A stretch of 63,108 nucleotides of DNA, counting the filler, from Pseudomonadota bacterium (lineage in GTDB: Bacteria > Bdellovibrionota_F > JAHFAK01 > JBDREC01), in assembly GCA_043820105.1 (NCBI GenBank). It is 9 parts of 9 records of this genome, joined end to end, with 100 filler letters (N's around TTAATTAATTAA, not from the genome) between each part and the next. Parts side by side here need not be neighbours in the genome. Positions count along the whole stretch, not along the records: positions 26,511 to 36,226 come from JBDREC010000074.1; 8 more parts are not named here. One strand, 5' to 3'. This document shows, piece by piece, positions 1 to 63,108 of this stretch. Made by a program: the position numbers and the translations under genes. The notes beneath the pieces were generated by a model, which saw nothing but the letters and a program-made list of their open reading frames with translations, ran no database searches and was not told where the DNA came from. The first letter of the stretch is position 1, and every line of letters starts with the position of its first letter.

Positions 1-91
1 AAATTTATTATAAATTTACTTCCCAAATATCCCTTTTATAAATACTTAATTTTGGCTTCCTTCAATATTTTATTATTTTTACTTTGGTAGG

Positions 92-137
92 TGGACCACT
101 TTTGCGTCCGATTACTGGACCAGTTTATCGTCCGATT
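92..137. repeat. Tandem 22-bp direct repeat (24-bp period), each copy a GGAC-N9-GTCC palindrome; putative operator pair
   Basis: tggaccacttttgcgtccgatt (92-113) vs tggaccagtttatcgtccgatt (116-137), 19/22 identical, directly upstream of the Zn-protein/xis/int run. Confidence 0.6.
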
Positions 138-514
138 TGCAGACACTGCTCAAAGCAATTAAATTGCATTGCTATGAATGTAGTGGCTTCAGTAAAAAAG
201 ATGTTCGTGAATGTAATGGTAGGGCTATCATGTATGATAATGCTTGCCCTTTGCTTCCCTATCGAATGGGAAAAGGTCGACCTAATGTCAAAATAACTAA
301 GGACTATTGCAAGGTTTGTGTTAAGAATAGTCATGAAATATTAAGAGAAGGCTCAGCTTGTAGAGATTGCTCATTAAAAGATTTCCGTCTTGGAAAAAAT
401 CCAAACTATAAAAAACATAAAAAAATACCCAATGTGACTAATAATAATTTATCCCAAAACACCCCTCTGACTAGCAAAAAACAATCAATTTTAATGTTTT
501 TAGAGGAGGATTAA
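137..514 (+). CDS. Cys-rich tandem Zn-binding hypothetical protein (mobile-element associated)
   Basis: Two CxxC...C...C units each ending R(M/L)GK; paralogous to 3890..4180; TTG start uncertain. Confidence 0.7.
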   Translation: MQTLLKAIKLHCYECSGFSKKDVRECNGRAIMYDNACPLLPYRMGKGRPNVKITKDYCKVCVKNSHEILREGSACRDCSLKDFRLGKNPNYKKHKKIPNVTNNNLSQNTPLTSKKQSILMFLEED

Positions 515-518
515 TACT

Positions 519-809
519 ATGTATTCAAAAGCAAAAAGATCATTGAAATTTGAACCCAAATTAGTTAGTTTTAATGAGCAAAAAACAAAAAAGTTCTTTG
601 AAATAAAAATAGATTCCTTTCTTACTGTTCCAGAACTAGCGAAATGGTTGAATCTTAAAGAAAGTGCGATTTACAATCTTGTTTATTATAGACGGATTCC
701 TTTTAATAAGATTGGTCGCAGACTAAGGTTTAACAAGAATGAAGTACAACAGTGGTTAGATGCAAGTGGAGGCAAAGGAAATTATGTATATCAGAAAGAT
801 TCCTACTAA
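519..809 (+). CDS. xis: Excisionase/RDF-like HTH_17 DNA-binding protein
   Basis: FLTVPELAKWLNLKESAIYNLVYYRRIPFNKIGRRLRF motif; GAGGAGG RBS; overlaps integrase start. Confidence 0.85.
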   Translation: MYSKAKRSLKFEPKLVSFNEQKTKKFFEIKIDSFLTVPELAKWLNLKESAIYNLVYYRRIPFNKIGRRLRFNKNEVQQWLDASGGKGNYVYQKDSY

Positions 810-1923
810 GAAAAAAGGTACTATGTACCAATGTGATGTTTGCACTAATCATCAAAGATTTTCAAAAAGATTTTCTAGAAAAGTGGATGCTGAGATGTGG
901 GCTAAGCAACTTGAGTTAAAGAAACATGAAACCGATTTTGGTGAAATAAAGAATAAGAAAATGACTTTTCATGAAATTGCATCAAAATGGATAGCAAAGC
1001 ATGCTGAAATGAAAAAAGCAAAAAGCAGCGTGATCAAAGACAAGCAAATATTAAGGCAATATTTATTTCCCAGATTTGGCAAATTTGATTTTAGAAGCAT
1101 AAGTCCTGAAATGATTGATGATCATATTGTTTATATTAAAGAGATCATACAGCTATCTAATTCCTCAGTTAATCAGCATCTAGCACTTATGAAAACTATT
1201 TTTAATTACGCTATCAAAAGGCGTTATGCTAGATATAATCCCGTTATGGCAGTTGATATGTTGCCTTTAAATCAAAAGGAAGTTGAATGGTGGACCTTAA
1301 AAGATGTTGAAAAGTTTTTGAATTATCAAAAAGATAAGAAGCACTACTTGAGATATTTAGTTGGTGTTAATACTGGACTTAGACCTGGAGAATTGTTTGC
1401 TCTGAAGTGGAGTGCAATTGATTTTAGTAATAGATTGATTTCAATTAAGCGAACATACGAACACAGTACAAACTCCATTAAAGAAACAACAAAAGGTAAA
1501 AAGATTAGACACATTGGGATTAATGAAAGCATTTTCGAACCACTTTTAGAGGCTTTTAAAGCTAATGGAAACAAATATGAACTTGTCTTTGGGAATGAGC
1601 TAGATAGAGCAATTTCACAGACCTCCTTTCTTCAACAATGTTTTTACAAAGACACTATGCGAATTGGTATGAAGAAAATCACTTTTCATGCTTTTTGTAG
1701 ACATACATTTGCTACTAACTATATCATTAATGGAGGTCGAATTGAGGATTTACAAAATATTCTAGGGCACTCTGATTTAAAGACAACTATGAAGTACATT
1801 CATCTTTCAAAAAACTATCTAAGAGACAAGATGGATGTTGTTAATTTTTCACCTACCGAAGATATCCAGTCACAAAATATCATAAATTTAGAAGATGTAA
1901 GAAAGGTAAATCAAGGACTGTAA
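784..1923 (+). CDS. int: Tyrosine integrase (phage/island type)
   Basis: NTGLRPGE, HAFCRHTFAT, LGHS, TMKY catalytic motifs; likely start ATG 784 after AAAGGA, matching the paralogue start MYIR. Confidence 0.93.
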   Translation: MYIRKIPTKKKGTMYQCDVCTNHQRFSKRFSRKVDAEMWAKQLELKKHETDFGEIKNKKMTFHEIASKWIAKHAEMKKAKSSVIKDKQILRQYLFPRFGKFDFRSISPEMIDDHIVYIKEIIQLSNSSVNQHLALMKTIFNYAIKRRYARYNPVMAVDMLPLNQKEVEWWTLKDVEKFLNYQKDKKHYLRYLVGVNTGLRPGELFALKWSAIDFSNRLISIKRTYEHSTNSIKETTKGKKIRHIGINESIFEPLLEAFKANGNKYELVFGNELDRAISQTSFLQQCFYKDTMRIGMKKITFHAFCRHTFATNYIINGGRIEDLQNILGHSDLKTTMKYIHLSKNYLRDKMDVVNFSPTEDIQSQNIINLEDVRKVNQGL

Positions 1924-1930
1924 TGTGAAA

Positions 1931-1993
1931 AATTACGAGTTTTTTACGAGTAAAATCGTAAATAAATCCTTGGTCTCGCTTAAGGTATTGAAA
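1931..1993. promoter_or_regulatory. Putative att arm: TTACGAGT direct repeats plus IHF-like site
   Basis: TTACGAGT at 1933 and 1944 (11-bp period); TTTCAATACCTTA on minus strand 1981-1993, one mismatch to WATCAANNNNTTR; lies between int stop and tRNA 3' end. Confidence 0.55.
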
Positions 1994-2000
1994 TCATTCA

Positions 2001-2072
2001 TGCCCCCAATAGGAATCGAACCTATAGCTGAGGATTAGGAATCCACTGTTTTATCCATTAAACTATGGGGGC
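2001..2072 (-). tRNA. tRNA-Arg(CCT), CCA not encoded
   Basis: GCCCCCA/TGGGGGC acceptor stem, TAGTTTAATGGATAAAAC D arm, GTGGA-TTCCTAA-TCCTC anticodon arm (one T:T mismatch), ATAGG-TTCGATT-CCTAT T arm. Confidence 0.93.
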
Positions 2073-2091
2073 ATTTAAATTTTCGAAAATT

Positions 2092-2126
2092 TATAATCAC
2101 AATTGTTATAAGATTTCAACAAATTA
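2092..2126 (-). promoter_or_regulatory. Putative sigma70 promoter for tRNA-Arg overlapping an IHF-like site
   Basis: Minus strand TTGAAA-N18-TATAAA upstream of 2072; plus strand TTTCAACAAATTA at 2114-2126. Confidence 0.4.
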
Positions 2127-2241
2127 ATTGGGTTTGTTTGCAGCTGCATTAAGACGGAGGATTTCATTTCGTATTTTTAACGAAAAAATGCCGAAAATAA
2201 TAATTCGTTTTTTAGTTATGGCGAAGGATTTTTTGATTTTA

Positions 2242-3375
2242 TTAAATCTGTGATTCTTTTTTAAAGTTGATAGGTATAACATTTTCATCAAACTTCTCTG
2301 GATCTTTTCCAAACTTTACCACATTCATCTTAGAGACAAGGTAATTTTTTTCCAAATGAATATATATTTTTGTCGTTGTTAATTCATGATGGCCAAGAAT
2401 CATTTGAAGATCACTGATATTACCTCCTTCTATAATGTAGTTTGTAGCAAATGTATGGCGGAGATCATGAAAGCAGATCTTTTTAACATTAGCTTTTTCA
2501 ATATCTTTGGTAAATATTTTTTGTGTAAATGTACTCGGAGAAGGAACCCTATCATTTTTATTGCCAAAGACTAATTCTTTTTTCCCAGCGTTTTGATTGT
2601 TAGCTTCTAGTAAAAGGTTATAAATCTCATTGTTAATACCAATGTAACGAATTTTGTGACTCTTGGTTGTATCTTTAATGGAATTTGTACATTGCTGAAA
2701 AGTTCTACAAACAGTTATTATATTGTTCTCAAAATCAATGGTATCCCATTTGAGTGCTAGCAATTCACCTTCTCGCATTCCGGTATTCAGCGCGACCATG
2801 TAAAGTAAAAAGTAATTTGAGTTTCTATTTGCTTCCAGAAATCTGTTTGCTTCGTCAATCTGCCAATAATCAATCTTTTTAGGTTCAACTCTTAGTAAAT
2901 CAACTGAAGTGACAGGATTGTATTTAACATATTTTTTCCGGTTTAAAGCGTAATTAAATATGGTTTTCATGATCGCCAAATGTTGATTTATAGAGGCATT
3001 AGATAGATTAGTATTCTTTTGTAGAATTACTACGTAATCATCAATCATTTCAGAAGTGATTTTACAAACATTAAATTCTCCAAATTCTGGTAAAATATAC
3101 TGTCTAAGCATTTGCTTATCTTTTCTTACACTGCTTTCAGACTTTTTAACTTCTGCATGTTTTGTGATCCATTGATCAGCCAATTCTATAAATTTGAGTT
3201 TTTTACCTAATTCGTACGAATTTTCATAATCTTCATTTTCTTTAGCTAATTTAGCTGCCCAAATAAAAATATCAGCTTTTCTTCGAAATGTATTACAATG
3301 TTTTTTATGGTTTAAGCAAAGTTCTACTTGAAACACTTTTCCAAATTTCTTTGTCATCCGTTCTCTAATATACAT
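2242..3375 (-). CDS. int: Tyrosine integrase (phage/island type), paralogue of 784..1923
   Basis: NTGMREGE, HDLRHTFAT, LGHH, TKIY motifs; shared KDKQxLRQY and NQHLAxMKTIFNYA segments. Confidence 0.95.
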   Translation of the reverse strand: MYIRERMTKKFGKVFQVELCLNHKKHCNTFRRKADIFIWAAKLAKENEDYENSYELGKKLKFIELADQWITKHAEVKKSESSVRKDKQMLRQYILPEFGEFNVCKITSEMIDDYVVILQKNTNLSNASINQHLAIMKTIFNYALNRKKYVKYNPVTSVDLLRVEPKKIDYWQIDEANRFLEANRNSNYFLLYMVALNTGMREGELLALKWDTIDFENNIITVCRTFQQCTNSIKDTTKSHKIRYIGINNEIYNLLLEANNQNAGKKELVFGNKNDRVPSPSTFTQKIFTKDIEKANVKKICFHDLRHTFATNYIIEGGNISDLQMILGHHELTTTKIYIHLEKNYLVSKMNVVKFGKDPEKFDENVIPINFKKESQI

Positions 3376-3637
3376 AGTACTCTCCTTTATTTGCTTTCAA
3401 CCACTTTTCTATTTCCGTATGACGAAATCTTAGTCTACGTCCTATTTTTAGGAATGGAATTTGCCTGTAATGTACTAAATTATATATCGCTTTCTTGCTA
3501 CAATTCAGCCAATGAGCAAGATCATCCACCGTAAGTAGCTTTTCAGCAGTTATGTCAAAGAGCTTTGTTGTTTTACAATATAGAGGCTTAAACTTTTTTA
3601 TATTAAATTTCAATGATCTTTTTCTAAGTTGATACAT
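3365..3637 (-). CDS. xis: Excisionase/RDF-like HTH_17 protein
   Basis: LLTVDDLAHWLNCSKKAIYNLVHYRQIPFLKIGRRLRF; start ATG 3637 preferred (GGGGG RBS; MYQLRKRSLKF parallels MYSKAKRSLKF) over the ORF-track start 3820. Confidence 0.85.
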   Translation of the reverse strand: MYQLRKRSLKFNIKKFKPLYCKTTKLFDITAEKLLTVDDLAHWLNCSKKAIYNLVHYRQIPFLKIGRRLRFRHTEIEKWLKANKGEYYVY

Positions 3638-3889
3638 AGTATAGTATACCCCCTGGCAAGAACTCACCAATTTCACCTCGTTTTCTTGAGCTACAAGGCC
3701 ATTTTCTACCCTTAAATTCATGGTTCCTGCCCTTATTGTTTCTTTAAAATTATATATAGAAATTATACAGGTCGGTTCTCCTGCTTGTAAAAATGACATT
3801 TTTTTTTCATACATAAGCATTCCCTTTATATAAATATCTTTTAAAGCACCGATATATTATTAAAATAAATATCAATTATTCATGCTTTT

Positions 3890-4180
3890 TTACTTTTTAT
3901 AATTGGAATTTTTACCCATTCGAAATCTCCACAGAGCGCAGTCTTCACTTTGGCATTCCCTTACTGCAGATTTATCGCTGCCCATACAATTGAGACACTC
4001 TTGCCTAACTAGCTTTACAGTGGGTCTTCCCTTGCCCATTCTAAACGGGTGTAAAGGGCATGGGTCAAATGCTGTTTCCCCATCACACTTTTTGACATCA
4101 GATAAATTATCCAAGCCAGTGCATTGTATGCAATGACTTCTTATGGATTTTGATGTAGAACAATTCTTCTTTAATACCAT
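3890..4180 (-). CDS. Cys-rich tandem Zn-binding hypothetical protein
   Basis: HCIQCTG...KCDG...CPLHPFRMGKGRP...ECLNCMG...ECQSEDCALWRFRMGKN; GGGAG RBS. Confidence 0.8.
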   Translation of the reverse strand: MVLKKNCSTSKSIRSHCIQCTGLDNLSDVKKCDGETAFDPCPLHPFRMGKGRPTVKLVRQECLNCMGSDKSAVRECQSEDCALWRFRMGKNSNYKK

Positions 4181-4250
4181 ATTAAACTCCCTTATTATAA
4201 TGAAATATTAATAGTGAGTTTTATTAAGACTTGGTAATAAGAATAACGCC

Positions 4251-4264
4251 GGAGTGATCACTCC
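4251..4264. promoter_or_regulatory. Perfect 14-bp palindrome, possible operator
   Basis: GGAGTGATCACTCC in an AT-rich gap between the HTH regulator and the Zn-protein gene. Confidence 0.35.
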
Positions 4265-4303
4265 TTAAATAGGTAAAAGCTTAGTCTAAAATAAACTAAA
4301 TTT

Positions 4304-4795
4304 TTATGAAATTAAACCTCCTTTCTTAATTGTATCCTTGCTTGATTGAATATACTTCTTTTTAAAAATAATTTTTAAGATCTCATTTGCTAACTTTTTA
4401 TCAGATTCAGCTTGGTGATTATACTCTTTCATTGTTTTAAAAATAATATCATGCCTAGAAATTTTAATCCCTTCCTGATTTTGAGTATTACAAGTACAAT
4501 ACTGAAAATAGTTTTTAATATTTTTATCAGATTTGTCATATAACACTTTGAATATAAGCTTTTTAGGTTCTGTATTCAGTACCTTGGCAATATTGAATGC
4601 TGCAAGTAATGAGGGCAATTTTGAACCCGTCATGATTTTAGTTAAATAACTATTGCTTATATTTGCAAGTTTACTAAACTCTTTAAGATTTTTTGCTCTT
4701 AAATGATTATCAGGATTTGTAATAAATTCACTTACCATATATTTTATCCATATCACGGATTCTTTCATTTCATATCTTTGATTTTCTTTTTTCAC
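4304..4795 (-). CDS. XRE-family HTH transcriptional regulator
   Basis: NLKEFSKLANISNSYLTKIMTGSKLPS HTH pattern; GGAGG RBS; divergent from the primase-helicase. Confidence 0.7.
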   Translation of the reverse strand: MKKENQRYEMKESVIWIKYMVSEFITNPDNHLRAKNLKEFSKLANISNSYLTKIMTGSKLPSLLAAFNIAKVLNTEPKKLIFKVLYDKSDKNIKNYFQYCTCNTQNQEGIKISRHDIIFKTMKEYNHQAESDKKLANEILKIIFKKKYIQSSKDTIKKGGLIS

Positions 4796-5001
4796 CGCAT
4801 AACCTCCTTTTTTAGCCCTGTAATCTTATTATATCAGATAATTTCCAATCCGTCAATAGGCTTTACTGAATTAATTAATATAAATATTAAATATTAGTAA
4901 TAATACAATAATATTAGTGATTATGTGGCAAAGGATAATTTCCTTATTGGAAAAAACTACTGCTTTCGTCCTGAATATGATGTTATTTTAATAAATCTAA
5001 A

Positions 5002-7806
5002 ATGATTTTTTTGCTTAAACTTCAAATTGTATTTTTGTATAAAATATATTATGGTTTTAAATTATTATTTCATTTAGAGAAAAGTTTTTCCATGTCCAAT
5101 AAAAATACTCTTCCCCATAGATTAAAATTGATACCAGAAGATTTAGGTAAAATAAAGCCAGAAGGATATTTTACTGAAATACAAATCAAAAAATATAATA
5201 GGGATAATTATAATATATACTATTTTGTAAATGAGGTTAAAGTCCCGCGAGGAATTAGAAATGCAAAAAATATTTATGTTAAAAAAATAAATGCTTTATT
5301 TGTTGATTGTGACTTAAAAGATTATTTAGAAGATAATAAGGTAAATCAGGAAAAGTATCCAGGAGCAACTCTAGGCAAACTAATTGGGAATGGAAAACAA
5401 TACTATTCAAAAAAAGAATTTTTAGATGAAGTTAGAAAATTTCACCTTCAACCTTCGAAAATTGTCGATTCTGGTTATGGAATCCACATTTATTGGCATT
5501 TAAAAAACACACCTAAATTGTTTCCTGTCGATGATTTTGCTTTTTTTCAACAGGCTCTCGCTAATTATTTCAACACTGATCCCGTAAAAGATCCAGTCAG
5601 AGTAATGCGCTACCCAGGAACTTATAATGTAAAATATAATAGAAATAAATTGGTTAAATATATAAATAAAAATTGTGATGAAAACCTTAGATACTCTTAT
5701 GATGATTTTTATAAAATATTCTATAATGAAATAATTGAATTGCAGAATAGTGCAAAGAAAAGAGGCCGACCCAAGAAACCACTTAAGATAGACAATATAA
5801 CTGTTTCTAGTCAATTGCCAAGGAGTTTTGCAAATATCTTAAAGATTAAACCAAAAATATGGAAATTGTTTAAGTGCATTGGTGATAAGTATGCAAACGA
5901 CACAAGCAAGGCTGACTATGCTCTTTCGTGTAAATTAATAACAAACAGTTTCTGTTACGAGGATATCTATTCAATTTTGGCTAATGCCCCAAAAGTATCT
6001 AATAAAGATAGTCGTTATATTGAGAGCTATATTAATAACACAATAAGCAAGGCAGCTGCAGAAATTGACATAGAGATTCCACTTAAAAAACATGGGGTTA
6101 AGCGCAGAGGAGGGTCCGCTGTTGGCCACAGGGTAAATATAGTAACTACCCCACCTATCCTTCGCTGTGTAATTACACGGCCAAGTAGTAGAAATAAAAG
6201 GAAAAAACTTCATGTAATTTCTGCATTCAGAAAGAGAATCAGCTCTGAAGAACTATACATTATCCTAGATAACTTAATCAATAATCCCAAGCCAGGCGCG
6301 TGTGAAATCATTCCAGAGCATCCGGGAAGCGGAAAATCGGCAGCTATTATTAATCTCTGTCTGCAAATAAGACATCAAAACCGCGGAGCTATTATTGTTA
6401 AGGAAAGAAAGGAAGATCTTTATCTGTTAGAAAAAGACCTCAATAACCAAGATCATGTTTTTTGTCTGGTTGGCCATGGAGATGTAATTTGTGAAAAGAA
6501 AATTCTCAATGCTGACAAATTATATTCTCCTTGCAAGGGTTGCAGTATTAAAAGATGTTCTGCTCATCCAACAAAATTTAAAGAACAATATAAATACCCA
6601 ATTCTTCTTATGACAAAGAAACGATTCCAGATAGAAACTTTTTCTGGTAATGGCATGAAGAATTTTATTAACTATATCTCTGGCGGAACAAAGGGTAAAA
6701 GAGAATTTTTGTTCATTGATGAAAATCCAGATTTAATTGCTAATTCTCATTTTTCACAAGAACAAGTTATTAATTTTTTAAGTAAGCTTGGAGATCTCTT
6801 TCATGGAAAGGAAGAATCAAAGATCCCTACTATATTGAACAGTTTAAATAAGCTTAATAGACATATTGATGAATCAAAAAATACAAATACAGGGGTTATT
6901 GAAATTAATCCTCATGAGTTAGAATTATCTTTTGATAAGAAAGAAAAAGACAAATTAATTGAAAAATACAATAATAAAGCAATCGAACTAATCGATAAAT
7001 TAAATATATTGAATGAACATGGTGGATTACTTTTTTCCAAAATAAGAGAATCAGATAATAAAACAATCAATATAGTTTATCCAGACAAGAGATTTTCTCT
7101 AAATCAAGATGAGCTAACAACCTTGCTGTTTGATGGTACAGCCACTTTGGATCCTTCTTATTTAAAGTATGACATTAATCCTGTTGGAAAAATTAAAAGC
7201 TTTAAAAATCTATATTTCCATATACAAGATAAGCAAGTATGTAAATCGAATCTATCTAATCAAAATACGAAAAATCATTATATACCAAAAATATTAAATG
7301 ATATTCGAGCTATTCAGATGGAACAACCAGACAAGAGATTATTCGTAGTTACTACTGTGTCTGATGGAATTGAGGATGAAATTAAAGAAGAGATTAAGGA
7401 ATTAAACCTGAAAAATATTAGAGTAAATCATTATCAAAACTTAAGAGGATCCAATGAATACAGCAAAAGTACTCTAATTTATTTTACTCATATCAATCAA
7501 AAATCAATCGAATATTATATTAGCTATGCTTCAGCGATTTACGGGAGAAATAATATCTTAAAAGAAGATCTTTCTGGAATTGATAAACAAGGTTCTGGTG
7601 GAAGAAGAGGCTTTAAGTCTAGCAAATTAGAAACTATAAGATGTCAGGAAATAGTTACTGATCTTATCCAATGCATTTTTAGAACAAAGCTACGAGTAAC
7701 AGAGGATGAAGATATTCATGTCTATATTGGAATTGAAGATTTAACAATCTTATATTATTTATTTGAATATTTTGAAGATGCCAAAGTATATTCTTGGCAT
7801 CCATAA
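5002..7806 (+). CDS. RepB/AEP-type primase fused to a divergent SF2-like helicase (element replication protein); true start may be 5092
   Basis: N-terminal ALFVDCD, IVDSGYGIHIYW, DPVRVMRYPGTYN primase motifs; C-terminal PGSGKS, FLFIDENP, FDGTA, LRGSNEY helicase-like motifs; KRGRPKK AT-hook-like linker. Confidence 0.8.
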   Translation: MIFLLKLQIVFLYKIYYGFKLLFHLEKSFSMSNKNTLPHRLKLIPEDLGKIKPEGYFTEIQIKKYNRDNYNIYYFVNEVKVPRGIRNAKNIYVKKINALFVDCDLKDYLEDNKVNQEKYPGATLGKLIGNGKQYYSKKEFLDEVRKFHLQPSKIVDSGYGIHIYWHLKNTPKLFPVDDFAFFQQALANYFNTDPVKDPVRVMRYPGTYNVKYNRNKLVKYINKNCDENLRYSYDDFYKIFYNEIIELQNSAKKRGRPKKPLKIDNITVSSQLPRSFANILKIKPKIWKLFKCIGDKYANDTSKADYALSCKLITNSFCYEDIYSILANAPKVSNKDSRYIESYINNTISKAAAEIDIEIPLKKHGVKRRGGSAVGHRVNIVTTPPILRCVITRPSSRNKRKKLHVISAFRKRISSEELYIILDNLINNPKPGACEIIPEHPGSGKSAAIINLCLQIRHQNRGAIIVKERKEDLYLLEKDLNNQDHVFCLVGHGDVICEKKILNADKLYSPCKGCSIKRCSAHPTKFKEQYKYPILLMTKKRFQIETFSGNGMKNFINYISGGTKGKREFLFIDENPDLIANSHFSQEQVINFLSKLGDLFHGKEESKIPTILNSLNKLNRHIDESKNTNTGVIEINPHELELSFDKKEKDKLIEKYNNKAIELIDKLNILNEHGGLLFSKIRESDNKTINIVYPDKRFSLNQDELTTLLFDGTATLDPSYLKYDINPVGKIKSFKNLYFHIQDKQVCKSNLSNQNTKNHYIPKILNDIRAIQMEQPDKRLFVVTTVSDGIEDEIKEEIKELNLKNIRVNHYQNLRGSNEYSKSTLIYFTHINQKSIEYYISYASAIYGRNNILKEDLSGIDKQGSGGRRGFKSSKLETIRCQEIVTDLIQCIFRTKLRVTEDEDIHVYIGIEDLTILYYLFEYFEDAKVYSWHP

Positions 7807-8178
7807 ATTTATCGCATAGCTTATTATCCTATATAAATGAAAAAATTAACATTTTTAAAATATTTTATTACCTAATTGGTGCATTCATTACATCCCCCCT
7901 TAATATAAATTAATAATTCTCACGTGTTCTAATGATTACAGTATGTTATTCGAAATTAGGTGGTATTTACTAGAGAAATAACTAGGGGGATACACATTTT
8001 TTACTGTTGTGAAATGTGTTTTGGATTAATGGGATTTAATAATTCTAATGAATTTTTTGTCATATACTTTGCCAAATAAAAAATCCTTTACGATTTCATT
8101 CAATATATCAAAAAAAACCAAAATAATAATCTAGTAATTCTACTATATTATAAGATTTCTTTAAAATAATTCACAATA

Positions 8179-8194
8179 TGTGAGCAAGATCACT
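8179..8194. promoter_or_regulatory. CRP/FNR-family-like site
   Basis: TGTGA-N6-TCACT, 9/10 match to the CRP consensus; perfect IHF consensus at 8265-8277 just downstream. Confidence 0.35.
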
Positions 8195-8305
8195 TCCTTT
8201 ATATATATATATTTGCTATACTATGTTGTTAAATCAAAAATATGTGTAATATTATTACAATATCTAACTTGTTGATATCATAGCAGGTTATTGCAGGGGG
8301 GGGAG

Positions 8306-9538
8306 ATGAGACTTTTTAATATATCATTCTTTTTATTATCTTTAATTTATATTTTTTGTTTAGGCTGTTTAGTTGTGGAGGAGCCTAGTAGCACTTCTGG
8401 AAATAATAATCCCAATAACAATACTGATGAATATGATAATGGGGATAATGATCAATATTCACCTGATGTTACGGATGAGGAAGTTAGCGCCAACGATTCA
8501 ACAGATGATTATGAAATTGAATATGAAAGTCAAAATATTCTAACTATCAATAATGATGATTATTCTCTTAATGTTTATATTGAAATTGATGATGTTTTAT
8601 TTGATTTATATTACAAGGAGGGGAATCAATACTATCTCAACATTAATGACAGTTATGGAAATAGTCTTTTTACAATATTATATTACCCATATTCCGAATA
8701 TGAAATCGAATCAGACGATCTTCCTTTAGGTTCAGATTTGCATCCAGAAATACAAATTTATGATTCGACATCGACCTTAATACTCTCAAGTTTATTTGAA
8801 ACTACAAATTATCAAGGAGAAAGTGAAGATAGTTTTACGCTTGAAAGTGGATATATAACAGAAATTTATTTGGAGATAGTTGATAATTCCTCTGATGAGG
8901 AAGAAGAAGAAACAGTTGTCGACATAACTTCCCCAACAATATCAACTATAAATCCAGATGATTCTGACACGGATGTATCGATAAATTCTACTATTACTGT
9001 AACTTTCTCAGAAGCAATAGATTCATCAACCGTATATGCTGTTACTGATAGTACTGATTGTTCTGGTACAGTTCAAATATCATCAGACGATTTTTCAACA
9101 TGTATTCAGATGTCTGATGATCCAACTGTCTCAGATGATGGAACAATTTTTACATTTATTCCAGCAAGTGACTTATCTTATGAAACAACTTATAAGGTTA
9201 AGCTCACAATTTATATAGCAGACGAATCAGGTAATTATCTTGAATCAGAATATATAATGGATAATGGTTTTACAACAGGAGTTGAACCTGATACAACTGC
9301 ACCTGAAACAACGCTAGATTTATATCCATTGGATCCAGATAATAGTGCAACATTTGAATTTAGTTCCAATGAAGTAGGATCAACTTTTGAATGTGCAATT
9401 GATACAGAGGCATATGAATCTTGTACAAGTCCAAAAGAATATACATCATTAGATGATGCCAGTCATACATTCTATGTTAGAGCAATTGATTCATCGAACA
9501 ATACTGATGATTCAGCGGCTTCTTATGTAAGCGGCTAG
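8306..9538 (+). CDS. Acidic secreted/lipoprotein with Ig-like (Big_5/SbsA-type) domains, 3'-truncated by IS66
   Basis: Hydrophobic signal ending LGC; DITSPTISTINPDD...ITVTFSEAID and DTTAPETT...HTFYVRAID Ig repeats; last codons run into an IS66 IR. Confidence 0.75.
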   Translation: MRLFNISFFLLSLIYIFCLGCLVVEEPSSTSGNNNPNNNTDEYDNGDNDQYSPDVTDEEVSANDSTDDYEIEYESQNILTINNDDYSLNVYIEIDDVLFDLYYKEGNQYYLNINDSYGNSLFTILYYPYSEYEIESDDLPLGSDLHPEIQIYDSTSTLILSSLFETTNYQGESEDSFTLESGYITEIYLEIVDNSSDEEEEETVVDITSPTISTINPDDSDTDVSINSTITVTFSEAIDSSTVYAVTDSTDCSGTVQISSDDFSTCIQMSDDPTVSDDGTIFTFIPASDLSYETTYKVKLTIYIADESGNYLESEYIMDNGFTTGVEPDTTAPETTLDLYPLDPDNSATFEFSSNEVGSTFECAIDTEAYESCTSPKEYTSLDDASHTFYVRAIDSSNNTDDSAASYVSG

Positions 9539-9667
9539 CAAACCCATCTTGCGCATAAATCTAAAAGCCATATAATACCTTCAATATAAATATAATTAAA
9601 GGATCAATTAATGGAAGTGGAAGCATTGAATAATAATGAAGTCAGGCAACTGGAACAATCAGACGGC
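9527..9667 (+). mobile_element. IS66-family element, left end (partial)
   Basis: GTAAGCGGCTAGCAAACCCATCTT resembles IS66 terminal IRs (GTAAGCG...AACCC..CTT); ORF MEVEALNNNE starts 9611 after AAAGGA; contig breaks here. Confidence 0.65.
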
Positions 9668-9767
9668 NNNNNNNNNNNNNNNNNNNNNNNNNNNNNNNNN
9701 NNNNNNNNNNNTTAATTAATTAANNNNNNNNNNNNNNNNNNNNNNNNNNNNNNNNNNNNNNNNNNNN
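9668..9767. other. Artificial contig linker (also 12948-13047, 15384-15483, 18241-18340, 20506-20605, 26411-26510, 36227-36326, 60554-60653)
   Basis: Ns flanking the TTAATTAATTAA six-frame stop, 100 nt each. Confidence 0.99.
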
Positions 9768-9896
9768 TAATCAATTTCTTCAATCATTTGTTCAATTGAT
9801 TTATTAACTTTCATTATATAGTGGTAAATCCATTTGTTTTATAAATCCTTTCTCTTTAGAACAAATTTAAATCAGAATTACTTGTTTATATTTATT

Positions 9897-10031
9897 TTAG
9901 TTTTCTGCTCTTGCGATCTGGTGATTGCACTTCTCACATCTTAGTACTTTGTATTTTGTGCCAGCAACTACTTGTTCTCTTATAAGTTTCATTTCTACTT
10001 TGCATTTCTTGCAATAATCATCCACGCCCAT
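9897..10031 (-). CDS. 44-aa zinc-ribbon protein (below the ORF-track cutoff)
   Basis: MGVDDYCKKCKVEMKLIREQVVAGTKYKVLRCEKCNHQIARAEN: two CxxC pairs. Confidence 0.7.
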   Translation of the reverse strand: MGVDDYCKKCKVEMKLIREQVVAGTKYKVLRCEKCNHQIARAEN

Positions 10032-10125
10032 CTTAATATATGCCTTTTGGCTTTACTACTATTTAATTCTTATCAAAAACCACCCTTTAATTGGCGGTTT
10101 TTTCCAGATTAGTCCTCCCACCCCA

Positions 10126-11553
10126 TTATAGATTAGTGGGATGATAATCTATCAAATTTAGAGCTTCTTTCATTATTTCTTCTGATTGAGCCTTTTTTGG
10201 AGCATCTGAAATAACCCTTAGCGCATTAGCTTCTGTTTTTGATGCTCTGAACCAAATAAATGAATTATCATCTAAAAAGACTTTTAGGCTTCCTGATTTT
10301 GTGTCTTTTATATTACATTGTTTTTTTCTGTAATAAGCTATTAATTTTTTCTTGATTTTAGCATATTCTGTTGATTTAATTTCGACTTTCTCTTTTATGT
10401 TATAAAATTCCGGAAGCTCTTTAACCAAATCTTCAAGTTTTTTGCATTTATTTGCAATTATTTTTAATAAGTAAATTAAGGTTAATATACCATCTCTGCA
10501 TCTTGAATCAGGTATAATCACTCCTGAACTGCTTCCTTCTCCACCAATTGGAGCGTTTAATTCATACATTTTGTCAACAACGTTTATTTCTCCAACTTGA
10601 GTTTCAATATATTTTGCATTGTATTTTTTTGCTATTTCTCTTACTACTAATGAAGTTGCGTCATTTATTGCAATAGTTTTGTTTTTTGAGTTTTTTAGTA
10701 TGTCATCTGCAATTAATGCTAACAAATGGTTTCCAGAAACCAAGCCTTTGGCTGTCATTACTTCTACCCTATCAGCATCGCAGTCAAAGCCAGCAGCAAA
10801 ATCATATTTTTTATCTCTTACTTCATTTGAAAGATACAATAAAGAATCTTCAGTAGGCTCTATAACCCTGTTAAAAATGCTGTGTTTCATATTGATTCCA
10901 TGAACTTGGATGTTAAGCTTTTCAAGAATCGGTTTGGCAATGATTCCAGTTCCTCCATTTGGGTCAATAATAACTTTTAATTTAGCGTTTTTTATCTTGT
11001 CTTTGTCTTCTTTTGAGATAAAGCTTAGAACATAATCAGAATATGCATTGTTTATTTCATTGTATTTTTTGAATATTTTTTTTATTATTACCTTTTTTGA
11101 ATCTTTATTTTTGTAAATATGTTTGCTGAGGAAATTTTCATCATTTAGCTTTTTTATTTTGTTATATGTTTTGATGACTTTTTCCATATCTTTTGTCCTT
11201 AAGACAGCTCCATCATTATCCAGAAATTTGAAACCATTCCAATAAGGCTCATTATGGGAAGCAGTTATTATTATTCCACCATCAGCTTTAAAATATCTAA
11301 CAGCAAATTCTGTTGTGGGTGTAGATGATATGCCAATGTCTATAATATCGCAGTCCAATGCTTCCATGACAGCATTTTTTAGTATGTCTTTAGAAGGTCT
11401 TGTATCTGTTCCAATAACTATATTTAATTTCTTATTTTTATATTTGCTTTTCAATAATGAAAGGTAAGAATAAGCATATCTAGCAGCAACTTTTTCACCT
11501 AAGCCATCATCATAAATACCCCTGATACCTGAAAAAGATTCTATGAGTTGCAT
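10126..11553 (-). CDS. Phosphoglucomutase/phosphomannomutase family protein
   Basis: SGIRG, ITASHN phosphoserine loop, FDCDADR metal loop, GGEGS, FRASKTE; archaeal-style CTTAAATA box about 25 nt before ATG. Confidence 0.93.
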   Translation of the reverse strand: MQLIESFSGIRGIYDDGLGEKVAARYAYSYLSLLKSKYKNKKLNIVIGTDTRPSKDILKNAVMEALDCDIIDIGISSTPTTEFAVRYFKADGGIIITASHNEPYWNGFKFLDNDGAVLRTKDMEKVIKTYNKIKKLNDENFLSKHIYKNKDSKKVIIKKIFKKYNEINNAYSDYVLSFISKEDKDKIKNAKLKVIIDPNGGTGIIAKPILEKLNIQVHGINMKHSIFNRVIEPTEDSLLYLSNEVRDKKYDFAAGFDCDADRVEVMTAKGLVSGNHLLALIADDILKNSKNKTIAINDATSLVVREIAKKYNAKYIETQVGEINVVDKMYELNAPIGGEGSSSGVIIPDSRCRDGILTLIYLLKIIANKCKKLEDLVKELPEFYNIKEKVEIKSTEYAKIKKKLIAYYRKKQCNIKDTKSGSLKVFLDDNSFIWFRASKTEANALRVISDAPKKAQSEEIMKEALNLIDYHPTNL

Positions 11554-11604
11554 ATGAATAGAAGTATTCTTAGGGTATTTAAGGTTTTTTATGAGAAATA
11601 CTTA

Positions 11605-12840
11605 CTACTCATATCTTAGAGCATCTACAGGCTTTAGTTTAGAAGCCTGATAAGCAGGAACAAATCCTGCAATTATTCCAATAATTACTGAAACTGAAAG
11701 TGCTATAATCATTGAATCTATTGAAACAAATGTTCCTCCTCTAATCATGCTTACTTCACCCATCAAAGCTGGCAATGCTCCAGAAAGTATTGTTCCAAAA
11801 ATAATCCCAAGAAAACCTCCAACAAGACCAATAAGTGCAGCATTGAGCAAGAAGATAGACATAATATCTTTGTTCCTTGCTCCTATGGCCTTCATTATGC
11901 CAATTTCTTTAGTTTTTTCAAGGACAGAAGTGAACATTGTATTTGCTACGCCAACAGCCCCCACAATTAATGAGACAGCTGCAATAGCTATTAAGAAAGC
12001 ATTCATTGACGACATCATTTCTGATCTTGTTTCCGTCATCTGCTTGTTTGAGCTTATTGAAAAGTCCTTGTTTTTTTCAGTAACATGCCTTACCATCATT
12101 AGTTTTGTTTCAATTTTCTCAATAGTTTCATCCAATTTGTCTTCATCCCTAACTTTTATAACGATGGAGTCATAGACTCCATTTTCTTTGTCATCAAGCA
12201 TCTGATAAGCCATCTGTATCGGCATATAGATATTAGTGCTTGTATCATCAAGTACTCCAACAACCCTAAAAACATTTTCTTCTATTGTAATCATTTGATT
12301 AATGCCTATTGGCTTGTCAAAGTATGACTCAGCCAGCCTTCCGCCAATCACAACAACATTCTGGTCAGCAGAATCAAGCATTCTGCCTTCTTTTATTTTA
12401 GAGGTTGTTATCCTAGCCCATACTTTTTGGTCAACTCCGGTCAATGAGACAGAGCCAGATTTTCCTAGATAGGATATTTTGACATTACCTTTAATGTTAG
12501 TATCGATGATTGCAATATCGGGTATCCCCCTTAATGCCTGCAAATCAGTTCTGCCAAGAACAATTTCCTTATCAGTTGCGGTGGCACCACTTGTTCCACC
12601 ATCCCTTCCCCTCATCACAAATATACTGGAACCTCTTGAAGAGCCAGCGCTAAGTGTTAGAATATCTCCTCCTAAACCCCCTAACTGTTGAGTCACTGTG
12701 TCCTGCATGCCACCACCTATAGACATGATTGCTACAACTGAAGCAACGCCTATCACTATTCCAAGTATAGTCAGCCAACTTCTAATCTTGCTGTGCAGAA
12801 CCATTCCAAATGCGTGCTTAAAGCATTTACTTAGTTTCAT
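11605..12840 (-). CDS. MacB/FtsX-like ABC transporter permease
   Basis: RSWLTILGIVIGVASVV, ANTMFTSVLEKTKEIGIMKAIGA, PAYQASKLKPVDALRYE. Confidence 0.95.
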   Translation of the reverse strand: MKLSKCFKHAFGMVLHSKIRSWLTILGIVIGVASVVAIMSIGGGMQDTVTQQLGGLGGDILTLSAGSSRGSSIFVMRGRDGGTSGATATDKEIVLGRTDLQALRGIPDIAIIDTNIKGNVKISYLGKSGSVSLTGVDQKVWARITTSKIKEGRMLDSADQNVVVIGGRLAESYFDKPIGINQMITIEENVFRVVGVLDDTSTNIYMPIQMAYQMLDDKENGVYDSIVIKVRDEDKLDETIEKIETKLMMVRHVTEKNKDFSISSNKQMTETRSEMMSSMNAFLIAIAAVSLIVGAVGVANTMFTSVLEKTKEIGIMKAIGARNKDIMSIFLLNAALIGLVGGFLGIIFGTILSGALPALMGEVSMIRGGTFVSIDSMIIALSVSVIIGIIAGFVPAYQASKLKPVDALRYE

Positions 12841-13047
12841 CTTTTTTTTAGATTTTTCTTTCTCCTGAATATCCTTTTAATATTGATGTTTTTCAAAAAA
12901 TCCTTAATTTTAAGGTTAGGATTTATTGATTTCTCTTTTCTATATTTNNNNNNNNNNNNNNNNNNNNNNNNNNNNNNNNNNNNNNNNNNNNTTAATTAAT
13001 TAANNNNNNNNNNNNNNNNNNNNNNNNNNNNNNNNNNNNNNNNNNNN

Positions 13048-13603
13048 CAGTGATTTTAGCTTTTTCAAGTGCTTTTGGGTCTTTTTTAAACTTGTCTAGC
13101 ATATTCAGAAGAGATTTCATGCTTGTAAAGGGCTTGCGAACATCGTGAGCTAACATTTGTGTAGTTTGGCCAATTGCTGCGAGTTTGGCGCGTTCATGAG
13201 CTAGTTTCATGAAATTTTCTTTTTGCTTTATATTTTTATTTAATTTAATTGCCATATTATTAAAAGCATTAGCCAATTTCCCAAATTCATCTGAGTTTTT
13301 AATTTCAATTTTATAATTAAAATCTTCATTTGAAATCCTATCAATTCCAAGCATTAGCTTTTTTATTGGGTTAATTATAAAGGGAAAAAGCAAGCCACAT
13401 ATAAAAAGAGATATAAAAAGAGAAAAACAGATGGTTATAGCTATTATATTTATTTTACTTATATTTAGAGAGTTAATTAAACTTGTCAAAATTATTATGG
13501 ATCCAACTATAATGACTGGTACCATGCCAACGAAAAGTAATGAGAAAAAGATCTTTTGAAAAAGAGAAAGGTTGTATATATATTTTTTAAGTATATTGTT
13601 CAT
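13048..13603 (-). CDS. HAMP sensor histidine kinase (3' partial)
   Basis: Two TM helices, HAMP (DEFGKLANAFNNM), H-box LAHDVRKPF; runs into linker. Confidence 0.9.
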
Positions 13604-13637
13604 AATATGACTCCCTTTACCAAAAAAAATCCAAATT

Positions 13638-14195
13638 TTATTGCTTATTCAGGCTGTATAAATATCCTGATTCTTTTAAAATTGGAACAAATATTTTTAA
13701 TAATGGATATCCAAATAAAATAATCCATGGAACAGAATCAAAAATCCAAAGTAATAGCATCTTAGAAAAGTCAGAAGCTGTAGTAAGTTCACCTAACAAA
13801 AATAGCAAAGACGATGAGATAAATCCTCCAATCAATTGAGGTATAAGAGCTACTAATATTGAGAATAATATAAAATCCTTTGTGCCTTTTAAGACCAAAT
13901 TTGGTCTTAGTTTTTTTAATATTAATAATGGCAAGCAACTTTGAATGAAGTTTGCTGGTGTAAATAAAATCACTGATTGGTAGCTTGAATCAGTGACGAA
14001 GTTTGAAAAAATTGGAAAAACTGTTCCAGCTATTACTCCAACCCAACCAAATAATATAGACCCAACAGCTTGAACAACAGCAGCTGGCCAAAAATAGTTG
14101 ATGTTGTGGAAAACAGGAAAAGAAATAAGACCCAGTGTAGCTAAAATAAAACCTAATATTGCTAATAAGGCAAAAATAAAAATTTTGTATACCAT
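13638..14195 (-). CDS. Multi-pass membrane protein, MASE1-like stand-alone sensor
   Basis: About 5-6 TM segments; YFWPAA and FGWVG motifs like MASE1; directly upstream of the kinase. Confidence 0.55.
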   Translation of the reverse strand: MVYKIFIFALLAILGFILATLGLISFPVFHNINYFWPAAVVQAVGSILFGWVGVIAGTVFPIFSNFVTDSSYQSVILFTPANFIQSCLPLLILKKLRPNLVLKGTKDFILFSILVALIPQLIGGFISSSLLFLLGELTTASDFSKMLLLWIFDSVPWIILFGYPLLKIFVPILKESGYLYSLNKQ

Positions 14196-14220
14196 TTTAT
14201 AATATGCTCCATCTTTTAAT

Positions 14221-15027
14221 TTATTGTCGAGAAACAGTAATTATATCAATTTCTTCATCCATCTTGAAATTTCCTGCAATTGTCTTGCAATTTGATTTTA
14301 TAAATTCCTCAATCCCTAAAAGTTGAGTTTTGGTAAAACTATCAATATCAATGGTTTCTTTTTTTAATTTTTCTTGGGAGCTTTTTTTATTAGGATGAAG
14401 CCAGCTTTCAACTGTAAAAAGCTTTAAAATATCAAAAAAATCATCAAATGATTCAGTGCCAAATGAAAATTTTATTGGAATAATCTCAGCCTTTAAATTC
14501 ATTTCATGCAAGTCAATAAGGATATCGTGGGTTGTAGTATCATAATTATAAAAGAATCTTTTATAGAAATCATAAGACTGACCTATTGGAGAAACCATAA
14601 TAATAGCCAATTTCCCAGTTTCAGATAGTAAATTTCTCATTTTAGTAATAAAAGCTTTTTGATTAGTTCTTTCAACAAGCCAGAAGACCTGGCTGCACAA
14701 GATGAAATCAAACTTATCGTTAATCTCAGTATCCTGAAAATTCAAGTTTATGAATTCAATTCCCAAATTTATGAATGTGTCTTTAACTTCTTTGATTGGT
14801 TCAACAACAGTTGTTTTTTTAAAATCTTTTAAAAATCTCAAAGTAAGATTCCCATCACCTGCACCTATATCAAGAAAATTGGATTTTTCTGGGATTAATG
14901 GAAAGATATGTTTTCTAATATTTTTTTCAACTAAATCTTTTTCATTAGTTGCATTTACATATTTTTCGTGCCACTTTTTATAAGTTTCGCTTGTAAAATT
15001 AATTGCTATGTTGTCTTTTTTGCACAT
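14221..15027 (-). CDS. Class I SAM-dependent methyltransferase
   Basis: FLDIGAGDG motif I, VVEP, KFDFILCSQV. Confidence 0.9.
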   Translation of the reverse strand: MCKKDNIAINFTSETYKKWHEKYVNATNEKDLVEKNIRKHIFPLIPEKSNFLDIGAGDGNLTLRFLKDFKKTTVVEPIKEVKDTFINLGIEFINLNFQDTEINDKFDFILCSQVFWLVERTNQKAFITKMRNLLSETGKLAIIMVSPIGQSYDFYKRFFYNYDTTTHDILIDLHEMNLKAEIIPIKFSFGTESFDDFFDILKLFTVESWLHPNKKSSQEKLKKETIDIDSFTKTQLLGIEEFIKSNCKTIAGNFKMDEEIDIITVSRQ

Positions 15028-15483
15028 TTATACACCTTTTTGTAATTAAGACAGAGTGAATCTGGTAAAAACGAGAAATGATTATTAGATTTATAAAGAA
15101 TTTGTTTCATTTTACCAACCCCAGAAGTTTGTAGATTTAGTATTTCTGTAAAAAATAATGTGGAAACACTAAGCCAGATCTTCAATAATGTCAAATGTTT
15201 TATGCAGAGCGTCTTTTGCTTAACGGTTCTGTCAAGGTCATTATCAAAAAAGGAAAAAATAACACACGATGCATAATGTTTTTCCTAATCATGTTTAAAT
15301 CTGTTTGTCTTAAAGGCTCAAAAGCCTAGAAATCAACTATGTAACTTGAATATGGCTTATTTTCGGTACAGAAATAGTCAGTTNNNNNNNNNNNNNNNNN
15401 NNNNNNNNNNNNNNNNNNNNNNNNNNNTTAATTAATTAANNNNNNNNNNNNNNNNNNNNNNNNNNNNNNNNNNNNNNNNNNNN

Positions 15484-16864
15484 GGCTTGTGTACTCCAAA
15501 TAAAACAGATTTACGTCATTTATTTCAATGAATTCAGGAGAATAATTGTTTATTATTATATTTAAATCAATTTGTCTGTTTTCTCCAAAAACAATTCCAT
15601 AATTTATGGCATTTTCTTGGGTTGTTTTCATTCCAATTACATGAATATTTAAGTCAGGCACAACGAAATTCAGGTCCTGATTTAAAACAAAATTCATTCC
15701 ATTAGAGTATTTTCCTCCTACTTCTAAATTTATTTCATGGTTTCCCGGCAGGCAGTATAAATTAAACTGCTTGTTTTTTATTTGAAAGTCTTTTCCTGTG
15801 AATGCTTCTTTGTTGTAAAAGCTTTTTTGAGGGCAAAAAGAATTTTGAATTGAAATAAATGGAGTTGAAATAATGTTAATATTCCTGCTTAATTCTTCTG
15901 GCATTCCTGTTCCTGTATCTTTTAGTACTATAAAGGTTTTTGCTTTCACTTTAGCTAACCTGTAATCAAAATGCTGGTAAACCCCTTCATAGTAAATCGC
16001 TCCTGAGTTCGGCAGAACAATAAAATCATCGTAATCCAACTCAAATTCAACTTCATCATTATTGTCAGTAAAATAACTGAAAAACGCTTCCTGTCCTGTA
16101 TAGCCTTCTTGGTTTGTTGCTGTAACCACAATCAGTTTTATTCCTTCACTTTGACAACTCAAACTTAATTCAGAGTTTGCGTCAGGAGTTTCCAATCCTG
16201 AACCAGTTGCAGAGACTTTAGGGCAGTCACTTGGATACTTCCAGTCAAATCCAGTTATATTGCTTTCTTGCGGGTCATGTGCTATTACTTTTAGTTCAGC
16301 AGATTTTTCTAATGGGTGGTCTATTCTTATTCCCCATCTGCTGATTGAATTTATGTCTGGAACCAAATTTGCATAGCTTGTGTTTACTGTAAAATTATAA
16401 TTGTAATTCATATCTATTGGAAAAGCTGCTTGTGGGTCATCTATTACCCCGCATTTTCCCCTTAAGTTTATTGGAAGAGTAATGTCTTGTCCTGCAGGAT
16501 AGTCTTTTGTTTTGAGTTTTGCAAAATAAATTGTTTCTGCTGAGCATCTCATTTGGTTTCCGTCAATGTCGCATTTTGGAGTGCTTGTTATTGGTCCGAA
16601 TTCTTCCATTAATGAATCTGCATAAAAGTGTGTTGTATCAAGTTTCAGCGCTATTCCATAGTTTTTGTCTGGGCTGGAAAAATCGCATTCCCTCCAGTCA
16701 GTGCCTGATAAAGGCCCAGTGTAATCCCAATTTAGTTTAATCCAATGCCAGTATTCTTGTGTTGGAACAGTTTCTTCTGTTGCAGTTATTTGCACGTTTG
16801 TTTCAAATGCACTGGCAGCAGATAAAACAAACAAGAATATTAAGGCAAGAATTATTTTTTTCAT
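15484..16864 (-). CDS. Large secreted/surface hypothetical protein (3' partial)
   Basis: MKKIILALIFLFVLSAASA signal peptide; beta-rich, PKD-like segment; runs into linker. Confidence 0.7.
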
Positions 16865-16932
16865 TCTTAATAATTAAGCATTAATTAAATTTAATTGTTT
16901 GTTTTAAAAAAAAGAAAAAGAATGGAAGGTTT

Positions 16933-18180
16933 TTACCTTCCGCATGTTGGTGCTGGTCCTTGGTTGAACATGTAGTCAACTAAATACACTAAATCTGCAA
17001 TGTTTATTTCATCTCCGAATAGTCCATCCACGTTTGCAACCCATAAAGGAACTGGTGTTGGCCCTTGGTTGAACATGTAGTCAACTAAGTACACCAAATC
17101 TGCTATGTTGATTTCCGGGCTTCCGCTTCCATCAATGTCTCCGCAGAATGCCTGTGGTTGCCCTTCAACTGTTAAGTGGATTGTTTTGGTTATTGGTGTG
17201 CCAAATTCTTCCACTATAAAAGGACCTATTTCAGCTCCAAACCCTGAACCTATTCTTTGATGGTACCCATCAGTATCTGTTACTGTAATGTTTAAGTCGT
17301 ATTCTCCTGGAGTGTATGCTATTGCATTCCAGTCAAAAGTTATTTCTCCCTGGTTTCCTTGAGTTAAGTTTACTCCGAATGCTCCGCTGTTTGGCTGTGT
17401 TGAATCTAATGCCTGTCCGTCAATCACTACTTCAAATGTTTCAGAGCTCTGGTATTCTGCTCCAGCTGCCAAAAACCAGTTAGGTTTTCCGCATAACAGG
17501 TCATCATCTGTCATTGTTAAAGTCATTGGAATTGTTTCCTGTCCTTCGGGAAGAGTGTAATCTTGCCTGTCTGTAGTGAAATCAATTAATGGAGAGTTCA
17601 GGTTTATCACTTCTGGGCGGACTTTTTGGTAGTCTAATTCATCCCAATTATTGTTTCCTAAATATTCATATAACCAGGTCAGTATGCCGCTATTATCAAA
17701 TGGTATTCCACTGTCGTGCATTAAAGGGAATTGCTGTCCTGTCTTGTGTCTTGTAGTGTATGTTTCTACAAAACAATAGTTTGTGTCTTTGCTCCAGTTA
17801 AAATCTTTTTCAACGTATTTTCCTATTCTCCAAGCCCATTCAGGAAAAGTTAAGCCTGAGAATCTTTGCACATCGTTTTGTGAAGCCCAAGTAGCTAAAT
17901 TCATGTCAATTTCTCCATCTGGATAATATTGTCTTACCCTTGAATTGCATGTTCCTGGTTCTTCTGTTATTATATCTCCCCCATAAAACCACATCAGATC
18001 TCCATTGTCATCCCATGAAGGGGTCATTTCTCCTGTGCACAAATTATAATTTAATCCTCTTGTTTCATCCATTTCAGTTTCTGTTGCTGGGATTCCTTTA
18101 GTTTTTTCTATTGAATTAAATGCTGTTATGGTTCCTGCAAAAAATAAAACGCTAATTAAAATCAAAATCTCTTTCTTCAT
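16933..18180 (-). CDS. Secreted protein with C-terminal dockerin-like domain
   Basis: Signal MKKEILILISVLFF after GGGGTGA RBS; duplicated EINIADLVYLVDYMFNQGP with GD/ANVDG Ca-loops. Confidence 0.8.
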   Translation of the reverse strand: MKKEILILISVLFFAGTITAFNSIEKTKGIPATETEMDETRGLNYNLCTGEMTPSWDDNGDLMWFYGGDIITEEPGTCNSRVRQYYPDGEIDMNLATWASQNDVQRFSGLTFPEWAWRIGKYVEKDFNWSKDTNYCFVETYTTRHKTGQQFPLMHDSGIPFDNSGILTWLYEYLGNNNWDELDYQKVRPEVINLNSPLIDFTTDRQDYTLPEGQETIPMTLTMTDDDLLCGKPNWFLAAGAEYQSSETFEVVIDGQALDSTQPNSGAFGVNLTQGNQGEITFDWNAIAYTPGEYDLNITVTDTDGYHQRIGSGFGAEIGPFIVEEFGTPITKTIHLTVEGQPQAFCGDIDGSGSPEINIADLVYLVDYMFNQGPTPVPLWVANVDGLFGDEINIADLVYLVDYMFNQGPAPTCGR

Positions 18181-18340
18181 TTTTTTATTCACCCCAAAGT
18201 AGTTACTTTCAAGTATAGTAGTGTTTAGCAATTTATTTAANNNNNNNNNNNNNNNNNNNNNNNNNNNNNNNNNNNNNNNNNNNNTTAATTAATTAANNNN
18301 NNNNNNNNNNNNNNNNNNNNNNNNNNNNNNNNNNNNNNNN

Positions 18341-19384
18341 AGGAGGACCTTCTTCTTTAGCTGGAACACTTTTTTTGAGAATGATATGGTGGATTTCCTA
18401 TGTCATGGAGAAGGAGAGAGAACAGTAATGCAGATTGCCATGTATTTAGATGGCAAGCTTTCCAAAAAGGAACTAAAAGGAGTTACTTATCAAGAACAAG
18501 GGAAGTTGGTTACAACTCCTCCACAAGAAATGATAGAAGACTTGGACGAAATACCTTTCCCTGATAGGTCAAAATTGGAAATTGACGACTATCATGAAAG
18601 ATATAATTTTAATTCCCGAAAGCCTTTTGCTACTATATTAACCAGCAGGGGATGTCCAATGAGTTGTACCTACTGTGCATCACCAGCGTTTTGGGGAAGA
18701 AAAGTCCGCAGAAGAAGCGTGGAAAATGTCTAGCAAGAAATAGTAGAAGTTCATCAGAAATATAAAGTTCGATATGTTGATTTTATTGATGATATATTTA
18801 CTCTGGACAGTAATTGGGTAAAAGAATTTTGCGAAAAATTAATAAAGGCAAAACTGAAAATTAAGTGGAGCTGTATTTCCGATCCAAAAGGGACTTCCTA
18901 TGAGATACTTTCTTTAATGAAAAAAGCAGGTTGTAATACCATAAAAATAGGATTACAGTCTGCTAGTCCGGAAGTATTGACCCGGGTAAAACGGTCACCA
19001 ATGTCGCCTCAAAGAACATTGGAATTGATCGCTAATGCTAAAAAGCTGGGATTTTTGGTTTATTTGGATTTTATCTTTGGTTTGCCTGGAGAAACCAGGG
19101 AATCTCTATCAAATAATATTGATTTCGCTTTGAAAGCTAATCCGACAATCGCTAAATTTTATAAACTGGCAGTACTGGAAGGAACAGAGTTATATAAGAT
19201 TAAAGATAGCAAATATCATAATTTGAAAGATAGTGACATAGAATATTTTTATCATGAGTCCTGGAAAAGATTTTATTTAAGGCCAGGTAAAGCAATAGAG
19301 ATATTCATATGGCTCATAAGGAATCCCATCAAATTTAAGTTGATATTCAATTATCTTGACATACTAATGAAGGTTAGGTCTTAG
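18341..19384 (+). pseudogene. B12-binding radical SAM protein, interrupted by an in-frame TAG (18731-18733); 5' partial
   Basis: GEGE, TSRGCPMSCTYC, then ENV*QEI...FIDDIFT continues in frame into MKKAGC...FIFGLPGET; apparent frameshift near 18365-18376. Confidence 0.8.
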
Positions 19385-19422
19385 TAAATGTCTAATTTAA
19401 TTAAAGGTATGCCATTATTATT

Positions 19423-20505
19423 ATGGAGAAGAAGGTAATAATTTTAGTCAATTCGCCTTATTTAGACATATATGGTGTAATGAATATAGGCGATAATTTT
19501 TCTTTTCCACTTGGAATTGGCTATATTGCTTCAATTTTAAGGCAGAACGGGTATCTCGTAAAAATATTTGAGCCTGAAATAGAAAAGCTTAATGAAGAAC
19601 AGATAAAAGAATATTTTATACAGGAAAAACCTGATGTTGTCGGCATATCATGTGCTACTCCTAATTTCAAAGGAGCGGTAAAGATTGCTCAGATTGTTAA
19701 GAATAATACATTTGCAACTATTGTTCTGGGTGGAATTCACGCATCTTCCGCTTCCGAGCAGATATTAAAAAATTACGATTTATTCAACTTTATCGTATAT
19801 GGAGAAGGCGAATACACCATGCTTGAGCTTTGTAACGCCTTGAAAGACAAAAAGCAACCATATAGTAATATAAAGGGTTTATATTATAAAGAAAATGGAA
19901 ATATCATTAGCACTCCACCAAGGCCTTATATTGAAAAACTTGATACATTACCTTTTCCTGCCCGTGAATTAGTTGACTTAAAAAACTATAGGCCGAATGT
20001 TCATTTGGATTTAGGTGTTCCTGGTGCTCACATAATAACAAGCCGGGGCTGTCCAGCAAGATGCACATTCTGCGCTTCCTTTAAGACACTTGGATATAAT
20101 TTCAGGATGCACAGTGCTGAATATGTGGTTAGTGAAATTGAAGAGGTTGTTAATAAATATGATATCAATTATATTATATTTGTTGATGATACTTTTACAA
20201 TAAATAAGAATAGAGCTAAAACAATTTGTCAGATGATACTTGACAAAAAGATTAAAATTAAGTGGTACTGCTTTTCGCGTGTTGACACAATTAATGAAGA
20301 ACTGGCAAAACTGATGAAACAAGCTGGCTGCTTCAGCATGTTATTTGGGATTGAATCCGGAAATACTGATATTTTAAGGAGGGTAAAAAAGGGCATTTCA
20401 AAGGAAAAAGCAGTTCAAACAATCCATATGACCAATAAAATGGGCTATAAGACCCTTGCTTCGTTTATTTTAGGCCTGCCTGGTGAAACAAGGGAGACAA
20501 TAAAA
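19423..20505 (+). CDS. B12-binding radical SAM protein (3' partial)
   Basis: PLGIGYIAS, GGIHAS, GEGE, TSRGCPARCTFC, FVDDTF, GIESG, GLPGET. Confidence 0.95.
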
Positions 20506-20605
20506 NNNNNNNNNNNNNNNNNNNNNNNNNNNNNNNNNNNNNNNNNNNNTTAATTAATTAANNNNNNNNNNNNNNNNNNNNNNNNNNNNNNNNNNNNNNN
20601 NNNNN

Positions 20606-20672
20606 TACTTCCCCCTCTGTTCATTAAATGGTACCAGGCACCATCATATTCAATTCTTGGAGGTCTTGGCAT
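20606..20672 (-). CDS. RAYT/Y1 HUH transposase N-terminus (runs off contig)
   Basis: ATG 20672 reads MPRPPRIEYDGAWYHLMNRGGS, the typical RAYT N-terminal signature (R..R...G..YH...RG). Confidence 0.8.
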
Positions 20673-20716
20673 TTATTTAGCTCTTTATTTAACTTGATAA
20701 TGATAGATTTGTATAT

Positions 20717-20749
20717 ATTTTGTTGTAGATTGTCAAGGCCTGACCCTTC
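20717..20749 (-). repeat. 33-bp terminal inverted repeat upstream of the RAYT start; contains a TTGACA -35 box
   Basis: GAAGGGTCAGGCCTTGACAATCTACAACAAAAT; 30/33 identical (first 19 exact) to 26274-26306 in opposite orientation. Confidence 0.9.
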
Positions 20750-21172
20750 TTTTTGGTTTCGATAAAATTTCACTCTATTTAAAAATTCTTTTGGTTCCAG
20801 CAATAGCAAACAGTAGTCCCCAAATTCAAAATTTCTTTTATCAACGATGATATCTTCTTTATTAAAATCTGGATATCTTGCTGTCTTTAATGAATACATG
20901 CAAAACAGTTTATAATCATCAAAACAATCGATCTTCATTTTAACCTGTCCAGTTAAGTTGTTTATTCTTTTTTCGTTCATAAAAACTTGTACATCTTTTG
21001 ATTGATATAAATTCTGTAAACATTCATTTTTATATTTTACGTTATTTTGATTACTCCCTTCATATTTCCTAAAATAAGATATTGTATTTATGAACATTTT
21101 ACCTTCTTTTTGAAGAGATTCAATATGTTCTTTTTTTCCAAATTTAATTAAAGTTAATATGGTATCTTTCAA
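20750..21172 (-). pseudogene. Hypothetical protein, probably 3'-truncated at the RAYT-element end
   Basis: The last ~40 codons of ORF 20624..21172 are read-through across the IR, the promoter and the RAYT start in another frame. Confidence 0.55.
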
Positions 21173-21247
21173 AGCAATCCCAAGTAAAGTTAAAATATAA
21201 TTTTCATAAGTATCATATTTTATCTTTTTAAAACAACATTTGTCTTT

Positions 21248-21976
21248 TTATCTTTCGCTTTCCAATTCACAATATAATGACTTAAATAATTCAAACCATT
21301 TTTCATAATGCTTTACAATCCTAGATGATGAATGTACTATTCCAATTGTAGGTAGATCAACAGACTCACCTGAAACTGAAACAGTAGCACCTGGTAATTG
21401 TAGATACCCATTATGAACTGAACATGTGCTCCCAAAGCCATTCTCAAGAGAAGATAATTGAATACTTATATTATCTTTACATTTAGCATTCTTTTCCTGT
21501 ATTTTTTTTAGACAAGTATCACACAAAAAATTAAGTTTTATATATTTTTCAGGTGATGAAAATGATGTATGAGCAAATACTTTATTTCTCCATAGTCGAT
21601 AATCCTCAACTTCTTCCCTTAGATCATCATGCTTATACTGCTTCTTTTTGAAATTCTTTATATTTTTTGAGCAATATTTCTTCGTTTCTAAAAACGACCT
21701 CACCAATATTCCCTCTATTGTGCAAATTAAGTTTGTAAAACCATGAATCCTTGTCAAAAAACCAATCTTTAGGTCAAAATTACCTAATATCTTAAGCTCA
21801 TCCTTTATTCGCATATCATAAGAATTAAGCTCAGACTTATAAATATGGTCTAGCATTAAAAGCACATTATAAATTGAATACAAATAAGTAATACTGGGAA
21901 TAGTAATCATGCACTTTCGGTCTATAATGATTTCCTTTGATATTGTTCTAAAATCTTTAAATGTCTCTGAAAACAT
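21248..21976 (-). CDS. Hypothetical protein with HEPN-like motif (AbiU2-like)
   Basis: Helical protein with RNKVFAH (R-x5-H). Confidence 0.5.
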   Translation of the reverse strand: MFSETFKDFRTISKEIIIDRKCMITIPSITYLYSIYNVLLMLDHIYKSELNSYDMRIKDELKILGNFDLKIGFLTRIHGFTNLICTIEGILVRSFLETKKYCSKNIKNFKKKQYKHDDLREEVEDYRLWRNKVFAHTSFSSPEKYIKLNFLCDTCLKKIQEKNAKCKDNISIQLSSLENGFGSTCSVHNGYLQLPGATVSVSGESVDLPTIGIVHSSSRIVKHYEKWFELFKSLYCELESER

Positions 21977-22085
21977 ATAAACCTTTTAATTTGTTCTTCA
22001 TCTTTTATTTACAAATTACTAAAAAATTGCAATTTATTTTAATGTCTATCATAAATTATATCATTTGAAATTAATCAAACAGCAA

Positions 22086-22186
22086 TTGCACTCAAAAATG
22101 CACTCAAATTAACATAGTACTAACGCTAACGTTTTGTAATAATTATGTATTACTTTCACTAAAATATTTAAAGGAAAGGAAATTTC
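22086..22186 (+). repeat. Att-arm-like element homologous to 34541-34640
   Basis: TTGCACTCAAAAATGCACTCAAATTAAC...GTAATAATTATGTAT...AAAGGAAATTT aligns with TTGCACGCAAAAATGCACGCAAATTAAC...GTAATGATTAGGTAT...AAAGGAAATTT. Confidence 0.75.
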
Positions 22187-22203
22187 AATAACAATGACCC
22201 GCT

Positions 22204-25149
22204 TCAATCAAGCTTTTTTCTTATAAGCTCACAATATTCCTTATTTTTAGTCAAAAACTCACTCACTTTCTGATTAGTATTATATATGTTTTCTTTATTA
22301 AAAAAGTCCGCATAGTTTGATTTTTCTAGGATTTTTCCAAGAAATTCATATTGTTTTTCATAATGGTATTTCAAGTCATTTGACAATATCTCAGTATATT
22401 TTTCAAAGATTTGTTTGTTTTGTTCAAAAGTATTCTTAAATACTAAATATGATTTTTTTAATTCCATCAATTGTTTATTATTTCCAACTTCAATGGCATT
22501 TCCATTATCTCTAGTTAACATATTGCACACAATTGAAGTATTTAAGATTGGTTTATTGATATCATGAAAATATTTTGAAATTTCGTGTTTATCCGTTTTT
22601 AAAGATGATTCTTTATTTTTTAAGTAGTCACTAATATTACCTAATATAATGCTTGCAAGCTCATTCTTAGTTACAGTAGGATTAAAGCACCCATTTGCTT
22701 TGCTTTTTAAACGCATTTCCTGCAACTCTTCTTTACTAAGATCAGAACATAGATATAAAAGCACATCTTTATTTTTCTCTCTTATCATCTTAAGTAGCTC
22801 TACTCCGAGCAAGTCAATCCCAATAGAATAATGATTATCACTTATAACAATGTCTGGCTGCTTATTTTCAAATTCTTTTAATACCTCATATGGATTCTCA
22901 AATTTATAGTATTTGCAGTTATATTTTCCTAAAACCTCTACACATAGATTATGTATATATTCTCTCATAATAAGATTATCGTCAGCAATAAACACACAAA
23001 GTTCTGGCTTTATATTCTCAAGTTGATCCACCCCCTGCTCGCGACCTCCTCTAGCTTCTGTGCCCTTCAGGCAGTTAAATAAAAAATCTACAAGCTGTTC
23101 ATTGCTAAGAGGTTTGCTAGCATAAGACTTAGCCCCTAAATCATAAGCCATTTGTATTTCTTCTTCTAAATACCTGTTAGAATGAACCATAGAAACTACA
23201 TCTAACTTTTTTTCTTTTGCTTCATTTAAAAAATCATATCCATTTTTGTCATCATTTAAGTCAATATCAACTATTGCATATTCAATTTGTTCCTTTTCCA
23301 CAAGCCTGATGCAGTCATCAACATTATTAACATCATAAAGGCTTATTAATTTATTTAAAACCTCATTATCCTGGATAATATTTCTAACAAAAGCTCTGTA
23401 TAGTGTTTCATCTTCTAACAAAGCTACTTGTATTTTATCTTTATCTGATAAAAAGTGAAGTTTGTTGTCATAATTATCTTCTTCAGGGACATACTGTGCA
23501 ATCAAAATTTCATTAATATCCTTTGGTAGGTAATAAGTCTTATGTTCTTCAGTTTCTTTTGAGGAAGGCAGCAAAATAACAAACTCAACACCTCTTTTAT
23601 CTAGTGCATTTCTAGCAACAATGGTTCCATTATGTAGAACAACCATTTTCTCCACCGAAGCTAGCCCTAATCCAGTCCCTCTTTTTTTCCCTTTAGTAAA
23701 AAATGATTTAAAAAGGTTAGGTATGTCTTCTTCAGCAAAACATGGTCCATTATTACCAACCTTAATTTCAACAAATTCCTTATCATTTTTTTCTATATCT
23801 TTCGTGCAAACCCAAATAAGACCATCTTCATTTTTTCCAATTGCCTCAATTGCATTTCCTATAATATTTCCAAAAACTCGGACCATTCTCTCATCATCAC
23901 ATAATGGTTTAAATTTATTTTTAAGATTATATTGAAACTCCACAGTAACATTCTTAAATGACTGTGATGTAAATCTAATTGCAAAATCGATAATGCTAAC
24001 AATAGCTTCAGATTTAACCTCTACCTTTACTTCTCTTGAAAAGTCTAAAATATCTGAAATAATCTTCTCCACATGAATAATCGTTTGATTCACCATAGTT
24101 TTAGCTTTTAAAAGTGATTTTGGATCTTTTTTGTACTTATCAAACATTGAAAGTATTGACTTGATACTAGTAAATGGCTTACGGATATCATGAGCCAGTG
24201 CTGCTGTGGTTTGCCCTATTGCATCTAATTTGGCAGCTTGAGCAAGCTTAAGTTCTTCAGTTCTTTTACGTATTGTTTTCTTTAAAAGAATAGTATGAAT
24301 TATTAAAAATAAAAATATTATCAATAAACCGATACCTGGCAACAAATATTTTAAAATCCAAACAGGAATAGCAAAAGATTGTGGTTTCCATCGGTCAAAG
24401 ATTTCTTTAATTTCAGCTTCTTTTATCTTTTCAATTCCATCAATTATTTTGAGCAATAAGTAGTTGTTGCCTTCTTTAACCGCAGCATGGAATTTTGCTA
24501 CAAAAATGGTTTGCATTGCTGGAAATTGTTCGACGGCATTATACTTTTGAAGAAAGTATTTACCACAAGGGTAATCTATTGCAAAAACTTTAATCTCACC
24601 TTCAACAGCTGCTTTAATAAGCTCCTCAAAACCATCATAAACTTTTAACTTTGGACTGGGTAAAATTATTTTCAACTGATATTCTGTTCTATCAGATTTA
24701 ACAACACCAATATCTTCATCAGCAACATCCTCCAAAGATTTTGCTTTCATTGATTTATGAACAAATATAGAGGTTTTAACTTCACTATAGTCCTGTGAGT
24801 AGTCTAAAAATTCATCTCTTTCTTTGGTATAGAAAATTCCAGGAATTACATCAGCTTTTCCATCCTTAACAAGATTTATCACCTGATGCCATGTATCAGT
24901 CTTCTTAAAAACTACTGGAATGCCAGTTTTTCGAGACCACAATTGCCAAAACTCAATAATAATACCCTTTGGTTTTTTTGAATCGTCACTAAAAAAGAAA
25001 GGTGGATAGTCACTTGTGTAAGGTATGATTAAAGGTTTCTCTGTTTGAGATATAGCTGAAGTACCATTTAAGAAAAATAGAAAAAGAATTAATAGAAAAA
25101 CAAACCATACCTTTTTATACACAGCTGTCTTAATCTTAGATGTTATCAT
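22204..25149 (-). CDS. Hybrid sensor histidine kinase: SBP_bac_3 + HisKA + HATPase + two receiver domains
   Basis: DYPPF...GKADV periplasmic binding domain, LAHDIRKPF, NAIEA, FFTKGKKRGTGLGL, LLEDE...IVDIDL and IADDN...ISDNH receivers. Confidence 0.92.
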   Translation of the reverse strand: MITSKIKTAVYKKVWFVFLLILFLFFLNGTSAISQTEKPLIIPYTSDYPPFFFSDDSKKPKGIIIEFWQLWSRKTGIPVVFKKTDTWHQVINLVKDGKADVIPGIFYTKERDEFLDYSQDYSEVKTSIFVHKSMKAKSLEDVADEDIGVVKSDRTEYQLKIILPSPKLKVYDGFEELIKAAVEGEIKVFAIDYPCGKYFLQKYNAVEQFPAMQTIFVAKFHAAVKEGNNYLLLKIIDGIEKIKEAEIKEIFDRWKPQSFAIPVWILKYLLPGIGLLIIFLFLIIHTILLKKTIRKRTEELKLAQAAKLDAIGQTTAALAHDIRKPFTSIKSILSMFDKYKKDPKSLLKAKTMVNQTIIHVEKIISDILDFSREVKVEVKSEAIVSIIDFAIRFTSQSFKNVTVEFQYNLKNKFKPLCDDERMVRVFGNIIGNAIEAIGKNEDGLIWVCTKDIEKNDKEFVEIKVGNNGPCFAEEDIPNLFKSFFTKGKKRGTGLGLASVEKMVVLHNGTIVARNALDKRGVEFVILLPSSKETEEHKTYYLPKDINEILIAQYVPEEDNYDNKLHFLSDKDKIQVALLEDETLYRAFVRNIIQDNEVLNKLISLYDVNNVDDCIRLVEKEQIEYAIVDIDLNDDKNGYDFLNEAKEKKLDVVSMVHSNRYLEEEIQMAYDLGAKSYASKPLSNEQLVDFLFNCLKGTEARGGREQGVDQLENIKPELCVFIADDNLIMREYIHNLCVEVLGKYNCKYYKFENPYEVLKEFENKQPDIVISDNHYSIGIDLLGVELLKMIREKNKDVLLYLCSDLSKEELQEMRLKSKANGCFNPTVTKNELASIILGNISDYLKNKESSLKTDKHEISKYFHDINKPILNTSIVCNMLTRDNGNAIEVGNNKQLMELKKSYLVFKNTFEQNKQIFEKYTEILSNDLKYHYEKQYEFLGKILEKSNYADFFNKENIYNTNQKVSEFLTKNKEYCELIRKKLD

Positions 25150-25246
25150 TTCACATTACCCCTAGTTTTATATTTAATAATGCTAATTAGCACTATAATT
25201 TGCAGAATCATAAAATGCTATATTAAGGGCATCTCATAAAACTCAA

Positions 25247-25978
25247 TCAATATTCCCATGCACCTGCTATAGGTATAAAAGCACCTGTCATATATTGTGG
25301 ACTGTCAGTTAAAATCCAATTAAGCACATCAGCAACTTCCCTTGGGGTTCCTGGTCTACCAAAAGGAATGCTTTTTGCCATTTCTTCTCTTTCTTTTTCT
25401 GTTGTTGTGCTAGCTTCAATAAGACCTGGATTAATAGCATTTACTCTAACTCCCATGGGAGCCAGCTTAGCAGCCAGGGATTTAGTTAAAACAACTACTC
25501 CAGCTTTTGCAGAACAATAGCCAGCTGACATTGGATATGCCTTTTTATTTTCCGCGCCTGAATAAGCAAAGTTTACGATATGTCCTTTTGATTTTATCAA
25601 ATGATCTTTGGCATAGGCAGTAACATTAAATACAACGTTCAAGTTAAGATCAATTTCTTCTTTCCATTCTTCAGGGTTTGTTTCTAGAATATCACGATAA
25701 TAAAATGGACCTATTGCATTAACTAAAACATCTATTGATTCAAACTTATCAACAACTTCATTCACTAGACTTGATGCATTTTTATGATCTTTTAGATCGT
25801 GTTTAAAAAGTTCTATCGAATTTTCATGACTATCATATTCTGTCTTAATTTTTTGTAGATTATTGGCGTTATTTAGATAGTGAGCAGCTACATTATAGCC
25901 TAAATTGGCTAGAGTTTGAACAATTTCTAAACCAATGTCAGAGCTAGCTCCAACAACAAGAGCGCACTTTTTATCCAT
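25247..25978 (-). CDS. Short-chain dehydrogenase/reductase (FabG/pteridine reductase-like)
   Basis: VGASSDIG, YCSAK, RVNAINPG, PFGRPG. Confidence 0.93.
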   Translation of the reverse strand: MDKKCALVVGASSDIGLEIVQTLANLGYNVAAHYLNNANNLQKIKTEYDSHENSIELFKHDLKDHKNASSLVNEVVDKFESIDVLVNAIGPFYYRDILETNPEEWKEEIDLNLNVVFNVTAYAKDHLIKSKGHIVNFAYSGAENKKAYPMSAGYCSAKAGVVVLTKSLAAKLAPMGVRVNAINPGLIEASTTTEKEREEMAKSIPFGRPGTPREVADVLNWILTDSPQYMTGAFIPIAGAWEY

Positions 25979-26058
25979 GACCTTGTATTCCTTTCAATGC
26001 TTACATTTAGGAACACCTTATTGAACACCAAGTCTTTAAAGATTTGTCAATATGAATT

Positions 26059-26273
26059 TTACTGCTTGATACAAGCAATGCACATAGTAGGGTCAGCAGC
26101 AAAGGCACCATTATCATCAAGCCAAGCATCAAGTTCCTTGAGCCCACTGGACATTTCTTCTTTAGGCATAAGCTCAGGCATTATGTGATTAATAAGTAAA
26201 GCAACATTTCTCATCATTCTAAAGTATTTATCTTTTCCAAAAGAAAAGGTATCAATAAACTTCATCTGTGGGC
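26059..26273 (-). pseudogene. 3' remnant of a gene (possibly a methyltransferase C-terminus) cut by the RAYT-element end
   Basis: The first ~16 codons of ORF 26059..26319 are IR/RAYT sequence; the remainder (ELDAWLDDNGAF...CIACIKQ) resembles class I MTase tails. Confidence 0.4.
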
Positions 26274-26306
26274 GAAGGGTCAGGCCTTGACATTCGACAA
26301 CAAATT
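26274..26306 (+). repeat. 33-bp terminal inverted repeat containing the stop codon of a RAYT-like gene
   Basis: GAAGGGTCAGGCCTTGACATTCGACAACAAATT; partner of 20717-20749. Confidence 0.9.
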
Positions 26307-26410
26307 CCCTTTTATGCAAAGTATTCTTTCCTTTAATTCTTTTTCTTTCTCCATTTTCAAGACAAATCTATAAATACATTGAGCTACTGAAGCTTTATTA
26401 CCTGTTTTTA
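26280..26410 (-). CDS. Probable C-terminus of a RAYT with a C-terminal HTH extension (5' partial)
   Basis: Open frame KTGNKASVAQCIYRFVLKMEKEKELKERILCIKGNLLSNVKA* with TGA inside the IR; resembles DnaA-C-like tails of long RAYTs. Confidence 0.6.
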
Positions 26411-26589
26411 NNNNNNNNNNNNNNNNNNNNNNNNNNNNNNNNNNNNNNNNNNNNTTAATTAATTAANNNNNNNNNNNNNNNNNNNNNNNNNNNNNNNNNN
26501 NNNNNNNNNNATGTGTATTTTGAAATATTTTCTAAATCAGGTAGACCTGTAGAAGTTATTCAGATAAAAAGGACCGAAATTATGCATTC

Positions 26590-27306
26590 TTACTGGCTCT
26601 GCTTTTGCCGCTCCTTGAACCTCTTCCTCCATTTTTGATACTTATCTTTCATGATTTTACTTAAGCCTGCTTTTTTTTCATTTACCCAACTTGATTCACC
26701 AATAAAATATTTGCATTCTTCATGCAATCGTTCCTTGACCGCCTCCCAGACATCCATAAATGATTCAATCAGCTCCTGGTATTTTTTCTGTTTTTCTTTT
26801 GGAGTGGTGCCCAGGCCTTCATAAATTGGTGATGGAGTAACTAATGGATCCTCCTTACCTTCAGCATAATAAGCATAGGATGAAAACTTGTTCTGTGATG
26901 GATGTTTGACCATTCCTGCTTTAACCTGGTTTAGGTCAATGTAGGCAGCAACATTAACCATATCATCATGTCTTTCAAGCTGTTGAGACACAAATCTGTC
27001 AAGAAAAACCTGTCCCCGCCTTTTTTTTGCTTTATTGTAAGCCTTTGCAAAGATAGAATGAACCCTTCTGAAAAAGGCAGAAAAATCTTTGAGCAGACCA
27101 AGCTTCCCCTTCAGATGTGGATGCGAATCCATGAGATTATAATTATTTATTTGTACATTGTACTCATCTTTGTATTTGCATAGGAGGTCATAATAAAGCT
27201 TCTTAGCCCAAACTGGTTCCAGTGCCCAGTCATAGTTATGGAATCTAAGAGTAACATGAAAATAACAATTATCCTGCAAAATAGCAGATCTTGGAACAGA
27301 AGGCAT
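26590..27306 (-). CDS. REP-associated tyrosine transposase (RAYT, Y1_Tnp)
   Basis: YFHVTLR, YNLMDSHPHL (HUH), VFLDRF, YIDLNQVKAGMV, FSSY. Confidence 0.92.
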   Translation of the reverse strand: MPSVPRSAILQDNCYFHVTLRFHNYDWALEPVWAKKLYYDLLCKYKDEYNVQINNYNLMDSHPHLKGKLGLLKDFSAFFRRVHSIFAKAYNKAKKRRGQVFLDRFVSQQLERHDDMVNVAAYIDLNQVKAGMVKHPSQNKFSSYAYYAEGKEDPLVTPSPIYEGLGTTPKEKQKKYQELIESFMDVWEAVKERLHEECKYFIGESSWVNEKKAGLSKIMKDKYQKWRKRFKERQKQSQ

Positions 27307-27343
27307 AAATTAGCTTTAAAAAGTTGATGTGAAAAATTTTATA

Positions 27344-27360
27344 TACAAAAGTTATGCCAA
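27344..27360 (-). promoter_or_regulatory. Sigma54-like promoter upstream of the RAYT
   Basis: TTGGCATAACTTTTGTA (GG-N10-GT; imperfect -12). Confidence 0.45.
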
Positions 27361-27570
27361 AAAAGTAGGGTTGAATGAAATTAAGTGGTTGGGATGAAAA
27401 TATAGAATAAATACCGAAAAGCTTTCCAAAATCTAAACTTGGATTCTGGAATCTGGAAAGGTTTGCACCTCCGTACATAAGGTAAAGCGGGATATTATTT
27501 ATCTGATAATTTGAGAATATTTGGATATTCCTTTCTCATTTATTGTGGGACTTAGCAACTTGTAATATTA

Positions 27571-28446
27571 TCATAAATCCTCCATAACTTTTTTAGCTAC
27601 TATTTCCGCTCCAATTTCTTTACATGGCCAATCTTTACAATCTTTTAGCCAACGTCCTTCTTTTTGGCAGGGTTGGCATTCTAATCCTTTATTTATTATT
27701 TTGCTATATTTATGAAACCTTTCATCGTAATTTTTTAAAATTGAAGTTGCTGTGAATATAACTATATTATTAATCTCTAATGCATTGGCACAATGGTATA
27801 ATCCTGTGTCATTACTTAATAACATTTTGCTATTTTTTATTAAACCTAAACTGTCTAGAAGAGGTAATCCTGTTTTGTTCACTGTACCTGGAACATATTC
27901 TTCTTTTGTTCCAAGGGAACATACTTTGTAACCTTTAGCTTTTAAAATTGAAGCTACTTTATCATAATAAGGATAAGATTTTATTCCCCATTGTGATCGG
28001 CCTAAATAATTGTATCCATTACTTATGACAACATCATATTCCTCATCAACATAATTATAATTGCATTTACCATGCCATATGTAATTATCTTCTTTGACTC
28101 CTAAATCTTTTGCTATTTTCAGATATGTACTTATTTCTGAGGAAGTCATGCTGAGTGGGTGTACATCTGCTATCTGAGGTAACTTTATATGAGTTTTAAC
28201 ATATTTTTCCGTCCAAGAGGTAGTAACTACACCCTCATATTTATTAAAGTCGATGTTTTGTAACTCATGACCAATAAACATGTTATCTATGTAAGGTATA
28301 AGATTTTTGGGTATGGAGTATGATCCATAAGCGTGCCATATGTCCACACCAGAAAATTTTAGGTTCTCTTCTATTGTACGTAAAACAGGTATACACTGAA
28401 TGAAATTTCCTATGCCTTCACCTGTAACAAATAAAAGTCTTTTCAT
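27571..28446 (-). CDS. Glycosyltransferase family 9 (heptosyltransferase-like)
   Basis: EGIGNFIQCIP, LSNDTGLYHCANA, LECQPC. Confidence 0.88.
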   Translation of the reverse strand: MKRLLFVTGEGIGNFIQCIPVLRTIEENLKFSGVDIWHAYGSYSIPKNLIPYIDNMFIGHELQNIDFNKYEGVVTTSWTEKYVKTHIKLPQIADVHPLSMTSSEISTYLKIAKDLGVKEDNYIWHGKCNYNYVDEEYDVVISNGYNYLGRSQWGIKSYPYYDKVASILKAKGYKVCSLGTKEEYVPGTVNKTGLPLLDSLGLIKNSKMLLSNDTGLYHCANALEINNIVIFTATSILKNYDERFHKYSKIINKGLECQPCQKEGRWLKDCKDWPCKEIGAEIVAKKVMEDL

Positions 28447-28559
28447 ATCAAAGCCGTCCTGTGTTTTTTATTAATTAATCAGCTATGCTCTTTGAATCAG
28501 ATCTAGCCATTAACAAGTCCTTTTTAAAAAGCATATTATTAATTTCATATAATTGATAT

Positions 28560-29000
28560 CACTCGTGTCCGGTTAAAATCTAAAAAATAAAGGTTGAACC
28601 TATAAAGCTTAATAGCTAAGCTTATTGTTGATCAAACAAAACAATAGGTTCAACTGATATGCATCAAAATATTCTATTTCACAAACTTTTGCAACAAATT
28701 CCTAGACATAAATTTGAAAATTCTGTCAATCGATATGGGTCAGATCAATATGTTAAGAAATTTACTTCTTGTAAGCTATTTTAAATACTCTTTTTAGCTC
28801 AAATCAGAGGAGATGAAAGTTATCGTGATATAGTAACTGCTTTAAAAGCTAAATCTAAGAAATTATATCATATAGGTTTAGAAGCTGTTCCACGATCCAT
28901 ATTATCTGATGCTACTAATATTAGAGACTGTGATGTGTTTGAAGAATTATTCTATGAATGTTTAAAACGCTGCAAAGATCTTGCTCCAAGGTATAGATTT
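28560..29000 (+). mobile_element. IS4-family remnant: left IR plus truncated DUF4372-type transposase pseudogene (ATG 28659, internal TAA 28782)
   Basis: CACTCGTGTCCGGTTAAAATC IR-like end; MHQNILFHKLLQQIPRHKFE...YVKKFTS...*ILFLAQI...SYRDI...RSILSDA...VFEELF; no DDE domain. Confidence 0.8.
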
Positions 29001-29303
29001 TTTATTTTCAAGCTCCTCCTTTCGCTTTAATACTCTATTCGATTCTATGCATACTGCAATCAGGCTTCTTAAATCAAGCTCGTTTGAAGTTCCCTTCTTA
29101 TTATTTATCTGAAACTTCTTTTTCCAGTAAAGAAACTTTTTGTAATCAAGATTATTCCTTCTGTAATAGCTGGCTAAAGATTCTTTGGATTTTATGTTCG
29201 CCCTAACATGGTCTTTCCATATCTTTTCTCTTATGTCACCTGATTCATTGAGCCAATCCAAGGATTTTTGCTAAACTTTAAGGTTTTCAAATGGGAAAGG
29301 CAT
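28962..29303 (-). pseudogene. Chimeric remnant: four-helix-bundle N-terminus (with TAG) joined to an IS66 TnpA-like HTH
   Basis: AGGAG RBS + MPFPFENLKV*QKSLDW, then IWKDHVRA...SLASYYRRNNLDYKKFLYWKKKF. Confidence 0.5.
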
Positions 29304-29469
29304 GATTGTCTCCTAAATAAAATACTTTAATCTAGATTTTGATTTAAAAGAAACATGCCAATTTATTTGATTTTATTTCTTAATCTATTTTCTAAATTTT
29401 GGTGATTTGAGGAAAATAGATAATAGATCTAGAAAATAGAGGAAAATTTTGTCTGAAGCCAAAATTTTA

Positions 29470-29546
29470 TGGAGCTGATCGGGATTGAACCGACTACCTC
29501 TTGAATGCCATTCAAGAGGTAGGGGGTTCGATACCCCCCAGCTCCA
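29470..29546. repeat. Head-to-head fusion of two tRNA-Ala(GGC) 3' halves (att-like quasi-palindrome)
   Basis: Minus: CTCTTGAATGGCATTCAAGAGGTAGTCGGTTCAATCCCGATCAGCTCCA; plus: ...ATTCAAGAGGTAGGGGGTTCGATACCCCCCAGCTCCA; no D arm on either strand. Confidence 0.85.
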
Positions 29547-29595
29547 TTTTTCACTTATCATTACAACATGTTATATTTCGCTTTTTGTCTATTTA

Positions 29596-29625
29596 GAATT
29601 TGCACGCAAAAATGCACGCAAATTA
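29596..29625 (+). repeat. 30-bp arm-type repeat (2x TGCACGCAAA), copy 1
   Basis: GAATTTGCACGCAAAAATGCACGCAAATTA, identical to 34537-34566. Confidence 0.9.
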
Positions 29626-30336
29626 TTTGTGACATGGAGTTCCCTTAGGTTCTACGTCTACTATGCTCAAACCTTCCAAAAGTACTTCAGATTGAGAGTA
29701 TATTTTTTTCCTAAATTCAGAAAATTCAAAGTTAGAAACGGGACAAATAGAAAATAATGCCCTTTGAGTAACATGTCTTACAAAACCATCATTTTCTTTA
29801 CAAATGTATTCAGGCAAATATGAAACGCTAACTTCCAAAAGCTTAAACTTATATTCTTTATTATTTTCAAGTTTTTCTTTTAATTGTGCTTCGCTTAAAT
29901 TACCATAAACGGAATCTATTATGCTAAATGTTCCTAGAGAAGACATTACTTCTTCTAATGACAGAGTTCGCCAGAGAAATAATTCACAATTAGGATTAAT
30001 TTTATAACCTAATGTAGTACTATTGGCTATACAAGAAAATAACTCAGATAAGTATTTTTCTGGAATGTCTTTAAGTAAAACCTTCGATTGCATAGTTACA
30101 TACTGGCCATTTCTATACACTTCCCAATCATAGTTTAATTCTTCCTGATTTCTATAACATAATTTAGAGTCAGTAATAATATAAGAATCAAAAGGATAAT
30201 GATTATTCAAGCCAAGAAACATAATGTTCCCATTTTCAAGTTCTAAATAATACACATCGTCTACTGAAGCTGAAAAGTCTGCAAAAACTAAGTTTGAGCT
30301 TAATATAACTAATATAACGTAAAAATAAATTTTCAT
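29623..30336 (-). CDS. Secreted hypothetical protein
   Basis: AGGAG RBS, signal peptide ending VFA; no recognised domain. Confidence 0.7.
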   Translation of the reverse strand: MKIYFYVILVILSSNLVFADFSASVDDVYYLELENGNIMFLGLNNHYPFDSYIITDSKLCYRNQEELNYDWEVYRNGQYVTMQSKVLLKDIPEKYLSELFSCIANSTTLGYKINPNCELFLWRTLSLEEVMSSLGTFSIIDSVYGNLSEAQLKEKLENNKEYKFKLLEVSVSYLPEYICKENDGFVRHVTQRALFSICPVSNFEFSEFRKKIYSQSEVLLEGLSIVDVEPKGTPCHK

Positions 30337-30402
30337 TTTGAAGCTCCTAATTATTGTTAAATGATTAATTAATATGCATTTTAAAATTTGGAGTATTTTT
30401 AT

Positions 30403-31287
30403 TTAAAATAACTGATAAATGGTATGAGGATAATTCAACCATTCTTTGGTTTCAATTGCTTTTATTCTTAACTCATCTGCATTAATAATGCATTGGAATA
30501 GCTTTTCACGAGAACCTCCCTGTTCTTGACTATAAACTACATCCTTTTTGACACAATCATAAAGACTAAAAATCCCAAAGCCGAAAACATCTTCTGTTAT
30601 ATTTTTATTCTCGACTTGCTCCATATGAATTCTAAAACACTCCTGCAAATCATCTTCGAAATCATCCGACTTATATGCATTTTCATAGCAAGTCCTATGT
30701 TTTGAAAATGCTAAATCATATGAAGAGAGATTTTTTTCAAAAAGGTAAAGATATAATATCATGCTCACAATAACTAATCCCATGATTGTATAGGCAACAG
30801 GATTTGCATACAGTTCACTTCCCCAAATAAGCTCTTGTAAAACACCTAAAGCTATCCCTAACAAGGCATTATTTTTTTCATACTCTTTATTTGTTATTTG
30901 AAATGAATTTTCATAACCAAAATGTAAAATTATAGACAAAACAGAATCAATACTAAAATCTTTTAAAAGCACTATTTCCTTAAATAATGTCTCAATAATA
31001 CTTGAACAATCATTAACAAGCTTTCCGTTTAAATATATAAGAAACTTGTTTTCTTCAACTTTCACTGTATATTCTTTTTCGCCTTCAAAATACTGTGCTC
31101 TTTTATTATCAAAATCGAAAGAAACATTATAGAATGCATTTGCATATCCAATCAAATCATCATTTAATGATTTTATCTCGGCAAATGTATCAGCCTTACA
31201 AGCTTTGTTTGAAGTATCAGAAAAAGCATTAAAGCTGTGAGAAAAAAGAATTAAAGCAACCATGATATATATAGTAATATTTCGCAT
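30403..31287 (-). CDS. Secreted/membrane hypothetical protein
   Basis: Signal peptide plus internal hydrophobic hairpin; no recognised domain. Confidence 0.7.
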   Translation of the reverse strand: MRNITIYIMVALILFSHSFNAFSDTSNKACKADTFAEIKSLNDDLIGYANAFYNVSFDFDNKRAQYFEGEKEYTVKVEENKFLIYLNGKLVNDCSSIIETLFKEIVLLKDFSIDSVLSIILHFGYENSFQITNKEYEKNNALLGIALGVLQELIWGSELYANPVAYTIMGLVIVSMILYLYLFEKNLSSYDLAFSKHRTCYENAYKSDDFEDDLQECFRIHMEQVENKNITEDVFGFGIFSLYDCVKKDVVYSQEQGGSREKLFQCIINADELRIKAIETKEWLNYPHTIYQLF

Positions 31288-31309
31288 AACAAAAACCTTT
31301 CTTTTATTT

Positions 31310-32119
31310 TTATAATTCCAAGTATTTTTTTATCTTACTTATAGATTCATTTAGATATTTTTTTAATTCATCTTCTTTTAACTCTTTGTCATTATTGATT
31401 GTTATTACAGGGATTTGATATTGAGAAATTTTTAATGATCCAGTTCTAACATTTTTATCTTCTGAAACATTATACTTAGGAAAAAATATTTCTTCTTTGA
31501 ATACTGAATCCATAACCTCTTTTGGTACACATTGACCTGTTAATTTTGCTCTTGAATCGTTTCTTTTCAAGCGATTATTAAAGCTTGATGTAATATGAAG
31601 TATTGACAGATTGTCTACCTTAACTTTATTAATTAAATTTTTGATTGTATGTGTGTAAATCTTGTTTGCATCTAAATTAAAGCATTGCATAAAGGCTTGA
31701 TCATGCCCTCTTGCAAACTCAACTATATATTTTTTATTTGGATCAATGTTTTTTAGCAATCTTACAATTAATTCATCCCAAACAAGTGGATTTATTACTT
31801 CCATTGCCTGATCATTAATTTTTCTGCAATATTTAGCTTTTGGAAATTTAACACCATCTTTAAGTTCTTGCAGGTAATCTTCTGTTAGATCTTTTAAAAA
31901 AACTGAATACTCTTGAAAGTTTTCAAGATCTTTTTTTAATTTTTGATGATTATAAGCTTCAATTACTAGTCGCTCTAACTTGAAATATTCTAATAAAACA
32001 TCTAAATCATCAATTAACTCATAGCTTTGATGTTGCTTTATAAATTCGTTTTTTAATACACTCTTTCCCGCAGCTGACGGCCCTATTAATAAAATTATTT
32101 TTGATTTAAGACTTTTCAT
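31310..32119 (-). CDS. P-loop NTPase/nucleotide-kinase-like protein
   Basis: ILLIGPSAAGKS, IVEFARG, RLKRNDSR lid-like motif; start likely 32119. Confidence 0.7.
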   Translation of the reverse strand: MKSLKSKIILLIGPSAAGKSVLKNEFIKQHQSYELIDDLDVLLEYFKLERLVIEAYNHQKLKKDLENFQEYSVFLKDLTEDYLQELKDGVKFPKAKYCRKINDQAMEVINPLVWDELIVRLLKNIDPNKKYIVEFARGHDQAFMQCFNLDANKIYTHTIKNLINKVKVDNLSILHITSSFNNRLKRNDSRAKLTGQCVPKEVMDSVFKEEIFFPKYNVSEDKNVRTGSLKISQYQIPVITINNDKELKEDELKKYLNESISKIKKYLEL

Positions 32120-32241
32120 AGCATTCCCTTTATAAATTTTATTCCCAACACAGACACAAATAGCACATGGTGTCATATAAGTAAAATTATATTTACTTAT
32201 ATTTATTATAATGATATATTATATCTTGATTTATAATAAAA

Positions 32242-33156
32242 TTGCAGGATTTTCAAATGCTAGATATAAACCTTATAAAAGTGTTCATGGAAGTAACTAA
32301 AACTGGCAACATATTAAGAGCTTCTAAAAACTTAAGAATTACCCAACCTGGAGTAAGTCAAAAAATAAAACAGCTAGAGAGTCATTTAGGTGAATCATTA
32401 TTTATAAGAAAAAGATCAGGCATGGAATTAAACCATGCTGGAAATGAGTTTTTACTTATTTGCAATAACATAAAAAACGAATTAGATAGGCTCGATAATT
32501 GGATAATAAACAAAAAACCAGAAGTTTCAGGACATATTCATATAACAACTGTCTCCAGTTTTATCACCTATGTATTTCCAAAATTTTTAAAAATCTTCTT
32601 TGAAAAATATCCTGAAGCTAAATTTACTGTAAAAGATGCAAGGATTTCAGAGCATGTTGAAGAAAATCTTATCAAGGGAAAATCTGATATTGGGATTATT
32701 ATTGGAAGATGCAAAAAGGATTCATTGAAAATTCAAAAACTATCTGAAAATCATATTTTAATGGTATGTTCAAAAGACTACTTTCTTGCTAAAAAGAAAA
32801 ATATAACAAGGGACGACCTTGATAAAGCAAGGATCTTTTCCCATGCAGAAGCTCATTCTAGAACTAGCAAATTTATAGCAAAGGAGCTTGGTTACCCTTC
32901 TGAAAAAGATTTTGGTGATATTTTCTTAAATGACATGGAAGCATGCAAAGCTCATGTTTTAGAAGGCTTGGGTATCGCATTTGTAGCCAAAATGTATATT
33001 AAAGATGAATTAAAAAAAGGAAAGCTTGTGGCTTTGCCTGGATTTAATATGAATAGACCAGCTTATATTGTTTCACGAAATGAAAAATATGAATCACCAT
33101 TATTAAAAATTTTTAAAAAAGAGTTTGTTGATTATTGCAAGGACTTAGATTTTTAA
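32242..33156 (+). CDS. LysR-family transcriptional regulator
   Basis: ASKNLRITQPGVSQKIKQLESHLGESLFIR HTH plus substrate-binding domain; divergent from the P-loop gene. Confidence 0.95.
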   Translation: MQDFQMLDINLIKVFMEVTKTGNILRASKNLRITQPGVSQKIKQLESHLGESLFIRKRSGMELNHAGNEFLLICNNIKNELDRLDNWIINKKPEVSGHIHITTVSSFITYVFPKFLKIFFEKYPEAKFTVKDARISEHVEENLIKGKSDIGIIIGRCKKDSLKIQKLSENHILMVCSKDYFLAKKKNITRDDLDKARIFSHAEAHSRTSKFIAKELGYPSEKDFGDIFLNDMEACKAHVLEGLGIAFVAKMYIKDELKKGKLVALPGFNMNRPAYIVSRNEKYESPLLKIFKKEFVDYCKDLDF

Positions 33157-33900
33157 TTTAATATTAATTTCCTTAAAGAGATGCTCAAGGGTTTCAGGTA
33201 AATCACTATATCTTTTCTGGTGCTTTTTGTAGGCTTTTTCCATATCTTCATTTATCCAACTTGTTTCTACAATATTATTAATTCCCTTTTTATTTAATAT
33301 TTCTTTTGTTGCTTTTATTGGAATTAAATCAGATTTAATAATTCTGTAGATATCATCGAAATCCTTAATTCTTGTATTTCCTGATTTAAATTTATAGCAG
33401 GTATCGATTTTATCAGATAAAATATTTTCCAAAGATTGAGCATTAATTTTGAATTTTTCTTCATCCAAATCTAATAAAATTTGTTCATATTCAGTTTTTA
33501 ATTTATAAACTATGTCAATTTCAAATTCATTTTCTGCTCCATCATCTGTTTTATAAGCAATTTTCAATTTAGCAGCTTTTAAGTCTTCTTTTTCAAACTC
33601 TAAATAATCTAAAATCTTATAATTTATTCCTTTATCAACTTTGCATGCTTTTTTTAATTTTTTTAATATATCATCTTTATTATTTAGTGATCTTGTAACA
33701 AGATCTAAATCCACTGTAGCTCTTGGTGTTCTTATATAATACCAAATTAGATTTCCACCTTTAAAAATAAAATCTTCTGAAACTTTATTGATTGATTTTA
33801 TATATGTTAAAATTACATATTTTAAAAAGCCAGAAGGACCCTTTAAACCATTTTGCTTTATGAAATTTCTTGCTCTTATAACAAATCGCTTTTCACTCAT
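33145..33900 (-). CDS. abiEii: Type IV TA toxin, AbiEii-family nucleotidyltransferase
   Basis: FIFKGG, RATVDLD, ENILSDK, TRIKDFDDI; overlaps the antitoxin stop. Confidence 0.9.
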   Translation of the reverse strand: MSEKRFVIRARNFIKQNGLKGPSGFLKYVILTYIKSINKVSEDFIFKGGNLIWYYIRTPRATVDLDLVTRSLNNKDDILKKLKKACKVDKGINYKILDYLEFEKEDLKAAKLKIAYKTDDGAENEFEIDIVYKLKTEYEQILLDLDEEKFKINAQSLENILSDKIDTCYKFKSGNTRIKDFDDIYRIIKSDLIPIKATKEILNKKGINNIVETSWINEDMEKAYKKHQKRYSDLPETLEHLFKEINIKLKI

Positions 33901-34465
33901 CAGCCAGCTCCTGCTTTATTATTCTCAATACATTTGTCTTTAAAATCTTATCATACTTAGCAATCTCATCGTATTTAGGTTTATATTTTTTCAAATATCT
34001 TTTAATTGCTTTATAACAAATTGCTTCACTATAATAACGATAAATATCAGACAAGATACGCTCAGGATTATATATTTTGACATTTTCCCCTGAAATTTTA
34101 ATTTTATCAATCCCAATTAAGTATTTTTTTGAAATTCTTCTAACATTTAAAATACTATTTCTAATATTTTTGTTATTGGGAATATCCACATCAACACAAT
34201 CAATATTCTCATCGCTTAATCCATATACTTTTGCTGCAGCTAGTCCTGAAATTGCCGCATCTTTGTAATATTTAGCAACAACAATTAATAAACCTGTAAA
34301 AATATCCAATGATGGCAAGCTATAAAATCCAATTCCAAGCCTTTGAATTTCTCCTCTTTCTTCAAGACGAACTAATAACATTCTGTTTTTAGATATTTTT
34401 TGCAATTCACTTGCTGAGGCAACTAAATTCTTTTTTATATAAAGTACTATTTTATCTTTTTTCAT
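33893..34465 (-). CDS. abiEi: Type IV TA antitoxin, AbiEi family
   Basis: RGEIQRLGIGFY wHTH, ISGLAAAKVYGLSD, IYNPERILSD. Confidence 0.9.
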   Translation of the reverse strand: MKKDKIVLYIKKNLVASASELQKISKNRMLLVRLEERGEIQRLGIGFYSLPSLDIFTGLLIVVAKYYKDAAISGLAAAKVYGLSDENIDCVDVDIPNNKNIRNSILNVRRISKKYLIGIDKIKISGENVKIYNPERILSDIYRYYSEAICYKAIKRYLKKYKPKYDEIAKYDKILKTNVLRIIKQELADE

Positions 34466-34503
34466 AATGTTACTATTTTGTCATATTTGGCATATTATGT
34501 CAA
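34466..34503 (-). promoter_or_regulatory. Sigma70 promoter of abiE (near-leaderless) overlapped by short repeats
   Basis: TTGACA-N17-CAAAAT with TGn extension, 9 nt before ATG; repeated TG(A/C)CA(T/A)A units. Confidence 0.6.
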
Positions 34504-34536
34504 GTCTGTAACGCATCTAAATATAGATTCAATATT

Positions 34537-34566
34537 GAATTTGCACGCAAAAATGCACGCAAATTA
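34537..34566 (+). repeat. 30-bp arm-type repeat, copy 2
   Basis: Identical to 29596-29625. Confidence 0.9.
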
Positions 34567-34702
34567 ACGTCGCACTTACGTTAAGTTTGCGTAATGATTA
34601 GGTATGGTTTTTACATTTTTTCACAAGAAAAGGAAATTTGATCTTTCGCAACATCCTGTTATCACTTGGATTTTGGGTTAATAATAGTTTATAGTTTAGT
34701 TA

Positions 34703-34754
34703 AATGGCATTCAAGAGGTAGGAGGGAATAATCCCGATCAGCTCCATAAAATTT
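34703..34754 (+). repeat. Displaced tRNA-Ala 3' fragment (attR-like), degenerate T arm
   Basis: AATGGCATTCAAGAGGTAG (19 bp) and AATCCCGATCAGCTCCATAAAATTT (25 bp) are exact reverse complements of 29494-29512 and 29462-29486. Confidence 0.85.
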
Positions 34755-34834
34755 AAACTGACAGTTAAAATTTTAGCACTAGTTCTAGTTCTAGTATTTC
34801 AGATACTTCCGTAGTAAAAACTATTTTCATCATT

Positions 34835-35719
34835 TCATTTTTCTTCGTAATAATAAGAGTAGTCGATTCCTTTCATATACATTTCGCGACTTTTGATTTT
34901 TTCGCTTAGGGCCTTTTTGAGCAGATTTTTTATTTTTCTGCTATTTGTTGGGCTCTGTTTCATGGCATTTAAATAATCGTTTTTGGCTATTTTGCTCCAG
35001 TTAACACATTTTTTTAGTTGTTTTTTCAAAATTAAATCAAGCCAAATACGTGCACTTCGACCATTACCTTCCATAAATGGGTGGGCAATGTTCATTTCTA
35101 TATATTTATCAGAAATTTGCTCAAATGTATCTTCTGGCATTAGTTCAATCTGTTTAAGCGTATTTTCTAAATGCTTTGCCATTGCAAATTGAAACCCACC
35201 TTTTGAAATATTTTTTTGTCTAATTTGACCAGCAAATTCATACAAGCCTCCAAACAAATATGCATGAATTTGTTGCAAGCCATTAATTGTACCAACTTCA
35301 ATGGCTCCAATAAATGAACTTTCGAATAAGGCATATGCTTTTGTTTTGCTTTTTCCGTCTATAGATTCATCGCTAAATGTAAACCATTCAATAAATCTAT
35401 TGGCTTTTGTTCCTGGAAATGTTTTGCCTAAGGCTATAATGCCACTGTAGTCGAGCATATCTGATAATCGTTTTTTCCCATCAGGTGCTAATAGTTTCAA
35501 CTGGGTAGTAGCACTAACCACTTGGCAATTTTCCTTTTTTAATTTAGATTTTAGGTATTTCCAATAATTCCGAGTTTTGCTGTAATCGTCTTGATCGGTA
35601 AGGACTGCAACGATATCAAGCACTGAAAACCACCATTTGCTTTTTTCATCGTCCCAAACAGCACGAACTTCTCGATCGTCAAAAAAACGAATTGAAATTT
35701 TATTTATATTATTGGGCAT
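34835..35719 (-). CDS. fic: Fic-domain protein with Bro-N-like N-terminus
   Basis: VRAVWD...[10 protein letters not shown]-terminus; [12 protein letters not shown] Fic motif. Confidence 0.92.
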
Positions 35720-35863
35720 ATTCTTTTTCCTTAAACGTTAAAAGGTTTTCTCTGTAATATTTAAACCTTTATTTATTCATTTAGTCATTTTTCTATTTAA
35801 ATAAATGATATTGTAGCATTACATAATATTATAGTATTATCGACTTTTATCAATAAAAAACAC

Positions 35864-36226
35864 ATGTTTTATAAGAAATTTTACAGTCGTATTACTAATA
35901 CTCCACCTTTTAAAATAAGTAAGCACCTCCGTACTACTTTTTCCTTTTTATTAGTAGCCCTTTCTGGAATTTTAATGACCTCAACAGCTTATTTTGGATT
36001 TAAAGCATTAATAATCTTAAGTTTTATAGCAGTTCCATCCATTACAATTTTAGGCTTTTACTCAGTATCTTTTGCAGTTTCATCAATTGGTGGCTTTCAT
36101 GAACTTCTTAAGATAGAACCTCAAAATTCAATTTTATTTGTTACAGCTGTATCAATGTGTATCGGCTCTTTTATATCAGGTGGAACTTTAACACCTGATT
36201 TTATTAGATTTGCAAAAAGCTCAAAA
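35864..36226 (+). pseudogene. Cytosine permease (CodB-like) internal fragment, 5'-truncated
   Basis: LMTSTAYFGFKAL...IAVP...CIGSFISGGTLTPDFIRFAK matches the middle of CodB; N-terminal helices are absent. Confidence 0.65.
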
Positions 36227-36326
36227 NNNNNNNNNNNNNNNNNNNNNNNNNNNNNNNNNNNNNNNNNNNNTTAATTAATTAANNNNNNNNNNNNNNNNNN
36301 NNNNNNNNNNNNNNNNNNNNNNNNNN

Positions 36327-37079
36327 TGGTATTATAAAAAGAATAATTAAAAATATATATATTAATTTTATTCTTAATTTTCTTTCAAAAATAATTAGCC
36401 CTGATAATAATGAGATCATTAAAACAAGATAGCCTCCCAGAGTGTTGGGTTCGCCATGTTCCCCCTCAAAAGGGGCTGACACTCTAGCTCCTGATGGAAT
36501 TTGTACAACCGCTGTTATAGCAACAATACAAGCAGTTAAAATTAAGAAAAAAACAAAGCGTTTTATTTGATCAGTATTTTTTAAGTTATTTACTGTCAAA
36601 AAAAAGACTAGAAAAAATTCTAAATACTTTGCAACATAAAAAAAGCCAGTAACACCCGTAACTCTTCCAAAAAGAGTGCCCAGGGATGTTGCAATTACAC
36701 AAGCCATAAAATAATAAAAAATTGGTTTATTAAGCGGTGTTTTTATAATAAGTCCCATATCTTTTAAAATAGCAGTTCTCATAAGCCAAGATATTGTAAC
36801 TATGATCAAAATTAAATCATCAATTCTGATTACAACAGATCTACGACCAGCTTGGAGGACTGGAATTTCGGGAGACAAAAGCATGGATAAAATTAATACA
36901 TAAAGCGCGAATTCTGTTTTTAAAAAAGCAAGGATCAATATTAAAAAACCAAGTGCGATTATTAGAGCCATACCAGGGTTTACTTTTACGATTACAGTGG
37001 AGATGGCAATAGTGGTTATTAGCAGCATAACAAAAAAGAATATCTGTTTGATAAGAGGTTGTGTAGTCATATTAATCAA
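36327..37079 (-). CDS. O-antigen ligase/Wzy-like polymerase (3' partial)
   Basis: Multi-TM, RVSAPF...EPNTLGGYL; follows wzc. Confidence 0.8.
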
Positions 37080-39462
37080 GCTTTGATTGCCATATAAGAC
37101 CGATTATTAGAAAAAGAGTTGCAATAATCGCTGTTGTTATTTGCCAAACAGGTTTATCCATATATCTTCTAAATTTCACATAATATGGAATAAAATTAAA
37201 AAAGTTTTTGAATTTATCTAAAATGCTATCTTTTAAAGCTTCCTCATCATGGCCATAGTATTGGATTTGGAATTTTGCATAATCTGGGTAAAGTTTGGTT
37301 GAAACATCATTTAATACTATTCCAATAACATTGCCAGCTACATTTTCTAAAGTCATTTTTGCTCTTTTTAAAACCTTTCGAGGAACTCTACCCTGCTTAT
37401 GTACCAGAACAACAGCATCAACATTTGGTGCAATTATGGCTGGGTCAGATACTGCAATAATTGGAGGAGAATCAATTAAAACTATATCATATTCCTTTTT
37501 TACTTCATCAAGGAAACTTAAAAAATTGTTCGAGTTAATTAACTCTGAAGGATTGGGGGGGTAACCACCGCTGGTTATTATGTTGAGATTTTCGAGTCCA
37601 GGTGTCATCATGATCTCATCCATTTTCATGCTTCCAATCATGAGATCAGTAATATCTTTTATAGCCTCTTGCCAACTTATCTTACCCAATATTATGTCTG
37701 CAATTCCATTTTGTATAGGTATTCCAAAGGTTCTGTGAATATTGGGTTTTCTTAAATCGCAATCTATGAGCAAAACCTTGTTTCCATCTTGAGCCATGGT
37801 AATGGCAAGGTTTGTAGTTGTTGTAGTTTTTCCTTCTTTCATGTAAGGACTACAAAGCATGAATGTATTGCCTCCTGTTTTAACTGTAGCAAATTGGAGG
37901 TTTGTCCTGAGAGCACGATAGGATTCAGCTACTGTAGACTTAGGTTCAAATTGGCTAATTAAATGTACTTCTTGGATGTCCTTTTTTCGTTTATGTTGGT
38001 CATCAGAAGACATATCTTCATATCTAAATTCTTCATCATTTACATCCATATGTGGAATCATACCCAAGACTGGAATTTGAAGAAAATCTTCCACATCTTC
38101 CATTGTTCCAACAGATGTATCAAGAGTTTCCCTAATAATAGCCAATACTACACCAAACATTAAACCAATTAAGAGCCCTACTAAAATAGTTGAAAATTTG
38201 CCACCAGTATTTGCCGCTTGTGGTAATGTTGCCAGACTGACAATCGTTACCTCTCCAACTTCTTGAGACTCATTTATCTGAATTTCTTGATACTTTGTTT
38301 TTAGTAATGTTAAAAGCTCTTCATTTATTCTAATTTCTCTTGTTAGCCTTAACAATTCTCTCTCTTTTTCTGGAAGGTCTCGACTTTTAGCTGTAACGTC
38401 ATCAAAAGTTTTTGCTAGCACTGTTTTTCGAACCTGCAGAGACTTAGATTCATTTTTTAGCTCATCAAGCATCATTTTTTTTATATCATGAATTTGTCTG
38501 TTAATTTTTAATATTTCAGGGTGTTTATTTGTATAATCAAGGGGGAGTTCTTTTTTTCTAACCAATAGGTTGAATAACTTCATGTTTAAATCTCTGTAGG
38601 CCGCGTTAACGGTGTCTACAAGGGGTCTTTCTTCTTCATTTGTGAGATCTTTATTTTTAATGTGGTTAATTAAAGATTCAACTTCAACGATTCTTTTTGT
38701 TAGAGCTTCATATTCAAGTTCAATAGTATTTAGCTTTGATGATGTAAAGCTTAACTCGTCCATGATTGTTACAATTTGGTGTTTTCTTCTAAAATCATTC
38801 ATTTCCTTTTCTTTTTCAAAAAGTAAGCTTTCTGTGGTCTCAATTTTAGTTTTTATAAGCTCAATTGCATCACGCTTTTGCTTTGTTTTTAAATATCTAT
38901 AATATTCTTTATATTTTTGAGCGGTGACATTTGATAAGCGTTTTGTAAACTCCCTATCTGAAGAAGTGGCTCCTATATTTATTATTGTAGTACCTTCTTG
39001 AATTGAAGTTTCTATTTGACTTTGTAAGCCCATCACAGTCATTAAGTATTCTTCTGAGTTTCTTATTTGATCATCCGTAAGATCTGGATCAAGATATCCT
39101 AACTCTTTGCATACTTGAGATACAACTGGAAAACTTGTTACAATTTGCATTTCTGTATAAATAGAAAAAGAAGAATATGAATAATACCCTGGAATTAATC
39201 CAGGAGACTGGGACTCTTCTATTTTAACAGAAGCTGATGCAGTATATATTGGTGTTTTAGATGTTGCGAAAATAAATGAAAAAAGACCCGTTAAAATTGT
39301 TGCAGCAATAATTATCGATTTTCGCTTTATTATTATATAAGCATAATCTCTAAGATCCAGGTCATACTGCCTGCTAGACTGCTGTTGAGGAAAGGCAACA
39401 GAGTTTGTTTGTGCATGCTGAAGATTTTGCTTTTGCTTTGAGTTGTTTTGTAAATTATCCAT
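37072..39462 (-). CDS. wzc: Polysaccharide co-polymerase/tyrosine autokinase (Wzc-like)
   Basis: LDLRDY...PIYTASA Wzz domain, coiled coil, AESYRALRTN, EGKTT, LLIDCDLRKP, IDSPP. Confidence 0.92.
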   Translation of the reverse strand: MDNLQNNSKQKQNLQHAQTNSVAFPQQQSSRQYDLDLRDYAYIIIKRKSIIIAATILTGLFSFIFATSKTPIYTASASVKIEESQSPGLIPGYYSYSSFSIYTEMQIVTSFPVVSQVCKELGYLDPDLTDDQIRNSEEYLMTVMGLQSQIETSIQEGTTIINIGATSSDREFTKRLSNVTAQKYKEYYRYLKTKQKRDAIELIKTKIETTESLLFEKEKEMNDFRRKHQIVTIMDELSFTSSKLNTIELEYEALTKRIVEVESLINHIKNKDLTNEEERPLVDTVNAAYRDLNMKLFNLLVRKKELPLDYTNKHPEILKINRQIHDIKKMMLDELKNESKSLQVRKTVLAKTFDDVTAKSRDLPEKERELLRLTREIRINEELLTLLKTKYQEIQINESQEVGEVTIVSLATLPQAANTGGKFSTILVGLLIGLMFGVVLAIIRETLDTSVGTMEDVEDFLQIPVLGMIPHMDVNDEEFRYEDMSSDDQHKRKKDIQEVHLISQFEPKSTVAESYRALRTNLQFATVKTGGNTFMLCSPYMKEGKTTTTTNLAITMAQDGNKVLLIDCDLRKPNIHRTFGIPIQNGIADIILGKISWQEAIKDITDLMIGSMKMDEIMMTPGLENLNIITSGGYPPNPSELINSNNFLSFLDEVKKEYDIVLIDSPPIIAVSDPAIIAPNVDAVVLVHKQGRVPRKVLKRAKMTLENVAGNVIGIVLNDVSTKLYPDYAKFQIQYYGHDEEALKDSILDKFKNFFNFIPYYVKFRRYMDKPVWQITTAIIATLFLIIGLIWQSKLD

Positions 39463-39490
39463 TTATTACCATTATTATTAAAAATTAAAC

Positions 39491-41872
39491 TTATTCAGGT
39501 ACGTATAGTATATCACCTTCTAAAATTTCAATATTTTCCTTATATTTTCCATCAAGAATGTTTTCAAAGTTAACTTCAAATTCTTTTATTCTTCCGGTTT
39601 CATCCCGCCGTATAATTTTTGAATTAGATCCATCGGTAAACCCAGCTAATCCTCCTGCTGTGCTCAATAAATCAAGAGCACGCCACCCCTTTTTATATGG
39701 ATAAGTTCCTGGACTTTTAACTGAACCAAATACAGACACAATTATTTTATGCTCAAAAAGTTCAGGAACATATACCATGTCACCAGGTAAAATATATATA
39801 TTTTGACTTATGTCTTCCCTGGTAAGAGCTTGTTGGATATTTAATGTTATTGAGTCTCCTCGTTTTCTGGTTACTGCTACGTTTTCCAAATCAGCTGTTT
39901 TTGAGAAACCGCCGGCCATTGTAATTAAATCAAGAACCTTAGTTGGTTCAGTTAAATAATAAACTCCTGGGCCAGTTTTAATAACTTTTGCTCCTTCTCT
40001 TGCAGATGTTCCATAATAATTTATAGCCCCAAAAAGTGTGATGGGTTGGCTTGTGTATTCTTTTATTGTAACTTCAAGCTGTGGGGTTTTGTAATATATA
40101 GAAAAAACATCAGTTAGTTTTTTTTGTGCTCCAGTTAAAGAAAGACCCACAAGCCGAATGTTTCCAACTAAAGACATCGCTATTTCACCTTCAGGATTAA
40201 CGGTTACTTCGTATTTGTCAAAGGAAGATTCTCTTCTATGCACAATTTGAAGGATATCTCCGGGGCCTATTTTATATTCACTAAGATCATAGTCTCCGGT
40301 GTCTAATGTTTTTGCTCTATTTAAATTTGAAGCTAAAAAAGTTGCTTCATAAGGGATATAGACTGTTAATCTAACTTTTCCCATAACCCTTTCGCCAATG
40401 TTATCGGCATGTATTGCGTTTATTATAGAATCTTTATTAATTTTATATTTATCAATTAAAGTATTAATTGTATGTTCAACTCTTTCTTTGGAAAGATTAT
40501 AAGGAGTGTGGTTTGATAATTTTTCGGTAACACCGACATATCCAGATACTGTTAAGAGGATATTGGGATCCTTATAATATAGATGTCCTATTTCTTCAAG
40601 CAATTTAGAGTAGTCCTCGGAAAACGTTACTTCGTTTTCTTTGCATTCAAGCCATCTATCTTGATAAAACGCGTACTTATTTGCACCATAGATTATATTT
40701 CTAAGTTTAATATCATATTTCGTAATAAACTGAAAAAAGTCTTTTTCATTTTTTCTTTTTCCATAATAAATAGAAGTAAGTCCTGATCTAAACTTAACTA
40801 TAAAATCATTTAAACCATTGTTATCGATATCATCTATAAAAAATGTATCAACATTGGATGCCATTCTTAGTGTGTAAATAACTTTCAAGGGGTGTGCTGT
40901 CGTTTTCCATATGATATTTATTCTTCCAGTGCCTTTATCTACTAATATTAGTTCTTTATTGTTTTGATTATCAATATCTATTTCTCTAATGTTTCTATAA
41001 AAATAATTATAATTTTCACTCTCTAAGGGGTACCATTTCTCTTTATCATGATAGTGGATAAAAAGATCATTTGTGTTGGTAGAAGCTAAAATTGCTGGAC
41101 CATCATCAGTTTGTGTGACCAAAAGGTTTCGGTAGTCATTTTTTGGAGATGGAATATTGCTTTTTGTAAAACTACCCAAGCCCTCACCTTTCCACACAAA
41201 AACTTCACCATCAGGACCAATGGAAGAGGCTATTATATCAACCTGGTTGTCTTTATTAATATCTCCAAATACCAGATCAGAATATAAATGATATGATGTT
41301 GGAGAAATTTCCCTGTTATATTCAAAATTATTATTAGAAAGATATATACGAAACCCCCCATTAAGTTCTGAGTAAGAGTTTGCAACAACAATATCTTTTT
41401 TCAAGTCATTATTTAAATCTTTAATGAGGATTTTAAATACTAGTATTTCTCTTTTATTTATTTTTTCTAAAGACCACGTTAATTCCTCGTTTTGTGTTAA
41501 GACATAAAGTCCATAATCTGGATCCGAGGTTCCAATAACAATATCAATTTTTGAATCATTGTTTAAATCAGCAAAGGCAATAGATGCTATTTTATCTATT
41601 TCTTTAGTGATTGTATGATTTTCAAATATAAAAGGATTTTTTTGAAAATCAACAGTAAGGCTTGGTGACGTAGTATTATAAAAAATAATATCTTTTAATC
41701 CATTCTGATCCAGGTCATAAATTGCTAATACTTCTGAATCATTATTGGTAATATTGCTGCCATCAGAGTACCAGTTTAATTCTTCAATTTGCTTGTTAAA
41801 GTGATTCACCATGAACATTGAGCAAGATGTGAAACTTATACAGCTTATTAATAGGAAAATTATCTTTTTCAT
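39491..41872 (-). CDS. Polysaccharide export (OPX/Wza-like) lipoprotein with N-terminal FG-GAP repeats and an OmpA-like segment
   Basis: FTSC lipobox; repeated DLNNDxxxDI; NLSKERV; YKIGPGDILQI Poly_export; two SLBB domains ending GDILYVPE. Confidence 0.85.
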   Translation of the reverse strand: MKKIIFLLISCISFTSCSMFMVNHFNKQIEELNWYSDGSNITNNDSEVLAIYDLDQNGLKDIIFYNTTSPSLTVDFQKNPFIFENHTITKEIDKIASIAFADLNNDSKIDIVIGTSDPDYGLYVLTQNEELTWSLEKINKREILVFKILIKDLNNDLKKDIVVANSYSELNGGFRIYLSNNNFEYNREISPTSYHLYSDLVFGDINKDNQVDIIASSIGPDGEVFVWKGEGLGSFTKSNIPSPKNDYRNLLVTQTDDGPAILASTNTNDLFIHYHDKEKWYPLESENYNYFYRNIREIDIDNQNNKELILVDKGTGRINIIWKTTAHPLKVIYTLRMASNVDTFFIDDIDNNGLNDFIVKFRSGLTSIYYGKRKNEKDFFQFITKYDIKLRNIIYGANKYAFYQDRWLECKENEVTFSEDYSKLLEEIGHLYYKDPNILLTVSGYVGVTEKLSNHTPYNLSKERVEHTINTLIDKYKINKDSIINAIHADNIGERVMGKVRLTVYIPYEATFLASNLNRAKTLDTGDYDLSEYKIGPGDILQIVHRRESSFDKYEVTVNPEGEIAMSLVGNIRLVGLSLTGAQKKLTDVFSIYYKTPQLEVTIKEYTSQPITLFGAINYYGTSAREGAKVIKTGPGVYYLTEPTKVLDLITMAGGFSKTADLENVAVTRKRGDSITLNIQQALTREDISQNIYILPGDMVYVPELFEHKIIVSVFGSVKSPGTYPYKKGWRALDLLSTAGGLAGFTDGSNSKIIRRDETGRIKEFEVNFENILDGKYKENIEILEGDILYVPE

Positions 41873-41959
41873 TTGAGTATTTTATCTATTTAATTAATTT
41901 TATTATATATTATGATATAAAAAAAACAGAAAAAGGCAAGTTTTGTTCTTTGTGAACAT

Positions 41960-42718
41960 TTAATATTCAATTTTTATAAGAAAAAGCCCCCACCCTGGAG
42001 CACAAATCCCTGCTTTTGTTCTGTCTTCGGCTTCTATTATTATTTTTATATCTTCAGGTTTTCTTTTTCCGATTCCAACTTCCATTAATGTTCCAACAAT
42101 GTTTCTAACCATGTGCTTCATAAATCCTTTTGACTTTATTGAAATGCAATGGAGCTGTGATCCATCAATCGGAATATGAAAATCTTTTTTTATATATTTA
42201 ATTTCATCTATTGTTCTAATAGTTGTTTTGGCTACACAATCACTTGCTTGAAAGGATTTAAAATTATGAGTTCCTTCAATATATTTAAAGCAAGCTTGGA
42301 TTTTTTGCCAATTAACTTTTTGTTTTATAAACCAGGCATAGTTTCTAAAAATAGTTTGAGCGTGATTGCCAGCTGTAAAATAATAATGATAGGTTTTCTG
42401 CTTTGCTTTAACTCTTGCATTGAAATCTTCAGAAACAAGTGAAGCTTCTTTAATTCTGATATCAAAGGGAAGAATTGAGTTTAATCCAAGATGAAATGCC
42501 TTTAATGGAATATTTGAAGATGTACGGAAAGTTGCTTTTTGATCAAGAGCATGGACTTTTGCATCTGTTCTTGATGCTGATGCTATATTTATTTTTTCTT
42601 TTGTTAGTTCAAAAAGTTTATTCTCAATCACCTCTTGGACTGTAATCCCATTTGGCTGTATTTGCCAACCATGGTAGTTGGTGCCGTCGTATTCGATTGA
42701 TAATAGAATATTTCTCAT
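41960..42718 (-). CDS. truA: tRNA pseudouridine(38-40) synthase
   Basis: IEYDGTNYHGWQIQ, SRTDAKVHA, GFMKHMVRNIVG; start MRNILL at 42718. Confidence 0.96.
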   Translation of the reverse strand: MRNILLSIEYDGTNYHGWQIQPNGITVQEVIENKLFELTKEKINIASASRTDAKVHALDQKATFRTSSNIPLKAFHLGLNSILPFDIRIKEASLVSEDFNARVKAKQKTYHYYFTAGNHAQTIFRNYAWFIKQKVNWQKIQACFKYIEGTHNFKSFQASDCVAKTTIRTIDEIKYIKKDFHIPIDGSQLHCISIKSKGFMKHMVRNIVGTLMEVGIGKRKPEDIKIIIEAEDRTKAGICAPGWGLFLIKIEY

Positions 42719-42740
42719 TTTATCTTTATCACTTGCCACT

Positions 42741-43754
42741 TTAAATATATTCCTTAATAAGGATTTCGGCAATTTGTATTGCATTTAAAGCAGCACCTTT
42801 TCTAAGGTTGTCAGCGCAAACCCACATATCAATTCCATTATCTACAGACTTATCTTCTCTAATTCTTCCTACAAACACCTCATCTTTACCACTTGATTCA
42901 ATTTGCATTGGATAAGAGTTATCTTTAGGATTATCGATTAATGTAACAGCCTTAAAATCCTTATACAGGGTTTTAATTTCTGATGGGCTGATTTTTATTT
43001 TTGTTTCGATATTTATTGATTCTGCATGACCATAGAAAACAGGTACCCTGACAGTGGTTGCTGTGATTTGAACATCAGATCCTAATATTTTTTTTGTTTC
43101 TTCTATCATTTTAATTTCTTCCTCACAATAACCAGATTCTAGAAAAGCACCGATTTGAGGTATGCAGTTATATGCAATTCTATGGGGAAATTTTTTAGCT
43201 TGAATGTTTTCATGATGAAACAAGTTAATTGATTGCATTGAAAGTTCTTCCATTGCACTTAATCCAGCTCCAGAAACAGATTGATATGTTGATACAACAA
43301 TTCTTTTAATTTTTGCAACATCATGTATTGGTTTTAATGCAACTAGCATTTGAATTGTGGAACAATTGGGATTTGCTATTATACCTTTATTATCAAAATC
43401 CTCAATTTTTTCAGGATTGACCTCTGGTATAACCAATGGGACTTCTGGATTCATTCTAAAAAAACTAGTATTGTCGATTACTACTGCATTTTTTGAAGCA
43501 GCAATAGGTGCGAATTTTTCACTAATTTTACCACCTGCAGAGAAGAGTGCAATATCTATATTTCTAAAACTATTTTCATCAAGGATATTTACGGGGATTT
43601 GTTCACCTTTAAAATCCAGATATTTTCCAATAGAATTCTCGCTAGCTAAAAGAGTAATTTCATTTACTGGAAATTCTCTCTGTTCTAATATTTTTATCAT
43701 TTCATTTCCAACAGCTCCTGTGGCCCCTACTATTGCTATGTTATATTTTTTCAT
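42741..43754 (-). CDS. asd: Aspartate-semialdehyde dehydrogenase
   Basis: VGATGAVG, IIANPNCSTIQ, RVPVFYGHAE, DNLRKGAALNA. Confidence 0.98.
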   Translation of the reverse strand: MKKYNIAIVGATGAVGNEMIKILEQREFPVNEITLLASENSIGKYLDFKGEQIPVNILDENSFRNIDIALFSAGGKISEKFAPIAASKNAVVIDNTSFFRMNPEVPLVIPEVNPEKIEDFDNKGIIANPNCSTIQMLVALKPIHDVAKIKRIVVSTYQSVSGAGLSAMEELSMQSINLFHHENIQAKKFPHRIAYNCIPQIGAFLESGYCEEEIKMIEETKKILGSDVQITATTVRVPVFYGHAESINIETKIKISPSEIKTLYKDFKAVTLIDNPKDNSYPMQIESSGKDEVFVGRIREDKSVDNGIDMWVCADNLRKGAALNAIQIAEILIKEYI

Positions 43755-43851
43755 GCTTAATCCTAATCCTAAATATTTATCTTTATCTAAAAAATCTTTA
43801 TAATGAATAAATTTAAAAGGTCAATCAGGTAAATTGAGCAGGCATCAAAGC

Positions 43852-43886
43852 AAAATCCCCGGAAGTTAAAAACTTCCAGGGATTTT
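43852..43886. terminator. Intrinsic terminator hairpin (bidirectional appearance)
   Basis: AAAATCCCCGGAAGTT-AAA-AACTTCCAGGGATTTT. Confidence 0.8.
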
Positions 43887-43993
43887 CGTGAATATAACAC
43901 TACTTATTGAGAAGAAGCATAGCCTATCTTTACAGATAGAGTTGGGTTAACAACCTTCTCCACACTTTAAGTTGGTTTATTCTACCCAGTAAT
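43852..43993 (-). ncRNA. Candidate sigma54-dependent small RNA (about 140 nt)
   Basis: Promoter, terminator, internal CTATCT-GTAA-AGATAG GNRA hairpin, GAGAAG/CTTCTC closing helix; no credible ORF. Confidence 0.5.
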
Positions 43994-44003
43994 TATATGT
44001 TGA

Positions 44004-44046
44004 TGCAGAAATTATGCCAAAACCAGCGCACTATAACTTGTTGATA
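44004..44046 (-). promoter_or_regulatory. Sigma54 promoter with upstream IHF site
   Basis: TTGGCATAATTTCTGCA (GG-N10-GC) at 44004-44020; TATCAACAAGTTA perfect IHF consensus at 44034-44046. Confidence 0.75.
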
Positions 44047-44239
44047 TGATATAAATTAAAAATTATTATAATGATCCATTTGTTTATTTGAGACCTTTAG
44101 GTCCCTTTTTTGGGGAATTTGCATTCTTTATAGTTTTTTTAACAATAAATACATTTTTACTTGTAAATTACTTAAAAGCTAAATAAAATACTTGCATGAA
44201 TTTGATAATTTAACATAATTTATTTGAATCGAGGCTAGT

Positions 44240-44464
44240 ATGATTGATGAAAGAGATCTTTTATTTAAATGCTTAAATTGCAAGCATACTTTTATTATTA
44301 ACATTGGGGATTTTAAGACCTTAGTATGTCCCAGATGTCAAAATAAACCATCAGAAGAGACAGTAAAGCTATTTAAATCTGCAATAAATCAAATTTATTC
44401 AGTAGAATCTTCAAAGGAACAATTTGGATTTGATTTTCAATATCCAAGTATTTCTATTTATTAG
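44240..44464 (+). CDS. Small zinc-ribbon protein
   Basis: CLNC...CPRC; GAGG RBS. Confidence 0.7.
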   Translation: MIDERDLLFKCLNCKHTFIINIGDFKTLVCPRCQNKPSEETVKLFKSAINQIYSVESSKEQFGFDFQYPSISIY

Positions 44465-44475
44465 AGGGCAAATTC

Positions 44476-45582
44476 ATTTCTAACTTTTCTAAACAAACAA
44501 AACTTGATATTAAGTTTTTATCTAAGGCTATATCTTTAGCTAAAAAAGCACGAGGAAAGACATCTCCAAATCCTTTGGTTGGAGCTGTGATAGTTAAAAA
44601 CAATAAAATTATTTCCCATGGATATCATAAAAAAGCTGGGCAGGATCATGCAGAAATCGCTGCACTAAGAAAAATTGATTTTAATGCTAAAGGTACAACC
44701 TTATATTTAACTTTAGAGCCATGTACATTTACAGGCAAAACACCTCCTTGTGTTGATCAAATTATAAAAAGTGGCGTAAAAAGAGTTGTAATTTCAAGCC
44801 TAGATCCAAATCCTAAAGTCCATGGAAAGGGAGCAAGTAAGTTAAAAAAAGCAGGAATAAAAACAGAAATTGGATTATTGGAAAAAGAATCCCTGAAAAT
44901 GAATGAAGTTTTTAATAAATTTATTAAAACAGGCAGGCCTTATATTACACTAAAATGGGCACAAACATTAGATGGGAAAATTGGTCTTAGAAAAGAGGGG
45001 ATAACCTGGATATCATCAAAAGAAACTTTAATTGAAAGCCATAGCAAAAGAAAATATCTTGATGCAATTTTATGCGGAGTGAATACTATTATTAATGATA
45101 ATCCTTCTCTTACTTCAAGTTTTCAAGGTAAAAAATACGGCAAAGATCCAATTAAAATTGTATTAGATTCTAAATTAAGTTTAGTAAATTATATTGATAG
45201 AAAGATTTTGAATTCTGGAAATGATGTAATTATTTTTACATCCAAAAAAAGTAGCAAAAAAGCCGAGAAGCTTCTTTTAGAAAATAAAAGAATTAAAATA
45301 AAAAGAGTTTCAAAACTTTCTGGAGGCCTAAGTCTAGAGGAAATCTTAAGGGTTTTGGGAAAACTTGAAATTACAAATGTATTAGTTGAAGGTGGGGCAA
45401 ATATTTTAACTAGTTTTCTGAAAGCCAAAACCTTTGATAAAATTATTTGCTATCTAAGCTTACAATTTTTTGGCGATAAAGGAATTCCTCTAATAGCTGG
45501 AAAGATAATTGAATCCGATTTGAAAATAGAACAAATCAAAAAACTTGGCACTGATTTGAGACTTACCTTAACCAGCAACTAG
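44476..45582 (+). CDS. ribD: Bifunctional riboflavin deaminase/reductase; probable ATT start
   Basis: HAE, TLEPC, TPPC, KWAQTLDGK, LVEGG; conserved DIKFLSKAISLAKKARGKTSPNP lies upstream of the ORF-track start 44575. Confidence 0.93.
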   Translation: MSNFSKQTKLDIKFLSKAISLAKKARGKTSPNPLVGAVIVKNNKIISHGYHKKAGQDHAEIAALRKIDFNAKGTTLYLTLEPCTFTGKTPPCVDQIIKSGVKRVVISSLDPNPKVHGKGASKLKKAGIKTEIGLLEKESLKMNEVFNKFIKTGRPYITLKWAQTLDGKIGLRKEGITWISSKETLIESHSKRKYLDAILCGVNTIINDNPSLTSSFQGKKYGKDPIKIVLDSKLSLVNYIDRKILNSGNDVIIFTSKKSSKKAEKLLLENKRIKIKRVSKLSGGLSLEEILRVLGKLEITNVLVEGGANILTSFLKAKTFDKIICYLSLQFFGDKGIPLIAGKIIESDLKIEQIKKLGTDLRLTLTSN

Positions 45583-45595
45583 CAACCAGCAACTA
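45570..45595. repeat. Heptamer array (AACYAGC) x3.7
   Basis: aaccagc aactagc aaccagc aacta spanning the convergent ribD/tsaD stops. Confidence 0.7.
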
Positions 45596-46570
45596 TATAT
45601 ATGAATATGCATCTAGCTCCAAAGAATCCATTTTTCCCAATTTGAAATATTCTTGGCCTAAGTAAGCAACCATAGCTGCATTATCAGTGCATAATATCTT
45701 ACTAGGAAAATAAACATTTTTGCCTATTTTTTGAGCTTGCCCTGCAAAGTATTGTCTTAATTTACTATTTGCTGCTACTCCACCTGAAACAATTATATTA
45801 TCTAATTTAAAATCAATTGCAGCTTTAATCGTTTTTTTTGTGAGAGTTTCAATTACTGAAGCACTAAAAGAGGCGGCGATATCGTTAATATTGTAATCAT
45901 TATTTTTTCTAATGTAATTTATAACAGCTGTTTTTAATCCAGAAAAACTAAAATCATAATCTTTTGAGTGCAGCATTCCTCGGGGAAAGTTAATTGCAGC
46001 AGGATTTCCATTGTTCGAAAGTCTATCTATTATTGGGCCGCCAGGATATCCAAGGTCAAGAACTTTAGCAACTTTATCAAACACTTCACCTGCAGCGTCA
46101 TCTCTTGTTGAGCCTATTAAGCCATAATTATCAATTCCATTAACATTATAAATAGATGTATGACCGCCTGATACTATTAATCCTATAAAGGGGAAGGCTA
46201 TTTTGTTTTCTATTGAAACTGCATTTAAATGAGCTTCAAGGTGGTTTATGCCAATTATGGGAATGTCTAGTGAATATGAAAGAGATTTTGCAAAACTTAG
46301 GCCGATTAATAAAGAACCAATTAAGCCAGGTTTATTCGTAACAGCAATACCATCTATTTCATTAATAGATATATTCGCTTTGCCTAAGGAAGCATTGAAA
46401 ACAGGTAAAATTTTTAACAAATGGTTTCTTGAGGCAATTTCAGGTACCACTCCTCCAAACTCAGCGTGAATATCAATTTGAGAATAAATTTCATTGGAAA
46501 GTAAATTGCCATCCTTTATTAGAGCAACAGATGTTTCATCGCAAGATGTTTCAATTCCAAGAACTATCAT
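45593..46570 (-). CDS. tsaD: tRNA N6-threonylcarbamoyltransferase
   Basis: LGIETSCDET, GGVVPEIASRNH, NHLEAH, SGGHT, CTDNAAM. Confidence 0.98.
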   Translation of the reverse strand: MIVLGIETSCDETSVALIKDGNLLSNEIYSQIDIHAEFGGVVPEIASRNHLLKILPVFNASLGKANISINEIDGIAVTNKPGLIGSLLIGLSFAKSLSYSLDIPIIGINHLEAHLNAVSIENKIAFPFIGLIVSGGHTSIYNVNGIDNYGLIGSTRDDAAGEVFDKVAKVLDLGYPGGPIIDRLSNNGNPAAINFPRGMLHSKDYDFSFSGLKTAVINYIRKNNDYNINDIAASFSASVIETLTKKTIKAAIDFKLDNIIVSGGVAANSKLRQYFAGQAQKIGKNVYFPSKILCTDNAAMVAYLGQEYFKLGKMDSLELDAYSYI

Positions 46571-47433
46571 TAGAGTTTCTTGAGCCTAGTGTTTATTTTG
46601 GATAGAACAGATTTGTTTTTATCACATTTTAATTTTGCATCCTCGAAAAAGACCGTTGCTTCTTTATTTTTATTAAGATTTAAAAAAGCCTCGCCTTGTT
46701 TATAACTTGCCAGACAAATTTTATCGCTTTGAGGAAAATTATCAACCAGGTTTTGGTAGGAGCTTATGGCTTGCTCATATTCCTTAATTCTGAAATAGGA
46801 TTCTCCCATCCAATAAAGAGCGTTATCTCTTTTTGATCCAGGTTTATTTTTAATTACTACTGACCTAAAACTTTCAATTGCACCTAAATAATCCCCCTTA
46901 TTATAAAGAATTAGCCCATTTTCATAACCTGAAAGTGTACTCATTTGAGTATCGCTGATTAAATCTGAGATTTTGCTTTCCAAATCAATAATTTTATTTT
47001 TTGTATATAAAATAGAATCTTCTAGTTTTTTAATGTATAAAAGCTGATTTTTTAAATTTTGGATTGTTTTATTGTATTCTTCAAAATCAGGAAGACTCTT
47101 TTTTATTTCTTCAGTTGCATTTGATTTTATAGTATTTATTGAATGCTTTAGTTGATCAAAATCGCCATTTAATTTCTGAATTTCAATTTTTAGTTGCTCA
47201 AAATCATGTTTACTTTCTGCATGTTTTTTTAAGACCTTTTCTACTTCATTTTTTAATGCAATATATTCAGCTGAATTTTGGGCATTTTTTAAATCATTAA
47301 CATCTTTTCTAAGGCTAATGATTTCTTTTTTAAAACAAGAAGAAAATACTACTGAAAGTATAATTAGCATAAACAAGAAAAGTAAATTTTTAGGCAAAAG
47401 ATTTTTATTTTTCATTGTGAAATCAGCTTTCAT
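46570..47433 (-). CDS. cpoB: Tol-Pal associated coiled-coil/TPR protein
   Basis: Coiled coil plus DNALYWMGESYF TPR; downstream of pal. Confidence 0.8.
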   Translation of the reverse strand: MKADFTMKNKNLLPKNLLFLFMLIILSVVFSSCFKKEIISLRKDVNDLKNAQNSAEYIALKNEVEKVLKKHAESKHDFEQLKIEIQKLNGDFDQLKHSINTIKSNATEEIKKSLPDFEEYNKTIQNLKNQLLYIKKLEDSILYTKNKIIDLESKISDLISDTQMSTLSGYENGLILYNKGDYLGAIESFRSVVIKNKPGSKRDNALYWMGESYFRIKEYEQAISSYQNLVDNFPQSDKICLASYKQGEAFLNLNKNKEATVFFEDAKLKCDKNKSVLSKINTRLKKL

Positions 47434-47435
47434 GT

Positions 47436-48020
47436 TTATTTTTCAACTAAAAATTCGCCTCTTCTATTGACATTATATGCTTCTTCGCTATCAGTATTAT
47501 CAATCGGAGATTCTTCGCCCATGCTTTCAACTTTTACTCTGTTTTCTTCAATTCCAAGATTAACTAAATAATTTGTAATGCTTGTAGATCTTTTAAAACC
47601 AAGAGCTAAGTTATATTCATTGCTTCCTCTTTTATCACAGTGACCAACAACTTTAATTTTTAATCCAGGATAGCCTTTTAATTTTTCAGCGGCTTCTTCA
47701 ACAAGTTTTTTTGTTGAATCTGAAAGAGTATATTCATCAAAAGCAAACATTACTTTAGATAATTCAAGTTTTGATTGAATTTCATCAACATTTAAATTCA
47801 TGTAGTCACCACCAAGCTGATTTGAATCTCCTGTAACAATTGAATCTTCAGCAATGTCCCCTTCTGTAAGGTCAAGAGGAGTGATGTCAATCTGTTCATC
47901 TTCAAGATGAGTTTGCTTTCCATCTGAGGATTCAATGTCTCCTGCTTTTTTTGCAGCACAACCAAATAAGAATAAAGAGCTAAAACCCACGATAGCAATC
48001 AATGTAAAAAATTTTTTCAT
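47436..48020 (-). CDS. pal: Peptidoglycan-associated lipoprotein
   Basis: LFGC lipobox; GHCDKRGSNEYNLALG, SMGEESP, NRRGEF. Confidence 0.93.
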   Translation of the reverse strand: MKKFFTLIAIVGFSSLFLFGCAAKKAGDIESSDGKQTHLEDEQIDITPLDLTEGDIAEDSIVTGDSNQLGGDYMNLNVDEIQSKLELSKVMFAFDEYTLSDSTKKLVEEAAEKLKGYPGLKIKVVGHCDKRGSNEYNLALGFKRSTSITNYLVNLGIEENRVKVESMGEESPIDNTDSEEAYNVNRRGEFLVEK

Positions 48021-48182
48021 TTTTTTAACACTCCAATATTATAAGTTAGTGATTAATTCTGATAACGAAGCCTATCAAAACAGTTGTGTTTGTCAAGTAA
48101 AGTCAATTTTAAATAAAAAAACCTGGAAAAAATTTTCATAACTTACTATAATATTCTTCTTTTTTAATATTAAGGAAGTTTT

Positions 48183-48641
48183 ATGGAAGAAAATAGTCCC
48201 AAACAACAAACCAGGCAAGATGGATTTGTTTTAAAAATTCAAGGCAAAAAAATTGAAAATGTTGAAGAGCTTTCCATCTATAAAATGGCGAGAAAGCTTG
48301 CTAACTCCATTTATAGCATGACAAGACGTGCAACCTTTGTGAAGGATGAGGTTTTGATTACTAGGGGTCGAGATACTGCTTTAAGTTTACTTGGAGATCT
48401 TGTCAATGGATTTGATCAGGGATCAAAGGACAATTTTATTGATTTGCTTTGGAAGATAAAAGGCTATTGTGGTCAACTAAAGGCTTTTTTTGCTCTAGCT
48501 CTTGATCAAAGATATATTGATGATGCTTTATATGAAGAAGTTGTTGTTAATTGTAAGGAAATATCTATGACAGCCGATAAGCTTATTATAGCTTTAAAAG
48601 GTAGTATGTTTAAGCAGATTATGACAAAGAAGATTGGTTGA
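48183..48641 (+). CDS. Four-helix-bundle protein (23S IVS protein/TIGR02436-like), divergent
   Basis: EELSIYKMARKLANSIYSMT...FVKD...ALDQRYID pattern. Confidence 0.75.
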   Translation: MEENSPKQQTRQDGFVLKIQGKKIENVEELSIYKMARKLANSIYSMTRRATFVKDEVLITRGRDTALSLLGDLVNGFDQGSKDNFIDLLWKIKGYCGQLKAFFALALDQRYIDDALYEEVVVNCKEISMTADKLIIALKGSMFKQIMTKKIG

Positions 48642-48647
48642 AATATT

Positions 48648-49220
48648 TTAATAAATAGTTAATTCTGCACTTTCTAATTCTCTAATAATTGCTGAATAAA
48701 AGGAACTGTTTTGAATCTCCGGGGGGAAGACATAGCATCTTAACCTACGGGCTCCCCATTCCTGTGCATTTTTTCTTCCACCATCACCCCTTCCAAGCCA
48801 AATATCAAAGTGGCTTCCTCTGATTGCAGATCCTCGATCTTTTATGGTAATCATTCCATGATTAGCAATGAAAATTTTAGTTCCATATGGGTATTCAGAA
48901 GGTCCTGCTCCTACTCCAAAGTGTGGAGGCGTCATATTATCAGCACAAAGCTGACCCTCTCCATTTATTCTTATTTCTTCTTCATATGATCCATGTAAAT
49001 ATTTTTTTTGTCCAGGAAGCGGAGAATAATAGGCTGTTATTAGGCAATTAGAATCAAGGCCCTCATCATTTTGCATGTCCATTATAAAAGCACCAATAAT
49101 TGCTTTTGTAACCTTGTTTTTTGATTTAACATCTATGGTTTCATTAGCAAAGATATTTTTGAACATTAATATTATACAGCTGGTTGCTACTAACATTATA
49201 TATAAGTTCTTTATTTTCAT
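48648..49220 (-). CDS. 3D-domain (MltA-B-like) secreted protein
   Basis: ITAYYSP, YPYGTKIFI, DRGSAI, HFDIW. Confidence 0.85.
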   Translation of the reverse strand: MKIKNLYIMLVATSCIILMFKNIFANETIDVKSKNKVTKAIIGAFIMDMQNDEGLDSNCLITAYYSPLPGQKKYLHGSYEEEIRINGEGQLCADNMTPPHFGVGAGPSEYPYGTKIFIANHGMITIKDRGSAIRGSHFDIWLGRGDGGRKNAQEWGARRLRCYVFPPEIQNSSFYSAIIRELESAELTIY

Positions 49221-49267
49221 TTTTTAATATTCACTCCATTTACTTTTTATAGCTAATTCATAGTTTA

Positions 49268-49284
49268 TGCAAATTATATGCCGA
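49268..49284 (-). promoter_or_regulatory. Sigma54 promoter for the 3D-domain gene
   Basis: TCGGCATATAATTTGCA (GG-N10-GC). Confidence 0.6.
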
Positions 49285-49500
49285 ATTTCCAAAGACAAAA
49301 GCATATAATTACAAAGGCTTATCAGGAAGGTTCAAAGTGAAATATAAGCCTTTGTGTCCCATTTTACCAAGTATTTACTAAATATTGCATTTTAAGATAG
49401 GGCACACATGAAATGAGCTTTTCGGAGACATTAACAATTCATTTTATTGAAATATTTTGTTGAATAGGATAAAGAAAAAATGAATCTATATTAATTTATA

Positions 49501-50712
49501 TTGAGGTGTATTGTGCCAAAAAAGTTCATAAAAATTATTATTCTAATATTGTTTGTCTTTTTATTCATCTTTTCTGCGGGATACGCAGGCAATTCTAGCA
49601 AAAAATCAAGACCAGAGCTTAAAACCTTTGATATAAATAATGATGGAATGATTACTCGTGGTGAGTTTAAAGGAAAAGGTAAAGATTTTGCTAAACTTGA
49701 TCTAAATGCAGATGGCGTCATTTCCAGTGATGAAATTGATCAACTTAAAGCTAGATTTAAGTCAAATATTTACCCCGGAGGTGATAAAAAACTTAAAAAT
49801 CCTTTTGAAAATGGAAGCTATGTTGTTGATATTTATGACAAAGAAAAGTCTTTTAATGGAAAAACAGTATTTGCTGATTATCATGATTTGGATAAGCCTA
49901 AAATTGTTGAAGTGAATATGAAAGGCGAGATAACTTGGGAATATAAACTTCCACGGTATATGAAAAGATATACTAATCCTGGTTTTGATGTTGAGTATAT
50001 TAAGAAAAGCGATACATTCTTATTCGTTCTTCCTATATTTGGTATTTTTGAGGTAAATAGAAAGGGAAAAATAGTATGGTCTTATAAGACCAACAAACTA
50101 AGCCATGATGCAGACAGGCTTGATAATGGAAATACTATTTATGTTTACGGGGGAGGAGACAGTAAAAATGATGCTCAGGTTATTGAGATTGATAAAAATG
50201 GTAATGTTGTTTGGAAATGGTATGCAAGTAAATATTTTGATAAGTACCCTTATAATGAAATGTACGAAGATGGTTTTTCACACACTAATTCTGTTTCCAG
50301 GTTGTCAGATGGCAAAACCTTGGTGAGTTTGCGTAATTTTGACCTGGTTGTGCTTTTGGATAAAATGGGCAAACCAATAAGCCAAATTTCAACTTCAAAA
50401 GAAGGGAGCCATCCACATGAACCAGAATTACAGGAAAATGGAAATATTTTGCTTTGTTTGCGAGCAATGCCCTGGGATAAAGTTGTTGAATATGATAAAA
50501 ACGGAAGTTTAATTTGGGAATATTCAAGCCCAGGCTTAAATATTACAAGAGATAGCGATCGTTTGCCAAATGGTAATACTTTAATTGTTGAATCCAGGTC
50601 TATACTTGAGCTAACAAAGGACAAGGAAGTTGTTTGGCGGTTTTATCTAAAGGATTTGGGTTCTGATAAAAAATATCATTCTCAGAGGTTATATAAAGCA
50701 GAGAGATTTTAG
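49501..50712 (+). CDS. Arylsulfotransferase-like beta-propeller protein with N-terminal EF-hands
   Basis: DINNDGMITRGE and DLNADGVISSDE; HDADRLDNGN, HTNSV, HEPE, G.xxWE repeats. Confidence 0.75.
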   Translation: MRCIVPKKFIKIIILILFVFLFIFSAGYAGNSSKKSRPELKTFDINNDGMITRGEFKGKGKDFAKLDLNADGVISSDEIDQLKARFKSNIYPGGDKKLKNPFENGSYVVDIYDKEKSFNGKTVFADYHDLDKPKIVEVNMKGEITWEYKLPRYMKRYTNPGFDVEYIKKSDTFLFVLPIFGIFEVNRKGKIVWSYKTNKLSHDADRLDNGNTIYVYGGGDSKNDAQVIEIDKNGNVVWKWYASKYFDKYPYNEMYEDGFSHTNSVSRLSDGKTLVSLRNFDLVVLLDKMGKPISQISTSKEGSHPHEPELQENGNILLCLRAMPWDKVVEYDKNGSLIWEYSSPGLNITRDSDRLPNGNTLIVESRSILELTKDKEVVWRFYLKDLGSDKKYHSQRLYKAERF

Positions 50713-50725
50713 TGCTTCTTGCTTT

Positions 50726-50923
50726 CTAATTTTTCAATTTGTTCAATTCTAGTTTATTTAAAGTCTCTATAGCAGTATTATTATCATTTAATGTTGGAGT
50801 ATGGTTTAAGGCAACTATTCCAAAAGATGTAACCAGGACCAAAACAGATAGTAAAACCAGAGCAAATGGTAATGAATCTTTAACTCTCTGTGAAAGATCT
50901 AACTTTCTGTTTTTTTTAGACAT
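50726..50923 (-). CDS. Small single-TM hypothetical protein
   Basis: AGGAGG RBS, one TM helix. Confidence 0.6.
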   Translation of the reverse strand: MSKKNRKLDLSQRVKDSLPFALVLLSVLVLVTSFGIVALNHTPTLNDNNTAIETLNKLELNKLKN

Positions 50924-51015
50924 TTAAAGCCCCTCCTTTTTATCTCTATGAAAAAAGTCTATTTAACAATTTTAACATATTTAACTTATGTTTACAAGGC
51001 TTGTAGTTAAAAAAT

Positions 51016-51163
51016 TGAGCAAAATATTATTAATCTCGCGATTTTTTGCTCACAAAAAAGTTTTTAAACTTAGCTTTGTTTTCGCCTAAGGGAAAAAATA
51101 ACAATATTTTAAGGCACCTAGGTCAGTTGTGTTGAATTGTCATTGTTTGGCATAATTCTTGAA
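51016..51163 (+). promoter_or_regulatory. Sigma54-like promoter with upstream inverted repeat (putative activator site)
   Basis: TGAGCAAAA-N19-TTTTGCTCA (51016-51052); TTGGCATAATTCTTGAA (51147-51163, imperfect -12). Confidence 0.45.
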
Positions 51164-51203
51164 TAATTTAAAAGTGTTACAAAAAATCGTTTAATTATGG
51201 GGA

Positions 51204-53915
51204 ATGAATATGAAATACTATGAAATTTATCTATTACTTTGCCTCTTTTTTTCTTTAATAAGCTGTGGAAATTCCAATAATATTTTAGATGTCCCTGTTT
51301 TAGACCATAATAATATACAAATCACAGATGAGATTTTTGTCGAAAGCGCTATTCCCGGGATAAGCAATGCTGAAGATGATATTATTTCCCAAGAGGGAAT
51401 TAATAATGAAGATTCAACGACTGTACCATCTGTGGAGGTTTATGTTTCTAATGATCAAGATATTATTGATCATTCAGATCCAGCTATTCCCGGATCACTT
51501 GCTCAAGTTATTGCTTCTTTGGAATATGAAAATCAAGCTGTTGCTGTTTTAGAAGGAGAACATCAATATTCAATTATAGCAGACTTTGAGATTCCTGAAA
51601 ATATAAGTTTGAGAATTGACAGGGGCTCAGTATTATCAATTGAACCTGGAGTAAGCTTTATTGTTAATGGAAGCCTTGAAGCTGGTCCATATCAAATTTT
51701 TGACATTGATTATGCTTCATATGAAAAAAATAATTTTCCTGTTCTTGGAGAAAAGACAGCCATAGATAAAGTTTATGTTGAATGGTTTGGTATAACAAAT
51801 GATGCAATTTACACAAGATACTCAAATGGCCAGGCTTTTTATTGTTCACATGAGGGCCAAGAAGAAGGTGTTTTGGTTCCTGTATATGGCAGAGATAATC
51901 AGCCAGCCATTCAGGCAGCAATTGATTTCGCAATTTCAGCTGATATTTCAACTGTTGCATTTGCTACATCTGGTAAATATGGAATTTGTAGCACAATACA
52001 ATTTGGTAGGGGTTATAGATATTCTTCTCTAATTCTAGAGGGCGTGACAAGTGCAGCCAATGATAATGGTGTTGAGATTTTGGCAGGCTTTGGAAATATG
52101 CCGGCACTTGCAGTTAATGGAATGCAAAATGGAATTATCAGAAGTATTAAATTTCAAGGAATTAATTATGCTCCTGAAGATAATGGTTATTCACTTGAAT
52201 CAACAACTGCAGAAGCAGATAGATTTATTAATCCTAATTTGGAAGAGTGGATATTAAATAACAATGATGGAAATTTTGAAGATCATGAAGTTATTGATGA
52301 TCAATATGTGCCTTATGCTGGTATTGCAATTGATCCTTTTTTAAACACCAGCTTTATTGATGGTAAGCTTTTTGCCCTGGAACCTGAAAATCGTTATTTA
52401 TCAGATTTAAACAATTATAATGCAGAATCACCAACTTGTAGTGCATCAAATGCTGATACTGTTTGCAGAACTTCAACAAATATTGAACTTGATCATGTAA
52501 CGATTGAACATTTTGTTGTTGGATATATGAGAGATTCTCATGAGCAATCAGCTACTGGAGCTACAGATAGAATTAGCCAATCAACTATTAGAAATAACAC
52601 CTATGGTGTAAGCATTGGCCATCCAAATTCAAATTCAATTTTGCTGGACACCTGCAGTATTTCAAAAAACTATATTATGGTAACAACCACAAGACATGGT
52701 GGTAGAAATGGCGATACCCCAACAATTATTAATACAACCTCTTGCTTAACATATAGGCTTTTTGAAATATCAAGTTCTGGAACTACTGGTATAACAGGCG
52801 GGAGATATGAAAGTTTTATTGAATTTGGACAAATTACCGGGGGATTGTTTTTTGCAAATGGTGTTGATTTTGATTTTGCATATGGAAGATATGATAAACC
52901 AAGTGACGATCCTGATCGAAGAATATTAAATCCAGCATATAGATTTTTTATTGACGCTCCAAGTTCTTTTACATCTACTCGTTTTTCAATTGTTGGAGAT
53001 ATGCTTAATATGCCTGCTTCTGACATTGTTTCATTTGATAATTCTGTTTTTATTCCTCAGATAGAAAATGGAAGTGGTAGTGTGCATGAAAGTTTTATTT
53101 TATCTTCAGCAAAAGACAAGGCATCTTATATAAGTGTTGAAAATTCGGTTTATGGGACAAATTCTCCAAGCATTAATACTGCCAGTTCAAGTGTTTCAAG
53201 ATTTGATTCCATGAAGGCCAGGGTACATATTCAACCTTATAATTATCAATTTATAGCAGGCAGCAACCAGGGAATTTATAATATTGTTGATAGACCATCA
53301 TATTATTATAATATTAATATTTTAGAAAATTCATTAATAGTACCAGAAGATACACGCCCAGGTGCAATTTTTCAATTTGAAGTTCAAAATGCTGAGGATT
53401 TATTAATTGGAGATTATATTTATTGGAATTGTACAACCATTAATTCATCAAATGATCAAATAGAAGAAAATCTTTTGCTCGCGCTTAAAATAACGGCAAT
53501 TACAAATAATGGCCAAACTGCAAGAATTGAAGCAGAGTCTCTAGTAAATGGCATTGATGGTGCATGGACCTTAGATAGTGCTACAATAAACAATATTAAT
53601 TATAAAGTAACCTATGGATACAGGCAGGCAATGGTTTTTGGTGGAACCTACAGACTGGGCAATGTTCCAGGAACAACAAGTAATGGTAGTTTTGAAGTAA
53701 ATAATATTGATGCAACTTCTATTAATAAGTTCTATATTGGAGATTGGATTTTTTCAGAAGCCCACCCTGATGGAGCCAGAATTTTAGAAATAGATGATGG
53801 GGGAAATTATTGGGATATTAGCACAAATGTAATCACCCTATCAAAAGCAGCTTCAAATATTTCAGATGTTGATACAAGCATTGAAATTTATAATTCTCTA
53901 ATTGATAGAATCTAG
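51204..53915 (+). CDS. Large lipoprotein with pectin-lyase-like beta-helix (tailspike/depolymerase-like)
   Basis: LISC lipobox; IPENISL...GPYQIF...VEWFG...DNQPAIQAAID; Asn/Gly-rich beta repeats. Confidence 0.65.
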   Translation: MNMKYYEIYLLLCLFFSLISCGNSNNILDVPVLDHNNIQITDEIFVESAIPGISNAEDDIISQEGINNEDSTTVPSVEVYVSNDQDIIDHSDPAIPGSLAQVIASLEYENQAVAVLEGEHQYSIIADFEIPENISLRIDRGSVLSIEPGVSFIVNGSLEAGPYQIFDIDYASYEKNNFPVLGEKTAIDKVYVEWFGITNDAIYTRYSNGQAFYCSHEGQEEGVLVPVYGRDNQPAIQAAIDFAISADISTVAFATSGKYGICSTIQFGRGYRYSSLILEGVTSAANDNGVEILAGFGNMPALAVNGMQNGIIRSIKFQGINYAPEDNGYSLESTTAEADRFINPNLEEWILNNNDGNFEDHEVIDDQYVPYAGIAIDPFLNTSFIDGKLFALEPENRYLSDLNNYNAESPTCSASNADTVCRTSTNIELDHVTIEHFVVGYMRDSHEQSATGATDRISQSTIRNNTYGVSIGHPNSNSILLDTCSISKNYIMVTTTRHGGRNGDTPTIINTTSCLTYRLFEISSSGTTGITGGRYESFIEFGQITGGLFFANGVDFDFAYGRYDKPSDDPDRRILNPAYRFFIDAPSSFTSTRFSIVGDMLNMPASDIVSFDNSVFIPQIENGSGSVHESFILSSAKDKASYISVENSVYGTNSPSINTASSSVSRFDSMKARVHIQPYNYQFIAGSNQGIYNIVDRPSYYYNINILENSLIVPEDTRPGAIFQFEVQNAEDLLIGDYIYWNCTTINSSNDQIEENLLLALKITAITNNGQTARIEAESLVNGIDGAWTLDSATINNINYKVTYGYRQAMVFGGTYRLGNVPGTTSNGSFEVNNIDATSINKFYIGDWIFSEAHPDGARILEIDDGGNYWDISTNVITLSKAASNISDVDTSIEIYNSLIDRI

Positions 53916-54050
53916 TTGGATAGCTTTAATGAAGCATTATATGCTTTTCCACCATTAATACGCTGCTAATCGGGTACAATAAAAGAAAGATTGATTTTTA
54001 TACTAATTTATTATTAAAGATCATGAAAAAGTAATAAAGGAGTTTACAAA

Positions 54051-54368
54051 ATGGGTGAAGAATCAAGACAATATAAAAGAGCGGATATTAATATAAAAGC
54101 ACTATCTCCTGATATCTCAGAGGAAATAAAAATTGTTAATCTGAGCACGCATGGGGCATTTTTAGTTAGTAAATTAATACTTGATATTGGTGAAGAGTTT
54201 TCTTTATCTTTTACACTTCCTGATGACCAAGATGAAATCAGAGTTGGTGGTCAGGTTGTATGGAATAGAGATAAGGGTGATAATCCTGGCATGGGCATTC
54301 AATTCATGGGGCTCTCAGAAGTTAATTTTGATAAGCTCCTTCATTATATAGAAGAGCTTTATAAATAG
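54051..54368 (+). CDS. PilZ-domain protein
   Basis: RQYKR and NLSTHG motifs, VVW, GMGIQF. Confidence 0.92.
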   Translation: MGEESRQYKRADINIKALSPDISEEIKIVNLSTHGAFLVSKLILDIGEEFSLSFTLPDDQDEIRVGGQVVWNRDKGDNPGMGIQFMGLSEVNFDKLLHYIEELYK

Positions 54369-54440
54369 ATTTTTATCCATTTTTTGAAATTAAAGCTATA
54401 GAGTTCACATAAACATAATTGACCTACAGAAAGAAATAAT

Positions 54441-55649
54441 ATGAAAATTATGAAAAGATTATTTTTCCTTTATTTAATTTTTTGCACATTTATTGCTTTT
54501 TCTCAGAATATTAGTGCTAGCCAGGATTATTACCTTGTGGAGTCAACCCCCATTGAAACAGATCTTGATAATCCAGATATTCCAAATACTTTAGATGTTT
54601 GGATTGAGCTTTTTAATTCCGCACAAAAGTCCATTGATCTTTCACACTTTATTTTGGATTCAGGAAATGATGAGGCTTTTAATGGCGTCCTGGCTTTGCT
54701 TAAGAAAAAAAGTGAGCAAGGTGTAAAAATTCGTCTTTTGTATGACCAAAAAAAATATTCAGTATCTAAGGAAGTTGTTGGTATTTTCAAGAAGTTTAAA
54801 AATTGTGAAGTGCGGGCTATTGACCTTGAAAAACTAACAACAGGTATCCTACACACAAAATATATTATTGTAGATAATAAAAGATCCTTTGTTGGCTCTC
54901 AAAACTTTTTATTTGCTTCTATGAATCATATTCATGAAACAGGTCTTTATTTTAATGGTACTGTAGTTACAGACGATCTAATAAAATTGTTTAATTTTGA
55001 TTGGGAATTAGCAGACAAAATAAACAAGGGCAAAAAAATTATTTTCAGTCAAAAAACATATGATAAAGTGCCCCAGAAAGATCTTTTTACTTCCATTACT
55101 TTGCCTAGCCTGAACCCTGAAGAATTTCCATCTACAGAAGCAGTAATTTTGGATAAATTAAAAAATGCCAAGAAAAATGTTTATATTCAGTTATATAGTA
55201 TAGCTACTGTTAACAGATATGGTAAGGGTCCAAAAGAATATTCTCTTTTATTTGATGCTATTGTACAGGCTGGAAAAAGAGGTGTGAAGGTTTCTATTTT
55301 AGCTCCAGACTGGTGTATGAAAGAGCCTAAGTTAGGTACTTTAAAAAAACTTGCCAAGGAGGAAAATATAACTGTAAAATTTGTTACTATTCCTCAGTAC
55401 AGCAAGCGATTTATTGCCTACGCGCGCGTTATTCATTCAAAATATTTTATTGTTGATTCAGAATTTGCTCAAATTGGAACTTCGAATTGGGAGTATTCAT
55501 ATTTTTATAATACTAGAAATGTAGAGATTAACTTTACCTCCCCTAAGGTTATTTCAAATCTCGAAAAAATATTTAATAAGCTTTGGAATAGCAAATATGC
55601 CTACTTAGTAGATGTTAATAAAGATTACAAAGCCCCAAAGGTTTATTAA
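54441..55649 (+). CDS. Secreted phospholipase D-family protein (PLD3/K4-like)
   Basis: LVESTP, HTKYIIVD...GSQN and HSKYFIVD...GTSNW. Confidence 0.9.
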   Translation: MKIMKRLFFLYLIFCTFIAFSQNISASQDYYLVESTPIETDLDNPDIPNTLDVWIELFNSAQKSIDLSHFILDSGNDEAFNGVLALLKKKSEQGVKIRLLYDQKKYSVSKEVVGIFKKFKNCEVRAIDLEKLTTGILHTKYIIVDNKRSFVGSQNFLFASMNHIHETGLYFNGTVVTDDLIKLFNFDWELADKINKGKKIIFSQKTYDKVPQKDLFTSITLPSLNPEEFPSTEAVILDKLKNAKKNVYIQLYSIATVNRYGKGPKEYSLLFDAIVQAGKRGVKVSILAPDWCMKEPKLGTLKKLAKEENITVKFVTIPQYSKRFIAYARVIHSKYFIVDSEFAQIGTSNWEYSYFYNTRNVEINFTSPKVISNLEKIFNKLWNSKYAYLVDVNKDYKAPKVY

Positions 55650-55671
55650 ATTAAAAAAATTGGCAGCACCT

Positions 55672-55941
55672 ATGATTTTAAATATTATTTTTGTTTTTTG
55701 TTTTATATCATTTTTTATTGGAGGATTATCTGCGCTTTTTTTTAAAGACAGAACCAGAAGAATTTGTTCAATTATTATGCTTGGTATAAGTCTGTTTCTT
55801 TTTTCAACTATTGCTGCTTTCCTGGTTAGGGAAACAGACCTCTTTATTCTTTCATTTTTTTTATTAATAATATTAATTTTTAATTCAGCCTTTGCTTTTT
55901 TATTGCAACTGAAAGGGAAGATAATTGATAAGTTGGAATAA
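55672..55941 (+). CDS. Three-TM membrane protein, weakly NuoK/MrpC-like
   Basis: Size, three TM helices, FFIGGLSALF; similarity judged by eye only. Confidence 0.45.
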   Translation: MILNIIFVFCFISFFIGGLSALFFKDRTRRICSIIMLGISLFLFSTIAAFLVRETDLFILSFFLLIILIFNSAFAFLLQLKGKIIDKLE

Positions 55942-56725
55942 ATATCTGATTTTTGGATATAATGAGGGGCTTTTAATCCTGCCCTTTTTAGTATTATTAC
56001 TTCTAGTGGCTATTCAAGCTTTTATTCAGTTAAAACATAAAAATAAGGATTTTCATTTTATATATTCTTTTTTGAGCCTATTTTTGTTTGTTGCTTTGAG
56101 TTTTGTTTTTGTGCAAAAGCTTGAACTTTCTGGTTTTATTGCATTTGCTCTGCAGCCATATTTTGATATTTGGCTTCAATGTATTATAAATATTATTTTT
56201 GGCCTTGCTTTATTATATCATGTTCTAATTTCAAAAAGTAATATAAGATATAATATTCTTATCCTATTTTCCCTTCTTTTTCTTAATGTTATGCTCTTTG
56301 CTAATGAGTTTATAACTTTTATCTTAGCCTATAATTTTTCACTGCTAATTTTTTTAACTATTTTATATCTAAATACATTTAATAAAAATGCCTTTAATTT
56401 ACTTTTTGAAAATTTTATTAAAGTTTTTTGCCTTTGCTCATTTCTTATAATAACAGCTGTTGTTTTTTATTTAGCCAGGACAAGTTTTTCTTTTAGTGAA
56501 ATTGATATAAATATTTTTAATCTTAATTATTTTGATCACTTTTTGATTTTAGGTATTATTTTCCTGGTCTTTAGTTTTATAATGAGCACATTTCTGTTTT
56601 TAAAAACCATTTATTTAAAACACTGTTTTTCAAATCAAAAAATAATAGCTCTAGCTTCTTTTGCTTTTTTGCTTTTTATGTTTTTGGCTTATTACAAAAT
56701 AATCAGGGAGTTGTTTATTTTTTAA
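55925..56725 (+). CDS. Multi-TM membrane protein, weakly like the NuoN/MrpD N-terminal half
   Basis: About 8 TM; LILFSLLFLNVMLFANEFITFILAY and YLARTSFSFSEI resemble NuoN segments; conserved charged residues not evident. Confidence 0.45.
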   Translation: MISWNKYLIFGYNEGLLILPFLVLLLLVAIQAFIQLKHKNKDFHFIYSFLSLFLFVALSFVFVQKLELSGFIAFALQPYFDIWLQCIINIIFGLALLYHVLISKSNIRYNILILFSLLFLNVMLFANEFITFILAYNFSLLIFLTILYLNTFNKNAFNLLFENFIKVFCLCSFLIITAVVFYLARTSFSFSEIDINIFNLNYFDHFLILGIIFLVFSFIMSTFLFLKTIYLKHCFSNQKIIALASFAFLLFMFLAYYKIIRELFIF

Positions 56726-57635
56726 GAACTTTAAAATTGTCTATAGAAATATTCAAAATTTCTCTTGTTTTACTATTTTCAAACACAAAAGAAGCTTCCC
56801 CTGATACAGCATTGTCAGCAATTGAATTAAGAATAACTTTTGCTTGGTTTAATTTTATATATGCAGAATCATTTGATGAAGGGAATTCAATCCTAACTGT
56901 TGGTGAGAAGAAGGAGGGTGTTCCAATTGTGGGGTTAATTATAGTCTTAGTTATTAAATAATGTCCTGGAATATGTATGCTTAAATTTATTTTTCTGCTA
57001 ATTAAAGGGTCATTTTTTTTCTGATTTTCTGGGGCTTTATTTCCAATAAAAAATGAAAAACTAATATTTACATCTCCATAAAAGAAAGTATTTTTTGTAA
57101 AACCCGAGTCAGTCGAGTTATCAAAAACAAACCAGCGATCATTTGGATTTGGTCTTTTATTTTTAAATAAACGTGTTAAAGAAATAATAACCTGGGGGTT
57201 GTCAGGTTTTTTATTAAGACGCAACTTGAGCGCATCAATTTCTTGAATAACTGTATTAATTTGGTCGCTTAGAAGCGCAATAGATTTTTTTAAATAGCTT
57301 AGATCATCATTTGATTTTGGAAAAGATTGTATTACTTGAGTTGGTTTTGTGTTAGATTTATTTGAAATAGAGCTTTTCATTTCACTAGAATCTGTTTCAA
57401 GTTTGCTTATAACTGAACGCAAATTGTCGATTTCCGACTTGTTTCTGCCCTGGTCTGTCTGCAGAGAAGATAGTTGAGATTGTATTTGTCCAAGCTGACC
57501 TTTTAGTTCATCAAGTGAAGCAAGGACTTCATCTTCATTGCAAAAGCTTGTGTATGATAATAATAGAATAAAAAAAAGTACTATAGAAATTGATTTTTTC
57601 ATAGATAATATATCGCAATTATTGTAATAATACAT
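56715..57635 (-). CDS. Secreted coiled-coil hypothetical protein
   Basis: Signal peptide (likely start MKKSIS), heptad region, beta-rich C-terminus. Confidence 0.7.
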   Translation of the reverse strand: MYYYNNCDILSMKKSISIVLFFILLLSYTSFCNEDEVLASLDELKGQLGQIQSQLSSLQTDQGRNKSEIDNLRSVISKLETDSSEMKSSISNKSNTKPTQVIQSFPKSNDDLSYLKKSIALLSDQINTVIQEIDALKLRLNKKPDNPQVIISLTRLFKNKRPNPNDRWFVFDNSTDSGFTKNTFFYGDVNISFSFFIGNKAPENQKKNDPLISRKINLSIHIPGHYLITKTIINPTIGTPSFFSPTVRIEFPSSNDSAYIKLNQAKVILNSIADNAVSGEASFVFENSKTREILNISIDNFKVLKK

Positions 57636-57773
57636 AATTCTTAAGAAAATTAAACTTAAAAGTCAAATGGCATGTGTTTATTCTTGGGTTGATAAAATTT
57701 GAAAAAAATGTATTCAATATTTAGTATTTTTGACTGAATACAGAATACTAAATACTATTATCAAGGAGTAATA

Positions 57774-58577
57774 ATGAAAATAGGTATTATTGGTGGAGGT
57801 GTAATGGGCGAGATTCTTGCTGATTCGCTTATTAAGAAAGAGGTATTTGCAAAGGAAGATATAGAAATTTATGATATACATGAAAGGAAGCTTTTTGAAT
57901 TAAAAGAGAAGTATGGAATTATTCCTTCAAGTTCAATAGGATCTATTTTGAAAAAGGCAGATTTAATAATTTTGTCTGTTAAACCGCAAAACATTAATGA
58001 TGTAATAATTAAAATGAAAGGCAAGCTTTCTTCAAATCAGCTTATTATTTCGATTATCGCTGGTGTTACCTTGCGCTTTTTAAAAGAGGGCTTAAAACAC
58101 CAAAGAGTAATCAGGAGCATGCCTAATATTGCCTCAAAAATATCAGAAGGAATGACAGTATGGATAGCAGGATCAAAGGCAGATGAATATGATAAAATGC
58201 TTGCTAAAATGATATTTCAGTCATTTGGAAGAGAAGTAGAAGTTGAATTTGAAGACCTGGTTGATTCTGCAACTGCAATTTCTGGTTCCGGGCCAGCTTA
58301 TATTTTCTATATTGCAGAAACACTAATGGAAGCAGCTTTAGAGCTGAGATACGACAAGGAAGATGCCTTGAAACTTGTTATGCAAACCTTTAAAGGAAGC
58401 ATGAATCTTTGGGCCGAAACAAATGAAGAACCTGAAACATTACGACATAAGGTAACATCAGCCAAAGGAACAACAGAAGCAGCAATTAATTGCTTTAATA
58501 ATGGAAATCTAAAAGAAAAATTTATCAGTGGTGTTAAGGCTGCCTATGATAGATCAAAAGAATTAGGAAAGGCTTAG
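57774..58577 (+). CDS. proC: Pyrroline-5-carboxylate reductase
   Basis: IGGGVMG, SVKPQ, RSMPN, TAISGSGPAY, VTSAKGTT. Confidence 0.97.
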   Translation: MKIGIIGGGVMGEILADSLIKKEVFAKEDIEIYDIHERKLFELKEKYGIIPSSSIGSILKKADLIILSVKPQNINDVIIKMKGKLSSNQLIISIIAGVTLRFLKEGLKHQRVIRSMPNIASKISEGMTVWIAGSKADEYDKMLAKMIFQSFGREVEVEFEDLVDSATAISGSGPAYIFYIAETLMEAALELRYDKEDALKLVMQTFKGSMNLWAETNEEPETLRHKVTSAKGTTEAAINCFNNGNLKEKFISGVKAAYDRSKELGKA

Positions 58578-58582
58578 AATAA

Positions 58583-59815
58583 ATGATGTATATTACAATT
58601 TCCTTTATCATTTTTTTTATAATTAAACTTGTTTTCGAAGTTTACTTAGATTTAAGAAACCTTAAGCATATTAGCTTGAACAGTAATTCACTTCCAGAAC
58701 AATTTATAAATTCCGTTACATCTGAAGAACATTTAAAAGCAGCTAACTATAATATTGACAAAATAACTACATCCTTTTGCTTTTTGCCTTTAGATATTCT
58801 GATTTTAATTCTTTGGTTATTTGGCGGAGGAATATTTCTTCTTGATTATTATGTTAGTTCTTTCAATTTTGGAGAGATTTTAACTGGGAATATTTATTTC
58901 GCCATTTTTTTTGTTTTAGCTTCTTTATTAGCACTTCCATCTTCAATTTATTCAACATTTGTAATAGAAGAAAAATATGGTTTCAATAAAACCACGAAAA
59001 AACTATTTTTTGTTGATTTGCTTAAGGGACTTGGGCTGGCTTTAATTTTAGGCCTTCCATTGCTTTCAGTAATACTTTTTTTAATGGAACTTATGGGAAA
59101 TATTTGGTGGTTCATTGCTTTTATAGCTTTTTCAGCCTTTCAAATATTTATTATGTTTATTTATCCAACAATTATTGCCCCTATTTTTAATAAATTTACA
59201 CCTCTTGAAGATGGTGATTTAAAGGAAAAAATAAAAGAATTGTGTAAAAAATGCAATTTTGAATTTAAGGACGTTTTTAAAATGGACGCATCTCGCAGAA
59301 GCAGTCATGGAAATGCTTATTTTACAAGCTTTGGAAAGAATAAGCGCATAGTTTTATTTGATACAATTTTAAATACTCTTAGTGATAATGAGATTATCGC
59401 AATTTTAGCCCACGAAATTGGACATTATAAGTGCAAGCATATTTATAAAAATCTAGCGGAGTTTTTGATAATTAGCTTTATTGGTTTTTATTTACTTGGC
59501 TTTGTTTATCCGATCGAAGAATTTTACTATGCCTTTAATGTTTATGAACCTTCATCATACATTGCAATAATGCTTTTTATTATTGTTGTTCCAATTTATA
59601 CTTTTTTATTTACACCTTTAGCATCCTGGTTATCGCGAAGGGATGAATATGAAGCTGATAGATTCGCAAAGAAGCATGCAAATGCTCAAGATTTAATTAG
59701 TTCTTTAATTACGTTATATAAAGATAATGCAAGCTTCTTAACTTCGGATCCCCTATATTCCAAATTTTATCATTCACATCCGAATATTATTGATAGAATA
59801 GAAGGACTTAAATGA
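58583..59815 (+). CDS. M48 family (Ste24-like) metallopeptidase
   Basis: DASRRSSHGNAYF, AHEIGH, EYEAD, HSHP. Confidence 0.95.
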   Translation: MMYITISFIIFFIIKLVFEVYLDLRNLKHISLNSNSLPEQFINSVTSEEHLKAANYNIDKITTSFCFLPLDILILILWLFGGGIFLLDYYVSSFNFGEILTGNIYFAIFFVLASLLALPSSIYSTFVIEEKYGFNKTTKKLFFVDLLKGLGLALILGLPLLSVILFLMELMGNIWWFIAFIAFSAFQIFIMFIYPTIIAPIFNKFTPLEDGDLKEKIKELCKKCNFEFKDVFKMDASRRSSHGNAYFTSFGKNKRIVLFDTILNTLSDNEIIAILAHEIGHYKCKHIYKNLAEFLIISFIGFYLLGFVYPIEEFYYAFNVYEPSSYIAIMLFIIVVPIYTFLFTPLASWLSRRDEYEADRFAKKHANAQDLISSLITLYKDNASFLTSDPLYSKFYHSHPNIIDRIEGLK

Positions 59816-59876
59816 TTTTGGATTATAAATTTTGAATTTTGAATTGAATAGGCAAAAAGCTGATAGCTGAAAGCTT
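59815..59876. repeat. Two abutting heptamer arrays, (ATTTTGA)-like x5 and (AWAGCTG) x3
   Basis: attttgg attataa attttga attttga attgaat; aaagctg atagctg aaagctt; between convergent genes. Confidence 0.65.
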
Positions 59877-60297
59877 ATTCCTTGTGACAACCATTACAGG
59901 TAGCTAATTTTTGCTCTTTAATTTTAACTTCGTCTTTTGCTTTTTTGTGGCAAGGTGTACAGCTTTTGTGCATTGCTGTTTTTCTGTTAAATTTTGAAGC
60001 ACCTTCCTTATCTTTATCTTCTTTCCAGTGACAGCCTTTAGCGGAACAGTTGTTAATGTCCATTCCAACTTTAGCATCTGCTTGAGTGTGGTGGCAATCT
60101 GCACATTTTTTAATGTATTTAGCAAAATTACCCTGCATTGCCGCATGATCTTTGTGAGTAAATTTCACTTTTGTTGCTTTTTTGTAAGTTGTTGGCCATT
60201 CATAAGAGTCTTTAGCTTCTTTTCCGGCATAAATGGAGATAGAAAGCAAAGCCGCAACACAAAAAATAACCATCGCAAATAGATAAGATCTTTTCAT
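59875..60297 (-). CDS. Tetraheme cytochrome c3 (class III)
   Basis: Signal peptide; FTHKDH; CADCHH, CSAKGCH, CTPCH, CNGCH. Confidence 0.93.
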   Translation of the reverse strand: MKRSYLFAMVIFCVAALLSISIYAGKEAKDSYEWPTTYKKATKVKFTHKDHAAMQGNFAKYIKKCADCHHTQADAKVGMDINNCSAKGCHWKEDKDKEGASKFNRKTAMHKSCTPCHKKAKDEVKIKEQKLATCNGCHKE

Positions 60298-60315
60298 GAA
60301 ACTCTCCTTGTTTTT

Positions 60316-60350
60316 TTAGCTGTAAGCACTAAGCTATAAGCTGTAAGTTT
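60316..60350. repeat. Heptamer array (TAAGCTR)-like x5
   Basis: ttagctg taagcac taagcta taagctg taagttt in the cytochrome c3 leader. Confidence 0.7.
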
Positions 60351-60459
60351 ATTTAATAAAAATAGTAATAACTTAATGAATGATATATAATTTATTATCT
60401 ATTTTTTTGTCAACGAATTTAAAATAATTCTTGCTTTTTTTTTCTTTTATCTTAATTTT

Positions 60460-60546
60460 CACTTACCACTTACCACTTACCACTTACCACTTACCACTTA
60501 CCACTTACCACTTACCACTTACCACTTACCACTTACCACTTACCAC
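60460..60546. repeat. Perfect heptamer tandem repeat (CACTTAC) x12.4, length truncated by contig end
   Basis: Direct reading; followed by AGATCGG (Illumina adapter start) at 60547-60553. Confidence 0.95.
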
Positions 60547-60653
60547 AGATCGGNNNNNNNNNNNNNNNNNNNNNNNNNNNNNNNNNNNNNNNNNNNNTTA
60601 ATTAATTAANNNNNNNNNNNNNNNNNNNNNNNNNNNNNNNNNNNNNNNNNNNN

Positions 60654-61741
60654 GCCCATTCATTATTTTCATCAACAGCTCCTACTGTGATAGCATCTTT
60701 AAAATCTCCTGGTTTAGTTACACCCCTGAAATTACCGCAATTAGTAGTGGGACATTCTTCTCCGCAATTGCCAGAAGAAATAACAACAATAACGCCTGCA
60801 TCAATAGCATCTTTTAGTGCTAAATTCAAAGGTCCATCAGGATCATCATAAGGGCCTCCTAAACTCATAGATATTATATCAGCATTATTTTCAACTGCCC
60901 AGTTTATACCTTTGATTATAGTAGATGTTGTTCCTGAACCAGTATCAGTTAAAACTTTGGCATTCAATAATAAAGCAGCAGGAGCAACACCTTTGTACAA
61001 ACCATTGCCGGCTATGATCCCAGCTATGTGAGTTCCATGTCCCTGCTTGTCAATAGTATGATTTTCACCAGTAAATACTTCTGCAGCAATAACTTTTCCA
61101 GCAAGCATCTCATTATTATCATCAATGCCTGTATCAAGCACAGCTATCTTAATTCCGGTACCATTATACCCAAGCTGCCATGCAAAAGGAACATTAATTT
61201 GTGGAACAGCTGTATCAAGCAGCATGTTATATTCCCTGTCATCCCACACCCTTTCAACATTTGTGTTATCAGCAAGCATATCTATTTGATTTACAGGCAT
61301 ATCTGCAATTATAGTATTTCCCAGCTGCTCATCAACAGTACCACCAGCACTTTCAACAATATTAAAAATTTGAGCTAGATTTTCATCCTTAACTTCAATT
61401 ATAACTTTAACCTTATCTCTTGACTTTTTAATTTTTTTTCTCAATTCTTTGTCTACTTTATCATCTTGAAAAGTATCTAAATTAGATTCCAGACTTATTT
61501 GTTTTGGTAACCCTTGATTACTATCAGTTTTTGTTTCATCCTTTGAATAGTCTTTAACTATCAGATAAGGCATATTATTCAGATTGATTTTCTGGCCAGC
61601 ATCCAACATACTTACACTAGAATAAGGAATACCCCCATCAAAATAATTCGTAAATAAGATTAGATTAATAATGATAAAAATAATACTAATAAAGATTGCA
61701 AGTTCAAGAATGATTAAATTGTTTATAGTCCTTTTTTTCAT
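60654..61741 (-). CDS. S8 subtilisin-like serine protease (3' partial)
   Basis: IAVLDTGID, GHGTHIAGII, SMSLGG, SSGN; N-terminal TM and prodomain. Confidence 0.95.
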
Positions 61742-62183
61742 TTAAACCCCAACCAACAATATTTAAGACTATATTTTTCTGTAAGAATGACTTGTGAAAC
61801 ACCAAGAAAACAAAATGATATAAAATCAATTAGAACCCAATATATTTTTTCTGTATGATTTGAGTTGTTTTTCATTAAGGTCCCCTGCCTTATTCTGATG
61901 GATTATAACCCTCAGTAAACCTCATAATCATGAAAACCAATTAAGTACTAAACCATTATTGAACTTCACCTCTCAATTTATTGATATTGAATTTTAAATC
62001 ATATTAAAATTCTTGACTTGTGACAAGGTAATCCACATTAGTATTTAAATGTTTTGTTATTACTTAAATAACTATCCATAATTTGCATGATAATTGCAAA
62101 AATGATGCACTTTTTATTATATAAATGACTCAATTAAGCGATTTTAGAAAGTTTTTTATATTAAAACGTATTTCCTACAGTAT

Positions 62184-62684
62184 GTGAAAGAGAAAATAAA
62201 GAATTCTAAGCCAAAAAACATTAGCGCTTTAGATATAGGAATTATAAAAGAGTTGTACAATGATTCAAGACAAAGCAATAAACAGATTGCCAAAAAATTG
62301 AAATCAAATCAGTCTAAAATCAATAGAAGGATTAGCTGGCTTTTAAAACAAGGTTACATTAAAAGATTTACAATTAAGCCAGATTTTTGGAAATTAGGAA
62401 AAAGTGTATTTGCAGTCATTTATGTAAAACTATCTGTTGAGGCGCTTAACAGGAATAACTTAGTCTTTGAGGATATTGCTCTCAAGCTTAAGAAACATCC
62501 CAATGTATTCCATTCATTGGTAATTAGCGGTGAGTGGGATATCTTGTTAATCGTGAGAACAAATAGTATGGATGAACTACATAGTTTTACTAATGAAGTT
62601 ATAAGAAAAGAAAAATATGTCATGAATACTTTAACATCTTTTTCATTTAAGGAAATAGAAGAATACGATAACCCTTTTGGTTAA
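62184..62684 (+). CDS. Lrp/AsnC-family transcriptional regulator
   Basis: LDIGIIKELYNDSRQSNKQIAKKL HTH; ISGEWDILL RAM domain. Confidence 0.93.
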   Translation: MKEKIKNSKPKNISALDIGIIKELYNDSRQSNKQIAKKLKSNQSKINRRISWLLKQGYIKRFTIKPDFWKLGKSVFAVIYVKLSVEALNRNNLVFEDIALKLKKHPNVFHSLVISGEWDILLIVRTNSMDELHSFTNEVIRKEKYVMNTLTSFSFKEIEEYDNPFG

Positions 62685-62690
62685 TTATCA

Positions 62691-63108
62691 TTACTTTTTC
62701 CCAATAAGCCTGGTAACTAAGAATACAGCTCCGCCAATTATAATTATATTTAATATAATTACTGCAATCCAGAATATAGGCCTTTGTGTTAAAGAAACTT
62801 CAGTTGTTGCAAGCCCTTTTAAAACAGGAACTTCTCCAGTTTCAGTTGTTTTATTTTCTATTTCTTTGATAACAACAGGTGTTATTTCATCTGTTTTTTT
62901 CTCTTCTACGGTTTCTTTAACATCACCGCAAGCTTCAACAACTAAGTTAACTGTTTTTGTTTCCCATAAAATTTCTTCTTGCAAGTATGACTTCACAGTT
63001 ATTGGATAGGTTGCTGCTTTTATATTTTTATCAATAGTTATAACAAGATTTTTTGTAAATTCGTTGTCAAAATCAAAAGGATCCTCCTGAAGGTTTATAC
63101 TCTTTTGC
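62691..63108 (-). CDS. C-terminus of a membrane-anchored surface (S-layer-like) protein, 5' partial
   Basis: Frame open to window end; TYPITVKSY...NLVVEAC, Glu/Thr linker, C-terminal TM with KK. Confidence 0.65.
   Translation of the reverse strand, partial: QKSINLQEDPFDFDNEFTKNLVITIDKNIKAATYPITVKSYLQEEILWETKTVNLVVEACGDVKETVEEKKTDEITPVVIKEIENKTTETGEVPVLKGLATTEVSLTQRPIFWIAVIILNIIIIGGAVFLVTRLIGKK

Follow-up and report, generated by a model that had tools for sequence, protein, structure and literature searches.

Genomic islands have their main landing sites in tRNA genes, and almost all islands described so far lie on the 3′ side of the gene that they occupy. A draft genome of a Pseudomonadota bacterium (GCA_043820105.1; 3.8 Mb in 113 contigs, 92.9% complete with 2.2% contamination) raises the question of how two sets of integration genes came to face one another across a single tRNA-Arg(CCT) gene, and whether they belong to two elements that entered from opposite sides, to one element, or to different strains joined in assembly. 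The locus sits on contig C67 (9667 bp), which is positions 1-9667 of the window, the whole stretch of 63,108 nucleotides analysed here, in which several contigs are concatenated.

Mirrored modules at one tRNA-Arg gene

Modules comprising a Cys-rich protein, an HTH_17 excisionase-like protein and a tyrosine integrase converge on the tRNA-Arg(CCT) gene from both sides. The initial annotation had described this order, with a Zn protein, xis and int running from either side towards a minus-strand tRNA-Arg, and ORF calls, ARAGORN and Rfam place all of the genes where it had put them:

142..514 (ORF 137-514), plus strand: ZnL, small Cys-rich protein of the left module (ORF call; homology to ZnR)
519..809, plus strand: xisL, predicted HTH_17 excisionase-like DNA-binding protein (PF12728, E 7.5e-11; phrog_66, 'excisionase and transcriptional regulator')
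784..1923, plus strand: intL, tyrosine integrase of the left (3′-side) element (PF00589, E 3.2e-23)
2001..2072 (Rfam) or 2000-2073 (ARAGORN), minus strand: tRNA-Arg(CCT), the sole copy in the assembly (RF00005, 67.3 bits)
2242..3375, minus strand: intR, tyrosine integrase of the right (5′-side) element (PF00589, E 1.3e-29)
3365..3637, minus strand: xisR, predicted HTH_17 excisionase-like protein (PF12728, E 1.5e-12; homology to xisL)
3890..4180, minus strand: ZnR, small Cys-rich protein of the right module (ORF call; homology to ZnL)

The paralogy that had been proposed for the two modules is borne out, with IntL and IntR identical at 184 of 368 residues (50%, E 4e-132), the xis products 54% identical and the Cys-rich proteins 43-44% identical. 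Against PF00589 (Phage_integrase, cut-off 27.1) IntL scores 82.8 bits and IntR 103.7 bits; the products of xisL and xisR, both encoded beside int, score 42.6 and 48 bits against PF12728 (HTH_17, cut-off 27). The 3′ end of xisL overlaps the start of intL (519-809 and 784-1923), and xisR, whose longest ORF spans 3365-3820, has its likely start Met at 3637, homology to xisL covering 3637-3368. Many related loci, of either polarity, have a xis homologue upstream of int, and the Cys-rich protein family comprises 1594 clusters at E<=1e-3. A third relative, clearly decayed, lies at C9:518-748 and adjoins tRNA-Met.

Two of the earlier assignments stand only in part. The CxxC pattern behind the 'Zn' label is present, but ZnL and ZnR matched no Pfam or PHROG family, so that a zinc role is a conjecture from CxxC. 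Catalytic motifs had been claimed in both integrases, and IntR indeed carries every catalytic residue in the canonical arrangement R...K...HxxR...H...Y; R, K, H and Y are present in IntL too, but its HxxR region reads H-A-F-C-R, with one residue extra. HxxR is present in 155 of 160 integrase homologues and HxxxR in 0 of 160.

Displaced tRNA halves and predicted element ends

A search of the assembly with the tRNA-Arg(CCT) sequence gave matches in three contigs only: the whole gene in C67, a 3′ half in C1 and a 5′ half in C16. The two halves locate the distal att sites, that on C1 for the left element and that on C16 for the right, and both end in the same 12 bp. The features that define the element ends on C67 are these:

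1933..1950, plus strand: left-element candidate arm-type sites, TTACGAG-N4-TTACGAG, a pair unique to the element's two ends
1991..2042, no strand: left-element direct repeat, 10 bp of 3′ flank plus the tRNA from position 73 back to the anticodon loop
2031..2042, no strand: 12 bp common to both repeats, AGGATTAGGAAT, the putative crossover region of both integrases (anticodon loop 2035-2041 and adjoining stem bases)
2031..2076, no strand: right-element repeat, presumably direct, reaching from anticodon loop as far as the tRNA 5′ end, with a few bases upstream of it
2111..2130, minus strand: block conserved between element-borne and native tRNA upstream DNA (19/20 identical to C16:28624-28605)
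2173..2197, plus strand: right-element candidate arm-type sites, CGAAAA-N5-CGAAAA within the 17-mer ATTTTTAACGAAAAAAT, pair and 17-mer each present twice in the genome

The left repeat (52 bp) is identical at 51 of 52 positions to C1:100441-100492, in the same orientation, and its sole mismatch is the discriminator base at 2001 (A73 against G73). Across 42 bp of the right repeat (2031-2072), 40 positions are identical to C16:28709-28668, which corresponds to tRNA positions 1 to about 42, and a weaker colinear match lies beyond it, between 2111-2130 and C16:28624-28605. The displaced copy on C16 is a fragment from the 5′ end of this tDNA, C16 and C67 being separate contigs. The left repeat stops at 2042 and the right one begins at 2031, borders that bracket the anticodon loop and assign the 3′ half of the tRNA gene to the left element and its 5′ half to the right. 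In both elements, as in the relatives L013, L016, L081 and L088, the identity block ends in the anticodon stem-loop, an anticodon-centred att sublocation. The tRNA pieces differ at the discriminator (A73 against G73) and at two positions of the 5′ half, which is consistent with copies carried on attP and foreign in origin.

Short repeats of 11-bp period had been noted on each side of the tRNA; they are real, and stronger than was claimed, each pair occurring twice in the genome, at the predicted ends of its own element. On both strands of the 3.8 Mb, TTACGAG-N4-TTACGAG is found at C67:1933, at C1:100613 (within the left element's other end) and nowhere else; CGAAAA-N5-CGAAA[AT] likewise occurs twice, at C67:2181 and C16:28852. 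The only second copy of the 17-mer (C16:28860-28844) falls within the right element's other end, and the C16 motif stands on the expected side of the 5′ fragment. Reduced to their common form, and defined post hoc on the very sequences in which they are counted, the motifs are pairs of TT[A/T]CG, 11 bp apart, in both arms, with the same orientation in both elements when read from the integrase gene. By their sequence they are candidate arm-type sites to which the integrases may bind. Lambda-type heterobivalent integrases have arm-type sites, and the present elements resemble those systems in their short repeated motifs, which lie in both arms at a distance of about 100-150 bp, and in the excisionase-like gene upstream of int; unlike the lambda type, however, IntL and IntR matched no Pfam family for an arm-binding domain, and the arm sites here are candidates.

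We conclude, with a probability of roughly 80%, that two integrative elements, separate and each equipped with a module of its own, inserted into one tRNA-Arg(CCT) gene from opposite sides. The content of the contigs extends each element beyond its module:

1..141, no strand: end piece (141 bp) of a multi-copy IS21-family element; the final 141 bp of C1 are identical to it, and it ends in ...TTTGCA at 141
4304..4795, minus strand: HTH_3 (cI/Cro-type) regulator of the right element (PF01381, E 1.5e-6; phrog_8 and phrog_3 regulators)
5002..7806, plus strand: right-element replication protein of 934 aa, primase-like (phrog_1829 DNA primase, E 4.2e-7; weak RepB_primase_C)
8291..9538, plus strand: acidic 415-aa protein that has a hydrophobic segment at its N-terminus, right-element cargo (ORF; phrog_15875, unknown function, E 2.7e-7)

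The right element is at least 9 kb long, C67 ending at 9667; on C16 the flanks carry housekeeping-type genes (M90 peptidase, beta-eliminating lyase) on one side and small orphan ORFs on the other, and no contig-end overlap shared by C16 and C67 was found. The left element has the features of a 3′-fragment tDNA island, its direct C1-C67 orientation running through the multi-copy IS21. The interior adjoining the C1 fragment is island-like (methyltransferase, HNH, McrB/McrC-like, IS21), and the end of C1, which bears istA/istB (rve, IstB_IS21), shares 141 bp with the start of C67, oriented such that the left-element repeats are direct; seven further contig ends overlap the same C1 end by 137-141 bp, the IS21 repeat. 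Provided that one IS21 copy bridges C1 and C67, the left element is about 19 kb long. The IS21 end abuts ZnL at 141/142, removing its 5′ end and native start, and with its operon cut in this way and the extra HxxR residue in IntL the left element may be immobile.

With 113 contigs, 92.9% completeness, 2.2% contamination and tRNA pieces that are repeated sequences, the assembly could conceivably have joined elements from different strains across a shared tRNA, such that both elements and their polarities are real but no genome is doubly occupied. We consider this improbable: the 141-bp contig overlaps suggest a final k of 141, the stretch that two hypothetical strains of single occupancy would share exactly measures only about 55 bp (from SNP 2001 to SNP 2057), and the tRNA search found no contig in the assembly with a singly occupied or empty tRNA-Arg(CCT) site. 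It is also unlikely that the mirror arrangement is a relic in which one or both modules are dead and which is silent on present integrase behaviour. The IS21 interruption at ZnL, the HxxxR of IntL and the decayed relative near tRNA-Met all speak for such decay, but the ORFs of both integrases and both xis genes are intact, as are all four arm-motif pairs, and IntR lacks no catalytic residue; a relic would in any case bear on activity only, not on how the arrangement arose.

Polarity among related integrases and known islands

A tree of 74 integrase homologues places IntL and IntR as sisters (SH-aLRT 99) within a starred clade of six, the other four members of which are all 3′-side. In a survey of 160 homologous loci, 56 were 3′-side, 23 were 5′-side, 64 were tRNA-free within -110 to +150 bp of the stop and 17 were cut by a contig end; 5′ polarity therefore accounts for 23 of the 79 tRNA-adjacent loci. 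Loci of the two polarities are interleaved in the tree, and the arm of the same tRNA-Thr(CGT) is used in both polarities by related integrases. A displaced 3′ half of 43-45 nt was found in both of the 3′-side clade-mates tested, 9 and 15.6 kb away. Among four 5′-side relatives tested, two carry a displaced 5′ half that extends as far as the anticodon arm, in one case on the same strand of the same contig, 14.7 kb upstream; in the other two no displaced fragment was found.

The initial annotation had offered two readings of the locus. The first, an element on the 5′ side in the opposite orientation whose integrase family uses a symmetric core both ways, is supported by the distal half-tRNAs, the element-specific arm motifs and the occurrence of both polarities in the tree. 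The second, a single composite element with two convergent integrase modules and a tRNA-Arg of its own, draws on the way the paralogous modules face each other across the tRNA, but appears very improbable, as the 3′ and 5′ halves of the same tRNA are displaced elsewhere, each ending in the anticodon arm and adjoining the arm motif of one module only, and the clade-mates are islands of the ordinary kind, with a single integrase and with a tRNA and its half fragment at their borders.

Insertion of two elements from opposite sides has precedents that make this locus the first neither of 5′-side tRNA islands, a catalogued minority, nor of double occupancy, known for a tRNA-Arg in Klebsiella, and the interest accorded to it at the outset was accordingly too high. 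The Islander table lists 159 of 3919 islands as carrying a 5′ fragment (Hudson, Lau & Williams 2015, PMC4383910), against the 23 of 79 tRNA-adjacent loci in the IntL/IntR family. The right element resembles the 5′-fragment islands as described there in its tyrosine integrase, in the regenerated tRNA at one end, in the displaced 5′ fragment that stops within the anticodon arm, and in the element-supplied 5′ half and upstream DNA; it differs from that class in that its integrase is the sister of the 3′-side integrase at the same gene. The arg2A tDNA of Klebsiella pneumoniae is reported to carry one island upstream and one downstream (10.1101/2020.11.02.365908), so that there, too, integrase-bearing islands flank one tRNA-Arg gene on both sides. 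The upstream islands, according to that report, have integrases of a separate clade, I.d, and a D-loop sublocation, whereas here the integrases are sisters (50% identity) that share the same putative 12-bp crossover region in the anticodon arm. For pTN3-like archaeal plasmid integrases, a review gives the tRNA 5′ half as attB and describes these integrases as unique among archaea (PMC8371274); the identity segment of the right element is also a tRNA 5′ half.

The attachment core and the direction of integration

Read from its integrase gene, the core is GAGGA-TTAGGAA-TCCAC for IntL and GTGGA-TTCCTAA-TCCTC for IntR, and only the anticodon triplet and a single stem base distinguish the two. This near-identity suggests that polarity is probably set by the central bases, and, together with the like-oriented arm sites, that both integrases would see almost the same quasi-palindromic site. 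Temperate phages and islands reportedly include integrases of such an anticodon-loop 'symmetric sublocation' (Williams, in 2002), whose core, as here, consists of a loop of 7 nt between inverted stem sequences; this locus departs from them in that one of its two elements has the reverse polarity. Fully symmetric TT...AA loops are not commoner at 5′-side sites (9/23) than at 3′-side sites (16/55), and loop symmetry is thus not needed for 5′ polarity.

IHF-like sequences had been noted on each side of the tRNA, and TTTCAANNNNTTA is indeed present at 1981-1993 (minus strand) and 2114-2126 (plus strand), but the pattern occurs in the window at chance level (7 observed, 6.5 expected) and the right copy recurs on C16, in the host's native DNA upstream of the tRNA. 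The conserved block at 2111..2130 holds this right-hand motif as well as TTGAAA on the tRNA strand, a candidate -35; a consensus scan for a promoter upstream of tRNA-Arg(CCT) gave no call.

On the two-element reading, the left element would have recombined in the anticodon loop and brought in a replacement 3′ half, displacing the native one to C1:100441-100492. The right element would have recombined in the same loop with reversed polarity, supplying a replacement 5′ half and an upstream, presumably promoter-bearing, region and displacing the native 5′ half to C16:28668-28709, such that the present working tRNA gene would be almost wholly element-derived. The central anticodon triplet in attP, required to match attB, may alone fix the direction of insertion.

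We tentatively extend this to the family, as a proposal that might well prove wrong: its integrases would flip often and easily between replacing a 3′ half and replacing a 5′ half with promoter, since the anticodon arm reads nearly alike both ways and the attP triplet alone sets polarity. The locus would then hold both states as sisters, and the only tRNA-Arg(CCT) gene of the genome, promoter included, would be all mobile DNA.

The locus and its relatives provide a natural matched pair for the 3′ bias of tRNA islands, with the same putative 12-bp crossover region of the same tRNA used in opposite polarities, and they make it testable whether the direction of integration is set by the enzyme or by three central attP bases. 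They also indicate that a tRNA gene can be rebuilt from mobile DNA, presumably with its promoter, and that island-finding software should search both sides of a tRNA. If the proposal is true, three bases could re-program the orientation of integration, and the 3′ bias of tRNA islands would reflect selection for the native promoter and not integrase mechanics.

Two integrase modules around one tRNA-Arg gene

The gene order proposed in the initial annotation, a module of Cys-rich protein, xis and integrase genes on either side of a tRNA gene, is borne out, and we confirm that the observation is real. Pfam upheld the integrase and HTH_17 assignments. The locus lies on contig C67, the whole of which forms window 1-9667, and is composed as follows.

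Features of the tRNA-Arg locus (window positions)
137-514, plus strand: ZnL, Cys-rich protein
between ZnL and intL, plus strand: xisL (HTH_17)
784-1923, plus strand: intL, integrase of the left element
2001-2072, minus strand: tRNA-Arg(CCT)
2242-3375, minus strand: intR, integrase of the right element
between intR and ZnR, minus strand: xisR (HTH_17)
3890-4180, minus strand: ZnR, Cys-rich protein
right of ZnR: an HTH_3 regulator, then a 934-aa primase-like protein, then an acidic 415-aa protein

IntL and IntR share 50% identity across 368 residues, xisL and xisR are 54% identical, and ZnL and ZnR 43-44%. The tRNA scores well against Rfam (67.3 bits), and is the only one of the four tRNA-Arg genes in the assembly with a CCT anticodon. 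The assembly is a draft of 113 contigs, 3.8 Mb and 32% G+C, contigs of which are joined by runs of N in the 63-kb window; positions 9668-63108 are contigs C69-C74, C77 and C91, with paired 44-N runs between them, and have no physical linkage to the tRNA-Arg locus.

ZnL and ZnR each consist of two half-repeats of C-x2-C ... C ... [FY]R[ML]GK, for which neither Pfam nor PHROG has a model; ten homologues compared with Pfam also gave none above the cut-off. A word-index search with ZnR returned no candidate, and the family was found instead by an exhaustive profile search, which showed it to be large and unnamed (1594 representative clusters at E<=1e-3). A match to it, a weak one, lies beside just one of 80 genome_contigs integrase homologues (the best 80 of 578).

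When the entire assembly was searched with window 1900-2260, two significant matches were obtained beyond C67. The distal att sites that the initial annotation had proposed to look for were thus found, a tRNA 3' half on contig C1 and a 5' half on contig C16.

Displaced tRNA halves
1991-2042 = C1:100441-100492, same orientation, 51/52 identical: 10 bp of 3' flank and the tRNA 3' half as far as the anticodon loop
2031-2072 = C16:28709-28668, 40/42 identical: anticodon loop to the tRNA 5' end
2111-2130, 19/20 match on C16: colinear, following the 5'-half match

When the three sequences are aligned side by side, identity with C1 ends after 2042 and identity with C16 begins at 2031, and the 12 bp common to both repeats, AGGATTAGGAAT, comprise the 7-nt anticodon loop (2035-2041) and adjoining stem bases. 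The only difference between the 3' halves is at the discriminator base, which is A73 in the working gene and G73 in its displaced counterpart, and there are two differences between the 5' halves; the working tRNA therefore differs from the displaced copies in both halves, as is expected if the attP sites brought both. These data support the suggestion that the right-hand element is a 5'-side element of opposite polarity that uses a symmetric core. An inversion between two 3'-side islands was considered as the origin of the arrangement and rejected, as it cannot yield a 5' half fragment ending in the anticodon loop.

Arm motifs, flanks and cargo

Short repeated motifs lie between each integrase gene and the core, and recur inside the displaced fragments.

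Arm motifs
1933-1950, between the intL stop and the core: TTACGAG-N4-TTACGAG; second copy at C1:100613, ~125 bp inside the C1 fragment
2173-2197, between the core and the intR stop: CGAAAA-N5-CGAAAA within a 17-mer; second copy at C16:28860-28844, ~140 bp inside the C16 fragment

The TTACGAG pair occurs exactly twice in the assembly when both strands are counted (the single heptamer 106 times), and the 17-mer and the CGAAAA pair also occur exactly twice each. This test is post hoc, in that the motifs were defined from the sequences tested, but genome-wide uniqueness of the pairs at the predicted partner ends would be hard to get by chance, and judged from sequence the arm motifs appear to tie each displaced fragment to one module. 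The eight candidate arm sites have one shared direction when read along each integrase gene, and have TT[A/T]CG in common. The IHF-like motif reported on each side is not retained as an IHF site, its frequency in the window being that of chance and its right copy being native host sequence, and we do not claim IHF binding. We note that in the far arm of the right element (L002 10785-10830, on C16) TATTTCC (GGAAATA on the complementary strand) occurs in three direct copies at a spacing of ~10-11 bp, in the stretch that separates the arm-motif pair from the displaced 5' half; no counterpart was seen in the element's int-proximal arm, and xis or another accessory protein may bind these copies.

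Cargo and IS21 sequences of the left element
inside the C1 fragment: a methyltransferase, an HNH protein, a McrB-like/McrC-like pair, a PEGA protein, a sigma-54-type AAA protein and, at the contig end, an IS21-family element
window 1-141 and C1:115180-117618 (L001 17482-19919): the IS21-family element (istA/istB)

The cargo at L001 7267-11240 (on C1) encodes a 953-aa protein with MrcB_N, a DpnI-type HTH and AAA_5, followed by a McrC-like protein, a pair that looks like a modification-dependent restriction system; the methyltransferase and HNH protein are nearby. The last 141 bp of C1 are the first 141 bp of C67, in the orientation required for the two pieces of the tRNA to be direct repeats. 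However, an IS21 end of 137-141 bp is common to C1 and eight other contig ends (C67 and seven more), so the IS21 is multi-copy and the C1-C67 join is plausible rather than proven; the multi-copy end also accounts for many of the assembly breaks. The left element would be ~19 kb if this join is real. The IS end (…TTTGCA at 141) removes the start of ZnL, leaving the left Zn-xis-int operon without its upstream region, and the IntL motif H-A-F-C-R is present in none of 160 homologues (the best 80 of 578 plus the best 80 of 562); from these two features, the left element may no longer be mobile.

The right element spans 9 kb or more, and no join between C16 and C67 was found. Away from the element, C16 encodes an M90 peptidase and a beta-eliminating lyase, and the 1.5 kb toward the element carries small orphan ORFs. 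The junctions of C67 are those given by the assembly. We consider it unlikely that C67 is a chimera of two strains, each singly occupied, since the exactly shared stretch would in that case be only ~55 bp, as compared with contig overlaps of 141 bp, and the assembly has no contig with an alternative junction.

Polarity among related integrases

Few close relatives are present in the genome collection searched (two of the same order and one of the same class), and the closest integrase homologues are in records whose titles name Oligoflexia, Bdellovibrionales, Bacteriovoracaceae and 'Deltaproteobacteria' MAGs. In the search for an empty tRNA-Arg site, a 29-nt host-flank word from C1 had no match in metagenome_contigs, and the M90 peptidase encoded beside the C16 fragment was not detected by this query in the three nearest genomes, G001-G003 (96, 81 and 86% complete); with this miss and so few related genomes, no unoccupied site was available for comparison.

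At E<=1e-20, 141 homologues of IntR were found, of which the nearest beyond C67 are 34-41% identical. When genome_contigs was scanned with an alignment of two sequences, 59 pattern matches but no relative resulted; an alignment of 22 sequences succeeded. The best 80 of 578 relatives in genome_contigs and the best 80 of 562 in metagenome_contigs were fetched, and each was assigned a polarity from whichever tRNA lay closest to the integrase stop, in a range of -110 to +150 bp.

Polarity at 160 integrase loci (near-duplicates are included, and rows are not independent)
antisense tRNA or tmRNA, 3' end toward int, as at IntL: 56
sense tRNA, 5' end toward int, as at IntR: 23
no tRNA within the scored range: 64
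cut by a contig end: 17

Both polarities thus occur in the family, as shown by the survey of tRNA side and orientation that the initial annotation had proposed. In a quick maximum-likelihood tree of 74 rows (the 80 genome_contigs loci with IntL and IntR, minus eight for length), IntL and IntR are sisters (SH-aLRT 99) within a starred clade of six, the other members of which are all 3'-side. Elsewhere the polarities are interleaved, and the starred branches force at least eight changes for the 12 5'-side rows.

Displaced 5' halves reaching the anticodon arm were found for two of four 5'-side relatives tested: the L088 copy, of 39 nt, is 100% identical and lies on the same strand 14.7 kb upstream, and that of L081, also at a tRNA-Arg(CCT), is 59 nt, 98% identical and on a different contig; none was found for L045 or L090. 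Both 3'-side clade-mates tested have a displaced 3' half of 43-45 nt, 9 and 15.6 kb distant. The polarity calls therefore rest on more than gene order.

At most 5'-side loci (e.g. L045, L088, L160, L173, L081 and L089) just 4-32 bp separate the integrase stop from the 5' end of the tRNA, or the stop overlaps the tRNA, with a median gap of 19 bp among these relatives as against 169 bp at IntR; such short gaps imply that the tRNA promoter lies inside the integrase gene, or that the tRNA is co-transcribed with it. We also note a 76-aa open frame on contig C9 (518-748; L003), which corresponds to a related integrase C-terminus (44-54% identical to IntL/IntR) and adjoins an antisense tRNA-Met(CAT) at 846-919; by its sequence, it looks like what is left of a third 3'-side element of this family that has decayed.

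The anticodon arm and insertion polarity

Tyrosine recombinases bind inverted core sites flanking an overlap of 6-8 bp, and the overlaps of the two partners must match. Seen from the integrase gene, the anticodon arm reads GAGGA-TTAGGAA-TCCAC for IntL and GTGGA-TTCCTAA-TCCTC for IntR; since the bases U32 U33 and A37 A38 are self-complementary and the two stem strands pair with each other, the only differences between these readings are the anticodon triplet and one mismatched stem pair. We infer that the overlap would be the anticodon loop, and that the orientation of insertion would be fixed by the triplet carried in attP. An attP that gained the other tRNA half, together with a promoter in the 5' case, would yield a viable element of reversed polarity. 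Among related integrases, L029, L122 and L129 use the tRNA-Thr(CGT) arm in one polarity and L062 and L139 in the other. A requirement of loop symmetry for 5' polarity was rejected, fully symmetric TT…AA loops being no commoner at 5'-side loci (9/23) than at 3'-side loci (16/55), which also speaks against a strict form of the model proposed here.

The element-borne DNA upstream of the tRNA contains a 20-bp block with TTGAAA that is also found before the native 5' half on C16, and this block is a candidate -35 region of the tRNA; a sigma-70 consensus scan of the upstream region called no promoter.

The Islander paper (PMC4383910) accepts 5' fragments upstream of tDNA, with 159 islands having a 5' fragment versus 3760 with a 3' fragment, and PMC8371274 describes use of the tRNA 5' half by pTN3-like archaeal integrases. 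An arg tDNA with one upstream and one downstream island is described in a Klebsiella preprint (10.1101/2020.11.02.365908), in which, unlike here, the upstream islands have a distinct integrase clade and use the D-loop. A literature search, limited as regards earlier work on polarity, found neither opposite-polarity sister integrases with one crossover region at one tRNA nor frequent switching of polarity within one integrase family. The tRNA-Arg locus is of value as a natural matched pair with which to test what sets the polarity of integration at tRNA sites.

Follow-up and report, generated by a model that had tools for sequence, protein, structure and literature searches.

The locus described here is one whole contig, the sixth of the nine that make up the window, that is, the complete 63,108-nt stretch of DNA analysed, in which contigs are joined by spacers of N letters (TTAATTAATTAA). 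This contig extends from position 20606 to 26410 (5805 bp) and carries, all on the minus strand and between two inverted repeats located close to its ends, five ORFs. The leftmost (20750..21172) comprises 141 codons from the 5' side of a gene belonging to a family of about 221 aa, which matches positions 5-141 of the 227 in the family profile and is cut at the edge of the repeat. It is followed by a 242-aa ORF (21248..21976) with a weak HEPN_AbiU2 match (17.1 bits, with a cut-off of 26.8) and no match in PADLOC, a 981-aa hybrid sensor kinase (22204..25149) with SBP_bac_3, HisKA, HATPase_c, and receiver domains, a 243-aa short-chain dehydrogenase/reductase (25247..25978; adh_short_C2, 161 bits), and a 68-aa ORF (26059..26265). 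The latter is an ORF call whose start lies 9 nt outside the 3' repeat, and it may be a real or a truncated gene. The tetranucleotide composition of the stretch between the repeats is native (r = 0.986), as is that of the other contigs.

The arms of the inverted repeat, 20719-20749 and 26274-26304, are 31 nt long and 94% complementary (29/31). Alignment of the two sequences gave 30 matches over about 33 nt, which bears out the 33-bp inverted repeat with 30 identities claimed in the initial annotation. Both arms are situated about 140 nt from the respective contig end, with 144 nt of element sequence present on the left and 137 nt on the right. The left arm corresponds to the 5' terminal inverted repeat (minus strand, outer edge at 20749) of the copy that leaves the contig at its left, and the right arm to the 3' terminal inverted repeat (minus strand, outer edge at 26274) of the copy entering from the right. 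As the two arms probably lie on two different copies, no complete element was read end to end. Within the 63-kb window, an exact 19-mer core of the repeat has two occurrences, to which a tolerance of up to 3 mismatches added none, and two matches were reached in none of 100 shuffled controls. Searches of the window for the core and for a degenerate 11-mer retrieved only the two element ends, with no solo terminal repeat, and no element sequence was found at other contig ends. The same exact 19-mer gave one match in species-representative genomes and four in metagenome contigs, none of them with a Y1 gene beside it. Within the core, AGGGTCAG fits, by eye, 7 of the 8 positions of the terminal repeat motif GGGG[AT][CG]A[CG]. 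Each arm can form a hairpin of only 4 bp, and folding z-scores between 0.00 and -1.33 indicate no excess stability. A second Y1-like gene in the window (26590-27306) had no flanking inverted repeat worth the name.

Beyond the arms, both contig ends carry fragments of a TIRYT gene, encoding a Y1/HUH domain and a DnaA_C-like helix-turn-helix (HTH). At the left end, the minus-strand reading from 20672 to 20607 (MPRPPRIEYDGAWYHLMNRGGS) comprises the first 22 codons and aligns with the N-termini of the 330-aa relatives, its ATG being located 77 nt inside the outer edge of the 5' repeat. At the right end (26280..26408, minus strand), positions 26408 to 26283 encode the last 42 residues, followed by a TGA codon (26282-26280) that lies within the repeat arm. 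This tail is 100% identical, over 100% of its length, to the C-terminus of P0003, a Y1_Tnp protein. The initial annotation had described a left end formed by an inverted repeat and a RAYT N-terminus, a right end formed by a RAYT tail with its stop codon inside the inverted copy of the repeat, both pieces on the minus strand, and ORFs running into the repeat at both junctions (21172-20624 and 26319-26059), and all of this was confirmed. By contrast, the TTGACA promoter proposed in the same annotation did not hold, since a consensus scan paired that TTGACA with no -10 box; the sole site resembling a promoter in the interval from the repeat to the start codon scored 9/12, and such sites occur there at chance frequency (36 found, 30.7 expected). 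The data support that the two fragments are the head and the tail of one type of RAYT-like Y1 gene, and that the repeats represent genuine termini of the element. Its central part lies off the contig, so that only the head and the tail are read and the HUH and tyrosine motifs of both copies fall outside it. The expected length of the element is about 1.08 kb, resulting from a 77-nt leader, a gene of ~993 nt, and 6 nt.

Of 1823 candidates, 1333 fall at E <= 1e-5 into the protein family to which these fragments belong, and the 120 relatives listed have a median length of 326 aa. Y1_Tnp was matched by all 35 aligned relatives and Bac_DnaA_C by 25 of the 35 at E <= 1e-3; the HUH motif of these relatives reads NHYHLL, and RYIHxNP (Y---NP) is nearly invariant across the family. 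P0003, the only near-complete protein found with the same tail as the contig, is a 287-aa Y1_Tnp and DnaA_C-like protein that is likewise truncated, by the end of a contig of 174,602 bp. Its match to Y1_Tnp reaches 25.7 bits (cut-off 23), its match to Bac_DnaA_C is weak (18.6 bits, below the cut-off of 31.5; E = 0.0019), and an NCBIfam DnaA match over residues 169-278 supports the DnaA_C-like tail. P0003 keeps the HUH motif but has a cysteine replacing the catalytic tyrosine, a residue kept by 119 of the 120 relatives listed. Two intact 330-aa paralogues, P0004 and P0273, are 92% identical to each other and 67% identical to P0003, and both keep HUH and tyrosine. The accessions of the three proteins fall in one block, and from this proximity alone we infer that they belong to the genome from which the window derives. 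More distant relatives, with 30-39% identity across the N-terminal half, were detected in viral contigs, at one and four loci in two scans. Flanking repeats at these five loci measured 27 nt at L006, 12 nt at L008, where AGGGACAG occurs in both flanking arms, and only 10 nt at L007, and none was found at L009 and L010. In a plasmid collection, 19 records were retrieved, all with less than 60% identity, and at least 80% of the query was covered in only one.

Homology of the left neighbour to its family ends at the codon abutting 20749, the outer edge of the repeat, and its reading frame continues through 41 element-encoded codons to 20624. This family has 395 representatives at E <= 1e-3, typically of 205-235 aa, which are matched through their first ~135-140 residues. 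Sequences following the 3' end of the element were also found in four metagenome runs (X1-X4), whose contigs are thin, with a depth of ~2-5 that was not taken as a measure of copy number. Contigs from X1, X2, X3, and X4 follow the element end to 26270, 26275, 26270, and 26277, respectively, and then diverge, which places the divergence at the outer edge of the repeat. Three of them (X1 record 8, X2 record 15, and X4 record 28) show no differences from the contig between 26270, 26275, or 26277, respectively, and 26410, and past the divergence point present flanks of 86, 83, and 70 nt unlike those of this contig. A variant contig from X1 with 4 substitutions stops at about 20747. The 30-nt foreign flank in X2 beside 26275, short as it is, has no obvious likeness to the family consensus past position 141 when three frames are inspected by eye. 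These other flanks could belong to related strains rather than to the same genome. The right junction of the contig itself is without cover, bins 26038-26231 being empty in all four runs. Three contig ends in total lie inside this TIRYT gene type, the two described here and that of the P0003 contig. The identical end beside other flanks, together with a neighbouring gene cut exactly at the repeat edge, indicates that the element behaves like an insertion sequence, as the initial annotation had proposed, and it looks recently active.

On the right-hand side, the frame of the 68-aa ORF is open into the 3' repeat as far as 26319, and this ORF yielded neither a Pfam match nor, in a search for longer proteins, a longer homologue. 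Thus, truncation was shown for only one of the two neighbours originally described as truncated, namely the left gene. The right-hand piece is also informative about an alternative organisation, in which a single copy closes the contig into a ~6.6-kb circle (plasmid-like or an excised product) or into a tandem with one element per unit. Such an arrangement would be consistent with contig ends that complement each other as the two parts of one gene type, share a strand, are separated by only 5.5 kb, and reach similarly far into the element, with the window holding element sequence at no other contig end, and with a right junction unseen in the four runs. However, after a simple insertion on a circle the right-flank piece should be the C-terminus of the ~221-aa family, and it scored -2.1 bits against the family profile, while 25 of 25 held-out controls were recovered at E <= 1e-15. 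Moreover, no replication or partition gene is present among the five ORFs, the composition equals that of the rest of the genome, and the same element end beside other flanks gives the repeat node other exits. We consider a circle or tandem unlikely. In its cleanest form, a circle with one copy as suggested in the initial annotation, it was rejected, the right-flank piece not being the missing C-terminus of the left gene.

Several known systems share features with this element. The HUH/Y1 core (Pfam Y1_Tnp) and a presumed single-strand cleavage by tyrosine are common to the IS200/IS605 family (TnpA_IS200; IS608, ISDra2). That family has no terminal inverted repeats; its ends are asymmetric and formed by subterminal hairpins, and its enzymes carry a Y---Q motif, whereas here there are 31-nt inverted repeats, a 4-bp hairpin in place of a stable one, no tnpB, a Y---NP motif, and an added HTH tail. 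A single Y1 gene between inverted copies of a short sequence also recalls the REPtrons of the E. coli type (RAYT/TnpA_REP with REP/BIME), but the flanking units found here are neither stable palindromes nor scattered, the core and the degenerate 11-mer being present only at the two element ends within the 63-kb window.

The closest likeness is to the TIRtrons, RAYT-like Y1 (TIRYT) genes framed by terminal inverted repeats (Di Nocera, De Gregorio, Rocco 2013, BMC Genomics 14:522, PMC3733652). The gene is surrounded by long terminal inverted repeats that have no relation to REP hairpins, one arm upstream of the ATG and the other over the stop codon; the stop within the 3' repeat is a TIRtron trait (PMC3733652), the 7/8 fit is a near match to the GGGGWSAS motif common to some TIRtrons, though not all (PMC3733652), and the gene is longer than classical RAYTs. 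A RAYT-like gene flanked by terminal inverted repeats is therefore not new in itself, and the premise of the initial annotation that Y1 elements lack such repeats overlooked this published class (PMC3733652; PMC6006769). In contrast to the published TIRtrons, for which the available text of the original study describes families of solo repeats and not multi-copy TIRtrons (PMC3733652), the element reported here ends at contig breaks, has the same end at several flanks, and interrupts a host gene, all of which suggests that the complete element, gene included, has transposed recently. What goes beyond the known picture is the identical end at other flanks and the left neighbour cut exactly at the outer edge of the repeat.

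In the classification of Quentin et al. (2018, PMC6006769), the TIRtron/TIRYT layout corresponds to TnpA_Y1 subclass 2.1, marked by a Y---NP motif and a C-terminal HTH (Bac_DnaA_C, HTH_23, or HTH_28), and here specifically to its subgroup with a Bac_DnaA_C-like tail. Of the 292 RAYT sequences in Bertels Group 1, 291 belong to subclass 2.1 (PMC6006769; PMC5581495). The relatives of our fragments display the NHYHLL HUH motif, RYIHxNP, and a DnaA_C-like HTH tail, with no REP nearby, and match this subclass in motif and domain content. Class 2 genes are described as low-copy, and the available text of that study reports no evidence that they are mobile; in subclass 2.1, copies within one genome are also said to share little identity (PMC6006769), and only 6.3% of Group 1 genes have near-identical duplicates (Bertels et al., 2017, PMC5581495). 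The identities between the paralogues, 92% and 67%, do fit this picture of diverged copies. The low-copy property does not extend to the element itself, with three contig ends in the gene type and an end with no differences at other flanks, and it looks like one of the IS-like exceptions within Group 1/subclass 2.1. That class-wide pattern, together with the loss of the catalytic tyrosine in P0003, would favour a RAYT-like gene that is domesticated and immobile and exists as one copy with repeats on either side, the contig break then reflecting low coverage. This is barely credible for the element at hand, being contradicted by the identical 3' end beside at least three other flanks, by a host gene cut precisely at the terminus, and by the three contig ends inside the gene type.

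Altogether, we favour, with moderate confidence, the view that the contig is a chromosomal stretch between two TIRtron copies in the same orientation, most likely the two direct copies in which the assembler broke, and that the intervening 5.5 kb, from the truncated gene of the ~221-aa family through the HEPN-like ORF, the hybrid histidine kinase, and the SDR to the small ORF, is a bystander and not cargo. Each TIRtron would be ~1.08 kb long and consist of a gene of about 330 codons between ~31-nt terminal inverted repeats, the 3' repeat coding for the last residues of the protein and its TGA. The predicted product would be a TnpA_Y1 subclass 2.1 (TIRYT) enzyme, an HUH/Y1 single-strand nuclease fused to an HTH resembling DnaA domain IV. 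This enzyme may recognise the repeats through its HTH, or once the arms pair in single-stranded DNA, and its tyrosine would cut at their outer edges, allowing recent insertion at new sites, one of them within the ~221-aa-family gene. Because near-identical copies would exist at several loci, the assembler would have halted ~140 nt into the element at both ends. Some observations sit uneasily with this view: P0003, the near-complete protein with the same tail, carries a cysteine for the catalytic tyrosine, and the right junction of the contig has no independent support in the four runs. Likewise, if the genome contains few copies at random positions, two of them just 5.5 kb apart would be unusual, so that a circle or tandem retains some probability.

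The initial annotation further proposed a composite transposon carrying the HEPN-like gene, the kinase, and the SDR, in which the direct copies would mobilise the intervening 5.5 kb as a unit. It is true that a short segment lies between two equally oriented copies of an element that appears active, and that such closeness is improbable by chance if copies are few. However, the proposal is unsupported: the supposed cargo is native in composition, the visible arms are inner ends with their cutting (outer) edges facing the segment, and the segment itself opens with a small ORF of doubtful status and closes with a broken gene. In addition, the runs, thin as these are, showed the segment in no second context, and no Y1/HUH composite transposon of the TIRtron class appears in the available text of the cited literature. 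A functional composite is thus very unlikely. Only slightly less so is a broader scenario, in which local hopping of a currently active TIRtron produced the two direct copies and this pair is able to loop out the segment with the kinase, SDR, and HEPN-like genes, or to transport it, as a circle or as a composite unit. No result obtained here indicates that the genes between the copies travel with the element as a 5.5-kb unit.

For annotation, the lesson is that contig ends carrying the head and the tail of such genes denote a collapsed repeat, and that the repeat "bracketing" such a contig represents the inner ends of two copies and not the ends of a transposon. TIRYT/subclass 2.1 enzymes form the largest group of RAYT-like genes and are usually treated as domesticated, and no biochemical test of any of them appears in the available text of the cited literature. 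Given near-identical ends at several loci and a host gene cut exactly at the repeat edge, the lineage described here lends itself well to the first assays of transposition and end cleavage, and it defines the terminus to within a few bases. If the reading of an active TIRtron that also moves the segment were true, it would be evidence from nature that TIRYT enzymes remain capable of transposition and are able to relocate host genes.

The finding coincides with the whole of the sixth contig of the window (20606–26410; 5805 bp, 30.3% G+C), one of nine contigs joined by N runs that enclose a TTAATTAATTAA spacer, and it was evaluated using the window, public proteins and contigs from four public runs. 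Two inverted repeat arms of 31 nt, complementary at 29 of 31 positions, were located at 20719–20749 and 26274–26304, with the repeat reaching about 33 nt and 30 matches. Its exact 19-mer core was detected at only two sites in the 63 kb, even when up to three mismatches were allowed, and none of 100 shuffles yielded two matches. On the minus strand, an ATG situated 77 nt inside the outer edge of the left arm begins a frame that opens MPRPPRIEYDGAWYHLMNRGGS and then leaves the contig end, and a second minus-strand frame, entering at the right end, encodes 42 residues before a TGA (26282–26280) that lies inside the right arm. The arms and both frames thus confirm the arrangement described in the initial annotation, with a repeat near both ends, a gene head at the left and a gene tail at the right whose stop codon falls in the repeat; the TTGACA promoter proposed there found no support in a consensus promoter scan.

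Along its entire length, the 42-residue tail (26283–26408) is 100% identical to the C-terminal end of P0003, an NCBI protein of 287 aa that is itself cut, its gene running into one end of a 174,602-bp contig. In Pfam, P0003 scores above the cut-off for Y1_Tnp and matches Bac_DnaA_C weakly; the NCBIfam models for REP-associated tyrosine transposase and DnaA are matched below their cut-offs. P0003 belongs to a large family: of 1823 candidates, 1333 proteins were assigned to it at E ≤ 1e-5, and the 120 relatives listed have a median length of 326 aa. Y1_Tnp was found in 35 of 35 aligned relatives and Bac_DnaA_C in 25 of the 35. Since the tail is the P0003 C-terminus and the 22 residues at the left end align to family N-termini, the contig ends represent the head and tail of one gene type, and the element would be about 1.08 kb long (77 + ~993 + 6 nt). 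At their C-terminal ends, the 120 relatives have V (in 55), followed by K/Q (in 81) and finally T/S/P/A (in 92). These protein ends appear to match the expectation from a repeat-encoded ...GTC AAG NCC TGA, suggesting that the DNA terminus dictates both the protein tail and the stop codon.

At the catalytic position of the RYIHxNP motif, P0003 has a Cys where 119 of the 120 relatives have Tyr, and its HUH motif is intact. Judging from these residues, this copy is probably inactive and may be a decaying, non-autonomous one. The 330-aa paralogues P0004 and P0273 are intact and share 92% identity with one another and 67% with P0003, and the proximity of the three accessions, which fall in one narrow block, suggests a single genome holding several lineages. 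A second, different Y1_Tnp-like gene (26590–27306, minus strand; 238 aa, 21.2 bits against a cut-off of 23) was found where the next contig begins; it shares 32% identity with P0003 over the latter's first 108 residues and has no convincing inverted repeat flanking it.

This architecture is already known. TIRtrons have been described as RAYT-like genes, encoding TIRYT proteins, that lie between long terminal inverted repeats and not between REPs; the motif GGGGWSAS is common to part of these repeats, and in some cases the repeat extends over the 3' end of the gene (Di Nocera et al., 2013, PMC3733652). The repeat core found here, AGGGTCAG, fits GGGGWSAS at 7 of 8 positions. According to Quentin et al. 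(2018, PMC6006769), TnpA_Y1 subclass 2.1, with a Y---NP motif and a DnaA_C-like or HTH tail, contains 20 of 26 TIRYTs and 291 of 292 Bertels Group 1 RAYTs, Group 1 being the most IS-like true RAYT group, with near-identical duplicates for 6.3% of its genes (Bertels et al., 2017, PMC5581495). The element therefore appears to be another TIRtron of subclass 2.1, a class overlooked when the element was initially set apart from IS200/IS605 on the grounds that Y1 elements of that family lack terminal inverted repeats.

With the protein type and the element termini established, a mode of end recognition can be proposed. Enzymes with the HUH/Y1 fold use a tyrosine to cut single-stranded DNA, as known from studies of IS200/IS605 and TnpA_REP (cited in PMC6006769). 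Each arm forms a hairpin of only 4 bp, with no excess stability, so recognition of duplex repeats by the DnaA_C-like HTH, or base pairing between the two arms once the DNA is single-stranded, would be likelier than hairpins of the IS608 type.

The exact 19-mer core was also observed in three metagenome contigs, at 2001–2019 in L002 and L004, which are one sequence, where it sits in a gene-less hairpin, and at 35–53 in L005, where it forms a long hairpin, with a T run after it, on the downstream side of an ORF. In none of the three was a Y1 gene found near the core, and these sites may represent solo TIR dimers derived from a related element, or have arisen by chance.

At the left terminus, the element adjoins a cut gene. 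The first 141 residues of the minus-strand ORF 21172–20624 match the N-terminal ~135–140 residues of an unnamed family of about 221 aa (mostly 205–235 aa; 395 protein representatives at E ≤ 1e-3; none of 5 members tested above a Pfam cut-off). Compared with a profile built from 125 full-length members, the match runs over positions 5–141 of 227, its last codon abuts the repeat, and the 41 codons that remain belong to the element, indicating that this neighbour was cut at the element terminus. PADLOC gave no match for the truncated gene. Next to it lies an ORF of 242 aa that weakly matches HEPN_AbiU2; the two together span 20750–21976 on the minus strand and may form an uncharacterised defence-type pair.

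The initial annotation read the contig as a composite transposon or a circle, neither of which was supported. If one copy closed the contig after a clean insertion, the right-flank ORF piece (71 codons, same strand) would supply the C-terminal part that the truncated gene lacks. The piece does not: its score was -2.1 bits against the family profile, with which 25 of 25 held-out members were recovered from their last 75 residues at E ≤ 1e-15, and none of the other window frames matched that profile (784 pieces scanned). No replication gene lies between the repeats, and the tetranucleotide profiles of this segment and of the remaining window correlate at 0.986, a value inside the 0.879–0.993 span of the other contigs. 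A circular or tandem arrangement that has undergone deletion or recombination is unlikely; the short spacing between the copies is the main point in its favour. The same spacing is the main argument for a working composite transposon, which we regard as more doubtful still, given the native composition and the fact that the arms on either side of the 5.5 kb are inner ends, whose outer edges point towards the segment. Taken together, these results lead us to read the segment as bystander chromosome flanked by two direct copies of the element.

Further similarities were observed within the window. In the first contig, 514–1257 and 2899–3642 (~750 nt each, 66% identity, inverted orientation) are presumably diverged paralogous genes. 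Short DNA similarities (71–75%) to contigs 3 and 7 link 24099–24234 with 13054–13189 and 22086–22185 with 34541–34639; the former lies within the kinase gene 22204–25149 and is probably a paralogous sensor-kinase segment, and the latter lies immediately upstream of that gene, in the non-coding gap there.

Alignment of the contigs of the four runs (X1–X4) to contig 20606–26410 revealed other flanks. X1 record 8, X2 record 15 and X4 record 28 showed 0 differences from 26270, 26275 and 26277, respectively, to 26410, and past the break they run on for 86, 83 and 70 nt unlike this contig; X3 record 23 ends 6 nt beyond 26270. These right-hand breakpoints lie at most 4 bases from the outer edge of the repeat (26274). 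On the left, one X1 contig with four substitutions ends at ~20747, and X3 record 17 (20610–20798) spans the junction with 0 differences; the right junction had no cover in any of the four runs. These are thin metagenomes, with contig depths of ~2–5, whose other flanks may stem from related strains, and the catalytic core of both copies lies off the contig. Circumstantial though unusually good, these signs, together with the cut neighbour gene, the contig-end break in P0003 and its two paralogues, point to current or recent mobility of the element.

Follow-up and report, generated by a model that had tools for sequence, protein, structure and literature searches.

Two opposed tRNA-Ala(GGC) 3′ halves at the end of an integrase-free cassette: a probable product of inverted recombination at a near-symmetric anticodon loop

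A 77-bp palindromic structure at positions 29470-29546 (centre 29508) of the DNA analysed here consists of two tRNA-Ala(GGC) 3′ halves that share a single 7-bp anticodon loop. On sequence grounds we consider it very probably to be a junction made by a tyrosine integrase that recombined in inverted alignment at the loop sequence ATGGCAT. The structure is a DNA junction, a scar and potential attachment site, and not a tRNA gene. The window, by which we mean the whole stretch of 63,108 nucleotides, consists of contigs, separated by spacers, of a single metagenome-assembled genome, G000, which at 92.9% completeness spans 3.8 Mb in 113 contigs with 32.1% G+C, and the palindrome lies on contig C74 (window 26511-36226). 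Its parts, in window coordinates, are:

29443 to 29469, minus strand: A/T-rich hairpin after the left arm (from comparison of the 3′ flanks of all host tRNAs)
29470 to 29504, minus strand: left arm, a tRNA-Ala(GGC) 3′ half (positions 39-73), with the T stem paired at 5/5 positions
29505 to 29511, no strand: shared anticodon loop, the 7-bp overlap region, reading GGC on the minus and GCC on the plus strand
29512 to 29546, plus strand: right arm, a tRNA-Ala 3′ half in variant form whose T stem is compensated (from sequence comparison)

An earlier note on this DNA, made from the sequence alone, had placed the structure at 29462 to 29546; the tRNA-like part is the shorter span given above, and the earlier start takes in eight bases of flank. 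The 13-bp arms that it reported around GCC are present at 29494-29506 and 29510-29522. Its reading of two tRNA-Ala 3′ halves joined at the anticodon is confirmed by comparison with the sole intact tRNA-Ala(GGC) gene of the host (C50:100-172, on a different contig from the palindrome), which the minus-strand arm matches at 46 of 47 bases. The T arm does differ between the strands, the plus-strand arm being a variant whose T stem is fully re-paired. Each strand ends in CCA, as had been noted; these bases are acceptor stem plus discriminator base rather than an encoded CCA tail, and the intact host gene terminates in a CCA formed in the same way. The two arms agree at 28 of 35 positions (7/35 differ). 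The left arm is most likely a displaced host half (B′) or a host-derived copy, and the hairpin that follows it is of a kind found after several host tRNA genes (Glu-CTC, Met-CAT). The right arm we read as the tRNA-restoring end (P′) of the adjoining cassette. The intact gene on C50 faces a contig end 100 bp away, and that end overlaps no other contig; the left part of C74 might be the chromosomal sequence that follows it.

The surroundings of host tRNA genes carry further repeats. Many of these genes are flanked by short tandem 6-7-base repeats of several types, and one class of A/T-rich 3′ hairpin is common to six of them. To the left of the palindrome lie a RAYT-like transposase (window 26590-27306), with further copies on C108, C103, C34 and C68, and a lone IS66 tnpA (window 28962-29261).

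The palindrome forms the left end of a 5.2-kb cassette. The features of the cassette and its neighbourhood are:

22087 to 22108, plus strand: third 10-mer repeat pair, on contig C73, with no adjacent tRNA core
29505 to 34710, no strand: cassette without integrase, 5.2 kb, 27.5% G+C against 32.1% for the genome
29596 to 29625, plus strand: 30-bp perfect repeat with two tandem 10-mers (29601-29610, 29613-29622), P′ side
29623 to 32176, minus strand: cargo, ORFs of 237 and 294 aa without a family, and one of 288 aa whose only match is a weak P-loop hit
32242 to 33156, plus strand: cargo, LysR-family regulator (Pfam PF00126, PF03466)
33145 to 34465, minus strand: cargo, AbiEi/AbiEii type IV toxin-antitoxin (abortive-infection) pair (Pfam, PADLOC)
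34537 to 34566, plus strand: second copy of the 30-bp repeat (10-mers 34542-34551, 34554-34563), P side
34704 to 34746, plus strand: third tRNA-Ala(GGC) 3′ half, its T arm decayed, forming the right-hand cassette junction
34747 to 34795, plus strand: hairpin and short repeats of the kind found after the intact tRNA-Ala(GGC) and tRNA-Val(GAC) genes
34835 to 35719, minus strand: Bro-N/Fic protein beyond the right junction

The anatomy of the cassette is att-like and favours the reading as an integrase product: it is flanked by co-oriented tRNA 3′ halves. The loops at 29505 and 34704 lie 5,199 bp apart, and identity between the two ends begins at the anticodon loop. The central base of the loop differs between them (GCC against GGC), which would not be expected from ordinary duplication of a target. 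When the cassette is removed in silico, the near-palindrome of about 95 bp described in the earlier note is indeed obtained, with 38 of 44 columns identical after the loop, the 8-base flank included. Measured inwards from the loops, the 30-bp repeats lie at 90 bp on the left and at 140 bp on the right, spanning about 290 bp together; their position, form and spacing suggest that they are arm-type sites for an integrase. The short repeats after the third half were also considered as arm sites and were rejected because they occur 3′ of tRNA-Val(GAC) and of the intact Ala gene as well. None of the 11 PF00589 hits in the genome places a tyrosine integrase on C74, and none adjoins any Ala(GGC) sequence; the paired 10-mer of the cassette had no match in viral contigs. 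On C73, window 22087-22159 resembles the P-side repeats of the cassette (77% over 74 bp) and adjoins two ORFs without a Pfam family; this repeat pair is probably the relic end of a sister cassette. The Bro-N/Fic protein is probably mobile-type cargo of a neighbouring cassette. Additionally, C92 carries a copy of the LysR gene at 77%, and C107 carries one at 96% of the permease fragment at the contig end (35864-36226), together with a tRNA-Leu(TAG) 3′ fragment.

For tyrosine integrases that use tRNA genes, the 7-bp anticodon loop is the overlap region and the anticodon stem provides the inverted core sites; these enzymes cut on either side of the loop, whose asymmetry alone gives direction (PMC8371274, PMC2817482). 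In the case of IntDOT, orientation depends solely on homology at the two ends of the overlap, and at engineered sites a symmetric overlap yields both orientations in vitro (PMC2817482). A natural anticodon loop would stand in the place of that engineered overlap here. As a point against, IntDOT is unusually tolerant of overlap mismatch, other tyrosine recombinases requiring identity there. ATGGCAT is self-complementary at 6/7 positions, including three end bases, differs from its own reverse complement at one base, and is the most self-complementary of 43 host tRNA loops (a list that includes one doubtful call). The targets of IntDOT are not known to include tRNA loops.

The sequence anatomy, the symmetry of the loop, the recurrence of such junctions elsewhere and one locus with both junctions are observed; which enzyme acted, whether the repeats serve as arm sites, what the target was and in which order the steps came are inferred, and we would reconstruct them as follows. 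At ATGGCAT, since this loop differs from its reverse complement at one base, direction may have been lost once, and the element end that carries the replacement 3′ half would then have become linked to a 3′ half already present, where the normal partner is a 5′ half. The live gene is intact, and beyond it the G000 assembly contains no orphan tRNA-Ala 5′ half. It is therefore unlikely to have been the target, and a displaced 3′ half at the outer end of an array of islands is the more probable one; recombination at that outer end would probably be why the live gene survived. The reciprocal junction (a 5′ half or P arm joined to an inverted P arm) was not found in the 93%-complete, 113-contig assembly and is present at the analogous locus L030, described below. 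Within the reading of inverted recombination, two orders of events may be envisaged. The cassette and its right-hand neighbour may have stacked normally and then been inverted or re-inserted as one block, an order to which we give slightly better than even credence. The other, in which an empty palindrome arose first and took up the 5.2-kb cassette later, serving as the orientation-independent att site that the earlier note proposed, falls a little short of even; a single inversion of a pre-built two-cassette block predicts the same sequence as this order.

It might be supposed that reads folding back at the anticodon hairpin had joined two tRNA-Ala loci at small k, making the palindrome an artefact of assembly or library preparation. 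A pattern for any two back-to-back tRNA 3′ halves was run across 185,579 species genomes; because the pattern was strict, the scan sees part of the class only. Seventeen sites were returned, six of them fold-back-like and 11 not. The six (L020, L021, L025, L026, L029 and L036) have arms identical at 34-35 of 35 positions, copied flanks and centres no more than 163 bp from a contig end; they look like fold-back artefacts, and one of them (L020) has the same ATGGCAT loop. Fold-back chimeras at tRNA anticodon stems thus share with our palindrome a 3′ half mirrored about the loop, whereas the palindrome shows none of their marks (identical arms, copied flanks, contig-end position). Among the remaining sites, L023, L024, L030 and L034 join halves of the same tRNA with distinct flanks, although two of them (L023 and L034), no further than 135 bp from a contig end, are uncertain. 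The others (L022, L027, L028, L031, L032, L033 and L035, each at 8001-8053) join two different tRNA-like halves; two of these are in isolate genomes, some of the arms are decayed, and L032 is near a contig end. A metagenome scan for Ala(GGC) palindromes gave a single match, cut by a contig end, and a relaxed viral scan gave six loci, of which four were already known and two lacked tRNA-like stems. Inverted tRNA-half junctions are rare, and they recur also in unrelated bacteria.

When ARAGORN was run on L020, L023, L025, L026, L021 and L036, the mirrored contig-end halves were called as overlapping tRNA pairs on opposite strands (for example Gly-GCC/Ala-GGC, Leu-AAG/Lys-CTT and Val-AAC/Asn-GTT). 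In assembled metagenomes, such halves might give rise to spurious tRNAs with rare anticodons.

An artefact would be helped by the 29-bp near-perfect core of the palindrome, which could connect paths at small k. Spanning reads had been proposed as a check in the earlier note. Two public DNA runs, X1 and X2, share a small fraction of sequence words with this DNA; they contain, in scattered pieces at a depth of 2-3, a near-identical strain that covers either side of the junction, and a contig from X2 matches 34715-34926 without difference; among the matches listed from the two runs, no piece spans 29505-29511. As no listed piece bridges the palindrome, the case for a real junction rests on comparison. 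The arms diverge 11 bases from the loop and their flanks are unrelated. The site is mid-contig, 2,998 bp from the nearest contig end. An artefact should also have left both displaced 5′ halves in the assembly, where none was found beyond the intact gene. Furthermore, the left arm and the third half share an exact block of 25 bp whose alleles are absent from the intact gene, and a read artefact would not create them. Contig-end overlaps in G000 reach 141 bases, from which a multi-k short-read assembly is deduced; by comparison, the assembly has no other exact copy of any part of 29455-29560 longer than 30 bases, which favours a real junction. We therefore regard an artefact as improbable. A search for the empty locus returned tRNA-level or short matches only from 40 other genomes, and two genomes of the same order gave tRNA matches only, so that no close relative shows the empty locus; no synteny was found for the GT9 protein, which had one weak match in three other genomes.

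Loops elsewhere also favour inverted recombination. Each of the five further sites that join halves of one tRNA and have different flanks shows at least two self-complementary loop-end bases, compared with 10 of 43 loops in the host (Fisher p = 0.002). This comparison involves five sites, two of them near contig ends, and a background of one genome. No enrichment was seen at the sites of two different tRNAs (3/7, p = 0.36), and the fold-back-like sites did not differ from background (3/6).

The most complete parallel is L030, which is 446 kb from a contig end. Here the 5′ half of tRNA-Thr(CGT) stops at the loop and continues into non-tRNA sequence; at a distance of 6,453 bp the 3′ half is found joined to a second Thr 3′ half in inverted orientation. 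Compared with the intact gene of a relative, the 5′ half matches at 38/38 bases and the 3′ half at 37/38; tRNA-Thr(CGT) is intact in all seven relative loci examined (nine were fetched, L101 and L105 being outside the count). Besides an integrase fragment and a HipA-family gene, the insert contains a spare tRNA-Thr(CGT) gene that is complete. Thus, L030 shows both of the junctions predicted by inverted integration. The element (L030:8024-14515) is inverted in a fur-adjacent tRNA-Thr(CGT), and the replacement tRNA-Thr(CGT), which has a similar upstream promoter motif, lies some 190 bp from the opposite end of the element, which might normally insert in inverted orientation and bring a spare gene with it. 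Taken with the self-complementarity of the loop, the GCC/GGC ends of the cassette and the behaviour of IntDOT, these junctions support the proposal of the earlier note that the palindrome arose by inverted recombination at a near-symmetric loop.

Other loci resemble parts of this arrangement. At L024 an Ala(GGC) palindrome adjoins a mobilisable relaxase/primase element, and no other copy of the tRNA-Ala(GGC) gene was found in that assembly; its contig did not yield the far junction, and host-side synteny found no confirmation in relatives. E. coli survives loss of tRNA-Ala(GGC) at a growth cost (PMC11480407). At L027 two unlike halves are fused, one Arg(ACG)-like and the other Val(CAC)-like, and both have flanks of element type that also occur in relatives. 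L028 holds a 2.2-kb segment with a Lys half at one end and an inverted Thr half plus paired repeats at the other.

Mirrored sites also occur in phage. In L018 (IMG/VR; 2985-3065) the att region has two tRNA-Gly-like 3′ halves back to back, directly upstream of the integrase; the mirror, perfect over 18 bp, extends through the T arm, both T arms are present, and the record has no other copy of the tRNA. In L016 (613-659) and L017 (3001-3047) the P side of the att mirrors a tRNA-Met 3′ half as far as the T loop and adjoins the integrase gene. These records lend some support to an attachment site that is two-faced by design, with a mirrored tRNA 3′ half on its P arm, in which case integration would have been normal and the palindrome would be an ordinary attR. 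In our cassette, however, the P end is not mirrored, and the flank of the left arm resembles host tRNA flanks rather than element arms. The mirrored phage sites could themselves derive from an earlier inverted event. We judge this origin to be very improbable, and continue to favour inverted recombination.

The earlier note had described a pseudo-tRNA that folds into a cloverleaf on both strands. A cloverleaf can be drawn on each, but the favoured fold is a long hairpin: the cloverleaf is at -30.2 kcal/mol and the hairpin at -50.1/-46.2 kcal/mol, a gap of 16-20 kcal/mol, and the ensemble probability of the cloverleaf is below 1e-12. The hairpin fold has a z score of -7.6 to -9.6, and 0 of 200 shuffles folded equally well. 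ARAGORN, a check that had been suggested, called no tRNA at the palindrome, and a search of the whole window with Rfam did not detect it. A local Rfam search scored the minus strand at 34.8 bits (cut-off 29) with the D arm unmatched, which upholds the reported lack of a D arm. No promoter-like site is aimed into the palindrome; the two found are downstream and at chance level. The term pseudo-tRNA is thus overstated for what is a DNA junction. An expressed tRNA-like RNA readable from either strand, serving as a tRNA mimic or decoy, would agree with the drawable cloverleaves, the paired T stems and the local Rfam score, yet is extremely improbable given the absent D arm, the dominance of the hairpin, the lack of an inward promoter-like site and the absence of the exact sequence from the genome and metagenome scans (its own genome being possibly outside the scan).

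The earlier note also saw in the palindrome an echo of two-sided tRNA use in contig 1. The link is loose. There, an intact tRNA-Arg(CCT) (window 2000-2073) lies between two integrases, and displaced 5′ and 3′ halves of it are found on C16 and C1, respectively; the site requires no inversion. It fits the known islands with 5′ fragments and 3′ fragments and is a separate phenomenon; islands with 5′ fragments make up 159 of 3,919 in Islander (PMC4383910). A displaced tRNA-Ser(GGA) 5′ half was observed on C7.

Comparison with known systems places the cassette close to, and outside, the islands catalogued by Islander. As in Islander tDNA islands with the anticodon-centred site 'A', tRNA 3′ fragments mark the ends, identity runs from the anticodon loop, which is a known crossover subsite, and the bounded segment (5,199 bp) is within 2-200 kb; the att region of about 290 bp with paired repeats is close to the published attP of about 250 bp (PMC4383910). 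Unlike these islands, the cassette has no intact co-oriented tDNA at its end, the left end being two opposed 3′ halves, and no tyrosine integrase lies inside or overlaps it. Fragments in opposite orientation are rejected by Islander, which uses them as a measure of false positives (PMC4383910). We did not file the cassette as an Islander island because the restored co-oriented gene and an integrase of its own are both missing.

The cassette also resembles CIME-like elements, which arise by tandem accretion of att-flanked cassettes without a recombinase of their own and are excised or mobilised by the integrase of a neighbouring element. The cassette is a candidate for such an element, since it is small, flanked by att sites, loaded with defence genes and devoid of a recombinase; CIME-like arrays run head-to-tail, whereas the array here contains an inverted junction. 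No description of natural back-to-back tRNA 3′ halves was found in the literature, and coverage of subscription papers was sparse, making this weak evidence of absence; PMC12884075, PMC6536676, PMC2884959 and bioRxiv 10.1101/2020.11.02.365908 yielded nothing that bears on such halves. The biochemistry of inverted recombination at a symmetric overlap is already known, and natural cases at tRNA genes, on that weak evidence, are apparently undescribed.

The single locus is a scar, and the interest resides in the recurring class. A broader proposal, which we put forward tentatively and hold to be rather unlikely in its full extent, is that symmetric att sites outside working tRNA genes arise repeatedly in nature through inverted recombination at anticodon loops with symmetric ends. 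Such sites would take cassettes either way round, let islands flip and yield a two-faced attP (as in L018) on composite excision; the Arg/Val and Lys/Thr junctions of L027 and L028 would represent integrases changing their target tRNA, and the class would be mostly invisible to catalogues filtered by orientation. On the main reading itself, the opposite-orientation fragments that give Islander its estimate of false positives include some true events. Integration into tRNA genes has been described as one-directional and gene-restoring, and the junctions reported here would show a natural failure of direction at loops with self-complementary ends. They suggest a testable sequence rule for which tRNA targets permit inverted products, together with a simple signature by which the events may be detected. 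Such a rule would bear on the inversion of islands, on the acquisition of new tRNA targets by integrases and, in genome engineering, on which tRNA attB sites are chosen.
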